A DNA stretch of 64,000 nucleotides from Chara braunii (lineage: Eukaryota; Plantae; Charophyceae), in contig BFEA01000036.1 in assembly GCA_003427395.1 (NCBI GenBank), positions 2,016,031-2,080,030 of the forward strand. The letters run 5' to 3'. Below, in pieces: positions 1 through 64,000 of this stretch (its first letter is position 1; every line of letters starts with the position of its first letter). Both the position numbers and the translations under genes were made by a program. The notes beneath the pieces were generated by a model that worked only from the letters and a program-made list of their open reading frames with translations, was not told the origin of the DNA and did not search any database.

Positions 1-233
1 TCCTATGCTATAAACCCCCCCCTCCCTTTCCCTCTTCGCCTCACACACCCTTCCTTTTGCTCTCCCTCCTCCCTCTTCGCCTCACACACCCGTCCTTTTG
101 CTCTCCCTCCTCCCTCTTCTTCTCTCCACCCTTCCTCTCCCTCTTTCCCACTCTTCCTCTCTGGTTTCTCTGCCTCGAGTGCATGTGTGCTCATGTGCTA
201 TCCGTGTATGTTCAACTGAATCTGAATGCCTAC

Positions 234-263
234 CGAACAAATGGAAAGGTCGGCCATAACTAC
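234..263 (-). CDS. Possible 30-nt micro-exon (VVMADLSICS)
   Basis: tgcag|GTAGTT...TCG|gtaggc, phase 0, compatible with the 705-836 exon. Confidence 0.3.
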
Positions 264-704
264 CTGCATTTTATTAGATGCAAGCTCCTCAACAAAGGTG
301 TTGTCACAAGAGACCCGAATTGCCCAGCACGTGATTATCATAGCTTACACCCCAAATCGCACCTGAATTCTTGAAGAGAAAGATCCAGTAGCGTGTAGAC
401 TACAGTAGTGAGTGAGCAATGGGATGGCCAAAATGAATCTCAGGGCAATAGAAAGTGAAGGCCATCATACTAGCATTCACACACAACCCTGATGCACTCA
501 CTGGCCAATAGCAGACACAATAACACATGGTTTTCTTAACTGACCCCCAGGACAGCCATTCCGATTTCGCTGCTTGAGAGCGGCCTCAAAAAGCAGACGC
601 TCCAGAGAAAAAAAACGGAAACAAACGGCCCTAAACATCTAATAAAAAGAGAGAAACGTTCTAAATTCTGATGGCCAGGTGATATGAATGCACAGCTTGA
701 GTAC

Positions 705-836
705 CGGTAGGCTGTGAATCTTTGAAGAGGCACCAGAATCACTAATAAGCCCAGAACCTACATGGCCTTCCACAAGCCTCGCCAAAGAACGGAGTCTGTT
801 ACATCCACAATAAGGATGGTCTCTCTTCCCATTCAT
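705..836 (-). CDS. Possible first coding exon of a further gene (MNGKRDHPYCGC...IHSLP)
   Basis: ATG shortly after tgcag acceptors (~848/862), 44 codons, donor CCG|GTACTC. Product not recognised. Confidence 0.3.
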
Positions 837-1021
837 TAAGTTTCACCCTGCAGCTATTCACCTGCAATTCAAACAGCCAGACTTTGCGGCATCTCTTTGC
901 GGCATCTCGATAGCTCATCTCACGTCCCATGATTGTTCAGCGTTCTTTTGGTGGACTGGTCGGCGTGATGTGCCTACGTGCGCTTCGGCCACCGCTCCTT
1001 GCGGCTGCTCGTTACACCCGC

Positions 1022-1118
1022 TACCTGGTTGATCCTGCCAGTAGTCATATGCTTGTCTCAAAGACTAAGCCATGCACGTCTAAGTGTGAACACTTTGCAC
1101 TGTAAAACTGCGAATGGC
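1022..1118 (+). pseudogene. 18S rRNA: 18S rRNA 5'-terminal fragment, left of insertion
   Basis: TACCTGGTTGATCCTGCCAGTAGTCATATGCTTGTCTCAAAGA...AAACTGCGAATGGC is the universal eukaryotic SSU 5' end, here with substitutions. GC-rich 940-1021 may be 5' ETS. Confidence 0.95.
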
Positions 1119-2409
1119 ACGAATGGCGTGGATGCTCAGTGGTTAGAGCAGCGGCTGGAAATGCACATTGTGGTATAAGGTCGTGGGTTCAAAACTCACA
1201 GCCTTGCGCACGTCCGCCGTTTCGCGCTTTCATAGCACCCAGCCATTCGCACACCCCCCTTGGGACGACGCATGGTAAATTTATACAGACACTGTCTGCG
1301 CAACGCCCAAGGGGTTTGACCCATGGTTGTTGTATGTCGGGGTCTGAGCTGTGGGAGGTCTGCCTGATGTCGAGTGATCTCATGGGTTGGCCGGTGCGCA
1401 TGGTTCGGGCCTTGGGATATGCGCCATGGTTTGGGCGGGGGTGAGGGAGGGTTTTTTGGGTAGAGTCTGTTAGGACCGTTGTACATGACAGTATGTGTTG
1501 GATGGTTGTACCTGATGGGAATATTCAGTTGGTTGGATTGTTGCAACCGTCGCACCCCCTGTAGAATCCTGACCGTTCATCCTGTCTTCCGTCCTCGATA
1601 GGACTAAGGCCAATGGAGTACCTCTAGCAGAGTCTGGGTACGCTCTGGATGTTTCCCGTGTACTACCATAGGTGTCCCTGGCCTGAGGACGGGAAAACAG
1701 GATCTGTTGATCAGGGTCCTGCACACAGTCTGAGTGGGCCTTGCCCCGAGGTCTGCCTATGAACACCAATGGGGCTAGCGTGTGTGGGAAAGGGGAGTTA
1801 TAGTTGGAACGATGACTGGTACTTACGATTCCCTGGGGCGGGCTTCAAGGATTACTTATGAGACCCTGGGCCTGTGCTTAGAGCGACAGATAGCCCTCAT
1901 TAGTCGCCAGGATGGGAGCTTGGACAGATGAGGGATAGGGAGAACGGGTACCATACATAGGGGGGAGTGGGAGGGAACATCGCATCTGGCGGAAGGGAAG
2001 GGTCCCCCATAAAGTCTGCCAGGTGGGAAGCAGCTTGTCTGTGGACTAGTCGACCCCGACTAGTTCGGGGTTACCTACGGTAAGAGTGCACCTAGGGGGG
2101 GCGGTCTAGTATTGGGCGTCTCGCTAGGAAAAATATGCATACATGCTAACCAGTAAGACGGTTGTATGTCCGTAGGGTCGGCTCGTGATGGTGCTATAAT
2201 AGAAGATAGAAATGGTACTCTAGGGGTGGGTAGGTTCCCGATAGGCCGTCCGTGCAATCAAAATGGATGGCGATTGTAGGGTGTACTGCCAGGCCAGACA
2301 TCCGACCTCTCCAACAACCCTGGGTTGGGTCCCCCTCGTAGATATGATCCCAGGTAGCTGGGGTCAGATCGCGTTGGGTACCCTTGAAAAAAAAAAAGAA
2401 AAAAAACAG
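1119..2409 (+). mobile_element. tRNA-headed, A-tailed non-autonomous retroelement (long SINE-like), ~1.3 kb, inserted in the 18S fragment
   Basis: Head has D-arm GCTC-AGTGGTTA-GAGC and T-arm GTGGG-TTCAAAA-CTCAC (A/B-box-like). No long ORF; A-rich tail 2387-2408. Flanked by duplicated (G/A)AAACTGYGAATGGC. Confidence 0.8.
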
Positions 2410-2513
2410 GAAACTGTGAATGGCTCATTAAATCAGTTACCCTTGAAAAAAAAAAAGAAAAAAAAAAGGAAACTGTGAATGGCTCATTAAATCAGTTATC
2501 ATTTATTTGACGG
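2410..2513 (+). pseudogene. 18S rRNA: 18S rRNA fragment resuming after the insertion, partly duplicated
   Basis: GAAACTGTGAATGGCTCATTAAATCAGTTATCATTTATTTGACGG continues the SSU sequence. A 59-bp tandem duplication (2379-2437/2438-2496) spans the element tail and the rDNA. Confidence 0.9.
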
Positions 2514-3040
2514 CGCCATTGAGCAGTGGTGCAGGTGGCCTCGGCCCTGCATCCGCTGCTTACCATATGCGAGGGTAGAGACTTGTGGGATGTGTGATGC
2601 ATCCGCCGATGGCGTCGTGAGGTTGGGCCCGTCAGTGCTGTGCTACACATTGCCTCTCTCTTGACTGGATCCAGAATGCACCTAGTGTGAGAGTCCAAAC
2701 TTGCTGATCATCATTTTATCGCACTCATCATCATCATAAAAAAAGAGCTACCAAGAGACACAGGGGAAACAGGGCCAGAATGCGCAAAAGTACACAAGCG
2801 CACATTCAGAAAGAGCGTAGAGACAGGAGGAGGATCAACTCAGAACTACAACTTTGGAGCAGCAGGAGACATTCTCTGCAACCTATCAGATAGACAGTCG
2901 GAATGAGAGCAGAGGGAGACTGAATAATGATACTGCACCCCCACAGGGTTGAGGGTTGTCAGAAGGAACCCTGTGTGCTACAGCTGGGAAAGGCTTCCTC
3001 CCTATACATGTCCCTTGGGTCACTTTTTATTTCTATTCAA

Positions 3041-3209
3041 CAGCTCCAGCTTATCCTCAGGGAAACTTCGAAGGCAGGGAAACTTCGAAGGGAACCACCT
3101 ACTAGACGGTTCGATTAGTCTTTCGCCCCTATATATCCCAAGTCCGACAAATGATTTGCACGTCAGTATGGCTGCGAGCCTCGACCAGAGTTTCCTCTGG
3201 CCTCGCCCT
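3041..3209 (-). pseudogene. 26S rRNA: 26S/28S rRNA fragment
   Basis: Antisense of the conserved LSU segment (GGGGCGAAAGACTAATCGAACC...TAGTAG...GTTTCCCT.AGGATA.GCTGGAGC), with a 17-bp internal tandem duplication. Confidence 0.92.
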
Positions 3210-3594
3210 TTATTCCAATTGTTACATCCATCAGGATTTTTTGTTTTTAAAGACCTGAGCTATTTATCAAGAATTACATGTGTGTAGTACTGTGTACCAT
3301 TTAGCCACAGGTGAGGTATACATGTCAGTCAGGCTAAATTAAAAATGCGAGATTGGGAGAGATCTTCACAATCTCCCGGCCTATGAGAGAGAAAGAGGGA
3401 TTCCTTGTCACAATATCCAGGCTTGCAAGAGATTTAACCTCGATTTCCTGGCATACAAGAGGATTATACAAGATTCTCCATCATAACCCCCAGGTGTATG
3501 AATCTGCAAACCACTGGGCTAGGGGGGGAAAAAACACTATGCCAGACTGCATGGGTAGAGTGGCTGCGTCAACAATTTGAAGTACAGTGCAGAT

Positions 3595-3654
3595 TTAAAT
3601 AGCAGGGAGGGGTTCATCTACGAAGACGAGCCTGGGTTCACCCAGCATGACTGC
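3595..3654 (-). CDS. Hypothetical protein, coding exon 2 (AVMLGEPRLVFVDEPLPAI-stop)
   Basis: Acceptor cctttcag|GCA, phase 0 and compatible with the previous exon; TAA at 3595-3597. Confidence 0.65.
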   Translation of the reverse strand, partial: AVMLGEPRLVFVDEPLPAI

Positions 3655-3795
3655 CTGAAAGGTACACACATATAGCTTTTAGCAGACAGAGCCGGGCGGA
3701 ATCAGATCAGACGAATACAATAATATTATGAGCTATCCCTGTTTTTCCTAGAAAAGATGAAAAAGAGGGAAAAAATGATCGGTTGAAGAAGTCAC

Positions 3796-5010
3796 CTTCT
3801 GGAGCGCTCGCACTGTGGCATCAGCCACTGCCATTGTCCTCATCCGGTCGGCAATCTGCTGTGCCAAAGCCAGCCACAACATACGGCTTTGTGCTCGGCA
3901 ATGGTCTGCTTCCTCGCTTGTTTTTATTCCGTTCAGAGATCGATGTCCAACAATGGACTGAACAGATTCGTTCTCCTCGTCAGTCAGGTCACTCTCATCA
4001 TTTGCGCTCGACTCTGCTGCCACCTTGGGGGAGGCCATCTCACTGGACATTCCCCTCAGATGGTAGTCCCCCACAAGTCCATCTACATAACGTAACCCTG
4101 ATGACAACAACATTTTGCTTGCGGCAAGACGTTGTTGCGTCCACTGTACAAGACCACCACCTCTGCTTTCCTCCCTAATTGTTCCCTGAACCAAGTCATC
4201 TGCCTTCAGGTACGGGTTCTCCCCAACTGCTACTCGCACCGTCTTCTTCTTCGCACCTGGAATCGACATCAGAACACAACCGTCACCTCCAAAGCCCAGC
4301 GCACCATCTTCCAAAATGCAACCTCCGGATGGCAATTCCACATCCACAGAAAGCAAGGGCGGAGTTGGTGACCCTGGCGCTGGTTGCCGAATAGCTCCTG
4401 ACCGCCACTTGCCCCTGCTATTACGCCGGATGGGATGAAGCAAGCCAATGAGTGGGGTATGCGACCCATTCTCTTTCTGGTTGAGGCCTTTGGCACCATT
4501 TTGTGAGTGACACCCATCCGAAAGGGCACGAGATTCCAACGGCTCGGGCTCAGAATCATACGGAATATTCATCCCTGACAGGGCAAACTCCCCCACACCA
4601 AAACCTGAGGGAGTATCAATGTCTATGCCTTCGTCTGTAGAATCGTCCTGCGTAACTTGACTTCCCGAGGGATCGCTGAGCACCATGTCAATATCGTCCA
4701 TTAAGTTCGGCACAGGGGCATACGAAGATGACACAGATGGCATCTCATCCATCAAATTAGGTATTTGTTCAGCAGGGCCAGAGGCAGGCGGCTGTGATGC
4801 ACTCCGACCGGATTGCCCACCAGACACACTGATACTACACATGTCTGAGTTGAGGCTTGTGGCTGATGAAACAAGGCCAGCTCGGATGGACGAGGACGAG
4901 GAACACGATGATAGTGACCCCATTGACGTTCTCCGAGAAACCTTCATTGGCCTAGAGGAGAGGCTGGACGAAGAGTCAATGCGTCGATCCCCACTCCCAC
5001 CACTCTCCAT
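3796..5010 (-). CDS. Hypothetical protein, coding exon 1 (405 codons; Ser/acidic low-complexity N-terminus, helical C-terminus)
   Basis: Long open frame MESGGSGDRR...ADATVRALQK, preceded by acceptor cttgcag| at 5031 and ending at donor AAG|GTGAC. No family recognised. Confidence 0.75.
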
Positions 5011-7206
5011 TGATCGAGCAAGAAGATGACCCTGCAAGCAAACCACCCTTGCACGAACCTGCAGCACCACCCAAGGACAACCATTAGCCAAATTCTTGAA
5101 AGTCTTTACTGGAAACAAGCGCGAACGACATGCTGTCACAGACTCACAGGTAAGAAACAAGCAGCCCCTTGGTATTCGTATCACAAGCAAGAGTACAAAT
5201 GAAATGAAGTAGCACCACGCATGACCGATTCCATTATGTCTTAGGAACTGCATGGGGAGTAGGCCAAAGTTAATAGGGGTATTAGAAGGTTAAAAAACAC
5301 AGTGTGTGAGAGAAATATGCTCATTAACAGTATGGCCCTGCCTCTACCGTGCATGGAATAGGCTATTGTCTTCCCCCGAAGAGAACGTATCGTCATTACA
5401 GCCGTATTTGGTCCACCTTTCAGTGTCCAATAGAGATATAACGACCATATGTTCGATTCGTGTGAAGAAGGTAGGCCATTGAAAGACAGGTGTCAGAATA
5501 CCTAGCAAGCAGAAAACAGAGGAAACCAAGCAGGTGATCTGAGCAACAACGAAAAGACGGAGAAAAACGAGAATCAAGGGATTAAAACGGCCCGAAACAG
5601 AATTGGATAAGAGAGCAGATGCGGAGAAGCAAGGACTCCAATAGTGAGGAAGGCACTGATTGGACAGATGTGTGACTTTGTGACGCTTGGGACCTGGCAT
5701 GGTTGGCTGGTTGGTTCGGGTGGGGGAATAGAAGGGAAGGAGAGGGAAGGGGGGAGGGGAGGGAAGGGCAGGGAAGGGGGAAGGGGGAAGGGGAAGGGAA
5801 AGAAAACAGAAAAGAAAAGAAAAAAAAAAAGTGGTCGGCGAGAAGTGTTTGGGGATGTGCTTGGATGATCAGGCAGCTGCCGTCGTTGGGAGAGAAAAAA
5901 AGTAGATAAAAGATCGAGGCAAGTAGAAATGTTGAAGAGGGGGACAGGAGGGAGGGCGAAAGAATTTGAATAATATCATCAAGATTCATCATGGATAACA
6001 AGAACGAAAAATTTACATCGGTCATTTTACAAATGGAACGCTAAATGTTAAATTCGCCACTCCGATTTTGCACAGAGGAGTGACATTCAGCCATCAAAAA
6101 CACAGGCTGTGATAGTTCCGAATGACACCCGGGCATACATCTGTACATAGTCAGGATAAAGACTAGGTGGTGGGATGGGGCAGGGGGAAGAAATGCCGGT
6201 GGGGACAAAAGGGGGGCAGGAAAGTTGAAGGAAGGTCAACGAGGCCAGAGGAATGAGAGACGAGTACAGAAGCAAAACCAAAGCGGAAAAAGAAAAAAAA
6301 CAAGAGTGCACTCTTCACTTATAACCCCCTCATGAATCTGTCCTTTCCCTTTCACAGATACTTCTTTATCCTTTGCATGCACGGTTCTAACAGCTTGCCT
6401 CCAATACCAGTACTCGCCACCAATTACCTGAGCCATCCATCTTGGTTTCACACCATGACCAAGCCTCCACTGCAGAGCTATCCATGGGGCCCAAGGCCCG
6501 TGCGGCGTGCACCCTCTTCCTTCACGCTCGACTTGCTGGCGTTCTTCGGACCAGACCCTGCAACTTGTTCTCTCAACCACCCCTTCTCACTCCCTTTTGC
6601 ACGTTCACCCACCTCTGGTGCAATCCATTGTGCTCAGAAGGCTAAGGACAAAAGCACGCTTCAAGCCCCCGATGGCACACACCTCCCACCAGTCCCCGCT
6701 TGTTACCTTTCAGAGAGGTGAAATAGCAAATCCACTCGATTGTCGGTGCAGACCTGCAAGATGAGCTTCTCTGCCATCCATGACCACAAGCATGCCAAAC
6801 TGCAAAAGAAGATGGCATCCACCCGAGAGGAGCCCGCATAACCAAGCACACAATTGATACGGCTTTCGGTCTGCATCGCCACCACAGCCGGTCCCCAGTC
6901 AGCAGCAGCAGCAGCCTGTTTTTCTTTCCCAGCACCATCCCTCAGACCTTACACAAGCTCTTTAACTTCCAGACGGGTGGGCACATGTGTTTCACAAGTC
7001 GAACACGGTTGGTTCTTCCCTCTGGGGACGATATTCGATCGGGACCAAGGATTGGGTAGGCCTCGCGTGGACGGCGCCGGCAGAAAGAACGAACAGATGG
7101 CAAACTTCCAAACTGGCAGAGCGCAAAAAACAAGACGCACCCACCTCCACACTTTTAACCACCACAATACACCCACCGCTCACACAATAAATCACACCTT
7201 GCTGTT

Positions 7207-7966
7207 TTAAAACGACGGCTGGGGTTGGACACAATTGTCCATACCCCCCCTGCCTTCCGCCATCTCCAACCTCGCGCGAGCAACATTCGAACCTGAAGAG
7301 ACACCTTCCAGCCCATCATGCTGCCGATGGTCCATGCCGTCTGCCGCTGAATCAAATCTGTGTGTAAGGCTCCTCCCTCGCACAATACCTTCGTCATCTG
7401 ACTCTCCGCCAATCCTCACCAAAGCCATCGCAACACCTTGTAAACCATTTACTCCGTCGCTTCCTCTCATGCTGTCGCTGTCGACAGACCCTACTCTCAT
7501 CCCAAGTTCTACTTCTGCTCCATTATTATCATCCTTGCGCATGCCTGAATCTCCATACCCCCTGTAGAGACTTCCACTTCCACCCTTGCTGCCAACACCA
7601 CTCGATCGGACACCGTCATCGCTCCCTATTCGTCCATAATTCCCAAGCATCAAAGTTGGGGCCTGACCTAGTGGTGCGCCTTGCACAATCATGGAGCTTC
7701 GACTCCCATTCCCATTCCTGCCGCCGTTGCTTGTGCCATTCATGCAAATAGTCGATATGTCATCACTGCCCCTGCCATTGCCATTACCACCTAAGAGCGA
7801 AGGCCCAACCATGCAGCCCAGGTTGCTCCCACCTCGCAACCCAACTTGAGGTTGTTCATGCGTGTGCTTCCCCTCATACGTGGTGATAACCATACTGGGA
7901 TCTTGTGTCGACCTCTCCACATGCTTCCGCACCGGACAATCTGGCGTTGTGCACTTGTAATAACTC
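7207..7966 (-). CDS. WRKY: Group I WRKY, exon 5 (zinc finger of C-terminal domain, Gly/Ser-rich tail, stop)
   Basis: Acceptor tttcag|[29 protein letters not shown]...[10 protein letters not shown]; TAA at 7207-7209. The five exons sum to 2847 nt, in frame. Confidence 0.95.
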
Positions 7967-8930
7967 CTGAAACAGAGCGCATCGCACACCTCGTGTCAGT
8001 GTGCCGCAGGCTCTGCGAAGAAGCGCAGGCGTCGCTTATATTCTGCTTGCAGACTTCGACAAGCTTCTGCCCAAGGATTCAAAACAACTCCCTCTGAGGG
8101 AAAGAAGCTGAAGCCCCTCTCCCAGTTTCCACTCCGTGCTCTCCCAACGCTAACTATGTGCACTCAACACAACAGCAGGCACCCAGATCGCCCACCATCA
8201 ACCGAATCACCGTTGCAAAGATGCACAAACACAATGCACATATTCCTTCCTGCAAAGCAAAAGCTGCTGCAATAGACTCTTTACGGAACTTAGCACACTT
8301 GGGCAATCATATATACACACCACAAGGATCGTACATTCGACCATGCCATGCGGAGAGACGTGGATCAATGTTTAGGCGATACAGGAGAGGGACACCACAA
8401 TCCTGCATCGGCACTGTACAGCCCATCGTACGAGAAACAGCACTCACACGTTGCGGAAAAAAATAGGGGCGGGGAGGATGGCCTTGCCCTAACAGAAAAA
8501 GCAACAGTTCACTACGAGCCTTTCTCTATCACTGACAGCCACCAGCACTCAAACACACAAACTTCAGGAGGGAAACATAATATCTTGTCAAACAATACTC
8601 GACGCATTTCACGACGAGAGGGGTGAGCATGAAGATCCAGATCTGGAGCAGGGTTTGATGGTCCGAGGTGAACGTCAGACACCCAGGACTCCCGCAGGAA
8701 AACACCTTGTGTAAGCCAAACACCAATCACCAATAATGAGAACCGGTGGGTTGTCATAACTGTGCACACAACTCACAAAGGCATCCAGATACAGATGGAA
8801 ATTCAATAACAATGCACAGCACTCGGTGCCTTTCAACAGTTCACCACATATAATCCTTCACCCACGTGAGTGATCTCACATTTGCTGGGTGTACAGTATC
8901 TACCAGAACATGCACTCATGTACGAACTTC

Positions 8931-9295
8931 CGAGACACCTCAGTCAACAGTCAAAGACAGAGCTCCCCTCGTTTGTGTGTGTCCTCTTCTCCCTCTCTGC
9001 CCGCGGTTTACTGAGCGGTTCTGTCCGACGATATGTATAGAAAACCAAGCATACATACAAAGACGTACACTTGCGATGCAGCTTCAGCAACACATCAGTC
9101 GCAAGTAAATTCCGAGGCACCTCAGTCAACAGTCAAAGACTGAGAACTCCCCTTGTTTGTTGTACCCTTCTTGCTCTCTGCCTACGGTTTACCGGGCAGT
9201 TCTGTCCGACGATATGTATAGAAACGCATACAAAAACGTTCACTCGTGATGTAGCTTCAACAACACGTCAATCGCAAGTAAAATACCGAGACACT
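8931..9295. repeat. ~180-bp tandem duplication in WRKY intron 4
   Basis: cgag(a/g)cacctcagtcaacagtcaaagac...tcgcaagtaaa occurs at 8931 and 9112. Confidence 0.85.
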
Positions 9296-10614
9296 GCTAT
9301 ATAAGATCGTGAGCCCTTTTGTTGTTCTCAGGCGATCACAGGCAAACATGGCTCTCGACTAGCGTGAAGAATCTTGACCTTTTCCCGCCCCCAGCCACAT
9401 CACAGAGACAGAAATAGGCCTAGCCTCCGTACTCACACCCTGAAGATGTGTGAAGGGGCAGTAGGAAATCATACAAAGGACAAAAGTAGAGGCAGGTGGT
9501 TGAAACACACTGACAGCAAGCAAACGCAGACTGTGGATGGGCAGATGCCAAGCATTCCACTTGAACCACCGGTACCCTGCCTAGCTACCCTGCATGCACC
9601 CTCCAGTTAATCAGGGCCCATGGCAAGACTCAGCCTGATGAAGGTGGGTGGTCAGCCTAATGGAGGTGGGTGGTCCCAGGGAGGGGGGCAAAACTTTTTG
9701 GGTTTCCTAACTTTAGCAATTTCCTGTTCTCATCTCCTTGAATAAATAGAACAATCTGAAAATTTAGTGGATGCATGGCATGTGATGCTGTGTAAGGGGG
9801 AAAATCCAAAAAGCATACATTTTTTCTTCTTGTGTTTTGGCCCTCCAGCGGTGGGCAAAATCCAGCACTGGGAAAATGAGGCTTGCAGATAACGGTTAAA
9901 GCGCTCTACATTTACTCGAGCTATGTCAACTGTTCACGATCTTATGCTAATATTTGGACTTCCTATCTTGCCTAATGATTTATCTCCACCCACTTGTGAG
10001 TCGGATGTTGAAGCCCAAGGTCCCATGATGTGGCACAAGTGTTACCTCGCACCTATTATAAGAACTCACATCCCCATGTTTCGACAAAATTTGCCTACCA
10101 TCTATGCAACAAGAATAGTCCAGAGACAGAGATAGAGACAACCACTAACCCAGGGTTCTAGTATTAGATTGGAATCTAGATCGTGTTGATTGTTCGAGAG
10201 ACCTCACTCCGTATCCGAAGAGAACGGTTTTAGGCGGATCCCCTTAAGGGTCCACAGAGGACAATTCTAACTACGGGATCTGTGAATTATCCTTGGTACC
10301 ACCGTGGAGTTATTTCCCCAGCTCCCACGATCTCGAATATCTTGGCCGTGAAAGGCCAAAAACTGGGGGCTAGGAGGAGGAAGGCCAGAGGGAAGAATCC
10401 ATTCCCATCTCCTCAAGGATGCTCCTGATCACGGTCTCACAGTGATGGAAGTCCTAGCTATCAGGACCACCGTATGCTTTTCAGATAGAGACCTCCGAGT
10501 CCTGACCTCTTTGTTATACCTGCCGGTAGGAACAGCACTGCACAGGAGAAAAGCTCTTGCCAATGCTTCATTGATTATTTGTCACTCACTAAAGACACAG
10601 CGCACCAATTGCCC

Positions 10615-11280
10615 GAACTAGGTGGAAAGATGGATCAAAACAACCCAAACCTTTCAGCTAGTCTTCGACAGATTGCTTGCATCGGGTTTCAGGTTTTCGA
10701 TTTCGTGCCCTTTCTTAGGGTTCTCGTCACACACTCAATCAGGGAGACGGCAAGCCCTTGAAGAAAGAGTGAGCCAAATCAAGTACAAAAGCTCTTGGCT
10801 ATACTTTCTCGATCATTTGCCAACAAAGAAGTAGCCCGGTCATCTTTGCTAGAAGAAAGAGTGAGCCAAATCAAGTAGAAAAGCTATTGGCTATACTTTC
10901 TCGATCATTTGCCAACAAAGAAGTAGCCCGGTCATCGACTGAACTAGATGGAAAAATGGATCAAAACAACCCAAACCTCTCAGCTAGCCTTCGACTGATT
11001 TCTTGCATTGGGTTTCAAAACTTTCAAGTTTGGCTTTCCAATCCCTTTCTTAGGGCCTACTCACACTAGGGACTTTTATGGAAAAATCACTAAAATTTGA
11101 TGGTTGGGCCAGCCGCACGAGGCACTGAAAGCAGCAAAAGTAGCAAACGGGGTATCAAATTTCACCGGCCTGGCGGGCTGCAGGGAAGTGCATTTTGCTA
11201 CCACCTCACCCTCAGAGTTCTTTTCATACACTCGTCAAGCAGACGGCAAGCTCTCGAAGAAAGACGGATAGAGTATAAGC
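10615..11280. repeat. Nested direct duplications (decayed repeat element)
   Basis: gaactag(g/a)tggaaa...cagctag.cttcgac at ~10615 and ~10941; gaagaaagagtgagccaaatcaag...gcccggtcatc at ~10760 and ~10852. Confidence 0.75.
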
Positions 11281-14200
11281 CACCCAGGTTTTCCCCTCCA
11301 CCTCTGGTTCGCAATAAAGCAAGAGGCGGCTGTCCACCTGCCTTGGCAATACAACCCCCATCTGCAGATCTACAGATAAGGGCAACACCTCAACACGCTT
11401 CAGAAAGTCACGTGCTGCAGCTCTAATTCTATGAGAAAATGTATTTAATAATGATGTGAACAACCTCGTCACAGTTTTGCTATGGTTCTGTTCCCGTCAA
11501 CAGCACATAGCGTTCGAGACGGAACGCTGATGGAGAGCTGTATGATGGGACGTACGTTTCAGAGGGTAGCAACTGACCTATGACGCCTACCCATTTTAGG
11601 TTTTGCTTTAACTGAAGCTATTGCTTGTGGGACAACAGCAACCCTACCGAGCTCCCTCCATATTCGAATGGTTGGTCGCGACAACAGAGACAGCCTCCTA
11701 ATGTCTTACTAGAAAACCGGTTGCCATTTCACCCGCAAAAGAAACATTAAAAAAAAAACAAAAAAAAACAAAGACGTGGTAACCACACAACTCAGCCGCA
11801 CATTACACTTGTGGCCCCTCATCGGGCGCCTCATCCCTGAGAGGCATTATGTGCACTCTCTCCCTCTCCATTACTTTCATGTCTCCTCCTCATCCATGCG
11901 CATAGCACGTGTATGTTCCCCTTCCTTATCTTTTTCAATCCCATGCACATAGCACAATGCATCTGCACACACACACCGGAGTGAAGTGCAAGGTTCGTGC
12001 TTGTCGAAAGCCAGTACGGTTTGATACCTACACAATAGTAAAGTCACACACCCAGTGCTGTTGGTTTTGTATAACAGGAGGAAGAAGGAAGACCCATCCT
12101 CTTCCCACATTTATCATCTATGCCATGCAAGCCATTGAAACCGCGATCATCCCTCAAGAACGTACCCTTGACCTAAATCAGGCTCCATCCAAAATTTGGG
12201 TTCCCGTATAACGGAATCAGCGTTTCAGATGTTCAATTCGCCGTCTTGCACGCGAACAATGGCAAATACCCCCTATCACAACATCCTCCCTATTGTTCAC
12301 CTGGCACGTTCTCAACCTAAGCTCCTCTATGTCCCTAGCTCCTACACAAGGAATGACCGCTTCCCAAATGTGTCTTGCCAACATGGCGGAAGCCGCCCGC
12401 ATCTCATATTCAGATGGATTGCTGGGCAATACTGCCGGCACACAACTCACAGGGAGAGTGACTCCATGCGTCAACATCAAACTGATTCAAGTAAGGATCC
12501 TGGTGACCACATAAGAACAACTAGCACCTTAGTTCTCCTAGCACATTCTGAACTTCAGCTCGTCCACGAGCCCAGGTCCTCCACAGAAAGTGCTTCCCCA
12601 ATGTGACTGGCCCCTGCCGTAGGAAAAGTGGGTGAAATCACCCGTACCTGAGTATCCGCAAGGATCATCGGGCAATGCTGCTGAGGAAACACTTCACAGG
12701 GCAGCTGACCCTATGGATTGACATCAAACGAATTGATGTAAAGATCGCAGCGACTGCATCAGGGAAGCTCTCACAATGAATGCATCTACAATTCTTGTAG
12801 CCATTCACACCACTCAGTGCACACACCTACCGGTAGTGCCATGATCTGAGGGGGCAACTTGAAGGAAGGTCGAGGCACACGTCAAACTATTCAATGGAAA
12901 GATCAGGGTGACTCTATTAGGGTGGCTCCCACAATGAATACATCTACAATTATCCTAGCCATTCACACCACTCGTTGCACACACCTTATGCCATCATTTT
13001 TCTTCTTGGCAGTTCACACGGTTTTCCTCTATTTATTCTTTCGACTTTCCCTTTTCCCCATGCCTCTCAGGTGCAAAGTTCACCACACTCGTGTGGTCGA
13101 TTTCCAAGTGCCCACGCTATCCGTCTCCCAAAGCAGCACGATCACACCACGGGGACGACAGAGTAAGGAGTATCAAAGGTGTATAAGACAAGGGTAAACG
13201 ATTTTGGTGCTTTGGTTAAGGCATCCCAGCTCCATTGGGACCTAGTGAACCCCTATTGTATCACCTCTCGAGAGCCTATGCTACGATGAGAGACATTCTG
13301 ACATAAAAGCTATGCACTCCCTGTGAAAAATGCTGGCATAAAACTCTCAAGAGTCTCAACCACCTTCAGTTTGTCTCTCTCGGCCCGCAACCACTATAGT
13401 AGGCTGCTCTTTCTTGACCACCAGTCCAATTTGACAGAGCTTATCCTCTTCTGGACAGACACCGAGGTGACCGTGTGCTGATGTGTGTCGAAAAGGAGTC
13501 TGACCTTGTTCATTGCTGTAATCATGTTCTTTCTTCTTCTTCTTCTTCTTCTTTTGCTGTAATCATGTTCTCTGGACAAGTGGCTGCTATGTTTGATCAC
13601 ACTCCAGCATTCTCGCAACGTCCCTGTTATACTTGACTATCCTGCAGCATTCTTTCGCTCTGCTTCCCTAGCCGCATGAAGCCTATAATCACTGGTGACC
13701 ATCTTGCATCTGTTACCGCTTACGGTAGGGCATGCCCACTCACCACATAATTGTATCAAATGGAAAAGCGGCCGAATACAAACTGGCCTTCAGCTACATG
13801 TAGAGCAGCCTACTGACTATCCTGTCACAAGTGCACATCGACAATCTCTACACTAAAGCGTATTCCATAGGGAAATGTACTCAGTTTAAAGAGTACAACC
13901 TTTCCACGATGAATATCTCGAAAGGAGTACAAGACTCGTCTTAAATTTGGAAGCAGCAATCACCAATGCGCCTACGTCAGTTGGTACACCCATGAACTGT
14001 TGAAATACAGACCCAAGTTCGAATCGAGATGCAATAAAGAGGAAGCAACAATCAGCAGCAAAATTTCCAAAGCTCAATTGTTGCACTCCCACTGCTCAAT
14101 AACCCACTGCCAGGGAAGCCAGTGAGTTTACCACGAACCCCCCCGTCTATAATATAAAATCCCCATTCAGATCGTCGAACAGAAGAACCTATGTCTGCCA

Positions 14201-15356
14201 AGAATGGAATGAATATTGTGAGGACGGGTGGTGCAGAGCACATACAGAGCCAACGATAGCAGATCATTTGAACGATTGCACACACTGGCCTCGCTCTTCC
14301 CTTTGACATTTTTCCATTCACAAACATGAATTCACCACAAGAACACACTTGTGACAGTTACACTACAGCAAAAAGAAAATCATCACACATTCACAGACAT
14401 GACTTCCCTGCTGGAACGCTTCTAGCAGTTGTACTAAACCAAATAGTTAATCATCACACTAGGAGTGTGAAACTCTATTAACAGGAAAAGCACCGGCAGG
14501 CTGCGGCAGCTTATAAAACTATGAAGTGAGCATCCAGCATGTATCTCGTGCAACGCTTCACGAACAGAAGCTGATCAAGGCAAGCCAGCCAGCATCATTC
14601 ACGTAGTTTATGAGCAAAGACAGACTTCACTCACAGGCATGCATTCATAGTACTTCATACTTGAGGAGCAACCAAAACAACAAAAAACAGCTGAAACAAC
14701 TCGCACAGGGACACCATTGCCCCAAACAACATCGAGAACAACACCAGGACATGGATACATATCAATTGTGGAAAGGCCAATCAAATCCCTATGCACTTCA
14801 TGTTCTCGAGTTGCAGAGAACAATCCGAACTTGGCCAATGTTTCTGGATTCACTCCGCCTTAAGGCCTTGCGTGCTATTGTCATTGCCAAAATATTTTCC
14901 GCAGCTGGTTGGTGCGAACAACAAGTAAGGGATATGTTTGGTGTGTATTTTTCCAACCATCCTGATTTACATTGTATATTAACAGATTACGTTTTTTTAA
15001 GGGTCGTCGATAGAGAGGGCAACCGCCTCTGCAGGTTGCGTAAAGAAAAGGCTCACTGCAAAGATCCGAAGGTGATCGGAGAGCAGCCTTCAAGACGCGG
15101 CTTCGGGCACTCGCATCCAGCTCGCCAGAGTCATATTAGAGGTATTCAATATGTTTTAACTTCCTAGTTCTAACCCCCTATGAAGCACAATGCCAACTAA
15201 CGACTAACATCAACAAAAAGAGCAACACCAGAATGAAAAGATTTCGCCAAAAAAAAAAAAAGAAAGCAAGAAGTGGACTTAGCCTCCACATTACTATTTC
15301 GGACAATAATAATTCATTTCAACAGTTTTCAACACAAGAAACTTTGGTAACCTTAC

Positions 15357-15503
15357 CTGGGATGGCTCTTTCCTTTGACATATTTCTGTCCATACTTGCG
15401 CCATCTCCACCCATCGTCCATTACTTCCCTCTCGCTGACAGTCTGGATCACAAACCTCGGCTCCCGAACAGCCCTCGGCACCCCTTCCTTCTTATCCTTT
15501 CTC
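15357..15503 (-). CDS. WRKY: Group I WRKY, exon 4 (first half of C-terminal WRKY domain)
   Basis: [38 protein letters not shown]. Acceptor cccag|G; donor AG|GTAAGG is the conserved phase-2 R-type WRKY intron. Confidence 0.95.
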
Positions 15504-15574
15504 CTGGGACAGCAAAAATATGTGATAATCAGAGGCTGCATCTAACACACTACATGCACTTACGAGCTCAGCCA

Positions 15575-15695
15575 AACAGAGGAGATGTAATTCAACAGAC
15601 AGCTGCAAGGTCATAGACTAAGGAGGAGATGTTGAACAGAGCTGCAAGGTCATAGACTAAGGAGGAGATGTAATCCTACAGACAGCTGCAAGGTA
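15575..15695. repeat. ~40-bp tandem repeat x3
   Basis: Repeated unit cagctgcaaggtcatagactaaggaggagatgt. Confidence 0.85.
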
Positions 15696-16318
15696 ATAAA
15701 ACTACGTACAGCAACTCTATTCCAGATTTCATAACACTTTTATACACGATGGGATAAGAAAAAGACACACAAGCAGTTCTTTATAACCAAGTTTGTCAAG
15801 AAAGGGTGCATAGCAGTTGAAGCAATGAGCTGAATATCTTCAGTTCATCACTTCGGAAAAGTTGATAGGAAGGATGAACCAGTGCCTTCAAGAGTTGGCG
15901 CTGCATTTTCATATGCACACAGACCATTACCGCTGAAAATAGATAGAGCACAGAAAACAACCTGATTCATCTACAAGGGCTCTAACCTGCGGCTGTGCGA
16001 CTAAGCGAAAATGAAAAGCAAGCCAACAAGAAAAGCAGAGCCCAATCAACGAGTAAACAGCCAGGCACTGACCCATATCAATGGGCAGGGACACGGTTTA
16101 CTCGACGGTTTTGTGATTTTTAAGGGCCACAGGACTATTTCAAGGCCAATTGTACACGCTCCAAAAACGCCCAGACACAGGCAGAGCATTTCAAGAGAAT
16201 TGCCCCACCAAAGCAGGCGGTTCTGACTCCTTTTAGCCCAAACTTCTGGCGGATCTGCGCTTGATGCCCTAAGCCATACTCTTCAGGAAGGATCCTGGCA
16301 ACAGAGGATAAAACATAC

Positions 16319-17298
16319 CTCTTCTTGCATCCATCTAGATCATCGCCACCCTCAACACCTCGCTTAGCACATGTGGTCATTCCAAGCTCCATCTCAGTGT
16401 CTTCCATATCATCCATGTCAGCACTTGAAAATGAGGACCGTGACAACGAAGAATGCGGGGGACTTGCCGACCCAGAATAGGGGGGATACAAAAGCCGGGC
16501 AGAAGCTTGTCCAGATCGACCTGGACCCCCCCCACCACAGACGGGGGAGGAATTGGCCACTGTTATGGCACTGGACAACCCGTCCTCGCAGTTGGAAGGG
16601 GAGGCGTCACCAGAGGAGTTCAATCTGTCCAGCCGTACGGCACCAACATTCGGCGGTGACTTGGCATCATCATCCAGTGAATGGCGATTGGTATCGTGGA
16701 CACGCGTCCACATATCCTCTCCATCTGATTGCCCTTCACCTTCTATAACTGTGACCTTCCCACCATCTAGATTTAGTTCACGGCCGTCTCCAGAATTCCC
16801 CCATCCCCCATCTCTGTCAGAGCCCACAATAGCCAGTGTGAGATGGGATGACGGCCCTCCAGACGAATTCTTTCCTGAATCCTTTCCCAAGTTGCTGTTC
16901 CTCATCCTTGCAGCAGCTGCATTAGCTGATCGCCGCAACATTGCTGGTTGGGGATGGTTATGGTCATTTTTGTACTCCACTGACAAATCCAGCCCTGAAT
17001 GTGTTCGTTCCACGCGCTTCTTTGCTGAGCAACTGGGGTGCGTGCACTTGTAGTAACTCCTTGGATGATTGCTCCCCTTCACATGCTTCTGTCCATATTT
17101 TCGCCAATTCCAGCAATCAGGAGCGCTTCTTTCTTGAAAACCGCCTGCTGATCGGCCACTTCCTTGAACTGGACGGGCGACAGCTCTCCTTTCCTCCTGT
17201 GCCTCTTGCCGTGCCTGATGCTTCTGTGGCAACTGCTCGTGCGACTGTGTCGCAGTCAAAGCAGGTGTTGTCTCTTGGTGGGGCTGCAGTGAATTTGT
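16319..17298 (-). CDS. WRKY: Group I WRKY, exon 3 (N-terminal WRKY domain)
   Basis: Acceptor cttgcag|ACA. Encodes [26 protein letters not shown]...HNH (C2H2 finger). Donor AG|GTATGT, phase 2. Confidence 0.93.
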
Positions 17299-18064
17299 CT
17301 GCAAGAGGACAAGACCGATACCCCAGCCATGGAGCTCAATGTCAGGGACTGCCGCGATTCCCTCCACAAATGAAAACAAACACGCTAACAAAATGAATCA
17401 CAAGCAGCATGTCGTTACCCCAGGTGCTTTCCAAATAGCTGCGAACAACAGCAAGGAAATAGTTCCACTTTCCAGAGAGAAAGTCCTATATCATCTCCAA
17501 TAGTGTCATCTTGTCCTAGATCCCTAAACTTCGGTTCCGCTAAAGGACATACAACTTCCTAACGTTCCTTTAGCAGAATATCCGACAATACAACCAATTA
17601 CTTTTTTCTCCCTTTTTTACATAAACTTTGGTAAGACAATCTTTTGTCCCTGCAATACATTTATTTGCTGCCAGAGGTTCGGAGCTTCTGAAAAAACAGG
17701 CAAACTTGCAGAGCCACCCACTTCTTTGCCATCAGGTTTATGCCAGTCCTGAACTCCAATGCCGTATCAATTTCATTCTCATATCCGAATGCCTACCGTC
17801 ACATCCATATTCCAACGCCACTGTTATCCACAGCATACCAACCACATGGAAAGACATCAGCAATTCCCTCAAATATCCCAACAACAACCCCAAGCCTCAT
17901 CCCATCCCTCCTCCCATGCATCCATCTCTTGATCACCCACCAGTGACAGCATACCAACCACCCACAAAGACTTATGATGGAAGTCCCTTCGATCACCCAA
18001 AACACAACCCCAACTCGCATCCCATCACTCCTCTCATCTCTCCATCTGCCCAAAACATGACAGC

Positions 18065-18131
<67 letters not shown>

Positions 18132-18478
18132 NNNNNNNNNNNNNNNNNNNNNNNNNNNNNNNNNNNNNNNNNNNNNNNNNNNNNNNNNNNNNNNNNNNNN
18201 NNNNNNNNNNNNNNNNNNNNNNNNNNNNNNNNNNNNNNNNNNNNNNNNNNNNNNNNNNNNNNNNNNNNNNNNNNNNNNNNNNNNNNNNNNNNNNNNNNNN
18301 NNNNNNNNNNNNNNNNNNNNNNNNNNNNNNNNNNNNNNNNNNNNNNNNNNNNNNNNNNNNNNNNNNNNNNNNNNNNNNNNNNNNNNNNNNNNNNNNNNNN
18401 NNNNNNNNNNNNNNNNNNNNNNNNNNNNNNNNNNNNNNNNNNNNNNNNNNNNNNNNNNNNNNNNNNNNNNNNNNNNNN

Positions 18479-18517
<39 letters not shown>

Positions 18518-19404
18518 CTCTTTGTGTGTGTGTATGTCTGTGTGTGTGTCGTATGTTTCCACCACAACAGCCCCTATTCCACCCACACAAGTAGATTCGA
18601 GTTGAGCCAGCCCAACAACTAAAGAATTCACCTCTTTAGCAAGCAACATGAATCATAATTGAACCGTTTTGAATTGTGTTTAGTTGGGGTTTCTTTGGGG
18701 CAACAGCTCCTTTTTTACTATGTCTCGCATGTACAAGGCTACCCACGTTGATTGTGGTTGAGCGGCAGCCGCCGACATCCCTGTGTGCCTTGTGTGTTTG
18801 TGTGTGTCTGTGTGTCTGTGTGTCTGTGTGTCTGTGTGTCTGCATGTATGTGTGACTGCGATGCTTAACACACCCTGAAGGAAAGGCATGGTTGTGACAG
18901 TTAACCGCCAGAATTAACTCAATGTTTGTGTGTTGTCAAATCATCACCATGTTCAGGTCTGTGTGTGTGTGTGTGCTGTCAGATCCGCACCTTTTTTTCT
19001 GAACAACTTCCAAATCTTATGGGCTGACAAAAATAACAACAGTGGACTGACCAGCTTCTGACTCATAATAAAAACGGAAAAAGGAGAGGATGGAGGGTCC
19101 CCCATTCTATACGTTGTGCAAGGAGTGATGTGCGCACATGTGCCTGACACCACAAACCAGGTATGGAAAATGATACACAAAAAAGGAATGTGCAAAGATG
19201 ATAGAACTTACCGCCCAGTTAGTGGGGCCACAAAGAAAACACAACCATTAGAACTACACAGACTGATTCGAATGGCAGCAACAAAGCAGGAAGTGAAGCG
19301 GCCTTCCCTGGCTGAGATTGGCAGGCGTGAGGCGTGACAAGGGATGCACAGAGGTTTGAGGGTGAGGAGAACTACAAAAGTGAGTCGTCGAGAGTTTTAT
19401 TTAC

Positions 19405-19659
19405 CAAGGTCATTATAGGCACTGCTGGAATAGCCCTCGGTGAAGTCCCACCTCCTCCTCCTCCTCCTCCTCCTCCTCCTCCTCCTCCCCCTCCTCCTCC
19501 AAGGCAAGAAGACGACAAATCGTTTCTTTGATGTGATTGGTTTCTCCCAATAAGAAAACCGGAAGAGTGACTTGTCTCCTTACTCATGTCCGATGGCATG
19601 TACGCCTTGCTGGCATGGTATCCAAAATTCATTATCCCAGACGTTGGTGAAGGCACCAC
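19405..19659 (-). CDS. WRKY: Group I WRKY, exon 2
   Basis: Acceptor aaccag|GTG. Starts VVPSPTSG (PSPTTG motif of group I WRKYs) and contains a poly-Gly tract. Donor TTG|GTAAAT; 255 nt, phase 0/0. Confidence 0.75.
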
Positions 19660-20066
19660 CTGGTTCAAAGAAACACCAAGGCAGAACTGAGTCCATTTGT
19701 CATCCTCACATCCCTGTTGCAATCCCAACACGTGGACCAAGCAACAACACAGCATATACTAGAAAGACACAAATGGTGCTATGCCTAACTTCCCAACTGC
19801 TTTAACAATGCAATACTACAGGGAACAACAAATGCAACACATTGACAATGGCCCTACCATTTGTAACTATCACTTCTATTCGACCAAAAAAAAAAAAAAA
19901 AAAAAAAAAAGGTTGACCAGTACGAGCAGCACTGCACGGAACCACAAGGGCTGGCTGCCGTTGCCATTGCCATTTAGTGCCCTGTAGGCTGAATGGATGA
20001 CTGGTTATGCACCGCACAGCAAACTTGACCCGATTATCGATATAGAGGAACTTACAAGAGAGCGAG

Positions 20067-20151
<85 letters not shown>

Positions 20152-22720
20152 ACACAAGTTCAGGAGTAGGTCGTGTAACAGAGTATGAGTGCCTAACGAG
20201 AACAGGAACACCTTGCATATTGATGCAGCACTAGACAGACAGCCGCACATACAGCCGGTTGGATAGAGTTGTTTGCCAGCCAGATCGGAAATGGATGTAT
20301 GGATGGACCAAAAGCTGGTCAGGCGATAGCACAATCAGATGCCCAACCAGAGAACTGGTCAAGGGGCTAGGTAGCAGTGACACTGGTGAACTCTAAACAA
20401 ACTTTGTCAGGGTTCTGTGAATGACACAGAGGCAGGTACAGACAAAATGCCATAAAGACATGACAAACCCAACTACCCCATGAAACAGCAAACATACAAT
20501 TGAACAACGATAAGCAGCATGGCTCATGCGAGCACTTCCCTGCGCATGGCCAATCAGCACACAGTGTCGACAGCATTACCTGTCACCTCAGACAGCTGAG
20601 CGCGTGTCACTCAGAACCACCAAGTGACTGGCGTTTCTGAGATGAACTGATCAAACCAATCACAAGAGCATCATCGCCAACAAATACTTTGTGACTACCC
20701 GTTGAGGGAAGCTTATGATGGCTACTGTTGTGAGGGAATATAGTTCCACCATATTCCTTCTGTATGATTGCTCCTAATGGCTTCCAACTAACTAATCAAC
20801 TGGTGCCTACTTTGATGGCTGGTCAGGCAAAACAAACTTGTGACACGGCCAGATAGCCATGCAGATCTGATGGTGGGCAGGCACATAGCATGGCATGAAT
20901 TGCCCAGCCTGCCCCGGGATCGAGCACAAGGATTGACTTGGCCATCTGGCACTACAGGCAGCCCTCCCTACCAGAAGCACGTGCCCAAAACATGATGCGC
21001 TTTTCTTCCGTTTTAACCACCCACATGAAAAATGAAAGAGGACTTGTAAACAGGACGTTTGACCATTCGTGCCGGCAAGAAAAGGTTTCCCAGCTGAATG
21101 TGCAATGCAATACCTTTAAACACTTGCGCTGGGACTAGCTGAGCGCAATCAAATTATATTCCATCGCATGACCAGATCGGTTCTGGCGTGCGTCCTACGT
21201 GAGAGGTTACCAGACTGTATCAATGAGAAGTCATGTCGTTGCATGCAGGAACGCAGATATTGCTGGCAAACAACCCACAGCACCAGGGACCAGAGAGAGT
21301 ACAGCAGACAGAGAATCACAAATAGAGGGCACAGTCCGCACAGGGGGGGATCCCAGTGAAATAGCCAAAGAGGCATAGGGTGGGTTTACCGGGACAGCCA
21401 GCGCTGAACCAAGGCTGGATTCATTGTGTGTCTGGCGACTAGGAGCTGGTAGAAGCCCCCTTGCATGGGCAGTTTCTTTGGGAACAGGACTCAACGGACA
21501 GGTGGCGGCACAGGACGCAGCCATCCTCCTTGTCAGCACGTCCCTCACAAGTGCAGCCTGAGAATCAAGGCACAAAGAGTTAGTTTTCACACCTCCCTGG
21601 CCTCCATAGGCCAGTCTGTCTCCCACCAGTCCAATGAAAGCTTCACCTATACTGGCTCTTGTTCCTCTGGCCAAAGCGACAAAAGCCAAACCTCCTGCTA
21701 ACACTACTGCTCAACCCTCCTCTCAAATTTCGTTGCATGAATAACAAAACCCTTCTCCTTCTGCTCCTCCTCTTGTGCCTCTCCCTCCGTTTCTCCTTCT
21801 GCTGTTCCTTCTACTCCTGCCGTTGCCCGTGCTACTCCTCTTTGCTCTCCTGCTACTGCTACAAGTCATTCTCGTACTCCAGCTACCGCCCTTCCTCCCC
21901 CTGCTCCTCCTCTTACCCCTCACGCTCACATCAGCTCGTTGTCATTTTTACAACTAAGAGAAGCAGAACAAATACAGACAATGCAGCCCGCATTAGCATC
22001 AAACACAGATTACCCCAGCACAAACAGAAAACAACAGAGAACTGCCTACCATTTCATGTGGCGCAACCATTTATGGGGCCATCCACCCAGCGTGCATATG
22101 CCCCACAGACATAATGAGCCTCACGAACGATTCCTAGACATCTTCTTCGAGTGCTTTGATCGTTTTAAGCACAGCCTCGTTCCTCCCTGATTAATGGGTT
22201 TTTTCCTATGTCACTCATTTGGGAGTGGCAACTCCGCTGTCCCATTCCTGTCCCGAGAAGTCAGCATATTCAACAAAGCAGACCATGAACATAGACCTTA
22301 TATCCCGCTGACGAACACAGCCTATCGGCCAAACAAACAGTTCTGTCACAGATCAAGGATACGCCTAAATTTCAGCAAAAGCACGCACAGTACTCGTCGA
22401 TAACTGCAATGCTCCTAAAATAAGTCTGAGGTTTTGCACATACCCCAGGGGAACCGATGAAGCAGAATGCCTTGGCCGGCACCCACACAGTATACCATAC
22501 CCCAACCAACCAGAGATAATCCAGGTGAGATAACAGTGTCTATGTCTTGCAGAGTGTGGCTCGTGTCGTTCTTGTTCTTGCCATCTACTGCCCCCCGTTT
22601 GCTATCACATATCTTGTTCTGAACTCGCTTCCAGCAGTACTAACGAGTAACCGGACTGGCTCCCGCCAGAATAAAACGGGCACAGCGGGTGGGGGAAGAG
22701 CGGCTTGTGTGTTGTGGGGG

Positions 22721-22806
<86 letters not shown>

Positions 22807-23075
22807 ACATAAGACCCATGTTGCACAGACTGTCTCCATTGACCCATGCTGCACAGACCATCTTCTTGCTGCACATGAGTCCCTCGCTTCACAGACCGCC
22901 AAGGAAATGGTGGACCTTTGAGTGCCATGTCAATCCTGATCCCAAGACGGGCATTGAGCCCAACACATGTGCTGATACGGGCAGCATTCTGCATCGGGAA
23001 TTCGGCATCAAACAGCACAAGCTGGGTGTGGCCTGCAAACTGATGCAGATCACAGGAGCAGCAACGCATGGCCAT

Positions 23076-23320
23076 ATCAATTTTGACCATCAGATGGCCA
23101 CTCTGCTCTGCCAACGTGCTACCGTCATCAGCCAAAGAGAAACCCCGGTCATTCTTACCATATCTTAGACTGCAAGTTGGCCCAAACATCAATTTTGACA
23201 ATCAGATGCCCACTCTGCTCTGACAACGTGCTACCGCCTGCACCAGAACAGAACCACCACTGGTCATTATCACCGTATCTTAGACTGAAAGTTGCCCAAA
23301 ATACAGCTGAAGTGACCGGC
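23076..23320. repeat. ~112-bp tandem duplication
   Basis: atcaattttgac.atcagatg.ccactctgctctg.caacgtgctaccg...tatcttagactg.aagttg.ccaaa occurs twice. Confidence 0.85.
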
Positions 23321-23329
23321 ATTCTCTTC

Positions 23330-23560
23330 GGGTGAAGCTGGTAGAAACGGAGCATAAGATCGGCATTGAGCAAGTGACCTGCACTATGTGCTGGATCAGC
23401 AATGAGCAGGATGTAGGAGTCGAGCACCATGCTAACCTTTATGCCTATTGCAAGACCCACATGCAGCACAAGATTGGAGCACAAGGAGCAGGCTGATCGC
23501 CATGCACAACTCTGGCATTCTATGGGAAAAGGGTGTACTACCGTACCGGCCAATCGGATA
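23330..23560 (-). mobile_element. Possible decayed hAT transposase fragment
   Basis: Minus frame DPAHSAGHLLN resembles the hAT PxHxAAxxLNP motif. Single motif only. Confidence 0.3.
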
Positions 23561-24315
23561 AGTGGGCACGATTTGACAGCCAAGAACAGCTTACTCGTGG
23601 CTTCACGAGAACCACTTAACCCACCAACCTGATTTTGAATGTATACAACTGACTTTCCGGCCCGGTACGGTCCAGTTCTAAGCTTGACTTCTGACTAACA
23701 CCAAACTCGTGGCTTGATGAGAACCACTTAACCCACCAGTACCTACCACGTTTTTAGGCGTTGATGCGGTGGATTAATCGGTGCACCACGCAGGTCTGTA
23801 TTCCTATTCCTTCACATCAGAGGGAGCCTAAGACCCCCTGAGATACTGGTGGTTTAAGCAGATTGATATCGATACTCCGTGCAACGTGGACATCAGCCAA
23901 CCTCCTAACCTGGAACAGTCCTTCCTTATTTCCCAGTTTATCGCCTTCGTGAGCGAGAGATGGACAAGGGATAACTAACAACTAACATACGTCGTTCTTA
24001 AACCCAAGCTACATTGGACTCGATCAAATCATTACATTGGACTCGGTCAAATCTGTCATGTAATGAAGGAAACTCGTCCGTCGTAAAGAAGTTCGCCAAG
24101 AAAGGCGAACACTTCAAAACAGTCCCCATCCGCAGGGATTCGAAGTGAGGTATAACGATAGATAAGAATGTGGGGAGGGCCCGTTGCAAGTCCGTAGAAA
24201 GGCGTGTATTCCCATCTTCGAACAAGTCACTCCATAGGGTTCAGAAGTGAGACAAGACTGGATACTGAGAAAGTGGGGACGGTGCAGTTAAGAGTCAAAA
24301 ATCCCATAACTGTGC

Positions 24316-24525
24316 AATCAACCTGATTAGATAGATTCCTTGGTTAATTGGTTGGTTGGCTAATTGATTGGTTAATTGGTTGGGTAATTGGTTGGCTAAT
24401 TGATTGGTTGGCTAATTGATTGGTTGGCTAAATGATTGGTTGGCTAATCTATCTAATCAACCTGATTAGATAGATTGGTTGGCTAATTGGTTGGTTAATT
24501 GGTTGCCTAATTGGTTGGTTAACTA
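24316..24525. repeat. 12-bp minisatellite (TAATTGGTTGGC)n
   Basis: Degenerate tandem units; aatcaacctgattagatagatt is duplicated at 24316 and ~24456. Confidence 0.85.
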
Positions 24526-24699
24526 GTTTGTGATTTTGTGCCATACATGAGACTACTTGGTCAGCACTTCAAGACCCATGAGTATCTTCATCCAGCCATA
24601 AATTCTTCAGTCAATCAGCAGGTGACGGCTACTGGACAGCGGTTCCATTATGCAGGGGATAGGATCGAGTAAAAAGGTACCGAGGGGCATCTTTGCTTT

Positions 24700-24796
24700 G
24701 GATGGACGTCTGAGTGGTTGAGGGTTTTTGTCTTAAGAACTGACGTATTATATTAGTACGATATTACAAAATATCAGGGGTTCGGATCCCTCTCCA
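24700..24796 (+). pseudogene. trnS: Degenerate mitochondrial-type tRNA-Ser(UGA), followed ~65 bp later by an A-rich tail
   Basis: GGATGGACGTCTGAGTGGTTGA...GTCTTAAGAACTGA.GTATT...AGGGGTTCGGATCCCTCTCCA aligns by memory to plant mt trnS(UGA). Anticodon mutated and variable arm expanded. Confidence 0.65.
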
Positions 24797-24994
24797 GGTT
24801 GGACAGGGGTGTGGTGGGACAGGATAGTTACGAATTAAAGAACTACGGTTTCAGCTTTCTGAAGAAAAAAAAAAGGAAAAGAAAAAAAAAAGCACTTCAG
24901 AAAACTTTTGAGCAAGGGGCCCAGCTACGTCACCAGATCGAGACCGTCCAAGTGAAGAATACCAATCCTCACAATGGCGGACATTACATGGGTC

Positions 24995-25110
24995 GGCAAT
25001 CCACTAGAGAACATATCACTCTTCACAATGCGACGGCAATCCACTAGAAAATATCACTCTTCACAATGCGATGGCAAACCACTAGAAAATATCACTCTTC
25101 ACAATGCGAC
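24995..25110. repeat. ~38-40-bp tandem repeat x3
   Basis: ccactagaaaatatcactcttcacaatgcga occurs three times. Confidence 0.85.
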
Positions 25111-25544
25111 ATACGTTACGATACTTCTCTTGGACAGCTCTCGCTTCCATCCACCGGAAGCAACGTACGTCCAAGCGACGGCTTCTATGCCAATGTGCTA
25201 TCTTGGATCGCTTGCAAACGATCTGGGATCTTGTCTCCCGGACGAGATTATTGGGAAGAGAGGGGGGGAGGGGGGGGGGAGGGGAAGCCTGAAAATTAAC
25301 CATTGTCCGGCCACCAAAATACGCAGCCCGCGAGCACAAAACAACCCGGAAAACCATTAATCGCAAAAAAACGGCGGACTAAATGTGCCAACGATATTGA
25401 TAGATGATGGCAGACCTACCCGCCTTGTCACTCCCCCCCCTCCCNNNNNNNNNNNNNNNNNNNNNNNNNNNNNNNNNNNNNNNNNNNNNNNNNNNNNNNN
25501 NNNNNNNNNNNNNNNNNNNNNNNNNNNNNNNNNNNNNNNNNNNN

Positions 25545-25592
<48 letters not shown>

Positions 25593-26047
25593 ATCACCTG
25601 TGTATTCTTTCATTCCAGACGCAGGAATAAATCACGAATCCCTGCACCTAATTGAACAAGAGAGTACAGAGGACACAGGAATGAAGGGATCTCTGCGCCG
25701 AGACATTCCCATCAGTTAACATGTATACAAAAATATATCATTCTTGTATACCAGTCATTATGAAGAGCCACCTGGTGAAAAAGGTGAAAAGGACAATGAA
25801 GGGACGGCTTCTGACGGAAGGTTCATTGCTCATTCCCCGACCGATCACAACGCTGTACGTATACAACGACGGCCGGGGGCAAGGTCCCACTTGCACCGAT
25901 TAGGAGATTTCGGCCGTTGATCTTTGCTATCTACGGTCAGTATCTCTTAATTCGTGCAACCGGGACCTAGCCCCGGGGATATACGGCTCTCACTATAGCT
26001 GCAAAGGCATTTTCACAAAACACGTTGCACCCACATGGGGATCGACG

Positions 26048-26232
26048 GAATTCGCTCCCTGATTCCATCATCAGAGCGTTCGGCCTCTGATTCCATTCCC
26101 TGATTCCATCAGAGAATTCGGTCGCTGATTCCATCATAGAAATCGCTCCCTGATTCCATCAGAGAATTCCCTCGCTGATTCCATCAGAGAATTCGCTCTC
26201 TGATTCCATCAGAGAATTGGCTCCCTGATTCC
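26048..26232. repeat. ~25-bp minisatellite (GAGAATTCGCTCCCTGATTCCATCA)n, ~8 units
   Basis: Repeated ctgattccatca core. Confidence 0.9.
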
Positions 26233-27009
26233 GTTCATCAACAGTTACCCGACTGTCCCATTCAGCCACGTGGATGCTGGGGGGTGGAGTTCACTTCTTA
26301 AGACCAGGATGGAGTGAAATAGAGGTGAACGACGGGGATGGACCAAAGAAAAAAGCATAAACTTTTTTTTTTTTTTAAATCACAGTCCACAATCCTAATT
26401 CTTTCAGTGCATGACACAGGTCGCTGAGTGTATTTCTTTGTCGTTCCGCCCAAGGCCGATATATGAATCCATTGCACAATTCAAGGCATACTCACGCCAG
26501 CACTTTCGTAAAATGTATCTGCCTGAAATTGCGGCCATAAGTGGGGATGTATCTGACTGCAATCGCGTCCCGAACTCAGTCCAAATACTACGAGTACTAG
26601 TGAAAGTCTGCCGTCCGCAATTGCAGCGTCGGCCTGAGGCCGGCAACATAGGAAGCACCAATAGCGACACAAAAGTCCCTCCTTTTTTAGCGGCTCTCAG
26701 CCTGGTTTTCTTCTCCTCTTCTCCCATTCAAAGCTCCTTTCCTTCTCCCAATCAAAGCTCCTTACCATGCAGCTGCCCTACTCCCTCTAGATGTGTGGTC
26801 ATGGCAAGATGATGAGGGCAACCTTCAACTCCAAGATCAAAGAGATCCGCCCCGTCCTTTCCATGTCCTCTCAAATCTAATCACCGTACAAACAGCGCTG
26901 TGAACTGCTGCTTCGTGACCGTCTGGTATCTCCGTGCAATTTCTCACCGACCCACTCATTCATGCTCTCCCTCCCTCACACCCTTGTAAGCATTCCGACC
27001 TTCCCCCCC

Positions 27010-27079
<70 letters not shown>

Positions 27080-27174
27080 NNNNNNNNNNNNNNNNNNNNN
27101 NNNNNNNNNNNNNNNNNNNNNNNNNNNNNNNNNNNNNNNNNNNNNNNNNNNNNNNNNNNNNNNNNNNNNNNNNN

Positions 27175-27264
<90 letters not shown>

Positions 27265-27903
27265 TGTATGTGAGGGAGGTGGCGAGGAGAGGAGTGGAGC
27301 CCACCGGTCACCATGCCTGCGTGTGTGGGAGAGACAAACCCAGCGAGTGACCCGATGTCGAGTAACATTGCGTTCTCTCAGCAGAGTTTCAAGTTTCGGT
27401 CGGCACTTCCAGAATCCGGTTGTGGAGAGGCCACGCCGTCGTGCATTGACCCATAACAGCAATTCACGTCTCTTCCTTCGTCAAATCGATTCCGCATCTC
27501 ATATCTATCATCGACTTTTATTACAGTACTGTCGACGAGATTTCCTTTCTTCCTCCCCTCCCTTGTCTTCACCTCGTAATTGTACGAATCCAGTCGACAG
27601 CCCGAGCGAATTCTCGTTCGATCGGATTCAAAACCACGCATAATTCAGATGACGAAAACAAACACATGCTTCCTCTCTGCTACTAGACAAGCTCTTACGG
27701 CACGTGCCTTCCTTCTACACAGCGTAACGTAAAGTGACTCTCTCTACCACGAACGCCAAGAGAGTATAGCAGAGGGTGTTGAAAAATACAGGATTCCCGC
27801 TTTGAAGCAACCACTAGTAATAGGAAAGCACTGACAATCTCATCACGTAATGGGGAAGGGGTCTATGCATCTGCACAACCCAGATTTCATAGGGGGGTTT
27901 AAG

Positions 27904-28075
27904 TTAACCCTTTGGGCATTTAGCTTTGATGTTCCTGGCCACAATTTCGGCATTTTTTGAGCCGTAATCGTCAGGGCTTCGCGGGTTCCCGCCAGTAGGC
28001 CCTGACGACGACTTCGGTTCACCGAACGCCGAAATTGCGGCCAGGTACGTCAAATTTAAATGCCCCAAGGAGTAA
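27904..28075. mobile_element. piggyBac-like MITE
   Basis: TTAA|CCCTTTGGGCATTT... with ~70-bp imperfect inverted arms ending ...AAATGCCCCAAGG-AGTAA (degenerate GGG|TTAA). Confidence 0.6.
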
Positions 28076-28691
28076 TATATTGGATCTTTGGACTTAAAGT
28101 TGTCGAAATCGTAGTTCTACATACCACAATATTCTCATATTGTACCTATATGCTATATATATAAAGGGAAAACCTCCCTCCCCCCCCCAACCAAAAAAGG
28201 GTGAACCAGCCAGGCGCCAAGACCTGACTATACGGCAGCACGTGCTTGTCAGTTACAACTGGGATGCGGTCAGGAGAGTTTGGGGTGCGACAAGTGAGTT
28301 TGGGGAGCGGGTCGCCTTGGTACGGCAGCCGTGCAGATCACAACAGCGTACCATGGCAAGCAAGCGGAGTCATCAAGTGTGATATCTGCAGGTTACTACC
28401 GACATCCCTTCCTCCAAATACTATTGTTCGTTCTTTCGGGAAAAAACGCTACGACTGTACAACAACGCTCAAGGAGCACCCAATAGGAATCCAACGTAAG
28501 CAACATGCATGAATACGAGTGCTGACAACACGTACACGTACGGACATATGAGTGCTAAAAAAAGGATCACACTAAGCACACGTGAACAGTGGTATGTCCA
28601 TATGCGTAAGTACGTACATACGTATACATGCCTTTGTTTGACTACCGGATGGCGCCAAAATTCTGCATTACCTCTTTCTCCGTGGGCTCCT

Positions 28692-28754
<63 letters not shown>

Positions 28755-29080
28755 NNNNNNNNNNNNNNNNNNNNNNNNNNNNNNNNNNNNNNNNNNNNNN
28801 NNNNNNNNNNNNNNNNNNNNNNNNNNNNNNNNNNNNNNNNNNNNNNNNNNNNNNNNNNNNNNNNNNNNNNNNNNNNNNNNNNNNNNNNNNNNNNNNNNNN
28901 NNNNNNNNNNNNNNNNNNNNNNNNNNNNNNNNNNNNNNNNNNNNNNNNNNNNNNNNNNNNNNNNNNNNNNNNNNNNNNNNNNNNNNNNNNNNNNNNNNNN
29001 NNNNNNNNNNNNNNNNNNNNNNNNNNNNNNNNNNNNNNNNNNNNNNNNNNNNNNNNNNNNNNNNNNNNNNNNNNNNNNNN

Positions 29081-29144
29081 CCTCTCGCGAGTCCCTGCGA
29101 CAGGACAGAGCCACTATACACATCTAGATGTGTATAAGAGACAG
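29081..29144. other. Assembly artefact: Nextera mate-pair junction adapter with a chimeric 34-bp tag
   Basis: TATACACATCT-AGATGTGTATAAGAGACAG (29115-29144) is the Tn5 mosaic-end junction. 29081-29114 is identical to 44271-44304 and lies at a gap edge. Confidence 0.97.
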
Positions 29145-29150
29145 CTCTCT

Positions 29151-29187
<37 letters not shown>

Positions 29188-30677
29188 TCTCCCAAAAAAA
29201 AGTCCGCAACCCTTACCCCGTGCGCCATGTGTACCATCCGGGAGCAGGCCAATGACATTATTGTCCGATGGACCAAGTATCATTTTATTTTGTTTTTTCC
29301 CTCATACATTTTTCAGTGGTTTCCAAGAGCAAAATTCTGTGGGAAAATAGTTCGAGAAACGTGCGCCTCACCTCTCCAAGAGCATCTATCTAGATTTCGT
29401 TAGTGCCAATGACGGGTTTTCCACGTAATTGCCATTCATGGGATCGCTAATGGAGAAATAAAAAGAACCCAATTGGTCATCTACATATCCCCCTTTGCCA
29501 AGCTATTTCTCAACCTCTACATATCCCCCCCCCCCCCTGCATATCCTTCTCTACCAAGATATTGCTCATCTACATATACACCTCTGTCACGCTAACATTC
29601 ATCCCCGACGACGATCACGGCCCAAGTTTTATCCTTCCTCTACCCGACTTCCCTTCTACCCAAGTTCTATCGCGAGAGAGAGAGAGAGAGAGACGTCTAG
29701 AACAGCAATAACAACAACGTCATGGGTACGCCACCTACAGCTCTCACCGGTCCCCATCGTGTTCCTCCTACAGCCGATCCCAGGCGAAGAATAGGAGGAC
29801 AACAGAATCCATCTATCTGTTGGTAACTTCTTTCTTTTCCGCACTAGCAGACACTTAGGTCCACAGAGAACTGAAGGCAATCAGAAGCGCTTCCATTCTT
29901 TATTGTTTCTTCTCCAATTGCTTGGCAAACCCACCAATAATAAGATTCTGCAAAAGACACCTCCGCCTCGCCGCCGTCCTTCAGAACCTCAACGCCGCAT
30001 AATCGTTTCCTCGTTCGCTNNNNNNNNNNNNNNNNNNNNNNNNNNNNNNNNNNNNNNNNNNNNNNNNNNNNNNNNNNNNNNNNNNNNNNNNNNNNNNNNN
30101 NNNNNNNNNNNNNNNNNNNNNNNNNNNNNNNNNNNNNNNNNNNNNNNNNNNNNNNNNNNNNNNNNNNNNNNNNNNNNNNNNNNNNNNNNNNNNNNNNNNN
30201 NNNNNNNNNNNNNNNNNNNNNNNNNNNNNNNNNNNNNNNNNNNNNNNNNNNNNNNNNNNNNNNNNNNNNNNNNNNNNNNNNNNNNNNNNNNNNNNNNNNN
30301 NNNNNNNNNNNNNNNNNNNNNNNNNNNNNNNNNNNNNNNNNNNNNNNNNNNNNNNNNNNNNNNNNNNNNNNNNNNNNNNNNNNNNNNNNNNNNNNNNNNN
30401 NNNNNNNNNNNNNNNNNNNNNNNNNNNNNNNNNNNNNNNNNNNNNNNNNNNNNNNNNNNNNNNNNNNNNNNNNNNNNNNNNNNNNNNNNNNNNNNNNNNN
30501 NNNNNNNNNNNNNNNNNNNNNNNNNNNNNNNNNNNNNNNNNNNNNNNNNNNNNNNNNNNNNNNNNNNNNNNNNNNNNNNNNNNNNNNNNNNNNNNNNNNN
30601 NNNNNNNNNNNNNNNNNNNNNNNNNNNNNNNNNNNNNNNNNNNNNNNNNNNNNNNNNNNNNNNNNNNNNNNNNNNNN

Positions 30678-30710
<33 letters not shown>

Positions 30711-32079
30711 GTGATCCTTGTGTGCGTGTGCTCCTTAACACGCTTGACTCATCTCTCTCTCTCTCTCTCTCGTCTGCCGCCTCTCTTTCCCGTCACCTCT
30801 CCTTCCCTCTCTCTCCGCACACGAGTTATGCACGCAATTCGCAATTGCCGCAAATTACGAACGATTGCCTCCAGCGCATCTCTAACGAGGGATCCAAGAC
30901 AGAGGGACCGCGGTTGCAAAGGGATAAATGCATAAGAGTGACTTTTTGACAGGCGAGAGCACGTTCATCCGCTGCAGATCAAGGGGTTTCGTTGGCCTGG
31001 CGGCCGTTCCTAAAAGGAACACGTCTGTTCTATCCCACCCACCTAAAGAAAGGGACTGCCACATACCAGGCTTCGTTCTTCCACTCTCAGGGTGAAAAAA
31101 GTTGTGCCTTTACTCACTAAAGGCGATGTAAGTAAGATTGCCTCCTCGGAAATAAGACACACAAGACGGTTTCTCGAAATGAGCGGCCAAGAAGAAGGCG
31201 CCACATTGGACACGTCGCGTCTCATCCGTACAATCCAGCTTTTGGACTCCAACTACCCGCGCAATATCTCGCCGCAGACTGCACCGCAGCTAGTGTGCGC
31301 CCCTAAAAGCTTAGCTTAGCTTATCCCCCCGCCTCTCTCTTCCAATGTTCCAGCTCTTCACAATGACGAGCCGTCGCGTCCAAACTCGCAATGTCGACAG
31401 AGCACGGTGGTGGTTGGCAGACAAAAGCGCTGAGCAGTCCCAACAGAGAACAGTGGTCTGTCAATGCCGTGCAATCTCAGATTGCGCCACGCCACGTCGA
31501 CAAGACTCGCAATGTCGACAGAGCACGTAGGTTGAAAATGATGCGGATTTAAAAGATCATTAACGTAAATTCCAAGAATATGAATAGACAACCTATTTAT
31601 TGACTTAAGAACAAAGAGGCTGACAGCTCATTGCCTTATAAGAAAGCCCCACTGCTGATAACCTATATTGGCCACCACAATCATAATGATGGTTCCCCAA
31701 AAAACAGACCTTCCACAACAAGACCCCACATTCCGATGCGAGGACGACAGCGGGGCCCTCAGCGAACCCCCGAGGCCATCACATCCCACTTCGGACTCTA
31801 TCAATTATGACGAAGAAGTAAGCACAGGACAATTATCAATTGCCTTGAGCGTCAGACAACTAGATGATAATAATTCCTTCAATTAGGAAAAAGTTTTGAG
31901 CACGGAGAGAGGCGGCACGTGGAGATGGGTACACAGGCGGGAAAACGGAGGGACTTGGCCTCCGCTTCTCCCACTTCCCCAAGATCCCGTGACCGAGACC
32001 ACAGTAGGGCTTGGCTCATTCATGGGAAGAGAGAAGAGGAGTGAAGGAGTGTGGGCAGAGAAATAATTGCCTTTTCCAA

Positions 32080-32126
<47 letters not shown>

Positions 32127-33337
32127 CTTCTCTGTTTTCCAAGTATTACAGTTACTCTCTCTCCTCTACGAGAGAGAGTTTCCTGTCGTGATATGTCGAG
32201 GGTGAAACTACCAAATTGAGAAACAAACAAAACAAGGCGGCGAGTGGTTGAGGGAAGACAAAAAAAAAGAGACGGACGAGTCGAATAGAGAAAAGCATGG
32301 AAGGTGAACAAGGACAGGAACAAGGACAATTTCCAAGCGACGAAGGGAACGACAGCTGGAGCAGGAGGAGAGACAAGCGCGAAGAGCCGCCGTGCAACGG
32401 GCAGGGAAAGTGTAGAGATGATAACGAGGGTGAAAACGCGTGGAAGAGGAAGAAAGAAGAATGAAGAAGAACGGAGAAGGAAATTCACTGTACTGTCCTT
32501 GTTGACCTTAACGCGTGGAAGAGGAAGCAACGAGAAGGAAATTCACTGTACGTTCCTAATAAGGAGGAGAGGAGGAAAGGATGATGAGCAAGATAGGACA
32601 ACCCGTCGTCGAAGGAGAGTTTGTGAACAGACCAACAGAAAGTGTAAGGATACCAGATGGCATGGCATGGTATGGATACGGAGGAGGACCACAGAGGTGC
32701 CGACACAGAACTCTGAGTGACAGATGGGAGGCCACAAATAGGGCGAAGCCACCATGAACAGACGAATATCGAAAAAGAAAAAATTGCGACCAGGGTCAAT
32801 AATGCAGAGCAGTTAGGAAGTGCAGTTCAGTCACAGAAACAGAGAGAAAACAGAGGGAGGGAGGAAGGGAGAGAGAGGGGGAGGGAGGGGGAGAGAGAGG
32901 GAAAGAGAGGGGAAGATGAGTGTACAAGGGTGGTGATTGGCAAGAAAGCATACAGAGGACAAGAGAGCGACGGCGGGACAGGAAACCACTGAACACGTCG
33001 CAAGGACAAAGTGCGGACGATGACGATGTCAGAGTGTGGGGAGAGGGAGAGGGTAATAAAGAGGGAAGATTAAAAAAATGAATTTGTGATCAATCAAAAG
33101 AAGAAGATGAGAAGAGAGACGGCGTATACTTTTCAGACGAACGAAGCGCGCAACTAGAATGACAAAGGGGGAAGAAGGCGGAGAGCACACGGGGAAGAAG
33201 GCGGAGAGTAGGAACTACAGCATATACAACAAGCAAGCAAAGAGGGGGGGGGGGGGGGGGGGAAGAGGGGTGATGTGAGAAGGAGGAGAGGAAGGACAGG
33301 AAGAAGAGGAAGGAGAGGAAGGAGAGGAGTAACATGC

Positions 33338-34042
33338 CTGCGGGGCATCGATGAGCAATGGAGATTCGAGCATGACCGACGGATTGACACCTGGCGCCAG
33401 GTGCGTCAGCAACGTGCCCGGACAGTGATTCCTGTAGCGAGCCTTCATCAAAGGTTGCTTGGTTGGGGAGCCGGGACGGGGACTGCTTCCAACTGCCCCG
33501 ACCCCGACAACCATATTGCCCCGATCGTGGTGGAGAAAGGAGGCTCCCATTCCAGCAGAAGATACTGAGGTCGACATGGCGGCCTTCCCGAGCATATGAT
33601 TGGCGTCTGCGTCACTGCTTTTGCCGCCACCAGAGCCACCTGAGTTCCCCCCACACAGTCCGCCGAAGGAGTTGTTGCGAGAGAGAAACGGGGAAGAGGA
33701 TTTGTTGTCAGAGTCCAATTTGTCGCCGAAGAAGTGCTTAGTCGAGGACGATTTCAGAGCGGTTGAATCTTCCGTCTTCACTGTCAAGTCCCCCTCCCCC
33801 CCGCCAATTGCCTCCCCCCCGCTGCCGTTGGAAGTGGTGTTAGTCGCGGTCGAAGTGCTGGAGGGAGGAAAGGAAAAGCAGAAAGAATTGCTTTTGGATA
33901 CGGTTGCTGTAGAATGACCCAAGGTCGAGAAGTCCGTCGATAACCCACCTCTCTGAGGAGTTGGTTTCATAACCTTGGACTCCTGCTGTGCCGGCGGAAG
34001 GGGCGGCGCCGCGGCACCTCCATCTCGAACCCCGCTGTCCAT
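33338..34042 (-). CDS. WRKY: Group I WRKY transcription factor, exon 1 (235 codons; gene span 34042-7207, ~948 aa)
   Basis: ORF MDSGVRDGG...APGVNPSVMLESPLLIDAPQ resembles the group I WRKY N-terminal PPGLSPxxLLxSP cluster. It ends at CAG|GCATGT (GC donor), phase 0, and joins VVPSPTSG in exon 2. Confidence 0.75.
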
Positions 34043-34071
34043 CTAACACCTGTACTCGTTCTTCTCNCCCC

Positions 34072-34107
<36 letters not shown>

Positions 34108-34224
34108 CCCCACTACTCTACTTACACACACACACCGTCCTGAAAACCCTTCCCTCTCAACAAAACGTACTTATGTCTCTCTGTCTCATTCCACGTAATC
34201 TCTCTCACTGTTTTCTTCAAAACA

Positions 34225-34281
34225 GAAACTCAAAGTCCAACAAGAAACTCAAAGTCCAACAAGAAACTCAAAGTCCAACAA
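34225..34281. repeat. 19-bp perfect tandem repeat x3 upstream of the WRKY ATG
   Basis: agaaactcaaagtccaaca x3. Confidence 0.9.
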
Positions 34282-36240
34282 TCTCCCCTTCCCCCTCCCT
34301 CAATCTCCTGCCTTGGATAAACTGAACATGGTGCCGAGGGAAACAGACCTCCGAAAGCCTATCAAGCCTCCACCCCTTGCTCCCCAATTTGCCCCTCTGC
34401 AGACCAAACTGGGGTCCTTGCCGCAGGCAACGGGATTGCCCACAGCAGCTCTCCGCGACGAGCGGGAGCGGGAGCGGGAGGGGGAGGGGGAGGGGGAGAG
34501 GGAGGGGGAGCACGCAAGCGCACCCGTCCGCGACCTCGTGTACGAATGGGCGAGGCGTGCTCGCTCCGGAGAGAGCAGGCGAGCTCGCGTGCCAGCATCC
34601 CAGGGCTTGCGCGCGCGCGCGCGCACGCAGTCATGCGCTTTCCGTACGGGCGGAGAGACGAACGCAGTAAACAAAATGAACGAGACGGGTGCTACGACGA
34701 GGCCGTGGAAAAAACAGCAGCAGGTGGTACGACTCCCCTCACACGGGCAATAGGAGGAGTAGAGTCGTAGTAGTGGTGGTAGTACTACGTACTACTACTA
34801 CGGTGGTCAAAAAGGGTTTCTAGCGCTGGAACTCGACCTCTCCCGCCCGCCCGCTACGACTACTCCCCTACGCCGTGACACGACGGCACGGCTTTACGTC
34901 AGATGCATGCACATCTCCGCAGACATACTTAGGTGATGACAAAACGGCAGACAAGTCAACGTCACAAGCTCTCGTCCTTATCTGTTTTGCAGCTACATCG
35001 AGGGCTGCAGCTTGCGACCGACTTCCGCCAGCAACGCTACCCTCCAGGCTATGGCCCTTCTCCATCTTCACTCCACCTCCCATCCTCACCCTCCCGACAA
35101 GGTCCCCCGCCTCTCGCCTCCCCCTTTCTCCCTCCCGCTCATCCCCATCGACCTCACTCTCCCTACTCCTCCCTCCCTCCCTCCCTCCCTCCTTCCGACG
35201 GTAGCTTACAACCACTCCTTTTCCCCCTCCGACCCCGTCTCCCTCCCGCCGACCGACCTACCCCCGTAAGGCCCAACTCAGTCCGCCCCTCCGCTCTCTC
35301 TTCTTGTCGTCGTCCGCAGCTCAGACCCTTCGTGCGAGCGCTTTTTCCCCGCCTGTCCCGCCCGTCCGGTCGCCCGCTCAGCTGGTCTCCGACGACGAAC
35401 CAGAGCGTCTACCAACAGGGCTCACGAACGCCGACCGAAGCCGACCGACGGTGGGCAACTCGCGTGGTGGACTACTGTTACCGGTAGACCGGGGCGCGTG
35501 GGCGCTTGCAGGCGGCGGGCGGGACTGGGGGTTAGCGGAAGACGACCGCTTCCGCTTCACGAGCGTGGCAGTTAACTTCGTGGTAAACGACCAACGTTTT
35601 TTCCTTTTTTTCCGCCAAAAATTTGCACCTTTCATTATTTGTATGAACCGAGGCCGAAGGCCTCACAACATTCTCGCGCCAGCCGACCTGACCTACCGAC
35701 TTCACCTGAATCGCGTATGTATAATGTTCGAAAACTCTCGTCTATTCTGTTCTAATTCTAAATGTTGTAAATGCTGTAGCTCAGTCTGCGAGTTTGGTCA
35801 CTCATCGTCGTTGCCCAGAGCTCAAGACCCCACACCGCATCGTCCCCGGCCTTTCGGTCACAGGTCTACCAGGCTGAACCAGGGTTCGCTTCAATTGAAG
35901 ACTCGACTTGGGGTCTGCTACGACTGCAATGGCGGTCCTCCACCGCGCGATAGCATCGAAATCGAAAAATCGAATTACACTCCATTACGGCCGTAGGTTG
36001 CTAGGATCTTTTAGAATTAGAATGACCGTACACCTCCTCAGGTTGGGAGCAGCTGCCGCTCGGGCGGAAATGACAGAAAATCAATATACGATTATACGAT
36101 ACGTCAAATATTCTTCTGTCTGTGAACTGGACAATTGGGGGGCTGAAAGGCCTCGCCGCATTGCTCACCAAATGTACAAAATCAGAAGGAACAATCCCCT
36201 AGAACATGGAAAGCTGCACACCACCATCATTTGGACTTGT

Positions 36241-36306
36241 GCATTTCGTGAGTAGTGCGGCGAGGCCCTAAGTAATTAGGGCCTCGCTCCACTACTCACG
36301 AAATGT
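36241..36306. repeat. Near-perfect 31-bp-arm hairpin
   Basis: gcatttcgtgagtagtgcggcgaggccctaa-gtaa-ttagggcctcgctccactactcacgaaatgt, 28/31 Watson-Crick pairs. Partial arm copy at ~36371. Confidence 0.9.
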
Positions 36307-37164
36307 GCAACATGACAACGAATCTTCCACTAGAACACGGAAAGACACAGCCATATCTTTTGTCGTTTGAGCATATGGTGAGTAGCGGAGCGAGGCCCAA
36401 TGTGGATTGGACGTTTTCCACGCCGTCCGAGATATAGGCAGAGGGAAGTTGAAGAGGTCCTGGCCCGCCAACCGCGTCTCATTTCCCCCCAGCAAGCCCC
36501 CACGTCCCGGGTCTACCTGTGATTGACTTAGGGTCAGATCCCACTACCCTCGATTATTCATTTTTCACCCTCGATTACGAAGATCAACGGTCAGCAATGA
36601 ACAATAGGGTCTAGTGGGATCTGGCCCTTGCCACCTGTAACTTGCCACCTTACAGGTACAGAGCCCTAAGGCATGGAGAGTGGACAGGAGGACACGAGGG
36701 TTGGGGGACATGAGGATCGAAAACCTAGGCCAATAGCCCAAAAAAGAGTGGGGAAAACACACACGGGAAAATCCTGTAGGGTCTGATTGTTGAAAGCCTG
36801 TAGGGGGTACAGGGGATGCACACCCAAGGCAGGTTTTTTCATCGTTGTTGAGTCTATCGGTCGTCCGTAGACCCACAACAGTGGCTGTGAGGGTTGGCAT
36901 TTTTCAGGAGGGCTTTAGAGGGGGGAGGTGAGTAGGAGTTCGGAAGAGGATCCGTAGAAAGGCTTTGTTGAAAATTCCACCCACTCCTGCAAAAACATGA
37001 AGGGGTGTGTGCGGCCCACGAAAGGGTGCATCCCAGGCCCACACACCTCGACCAAGCTGGCCTCTCTCCTGCACTTCAGCCTTGTTCTAAATCTGGTGAG
37101 AATGAATCTGGACAATTGATTCAGAACAAACAGTTCAACTTGCAAAAGTGCACGGCACACTCAG

Positions 37165-37239
<75 letters not shown>

Positions 37240-38659
37240 NNNNNNNNNNNNNNNNNNNNNNNNNNNNNNNNNNNNNNNNNNNNNNNNNNNNNNNNNNNNN
37301 NNNNNNNNNNNNNNNNNNNNNNNNNNNNNNNNNNNNNNNNNNNNNNNNNNNNNNNNNNNNNNNNNNNNNNNNNNNNNNNNNNNNNNNNNNNNNNNNNNNN
37401 NNNNNNNNNNNNNNNNNNNNNNNNNNNNNNNNNNNNNNNNNNNNNNNNNNNNNNNNNNNNNNNNNNNNNNNNNNNNNNNNNNNNNNNNNNNNNNNNNNNN
37501 NNNNNNNNNNNNNNNNNNNNNNNNNNNNNNNNNNNNNNNNNNNNNNNNNNNNNNNNNNNNNNNNNNNNNNNNNNNNNNNNNNNNNNNNNNNNNNNNNNNN
37601 NNNNNNNNNNNNNNNNNNNNNNNNNNNNNNNNNNNNNNNNNNNNNNNNNNNNNNNNNNNNNNNNNNNNNNNNNNNNNNNNNNNNNNNNNNNNNNNNNNNN
37701 NNNNNNNNNNNNNNNNNNNNNNNNNNNNNNNNNNNNNNNNNNNNNNNNNNNNNNNNNNNNNNNNNNNNNNNNNNNNNNNNNNNNNNNNNNNNNNNNNNNN
37801 NNNNNNNNNNNNNNNNNNNNNNNNNNNNNNNNNNNNNNNNNNNNNNNNNNNNNNNNNNNNNNNNNNNNNNNNNNNNNNNNNNNNNNNNNNNNNNNNNNNN
37901 NNNNNNNNNNNNNNNNNNNNNNNNNNNNNNNNNNNNNNNNNNNNNNNNNNNNNNNNNNNNNNNNNNNNNNNNNAACTGTTTTTTTTAACCAATGGATTTG
38001 AACCCGATACTTCTATTTTAGGACTCATAGTATATTTGGATTTGGGGGGGGGCTTTGGTTTCGAACCCGGTACTTCTTAGACTTAATTCCCCCAATACCA
38101 CTTTTTCACGCCTGGATTTCGCACACACGAATTTGCAGATGTTTTCAACTGTATATTGGACCAATTCGAAAATTACGGATGTTTTTATAATAGAGGTGGA
38201 TTAAGAGTTTGATACCAAGGTCAGTCTACAAACGACAATATAGGGTATTGGCGTCGAGACGTCATGTGTCAATAGTGACGCTGTATCCCGGGTTGCATTC
38301 ATAGACTCAAATAAAAAAAAACGTACAAGGACAACGATAATGTAACTTTGTCTCAATCACTATAGCTTATAGTTGGCTCGAGATCGTTTTTTTACAAAAG
38401 ACATTGTGGCATGTCGTCTTCCTCAACGAGAGATTTGTCGGACACCTACGACGATCACTTTCTACTTCTTACTTTTTTATTGTCACCATCGTTGTCGTTC
38501 GAAATGGCGCCTTCCCTCAATACATTTCGCTTGTTGGGCAACCCCCCTCTACTACTTACTATTTCATCATGTCGCTTGTTCCTTCGCAGTTGTCAACCCT
38601 TCGCTGCCCCTCCTCACTTCCTCTTTCACGAACCCTTCCTCCACCACTACATTTTTTTC

Positions 38660-41600
38660 CCCTCATTCTCTCGTTGTCGAGCGCACGATCCCCTCATTAG
38701 GGGACCTTCCCGTTCACGTCACGTAGGGTTCGGCACGTCGCATACCAATAAGGAGCGTCGCCACTCTGGTCGAGTGCGCTAGCTATACCTCTCATGGGTT
38801 CTTACGATAGGATAGGGTCCCGCGAGGTACAACTTACCTTCACTCACGGGAGTTGTCACCATCCCTTGGGTGGGTGTATCCCCGTCGAGCTACCAACCCA
38901 CAGTACGAAAGTTTTTACATGCAATCGCAGAGGTGGACCAATCGATGATGTTTTCTCACAAGTTGTAGCAAAGGGGGTACACGTGGTGCCTCATCGAACC
39001 CGCACACGAGCCGACGCTTGGGGCACTGATCTCCCACTGGCAACCGCGACCCGTCGGTCGTCTAGGACATCACAACTACCACACATTTCACTCTTACAAA
39101 TATAATCTTTAAACATGATTTCTCTATGCCTAGTCCGCTTGCAAATATTAAAACTCATAACTTATATTTCACGCGAATAGACTGAGGCTCGCATGAAAAT
39201 GTACAAAAATAATCGGCATCATAAGCGAAATCATCATAACACTCAGTCATACGAAATCACATTATCAGTCGTCATGGCGACCCATTATGGGAAACCTATA
39301 AATGTGCGACCCTTTACGGAAATCGGGGTTGTGCATGACGGTTAAGTGTCGAACACAAAGTGTCGTGAAGGACATCTCTTTCACGATATTGAACGGCGGG
39401 AGGATAAGTCGTTCAACCCTCGTAGTGTCTCTGGTCTTGAGGCAATGCGCAATGCGTTAGTGTCCATCATATAATGAGAACCCTTATGTGTTGGACAAAA
39501 TCTGGAATGTCCTGGACAAGGACCTCAAATTTAAGTTTCAGGACCAACGTTCATCTAGACAAACAAACAAACAAGATCCTTACAACAAGATAGTTATAGA
39601 CGAAAGGGGGTGTAGAAAGATAGAGGATAAATCAGGTTAGGATTGTGCGGCATCATGTTGCCTTTCTCACAGTCACCATGCGGTGCTCGTCCATTGCCCT
39701 CGACAAGCATCCAACCACAACATCCCAGAAATCGTATCAAACTCTTAACAACTGACTTGCATAAAACATATACACATGCAGACGAAACTACATCGTAATA
39801 CACTGAACGGGATCAACCTTGTATCTCATGTCCCCTTAACTCACACCGGAAACCCAATCATTATCCGACTCCAAAATGATAGTCAACCCCTTTGAATGAA
39901 CCTTTTGATAGAAATGGGGTAAAATCCTAAGGACACCCGCAAACCCACAGGGCTAAGTTTTTAGGTTTGAGATACAAAAGTAGTTAGAAGCCAAGTCACA
40001 AACCTAATTGCTATCAATCAATAGCAGAAGTTTATGAAGTCCAAAATGTATGAAAGTACTTGCAGGTAGTGGTGACTTGTGTCACAAACCGAAGCAGGCG
40101 GCACCTGTCGAGTTCAAGTTAACGGAGATCGACTTTGTATCATACTCTCAATTATCTAACAGAGCGTCCTATAACGATATGAAAATAACATTTTTTTTTT
40201 TTTTAATACTTCCTCTACGGAAGTGTGCTCGCATAATATTTACTAAACGGAAGGAAACTCCCATAATTTCTACTAACTCAAAACCTCACCAAAATCTGAC
40301 AAAAGTAAGCACATACGAAGAAGACAACGTGGTAACAAAAATCGACGACTATATGACTATTGTTCAAGCACAAGACGAACACTAATAAACTAAGTTATCA
40401 GACTGAAATGACAAACATGTGAACAAAAAAACAGAATACACGAACATAATTCAAATCAATTGCTCAAAGCAAGGGTTCCTTGATTAAAATTCATCTTTAC
40501 ATTAATATGTGCAGACTCTTAAAAAAAACAATATCCTGTATCTAAATTAATAAGTTTTAAATTATTCAAGTTATTCTCATCCAAAAACATGCAAATAATC
40601 GAAGCATCCATTTAGATTGTCTCACAAAAAGACAAGTCTGGACTTTTTAACAAGTACACGATTGGACTATGATAGCAAAACGTCCGGATCAGTCGATACA
40701 ACATCTTGTCCAGGTTCATTCAACCTCTCAAACAAATGTTAACAAAGTGTCTGGATCATTCGATATGACATCACACCTAAACTCATTTCAAACTCTCAGG
40801 CAAACGTCAACAAAGTGTTCAAAGTGTCTTGATCAGACAATACGACATCATATCTAAACTCATTTCAAACTTTCAGGCAAACAAGAGCAAAGCGTCCGGA
40901 TCAATCGATGCGACATCACATCCAAACCCATTCAAACCATTCTCATAAACTAGTGCAAAACATCTGGATCAATCGATGCAACATCATATCTAGACTCATT
41001 CAAGATCCTCACAAGCAAGCAATAGCAAAGCACCTCGATCAATAGATATGACATCATGTCCATACCCATTCAGATCATCACATGCAGACATCAAGGAGTC
41101 CAATTCAAGCAAAATGAAATTAAAGAAGCATAGTAAAATTCTCTTTGATTTAGTTGAACTCCTAAGTTAAAGTCAAGGAAATAGACAAAAAGTCAAAGCT
41201 CAGTAAAATTGAATAAATGGTAGTATAGATAGGGATATACGGGATCCTAAGAGAAATCACGCTGGCCTACCTTACAGTTCGCTGCCTCCAGGATTCCGCC
41301 TGAACCCTCGCAGAGCTCCCGCAATCAGTGGGTCAACCCCGACAAGCCTTGACGTGATCTTGTGGGTTGTAATCCCACTTGCTGCCTTCCTCTCTTGAAC
41401 AACAGATTAGGCTTAAATTAAGAGGGAAAGAAAGAGTAATCTCATTCTCTCAAGATACGAGAAAGAGTCACTTAGACTCGCATGCAGAGGACCTTGTTGC
41501 CTTTGGATCCTAAGGGTCCCGCGATGTTGGCCAATCACTGAACTTGGAGTCTTAGGTCGTGGATGTTGCAACGAAACTATTACTGCAATAAGTACAATCT

Positions 41601-41760
41601 TCAACCCTTCTGTTGCAGTCCAACCTCTGACAAAAGACCCGGTAGCACTAACATCAATCAGTAGTAGCAGTGCTCTAATGCATAGCAAGGACCGCTGTCA
41701 AATGCACAACCGCGAGGTGAGTCAGCACGACTTGGAAAATTGATGAGTACGACGTAGCAA
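38660..41760 (-). mobile_element. Repeat element A (possibly LTR-retroelement-derived, non-coding); right boundary uncertain
   Basis: 38660-39075 is homologous to 44145-44545 and 41270-41540 is homologous to 48250-48510, in the same order and orientation. Confidence 0.6.
40670..41075 (-). repeat. Array of six ~67-bp units, each folding as a two-tier stem-loop
   Basis: Consensus AGCAAAGY-GTCYGGAT-CAATC-GATR-YRA-CATC-AY-ATCYARAC-YCATTCAA. Confidence 0.85.
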
Positions 41761-41778
41761 TGATGAAAGCAATTGCAT

Positions 41779-42010
41779 TGTGATGACGGGGAGAGTGGCG
41801 ATCACCACACGATCTCGCTACGCAAGAAATTCCCCCTCTCTCTCTCATCATCTACTTACCTCTGCCCGACGTACCTAGCCAAGGTACCAGAAAAATTCAC
41901 TACTTTCTCCTTCTTTGCACTTAGCAAATGTTACTCCCACAAGACGCACTATATTCTCCTCTTCAATGCACCTTACCAACACTCCTAGTGGGGATCACGT
42001 TCTTATCACA
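41779..42010. mobile_element. Possible short solo-LTR-like insertion
   Basis: Termini TGTGATGA...TTATCACA (TG..CA, near-inverted). No clear TSD. Confidence 0.3.
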
Positions 42011-42833
42011 GCGCATCGACGACTTCGAACTGACAAGCAAAACCACAAACTCGGACCACAATAGTACAAGAGCGACCACAAAGCTTACTTATGGTCACCG
42101 CATGCACAAGGAGAGCAACCACATCCATGATAAAGGTGAATACAAACACTATTACAGACCACGTTCCACTGCTTACACATCTTCGGCATGAGAATGAATC
42201 GCCCGCCAGAACACGGAAAGATGCACCGCTATTTGTCGTTATTTTATTTTTTTTTACCTTTATTTTGTCACTATTATCTCATCTATGCTTGTGGTCGGCC
42301 TTTAAACCTTGATTCGGTCAACTTTCCCTTGTCCTTCGTCTTCGTTGTCTCTCCACTCCCTCCTCCCATTTTCCTTCACCCCATTCGTTCCGCTCTTCTT
42401 CCCGTCGAAACTTACTAACCTCGCACGAACCCTCCGTTCCTCATACCGACCAAACATTACTCGAATCAAAATTCTGGAGCGAACATCTAATTCGACAAGC
42501 GTCAAAACCCCTACTTAGCATTTTACTTGCCAAAAATAGTCAAGAATTGGCCGAGAGGCATTACTTCCAATTCTCCTTTTCTTTCATTTTCGTCTTCTCC
42601 GCGCATGCCCTTTTCTCTTCTAACTTCCTCTCTGCTACTCTAACACTAACACTAACACCACCACCGAACTCGTCCAACCTAAGAACCCTTGTTTCACACT
42701 TTCTCTCGCTCGATCTCATAAAAAAAACGAACGAGGTAGTTGTTTTTCACCTTTGCCACATTCACCATCTCCTTCATCGTCGTCCTCGTCTTCTTCGTCT
42801 TCGATCCGACAACGCTCAGCCTGGTTTGCTCCA

Positions 42834-43509
42834 CAACTCCAACTATTGCGAGGGAAACTTCCAAGAGAACCATCCACTAACCGGTTTGATTAGCCTTTTG
42901 CCCTTATACCCGAGTCCGACGAACCATTTACACGTCAGTATTGTTGTGAGCCGCTGCCAGAGTTCCTACCGGCCTTGCCCTGCTTAGGCATAGTAGTTCA
43001 CCATATTTCGGGTCTCAACTGGCTTGCTCACACTCACCTCTTACAACAAATCATTGTTGGCGGACGACACACCCGCAAGGGGGATTCCGCCACCTAGGTT
43101 TCTTCCGCCTCGTGGGCTAAGCACCCACCGACTCACATGCACATTTGAACCCCTCGGTCCATGTATCAAGACGGGCACGATAAAGGAATCTCGCCAGCAT
43201 CTCGAATATGCAAGAACCCGAACGGGTCCGCCAAAACATGCGCGTGCTGAAGGTCCTCGACTGCCATGACGACCACCCGTGGGGATTTCAATTGCTCCCC
43301 ACTTCAATGCCGCCCACAACAACCCATGTCGTCAGGTAACCCAGATCCTAACAAGGGGGTGACAATCCGGTAACCGTCCCCCATTGCTCTACGCTCGACA
43401 AATTCGAGCACTCTTCAATTCTCTTTTCAAAGTTCTTTTTTTCATATTTCTCTCGTGGTACTTCTTCACTACCAGTCTGTCGCACGTATTTAGCCTTGAA
43501 TATGTTTAC
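42834..43509 (-). pseudogene. 26S rRNA: Heavily diverged 26S/28S rRNA 5'-region fragment (~675 bp)
   Basis: Antisense LSU landmarks in the expected order: gagggaaacttc, gattagccttttgcccttataccc, ggcatagt..ttcaccat.tttcgggtc, gt.tcaagacggg, cttttcaaagttctttt, gtatttagccttg. Confidence 0.9.
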
Positions 43510-43639
43510 TTTAGCTTCACTTGGTTCGAACTCACATCCGTAATTCAACAGTTCATGGACGTACCAACTGGGGTATGTCAGTCGGTTCCACAATCGGTCC
43601 CTGAGCCGTTAAAAAAACAGGACCTTATTAATACGGTAA

Positions 43640-43900
43640 AATAAAGATAAATATAAAAATAAAAATGGGGAGGGGATGACGAGGAGGAAAAACGGGAACC
43701 CGATGGCAGCCTCTTGGTCCCGCTAGTCGGATCCGTACTCGGGACCCCTTGACCCCTCAGCCTCCTCCAATAACGCTCCTTCCCTCAAGTGTTGCTTTCT
43801 GGCCTCGATCCCTGAACGTGTCTGGTAAAAGTCAAATGTCGTACCCACTAATGTCAAACCCAAATCTGGATTTGGCCCGTGCAAACTTCCTGATTAACGG
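43640..43900. repeat. Dispersed repeat related to 53400-53720
   Basis: A-rich tract, then gggg-gagg, then acccctcag.ct.ct...aacgctcct.c...tgttg..t.ctggcct.gatccc...ctggt..aagt..aatg.cgta.c...cccaa.tctgg in both copies. Confidence 0.6.
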
Positions 43901-44139
43901 TATCCACATATTGGTCGTATCGAGGTTTACCAACGAAACCAACACCTACAAGCCATCGACCCTATATCGAAATCGCGACGCACAGTCAAAGCGGCGCCGA
44001 CTTGTGTTTTAACATACTGTGGGCCCTGCAAACCGGCCCGACCGTACAAAAAACAAACTAAGAATAAAAACCAGGATCAAAATAATAAACGACATAAAAT
44101 AATAATAAAAACTATAACTTATCCGTTGTGGCCTCGCTA

Positions 44140-47100
44140 GCCCAGACATTTATCGCGTTGTCGAGCGCATCGGTCCCGCTAGGGGACCCTCCCGGCCGCG
44201 TCACGCAGGATTTGGCAGGACTTCCGTCGCGGAGAGTGAAGTGCCGCTCCGGCCGAGTGCGCCAGCCGTACCTCTCGCGAGTCCCTGCGACAGGACAGAG
44301 CCACGCGAGGCACCGCTTTACCTCCACCTGCGGGAGCTGTCACCATCCCTTAGGTGGGCGTATCCCCGCCGAGCTACTGAACCACATGCAAAAACTTTTC
44401 GTATGCAATTGTAGAGGTGGCCCAGCCGAGGGCGTTTCTCGTTCGCTGTAGCATAGGGGGAAATCGAACCCGCACGCGAATCGACGTTTTGGGGGGCTGA
44501 GGTCCCAAACGCGACTCGGCGCTGGTCGACTAGGACGCATCACGCACACTACGCGTACACCACAACACTCACATCTACCCACACATAACACATGGAAAAA
44601 CAAAAAACAAAACACAACATCACAACACTCCTAGTCCCTTCAGTATCTGACCCATAACTTCATGGTGTGGAAATCGGTAAGTGTCGCGCGCGCGGGTTAA
44701 CATAAGGCCGCGCGACCACATGACTTACGCATATCGACCAACAATGCGGGTTTTGCGTAAGCAATCGTGATGTCGGCGCACCATGTAGTGCCCATACCCG
44801 AGTGACCTCGTTTAAGCCATGGGGTCGCTTTCGATGCTCAGGCGTCGGCTGAAGCGCACACTAAAGGGGGTAAACCTTTAGCGAGCGCAAAAACCGGCCT
44901 GAGGGCCTTACCGTCTTCAGCACCTTGAGGTGTCCTAAAGGGTGCGTGGTAAGATGGTCCCTAGGACAGAAAGGGATTCGGAGCGGTGGTGAGTTGTCTG
45001 GCGCATCACCAGCGACACGCTAATCCTTCCGCCCGGAACTTTATCGTTCCACCAAAGCAAATTAAACAAGGAAAGAGAAAAGAGGCGCTTGACGCTAGCA
45101 GAAGAAGACATGAATGCGAGTTGCTGTGGGTCAGTCCCTCCTCCTTGCGGCTCTTCAATTTCCCTAGGGCAGTAAGTAGGTCAGAGTTGTGCGAAGGGTA
45201 ATCCCTTCAGCCCCGAACCTAGGACCTGGGACTAATGTTTGACCATATAAAATCAAAAAGTAGAAGAGAGTCGTAAGCGTGCGGTCGCATATCTTTGTGA
45301 GGGTTATCCGAGCGTACGCCTACTTTGACCATTAAAANNNNNNNNNNNNNNNNNNNNNNNNNNNNNNNNNNNNNNNNNNNNNNNNNNNNNNNNNNNNNNN
45401 NNNNNNNNNNNNNNNNNNNNNNNNNNNNNNNNNNNNNNNNNNNNNNNNNNNNNNNNNNNNNNNNNNNNNNNNNNNNNNNNNNNNNNNNNNNNNNNNNNNN
45501 NNNNNNNNNNNNNNNNNNNNNNNNNNNNNNNNNNNNNNNNNNNNNNNNNNNNNNNNNNNNNNNNNNNNNNNNNNNNNNNNNNNNNNNNNNNNNNNNNNNN
45601 NNNNNNNNNNNNNNNNNNNNNNNNNNNNNNNNNNNNNNNNNNNNNNNNNNNNNNNNNNNNNNNNNNNNNNNNNNNNNNNNNNNNNNNNNNNNNNNNNNNN
45701 NNNNNNNNNNNNNNNNNNNNNNNNNNNNNNNNNNNNNNNNNNNNNNNNNNNNNNNNNNNNNNNNNNNNNNNNCAACTCACACCCTGCCTTACGCACACAA
45801 GCCCAACCTTTTCCCCACCTTTCCATAACAAAGATACTCAGTCTTTAAAGAAATGACCATTTATAAAGAATCTAGGTGAAAATCCAAGAAAACAATAAAC
45901 CAGCAAGGGCCAAGGCCTTAGGTTGAGAAGCAGAAGTAGTAGGAAAGTTGAGTCGTAAACCGACGAATCAGCAACCGACCTGTTATCAATGATAACAGAA
46001 GAATAATCCTTAACAGGATTATGCTGGCCAGATCAATCCTTCAACCGAGTTACAAAGACCTGCATCACAGTACAGGCCAAAGAAAACCACTACTACGTTT
46101 ACCTCACATGGAGAATACTTTATAGCTCGTATCCTAGCTCCTCTACTAGTCTCAAACTCAGCTCCTCTTTTCTAATATGGGTCTTGAGAAATTTGGCAGC
46201 ATCTCCCCTATTCAGGGTGGACTTGCAAGTTTCTCCTAGCATAAATTATTCTAACTCCTCGATTTCTACGAAATTTCGGCAGCGCTTCCCGTAGGAAAAG
46301 TGCCTTTTCAGAATTTCCGAAAGCCCAAAAATGACTAACTCTTTCAGATTTGTAGAAATTTCGGCAGCGCTTCCCGTAGGAAAAGGAGGCTGCCAAGATT
46401 TATACAAAGCTAAAAATANNAAGACAAAGCAANACTATACTTGGGACTAACTTCTGACGCTTACTTTGGAAGGTNGAATCAGTGATAGTCTGNNCGACCT
46501 CTAGATGAGAGCGTGAGCTANCACTGATCCTAACTCCTAGCAGAGNCAAGTCCTATCTTATCCCAAGTTTTTNTCCCATCATCCATCTTATCTGCCTATG
46601 GCTCCAGCACTCAGCGAGCATCTAAAGCAACTAATCCTATCAGAAGATGTCCCAGAGTGAGAGCCCGCAAACACACACAAACAATCACAACGAACATCTC
46701 TCACCAACCCTCAGGTTTCTTTCAACCTCATAGTTCGTTCAAAAAACCTCGTTATTCACTTTTACATCCCCCTTTCCTATGGCATACGGTGAGACAAAGC
46801 CCTAACTCTATGGTATGCCTGACCTGCCTAGGTACACGAGTAAGGCACACACATTTGGACTGCCCTAACCCTAGGGTGTGCCCAACATGACAGGAACTAT
46901 ACACATAAGGCATATGCCTAACTAACAACAAGCGCATAGGACTGGGCTGTCCTAACCCTAGGGTATGCCCAGTCTGCTTTAAACAAAGTTACATACGACA
47001 TCATTCTAGACCATCCCTACCCAGGGGTAGGTCTAGCTTGCCTGAACATAAGTACAAACGACAAAAAGTTGAACCGCCCTAACCCTAGGGTACGTCCAAC

Positions 47101-48740
47101 CCACAGCACATCAACGACAAAGGCATGTTACTAGGCCGCCCTAACCCTAGGGTACGCCTAGTTAGCCATACAATTTAAGTTACATAAGGCAATATGATCA
47201 GGCTGCCCTAGCCCTAGGGTGTGCCTGATCTACCTGAACAGTTATAAACACCAAAACGCTGGACCGCCCTAACCCTAGGGTACGTCCAACTTACATTAAA
47301 CGACAAAGGCTTATCACTAGGCCGCCCTAACCCTAGGGTACGCCTAGTTAGCCATACAACAGAAAATAGGGTACAAATACTTCCACAGACTTTATGTTTT
47401 TCCTCCTCTTGTTAGGCAGTCAATCGGACCTTTCCAACTTGTGGAACTTCCGATTCAGCCTCATGTCTAGAAGGGGAAATAAAATCAGATTTATACTAAC
47501 TCTCTGCTCCTTAGTGTTATCATGAGCATATAACTGAACCGCCCTAACCCTAGGGTACGTTCTGTCTGCCCAGTTACCTTCGTTTTACTCTTCATCTCTT
47601 TCCCTTTTTTTTAGTTCTACCTGACTCACTGACTGGCTTTCCCCACCCGGGGCGCCCAGTCTGTCAGATGTATAAGTTCAAATTGTATATATATCAAGTT
47701 TTATACTCTGGTTGACCATTTAGTTCATGGCTCATGGCTAAGCCGCCCTAACCCTAGGGTACGCTTAGTCTTATGCCGTTACTCCCTCAAAAGAAAACAC
47801 GCACCACAACTCATTAAAATAAACACCAGGATTTTGAGCCTTCCCCACCCGGGGTGCCCGTCCTCCTGTTCAGAAACCCTCAAATAAAACAGCGACTGAT
47901 CCTATCCCACCCGGGTGGACCAGCCATAAAAGTCATTCATTCAATACAACAAACCTCAACAAAACATAGCACTGAGCCCACATCCACCCGGAGGGACTCA
48001 ACCTGGGTTTGACCCGGTCAGACGCATGCAAAAACTCCTTCATCCGACCTTCCCCCAATTCCTTTGTCTGAATTCTCTCAAAAGTTATTTGAATTCTCAT
48101 ATATACTTGTTTATTAAACCTTTGCATCGCATGTCCTGACAAACATAGCAAACCAGAAAAAAGTAATAACCTTTCGTAATTATATTTAGATACCCAAAGG
48201 AATAATAGTAGTTAGGGAAAAGTATCACACGCGTCAGGCGAAAGTTATACCTGAGTGTTCCCTGCCTCCAGAACCCTGCCTGGGCTTCGGCAGAGCTCCC
48301 GCAATCGGTGAGGCAACCTCCCATAGAGGCCTTGGCGCGGACCTATGGGTTGCAATCCCGCCTGCCGCTTCCCTCTCGGCACCAAAAGACTAGACTGAGA
48401 CTTAGAAAGGCAGAAAGAGAAATAAGTCAGACTCTCAGATGGGTGCTCTCAGACTCGCGTGAGAGGGCCTTGAAGCCTTGACTCGCCTGAGGGCCCCGCA
48501 ATTGTGCCCAAGGGAATGTAATAGAGAGGAACAAATCATAGTCTGGATGTCGAACAACAGCTTCCAACAGCCTTCCGTGCTGCAGCAGTAACCCCTCTTC
48601 TGTCGTATCTGATCACATTCTAAGCTACCCCGCCTCAACACGTGGAAAGGGCCGCGTTCGAATAAAGCACACCCCTGTGCCCTATTCAGATTCAGGCCAT
48701 AGCAGCCTAGTGCAGCGGCGATGTACAATAGCAACGCGCA
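44140..48740 (-). mobile_element. Repeat element B, same family as element A (contains an N gap; boundaries uncertain)
   Basis: Two homology blocks shared with element A; no intact ORF. A donor-like CAG|GTATAA at ~48250 lies 5' (minus strand) of the hairpin array. Confidence 0.6.
46791..48000 (-). repeat. Array of ~15 covarying stem-loops with a conserved ACCC (minus strand GGGU) loop
   Basis: Core CGCCCTA-ACCC-TAGGGTAC flanked by unit-specific complementary 6-8-bp arms, mostly ~60-66-nt spacing in the main block 46855-47348. Confidence 0.92.
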
Positions 48741-51700
48741 TCAATAGTATGAAACATGGTAAGATCAAAATGTAACAGTGGCCAAGTACTCAGCCTCAGC
48801 GTCCAACTTCCAATTACCGCGACCACTCACTATCCCCTCAACTTAGTAACCAACCAACCGTTAGCAAGGTGTTCAAGGCCAGCAACCCACAGGCTCACAA
48901 CAACAGACCAGACCACTAGCAGCCCACTGGTGCAGAAACCCGCAACAGCCGCCTCCTGATTGCCCAACAGTCATAGTCCGCCGTTGTTGGGGCTACAACG
49001 CCTTCGCCTGAGTGCACAGTATCAACACCGTTTGCCCCAAGCATAGTATGCATGGTAATCGAACACAGCAGTCAATAAAAAGCAGAGTCCCAGATAACAC
49101 GGACTGGCCTTGCACCAAATACACAGGCAGGATCTGTCTGTTCATGGGTACAATCAGGAATACACAGTCGCTGCCCCTCACCGACACGTTGGCTCACGCC
49201 CGGTCCTTCTGCAGCTAGCCGGGGCAGATTTTGAAATCCTCAGACCACAAAGGCAACAACAAATAAGAGAATCTGTCAGCAGCAACTTACGTAAGACCCA
49301 GCCGTGGCAGCTCATGGACATTAGGTAGGGGTGGCAATCCAATTATCAAGAAGAGTAGCTCTAAGGACAGTCAACAATCTTGAAATTGAGCAAAACAGCA
49401 ATAGCTCCTCCTGCGGTGCTATAGCAACGATAGCTCCCAGACTATAGTAGTGGCAACCCGCCGCAGTTGCCTTGCTGTCATAGCGACACCTTACTGTGTA
49501 ATCACGAGGAGTTGAAGTCAATCAGTTTAGATGCTACTACTGGATGTCAACNGTNCGTATGTTGCAGCTCAAGAATTTCGCTGCCTTGACTGCCGCCTGA
49601 AAACAAAGCACAGAGGCCAACAACAACTTGTAGGCAGACCTCAACAGCGGCCNCAACGCCAACTTGCGTTGAGGTGCAGCGGTAGTCAAGGCTTAGCGGG
49701 TAGCAGCACTTCAAAGTCAGAACTAGTAGCATCAACTTGAAGCAATGAATTCACTCTTCCAACTGCATGTCGACCCCCCCCCCTTCAGTCTTACCTCCAT
49801 CTTGACTTCTTTCTCCCTTATGGGCCTCCCTCTTTAGGGACTCTTCTCCCTTATAATGAACCCAGCCTTACTGTTGTCCTGGTGCACATGAACTAATAAC
49901 AAGAGCGTGCACTCGCCCCTCATTCCATCAGGTGAGTGCCTTTGCTCCCCACACCCTCATTTTCGCCCTGTTGATATCAATGCGCCTGTGCACGTTAATA
50001 CTGCTATATAGGTAAGCTTCTCCCTTTTCCTCTTTTACTGCGTTTACTCACCCTGCCGATACCGTACTTTCCCTCTCTCCATACTCCCACAGATTCTCTC
50101 TCGTTGCTCTGCTTGCCGCCTTCGTAGCATTGCCGTTCTTCCTCGCCCTCGAGCACTTCACCTAGTCCCTAATGAACCCAGCTGAGCCACTGGCCAGATG
50201 CATTCCTTTTTTTTTCTTTTTTCTTTTTAATAGCAGCCAGAGAGTCGAGTAGCCTGGGGAGAGTGTCGTAGCCGATGCAAACTCGGAGGCGGGCGATAAT
50301 GAGCCAACCACAACGGTGAGCACCTCGATCCCGATTACGACAACGAGGACCATGATCCCGATGCTCGAAAAAAATCACGACGATGAGCTGGAACGCGTGA
50401 CCAAGTGCCACGCTCCACTACTCATATGTGCAATATTAGAATGAGTCTGTTGCTAGAACGTGGAGAGGTATGATGCCTTCCAGTCGTACGTGCAAATGAA
50501 TGAGTCTCCCGCAAGATCTTAAGAAGATACATTCAGATGATGGACGAAATCACCAGCAACAGGTAAGTCTCCAACCCGACGGTGAAGAGCGCCACCGGAT
50601 CACGAGCGCTGACACGAACAGCAGATGATTACCTTCGAATCTGTCGCTGAGCTGGCCACCATGAGCACCACACTTCACACCCCTCCTGCTCTCTAGTGCC
50701 TCATGTGCCCTCCTTCTCTTTCGCTTCCCAATCTCCTCCTTACTACTACACCGCCTTCAAGTCTCATGCGCAGAGCGATAGAGAGTGGCTACTTCCCTGG
50801 GCCGGACGAGAGAAGTCGAGTGAATCTCCTGCCTGATCGTGGGAAGATGCACCCGCCATCCTCACACGCGCAGCCTTTACCGTTGATACTGACCAGACCG
50901 TCGCTCAATTGGGAATTCTAACATGACCATCTGTTCCGGAACATGTAAAAACCCCAATTTCGAGTCTTACCTCGCTTGATTCTGTTGAGAATCGGGCGAG
51001 ATATGCTCGTTTCTCTTCTCGTCTTTCGCCCGTCCGCCATCTCTCGCGCACGTATTTTTCTTCTAACCTCCCTTCCTGCACAACTAGCACCAAAAACTAA
51101 CACTACTACTGCGCTCGCCCTGTCCCAGAACCCCGCCTACCACTTTCCCCCACTTGGTTTCGTTAAGAAACGAGCATGGTATAGCAGTTTATTCCCGCCA
51201 TAGCCTTTCGTCTGGTTGCTTTCTCCTTCCTTACCTGCAGATGTATCTAGCGCGAGATCGCGCCCAGATGCATCTGCCTTTATACCAGCCTGTTGAACTA
51301 AGCACGGGTTGCACACTGCTGTCCCTGCGTGCTTCCACCAGCGCCACCTGCTTTGGCCCATCACTCTACTTCGGGCAGTGGCCCATCACCCCTCTAATCC
51401 CATTGGCATGCTCACACTCAATCCTCTCACACTTAGATGGGCCACAGATACCCTAGCCGTGCCCCTCTTTTCCTTGATGCGAGCGCAGTGCCTAGTGGCA
51501 GCTAATCCGATAGCAGCCCAACTGAGAAGTGAAGCTTCATAAGGCTTTGCTGTCGGACCGGGTAGTCTTTAATACTCATCCTACTCGAGCTGTGACCGCT
51601 GGCCACGGCAGCGAACACACCAACCTTCTGCTGGCCAGGATCAAAAGCTGCACACAACCACCCTTGCCTACGGGTCATTCTAATACTCCTTGTACCAAGG

Positions 51701-64000: not shown

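Follow-up and report, generated by a model that had tools for sequence, protein, structure and literature searches.

The analysed stretch of Chara braunii DNA (contig BFEA01000036.1; 64,000 nt at full length, hereafter the window) contains a repeated element, element B, in which a row of hairpins covaries in its stems around a fixed loop, and we found covariation of the same kind, around a different fixed loop, at the orthologous position of a metagenomic relative, L001. The array-bearing repeat is probably a non-autonomous LTR retroelement. We consider it plausible, at somewhat under an even chance, that the array is a repeated protein-docking signal on minus-strand RNA, probably read by the Gag/nucleocapsid of a helper element for packaging and copying.

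Overall architecture of the hairpin array in element B

The array at 46790-48010 on the minus strand consists of 15 two-tier hairpins, in agreement with the roughly 15 of the original prediction; we divided them into 11 type I and 4 type II units (Table 1). Type I units have a 7-bp outer stem, a 3x2 internal loop and a 5-bp inner stem, and type II units have a 3-4-bp inner stem and an internal loop that is mostly 1x3. The 3x2 geometry was present in all 10 regular type I units; the remaining unit (46805) is decayed, and the asymmetry of its internal loop is reversed. As previously described, the loop reads ACCC on the plus strand (GGGU on minus-strand RNA) in all but two units, and at the exceptions (46807 and 47211) the majority of genomic copies carry the regular ACCC base. 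We classified 24 of the listed differences between the genomic majority and this copy over 46758-48089 (all but one of the 24 rows starting at 46791, together with 48089; the full table has 310 more rows), and seven of these fell in type I units, where two restore the loop, four restore a Watson-Crick (WC) pair and one lies in the internal loop. The two loop exceptions and the four broken pairs are therefore decay of one copy, because most genomic copies carry the regular base. At 47658, a type II pair would be made weaker by the base that most copies carry, unless the opposite base differs too.

GGGT loops closed by at least three WC pairs occurred 13 times on the minus strand within the 1,250-nt array, compared with only two on the minus and two on the plus strand in the other 59,129 nt of the window. 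A saturation of the whole element with GGGT was rejected upon counting (16 in the array and 25 in the remaining 4,746 nt). The linkers between the hairpins, which had been called U-rich, are only mildly enriched in U (253 of 720 nt).

Table 1. Positions in the window of the features of elements A and B.
Feature	Position	Strand	Remarks
Type I loops	46805, 46868, 46955, 47019, 47082, 47144, 47211, 47272, 47330, 47547, 47751		first base on plus strand
Type II loops	47645, 47847, 47909, 47986		first base on plus strand
Duplicated unit pair	47066-47350	minus	loops 47082/47144 and 47272/47330
First hairpin on array RNA	47955-48010	minus	flanks align with first hairpin of L001 (785-840), loop differs
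Block 0	45787-45961	minus	common to element A (39834-40004)
Purine tract, putatively PPT-like	45807-45824	minus	inside block 0 of B
Block 1	48248-48511	minus	most conserved part of family, transcribed on minus
Predicted splice-like sites of block 1	donor-like GT 48250-48249; acceptor-like AG about 48373-48376	minus	
Variable non-coding stretch	48560-50870	minus	low copy
Block 2	50871-51192	minus	common to element A (42428-42747) and L002 (1454-1579); donor-like GT 50970-50969
LSU rRNA-like remnant in B	52790-52851	minus	resembles rRNA part of element A, E 8e-5; beyond 860-N gap
Weaker LSU rRNA-like remnant in B	51272-51430	minus	E 0.05
Block 3	53426-53723	minus	common to element A (43638-43895), E 1e-16; assembly gap between block 3 and array
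Element A, colinear sister of B	39834-43895	minus	same order of blocks
Array of element A	40640-41080	minus	six 67-77-nt units of other sequence, place homologous to array B
LSU rRNA-derived segment of element A	42870-43552	minus	LSU model positions 24-954
Direct repeat, LTR-like	44159-44847	minus	very high copy, ends in CA on minus
Second, diverged direct repeat	38675-39351	minus	about 70% over best 420 nt, same terminus

Covariation of the stems

The outer arms were predicted to vary yet remain complementary, and this is what we observed. Of the 70 outer-stem pairs of the 10 regular units, 63 were WC, against a mean of 43.1 after permutation of the arms between units, and none of 50,000 permutations reached the observed value. 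The caveat about a duplicated pair of units was justified, as the pair is visible; once it was dropped, 50 of 56 pairs were WC (permutation mean 33.4; 2/40,320). Two-sided changes were found at 8 of 12 pairs (0/500 shuffles, a control that ignores the relatedness of the units), and it is the structure that is conserved, not the sequence of the stems, as had been proposed. The inner stems, also reported to covary, differ mainly between types I and II and barely covary within type I, where 8 of 10 units carry CCCTA/TAGGG. The strand signal from this copy of array B alone is weak. Its seven non-WC outer cells comprise three G-U pairs on the minus strand, one A-C and three others, which qualifies the earlier statement that most outer mismatches are G-U on the minus strand, and folding energy favoured the minus strand in 8 of 15 units and the plus strand in 7. 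A covariance model built from the 11 type I units matched only those training units and had no other match under E 0.1, whether in the window or in L001 or L002, and the Rfam search recommended at the outset yielded no family matching the array at gathering score (best E 0.21, in a focused search).

Comparison with related arrays

A metagenome scan revealed two related loci, L001 and L002, of which L001 alone covers the array; scans of viral contigs and genome contigs returned no loci. The L001 array contains nine covarying hairpins at the homologous place, with the fixed loop UAAGUU instead of GGGU, and 12 of its 15 pairs showed two-sided changes (27 cells versus 11.8 shuffled; 0/500). This row with a different fixed loop is new relative to the original prediction. 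The minus strand folded better in all nine units, and the array has 28 G-U versus 6 A-C cells, an excess that does not reach significance when arm composition is allowed for (p 0.33). Positions 781-1198 of L001 aligned with 47951-48349 at E 1.5e-20, the score coming mostly from block 1, and the flanks of the first hairpin are common to both arrays. Block 1 of element B showed identities of 69% to element A, 81% to L001 and 76% to L002. The distance from the donor-like site to the array is 261 nt in B, 268 nt in L001 and about 220 nt in A. The array of element A is 88% pairable and revealed no two-sided change (z 0.57). Three distinct unit types (B, L001 and A) are found at a homologous non-coding position, an arrangement of family-specific repeats that Tat-lineage elements also show. 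The units had been likened to G-rich retroviral tetraloops; this analogy is weakened, because the orthologous L001 array uses a UAAGUU hexaloop and the family therefore does not conserve a G-rich tetraloop.

Copy number and transcription

The array lies in a multi-copy, mobile-type repeat, as originally supposed. Summed depth, which gives no exact copy number, was 6,586 on average over the array, 66,401 over block 1 and about 180,000 over the direct repeat, all far above the 5-14 of single-copy DNA and indicative of dispersed high copy number; over 48560-49545 it was 87-233.

The strandedness of the RNA libraries was calibrated on an LSU rRNA fragment (111 vs 0.3 in X9 and 431 vs 0.3 in X11). 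The minus strand is the transcribed strand of the array in two of the three libraries, with minus versus plus depths of 0.61 vs 0.06 (X9) and 0.75 vs 0.03 (X11) on the array and 33 vs 0.8 (X9) and 61 vs 0.5 (X11) on block 1. The minus-strand RNA that was to be looked for was thus present in X9 and X11, but X10, though stranded on rRNA, showed no strand preference, at 7.1 vs 6.1 over the array and 100 vs 96 over block 1. None of the listed records that contain this stretch is registered as RNA, which counts neither way. About 10 array reads each were found in X9 and X11, derived from other copies; 97 of 101 reads (X9) and 174 of 179 (X11) were less than 95% alike to this copy.

Classification of the element

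No recognisable coding frame was found in A or B, and gag-pol is absent, as in a LARD. None of 94 frames from the two elements had a Pfam match with E under 0.014 (93 of the 101 frames of at least 58 aa plus one trimmed, the 8 containing N being left out; the gaps amount to 860 and 435 N). Searches with the block 1 and direct-repeat frames found no partner protein or autonomous element. As a coding exon, block 1 had no homologue (one frame searched, longer proteins only), and as a structured RNA it is not claimed, with 6 of 61 predicted pairs two-sided in four sequences. The direct repeat at 44159-44847 matched one Chara braunii gene model without domains, and its minus frame matched none; a WRKY search gave generic land-plant matches only, at no more than 66% identity.

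Element A is flanked by the two direct repeats, which are about 70% alike (E 2.6e-54). On the minus strand both terminate in CA at an identical 7-mer, where P0121 diverges; we did not locate a TG start. In B, we found no LTR-like repeat on the 5' side. Reading 44159-45781 as the complete 3' LTR of B, with 38675-39833 as its counterpart, was rejected, as the outer parts were unaligned (z 0.4). The scan that detected the purine tract in B found none in A. By eye, no TGG-type PBS was seen after 44159, a search for tRNA genes gave none, and no target-site duplication was recognised at the element ends, which are diverged or in gaps. At gathering score, Rfam reported LSU rRNA pieces only and made no call on the remnant at 52790-52851; weaker matches were treated as chance.

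LARDs are a class of non-autonomous LTR retrotransposons. Elements A and B resemble them in spanning several kb with high copy number, conserved non-coding blocks and no coding frame, and the diverged direct repeats around A may be a further likeness. In contrast, no PBS, target-site duplication or matched LTR pair around B was found, and the LSU rRNA-derived segment is an additional feature. An autonomous tyrosine-recombinase retrotransposon (PAT/Ngaro) is not indicated, since we found no split direct repeats (38000-38670 was unmatched in 39350-56000) and no RT/RNase H or recombinase frames; a non-autonomous PAT/Ngaro derivative is conceivable. Penelope-like elements (Chlamys and others) have an RT plus GIY-YIG frame and, in some subclades, a hammerhead (PMC8557442), and frame and Rfam searches revealed neither.

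Proposed function and alternative explanations

If the array is a docking signal, each unit would fold into a stem presenting the fixed loop, the stem letters drifting in matched pairs and the loop and internal-loop geometry staying fixed within a subfamily. The subfamilies have the array 220-270 nt behind block 1 but with different loops, which would match each parasite element to its own helper, whose Gag/nucleocapsid would select the array RNA for packaging and copying. With donor-like sites a short way upstream, the array would fall within an intron and mark unspliced RNA only. What we infer here is that the units fold in vivo, that the element belongs to the LTR class, that a protein binds the array, that this protein is Gag and that the step concerned is packaging. 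The L001 covariation, which is independent of B, was counted in favour of this proposal, and the missing strand bias in X10, the non-significant G-U excess in L001 and the lack of two-sided change in array A were counted against it. A bolder and rather doubtful extension is that the array is an interchangeable RNA barcode at a fixed site, its loop retyped across all units (GGGU or UAAGUU) and read by the matching helper's Gag, and that family-specific tandem repeats of plant LTR elements are at least partly multivalent packaging or recognition codes.

The structural evidence is equally compatible with an RNA signal for a host protein that controls whether the intron is retained, or how the full-length RNA is exported from the nucleus or stabilised, which we consider unlikely. 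Retroviral export elements offer an analogy. In B, A and L001, block 1 ends with a donor-like GT, which is also present in the loose ends of other copies, and relative to DNA depth block 1 RNA in X9 was about five times that of the array (33.2/66,401 vs 0.61/6,586). However, none of the three RNA runs contained a spliced joint over 46580-49545, the loose ends at the donor were unspliced, and the full change of loop between subfamilies would better suit a co-evolving element protein than a single host protein.

Somewhat less probable still is that the array is a by-product, in which a small inverted repeat was duplicated in tandem during replication and its arms were re-matched by template switching with no selection on RNA. 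The recent unit duplication is visible, and most pairs of array B are WC and hence strand-neutral. Arms re-matched by template switching are WC-paired, and the internal loop would be lost, whereas the 3x2 loop is kept in every regular unit and the G-U cells of L001 pair on one strand only. Furthermore, loop identity is 0.83 versus 0.34-0.40 in the flanks (one row being one base off register), and the position is kept across three array types.

Double-stranded DNA sites for telomere-repeat-type Myb proteins, or extruded cruciforms, appear improbable. Eight type I units carry YTAGGGTTR on the minus strand, which we take to be a TRF-type binding consensus, and the window has no further site of this kind. 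Type II units lack the motif, as do array A and, by inspection, the L001 units, and the matched outer arms and one-strand G-U pairs would be left unexplained. Equally improbable is RNA dimerisation through the 10-nt palindrome ACCCUAGGGU, found in eight units, or through G-quadruplexes formed from the two G-tracts that each unit carries. In favour, the homodimer of one unit surpassed two monomers in an uncontrolled prediction (-39.8 vs 2 x -16.9 kcal/mol). Any hairpin, however, can duplex in such a prediction, and L001 and A units by inspection lack both palindrome and paired G-tracts.

Relation to known systems

Tat-lineage Ty3/gypsy elements of plants (Ogre, Retand) carry tandem-repeat arrays in the 3' non-coding region that are family-specific and of unknown function (PMC11963269, PMC7004042), their origin also being described as unknown (PMC11963269). 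Array B likewise consists of short family-specific repeats in non-coding sequence that separates the body of the element from its putative 3' end; the repeats in Tat elements are homogenised, whereas here hairpins have compensating stems and a fixed loop, and the main texts of both papers contain neither "hairpin" nor "secondary structure". Retand is reported only from flowering plants, and the present element has no gag-pol by which to place its lineage. The GGAG tetraloop of HIV-1 psi SL3 binds NC zinc fingers (PMC8952333) and, like the array B units, is a G-rich tetraloop presented on a short stem. HIV-1 psi forms a single compact region at the 5' side whose hairpins differ from one another, in contrast to the 9-15 like hairpins near a putative 3' end seen here, with UAAGUU in the relative. 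Mobile elements that contain rRNA-derived sequence include Cassandra and SINE28 (PMC10946416); Cassandra has 5S sequence in its LTR, and SINE28 belongs to the mammalian SINEs, whereas a 5' LSU part lies inside the body here, clear in A and weak in B. Tandem arrays specific to single families of plant LTR elements have thus been described before; in the openly accessible literature searched, we found none presented as covarying hairpins.

Orthologous arrays that differ in loop type would allow a direct loop-swap test of specificity. If the docking proposal is true, the arrays would provide new orthogonal RNA-tag/protein pairs of the MS2 kind and would bear on how helpers recognise non-autonomous plant retroelements.

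The hairpin array is conserved in pairing and position

Inspection of element B, the repeat that carries the array, revealed 15 hairpins within 46790-48010. On the minus strand, ten of the 15 units were built alike, with a 7-bp outer stem, a 3-nt x 2-nt internal loop, a 5-bp inner stem and a 4-nt loop; the unit at 46805 was an eleventh, decayed member of this type I, and the four type II units near the RNA start had inner stems of fewer base pairs. Watson-Crick pairs made up 63 of the 70 outer pairs in the ten regular units, whereas arm swaps between these units gave a mean of 43.1 and reached 63 in 0 of 50,000 trials. When the duplicated unit pair was dropped, 50 of 56 outer pairs were Watson-Crick, which was reached in 2 of 40,320 permutations. 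Two-sided change was present at 8 of 12 pairs in the 11-unit alignment and was matched by 0 of 500 shuffles, by a statistic that ignores relatedness. In the array, 13 stem-closed GGGT loops were found on the minus strand, versus 4 on the two strands together in the remaining 59 kb. The hairpin array is a genuine feature. The original prediction held for the outer arms, but its covarying inner stems were overstated, as these are near-constant within type I (8 of 10), and so was its strand inference from the stems, since the B copy alone is barely informative (by folding energy, 8 of 15 units prefer minus).

Relatives were sought in a metagenome scan that used a 21-nt motif from block 1, the most conserved part of the element family (48248-48511, minus), which gave two loci. 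In one of them, L001, block 1 was 81% identical to that of B and was followed by nine hairpins, with the loop UAAGUU in eight and UAAGAU in one. Two-sided change was present at 12 of 15 pairs (27 cells, compared with 11.8 when shuffled), and all nine units folded better on the minus strand; G-U cells outnumbered A-C cells by 28 to 6, a ratio within the expectation from arm composition (p 0.33). Block 1 terminated in a donor-like GT in L001, as it did in A and B and in loose ends of other copies. The first hairpins of L001 and B aligned by their flanks, at 268 and 261 nt, respectively, from this site. That L001 has an orthologous array whose fixed loop differs is the strongest new fact. Element A, the sister element in the window, contained six units with yet another sequence, at about 220 nt from this site; these were 88% pairable, yet they were without two-sided change and folded no better than shuffles. 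Full arrays numbered only three, two of which covary. The sequence of the second locus, L002, ended short of the array region. L001 is possibly of another genome, although loose ends in the RNA runs resembled its block 1.

An exact 31-nt direct repeat (46270-46300 and 46355-46385) lay downstream of the array of B, and a 15-nt part of it resembled block 1.

Copy number and transcription

When contigs from run X1 were aligned to B at 85%, the summed depth averaged 6,586 across the array and 66,401 across block 1, and was 87-233 in the covered part (48560-49545) of the variable stretch. This suggests that array copies number in the hundreds, a figure inflated by cross-mapping between units. Among the differences listed between B and the majority of copies (40 of 350), 7 of the 24 classified lay within type I units, where the majority base restored the loop at two, restored a pair at four and fell in the internal loop at one; a further one of these differences, at 47658, has a majority base that would make a type II pair weaker if the partner base does not differ too.

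The RNA runs X9, X10 and X11 were calibrated with the LSU fragment, such that a first mate on plus indicates minus-strand RNA. Minus-strand RNA exceeded plus-strand RNA on block 1 (33 vs 0.8 in X9; 61 vs 0.5 in X11) and on the array (0.61 vs 0.06 in X9; 0.75 vs 0.03 in X11), the array values resting on about 10 reads each, drawn from 6% of X9 and 13% of X11. In X10, both strands were equal on the array and block 1, and broadly also on the direct repeat. This pattern resembles DNA background, yet it counts against a clean strand result. Because nearly all RNA reads were less than 95% alike to the B copy, transcription is attributed to the family rather than to this copy; the family is transcribed, and the reads come mostly from other copies.

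Class of the elements and other features of the window

Features of the window (window coordinates)
Feature	Position	Strand	Remarks
Element B	about 45781-53723		across one gap; holds the array
Element A	39834-43895		colinear with B, blocks at 62-74% identity
Degenerate LSU rRNA pieces	42870-43552 and 3099-3232	minus	Rfam
Two-domain (group I-type) WRKY gene	7210-34042	minus	exons separated by very long introns; WRKY matches in Pfam at 16138-17397 and 7210-7995
Complex1_30kDa-matching fragment	14607-15164	plus	E 8e-10
5-nt-based satellite	62300-64000
Triplicated 200-nt repeat	58700-59750		with GA tracts
25-nt minisatellite	26050-26260

Direct repeats of about 700 nt with a shared terminal 7-mer (CA on minus) flank element A, the summed depth of the right repeat is near 180,000 versus 5-14 for single-copy DNA, and neither element contains a recognisable coding frame; these features point to a non-autonomous LTR retroelement. 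The class is inferred, because no PBS or target duplication was found, nor any matching direct repeat on the 5' side of B. Split direct repeats of the PAT/Ngaro type were sought and not found, and the Penelope-type features described in PMC8557442 were not found in the element. The repeat beside the array, when translated, matched a gene model of Chara braunii (E 4e-15), so the host is likely Chara itself or a near relative. Within element A lies a degenerate piece from the 5' part of LSU rRNA, with weaker remnants in the same relative place in B, and this piece looks like a built-in component of the family; mobile elements that contain pieces of rRNA are known (PMC10946416). By eye, the two LSU pieces of the window end at nearly the same position in the rRNA.

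In the left direct repeat, a short stretch (39240-39474) had a minus-strand RNA signal of 9.5 in X9 and 18.6 in X11, but with several fixed differences, and this RNA may derive from another transcript. Three strong donor-like motifs seen by eye at about 49930, 50007 and 50563 (plus), antisense to the variable region of B, are possibly a decayed antisense gene.

The window is plant DNA and contains the WRKY gene; the Complex1_30kDa-matching fragment is probably an organelle-derived insertion in an intron of this gene. At 1020-2510, an 18S rRNA 5' fragment appeared by eye to be interrupted by a 1.3-kb insertion whose head (about 1125-1200) is tRNA-like and whose tail is A-rich; Rfam and ARAGORN made no call for the fragment or the head. 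A 60-nt duplication was present at 2379-2498. The junction at about 29109-29144, which we take to be that of a sequencing-library adapter, directly follows a 34-nt exact copy of the high-copy direct repeat and is an assembly artefact.

Possible role of the array

In the main texts of PMC11963269 and PMC7004042, Tat/Ogre/Retand elements have family-specific tandem repeats in non-coding regions whose function is called unknown, and the words "hairpin" and "secondary structure" are absent. Our literature searches, which covered few subscription journals, returned no description of such hairpin arrays. It is established that NC binds the SL3 tetraloop of HIV-1 (PMC8952333), and the original prediction drew on such G-rich tetraloops; in contrast to SL3, the L001 array uses UAAGUU, so G-richness does not stand as a family rule.

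Fixed loops on exchangeable stems, in 9-15 copies on the strand that a protein-less element transcribes, would match the look of a multivalent protein-docking site, which is a candidate role. The hairpins might instead be read by a host factor that serves intron retention or RNA export, which we consider unlikely; no spliced joint at the donor-like GT of block 1 was seen in the RNA reads. That the array is a neutral by-product is somewhat less probable still. DNA-level telomere-type sites and dimerisation are both improbable, and equally so. For a protein-docking site, the Gag/nucleocapsid of a helper element is tentatively the best candidate ligand. Such a ligand would co-evolve with the element, which fits because the loop differs between subfamilies while its position is kept.
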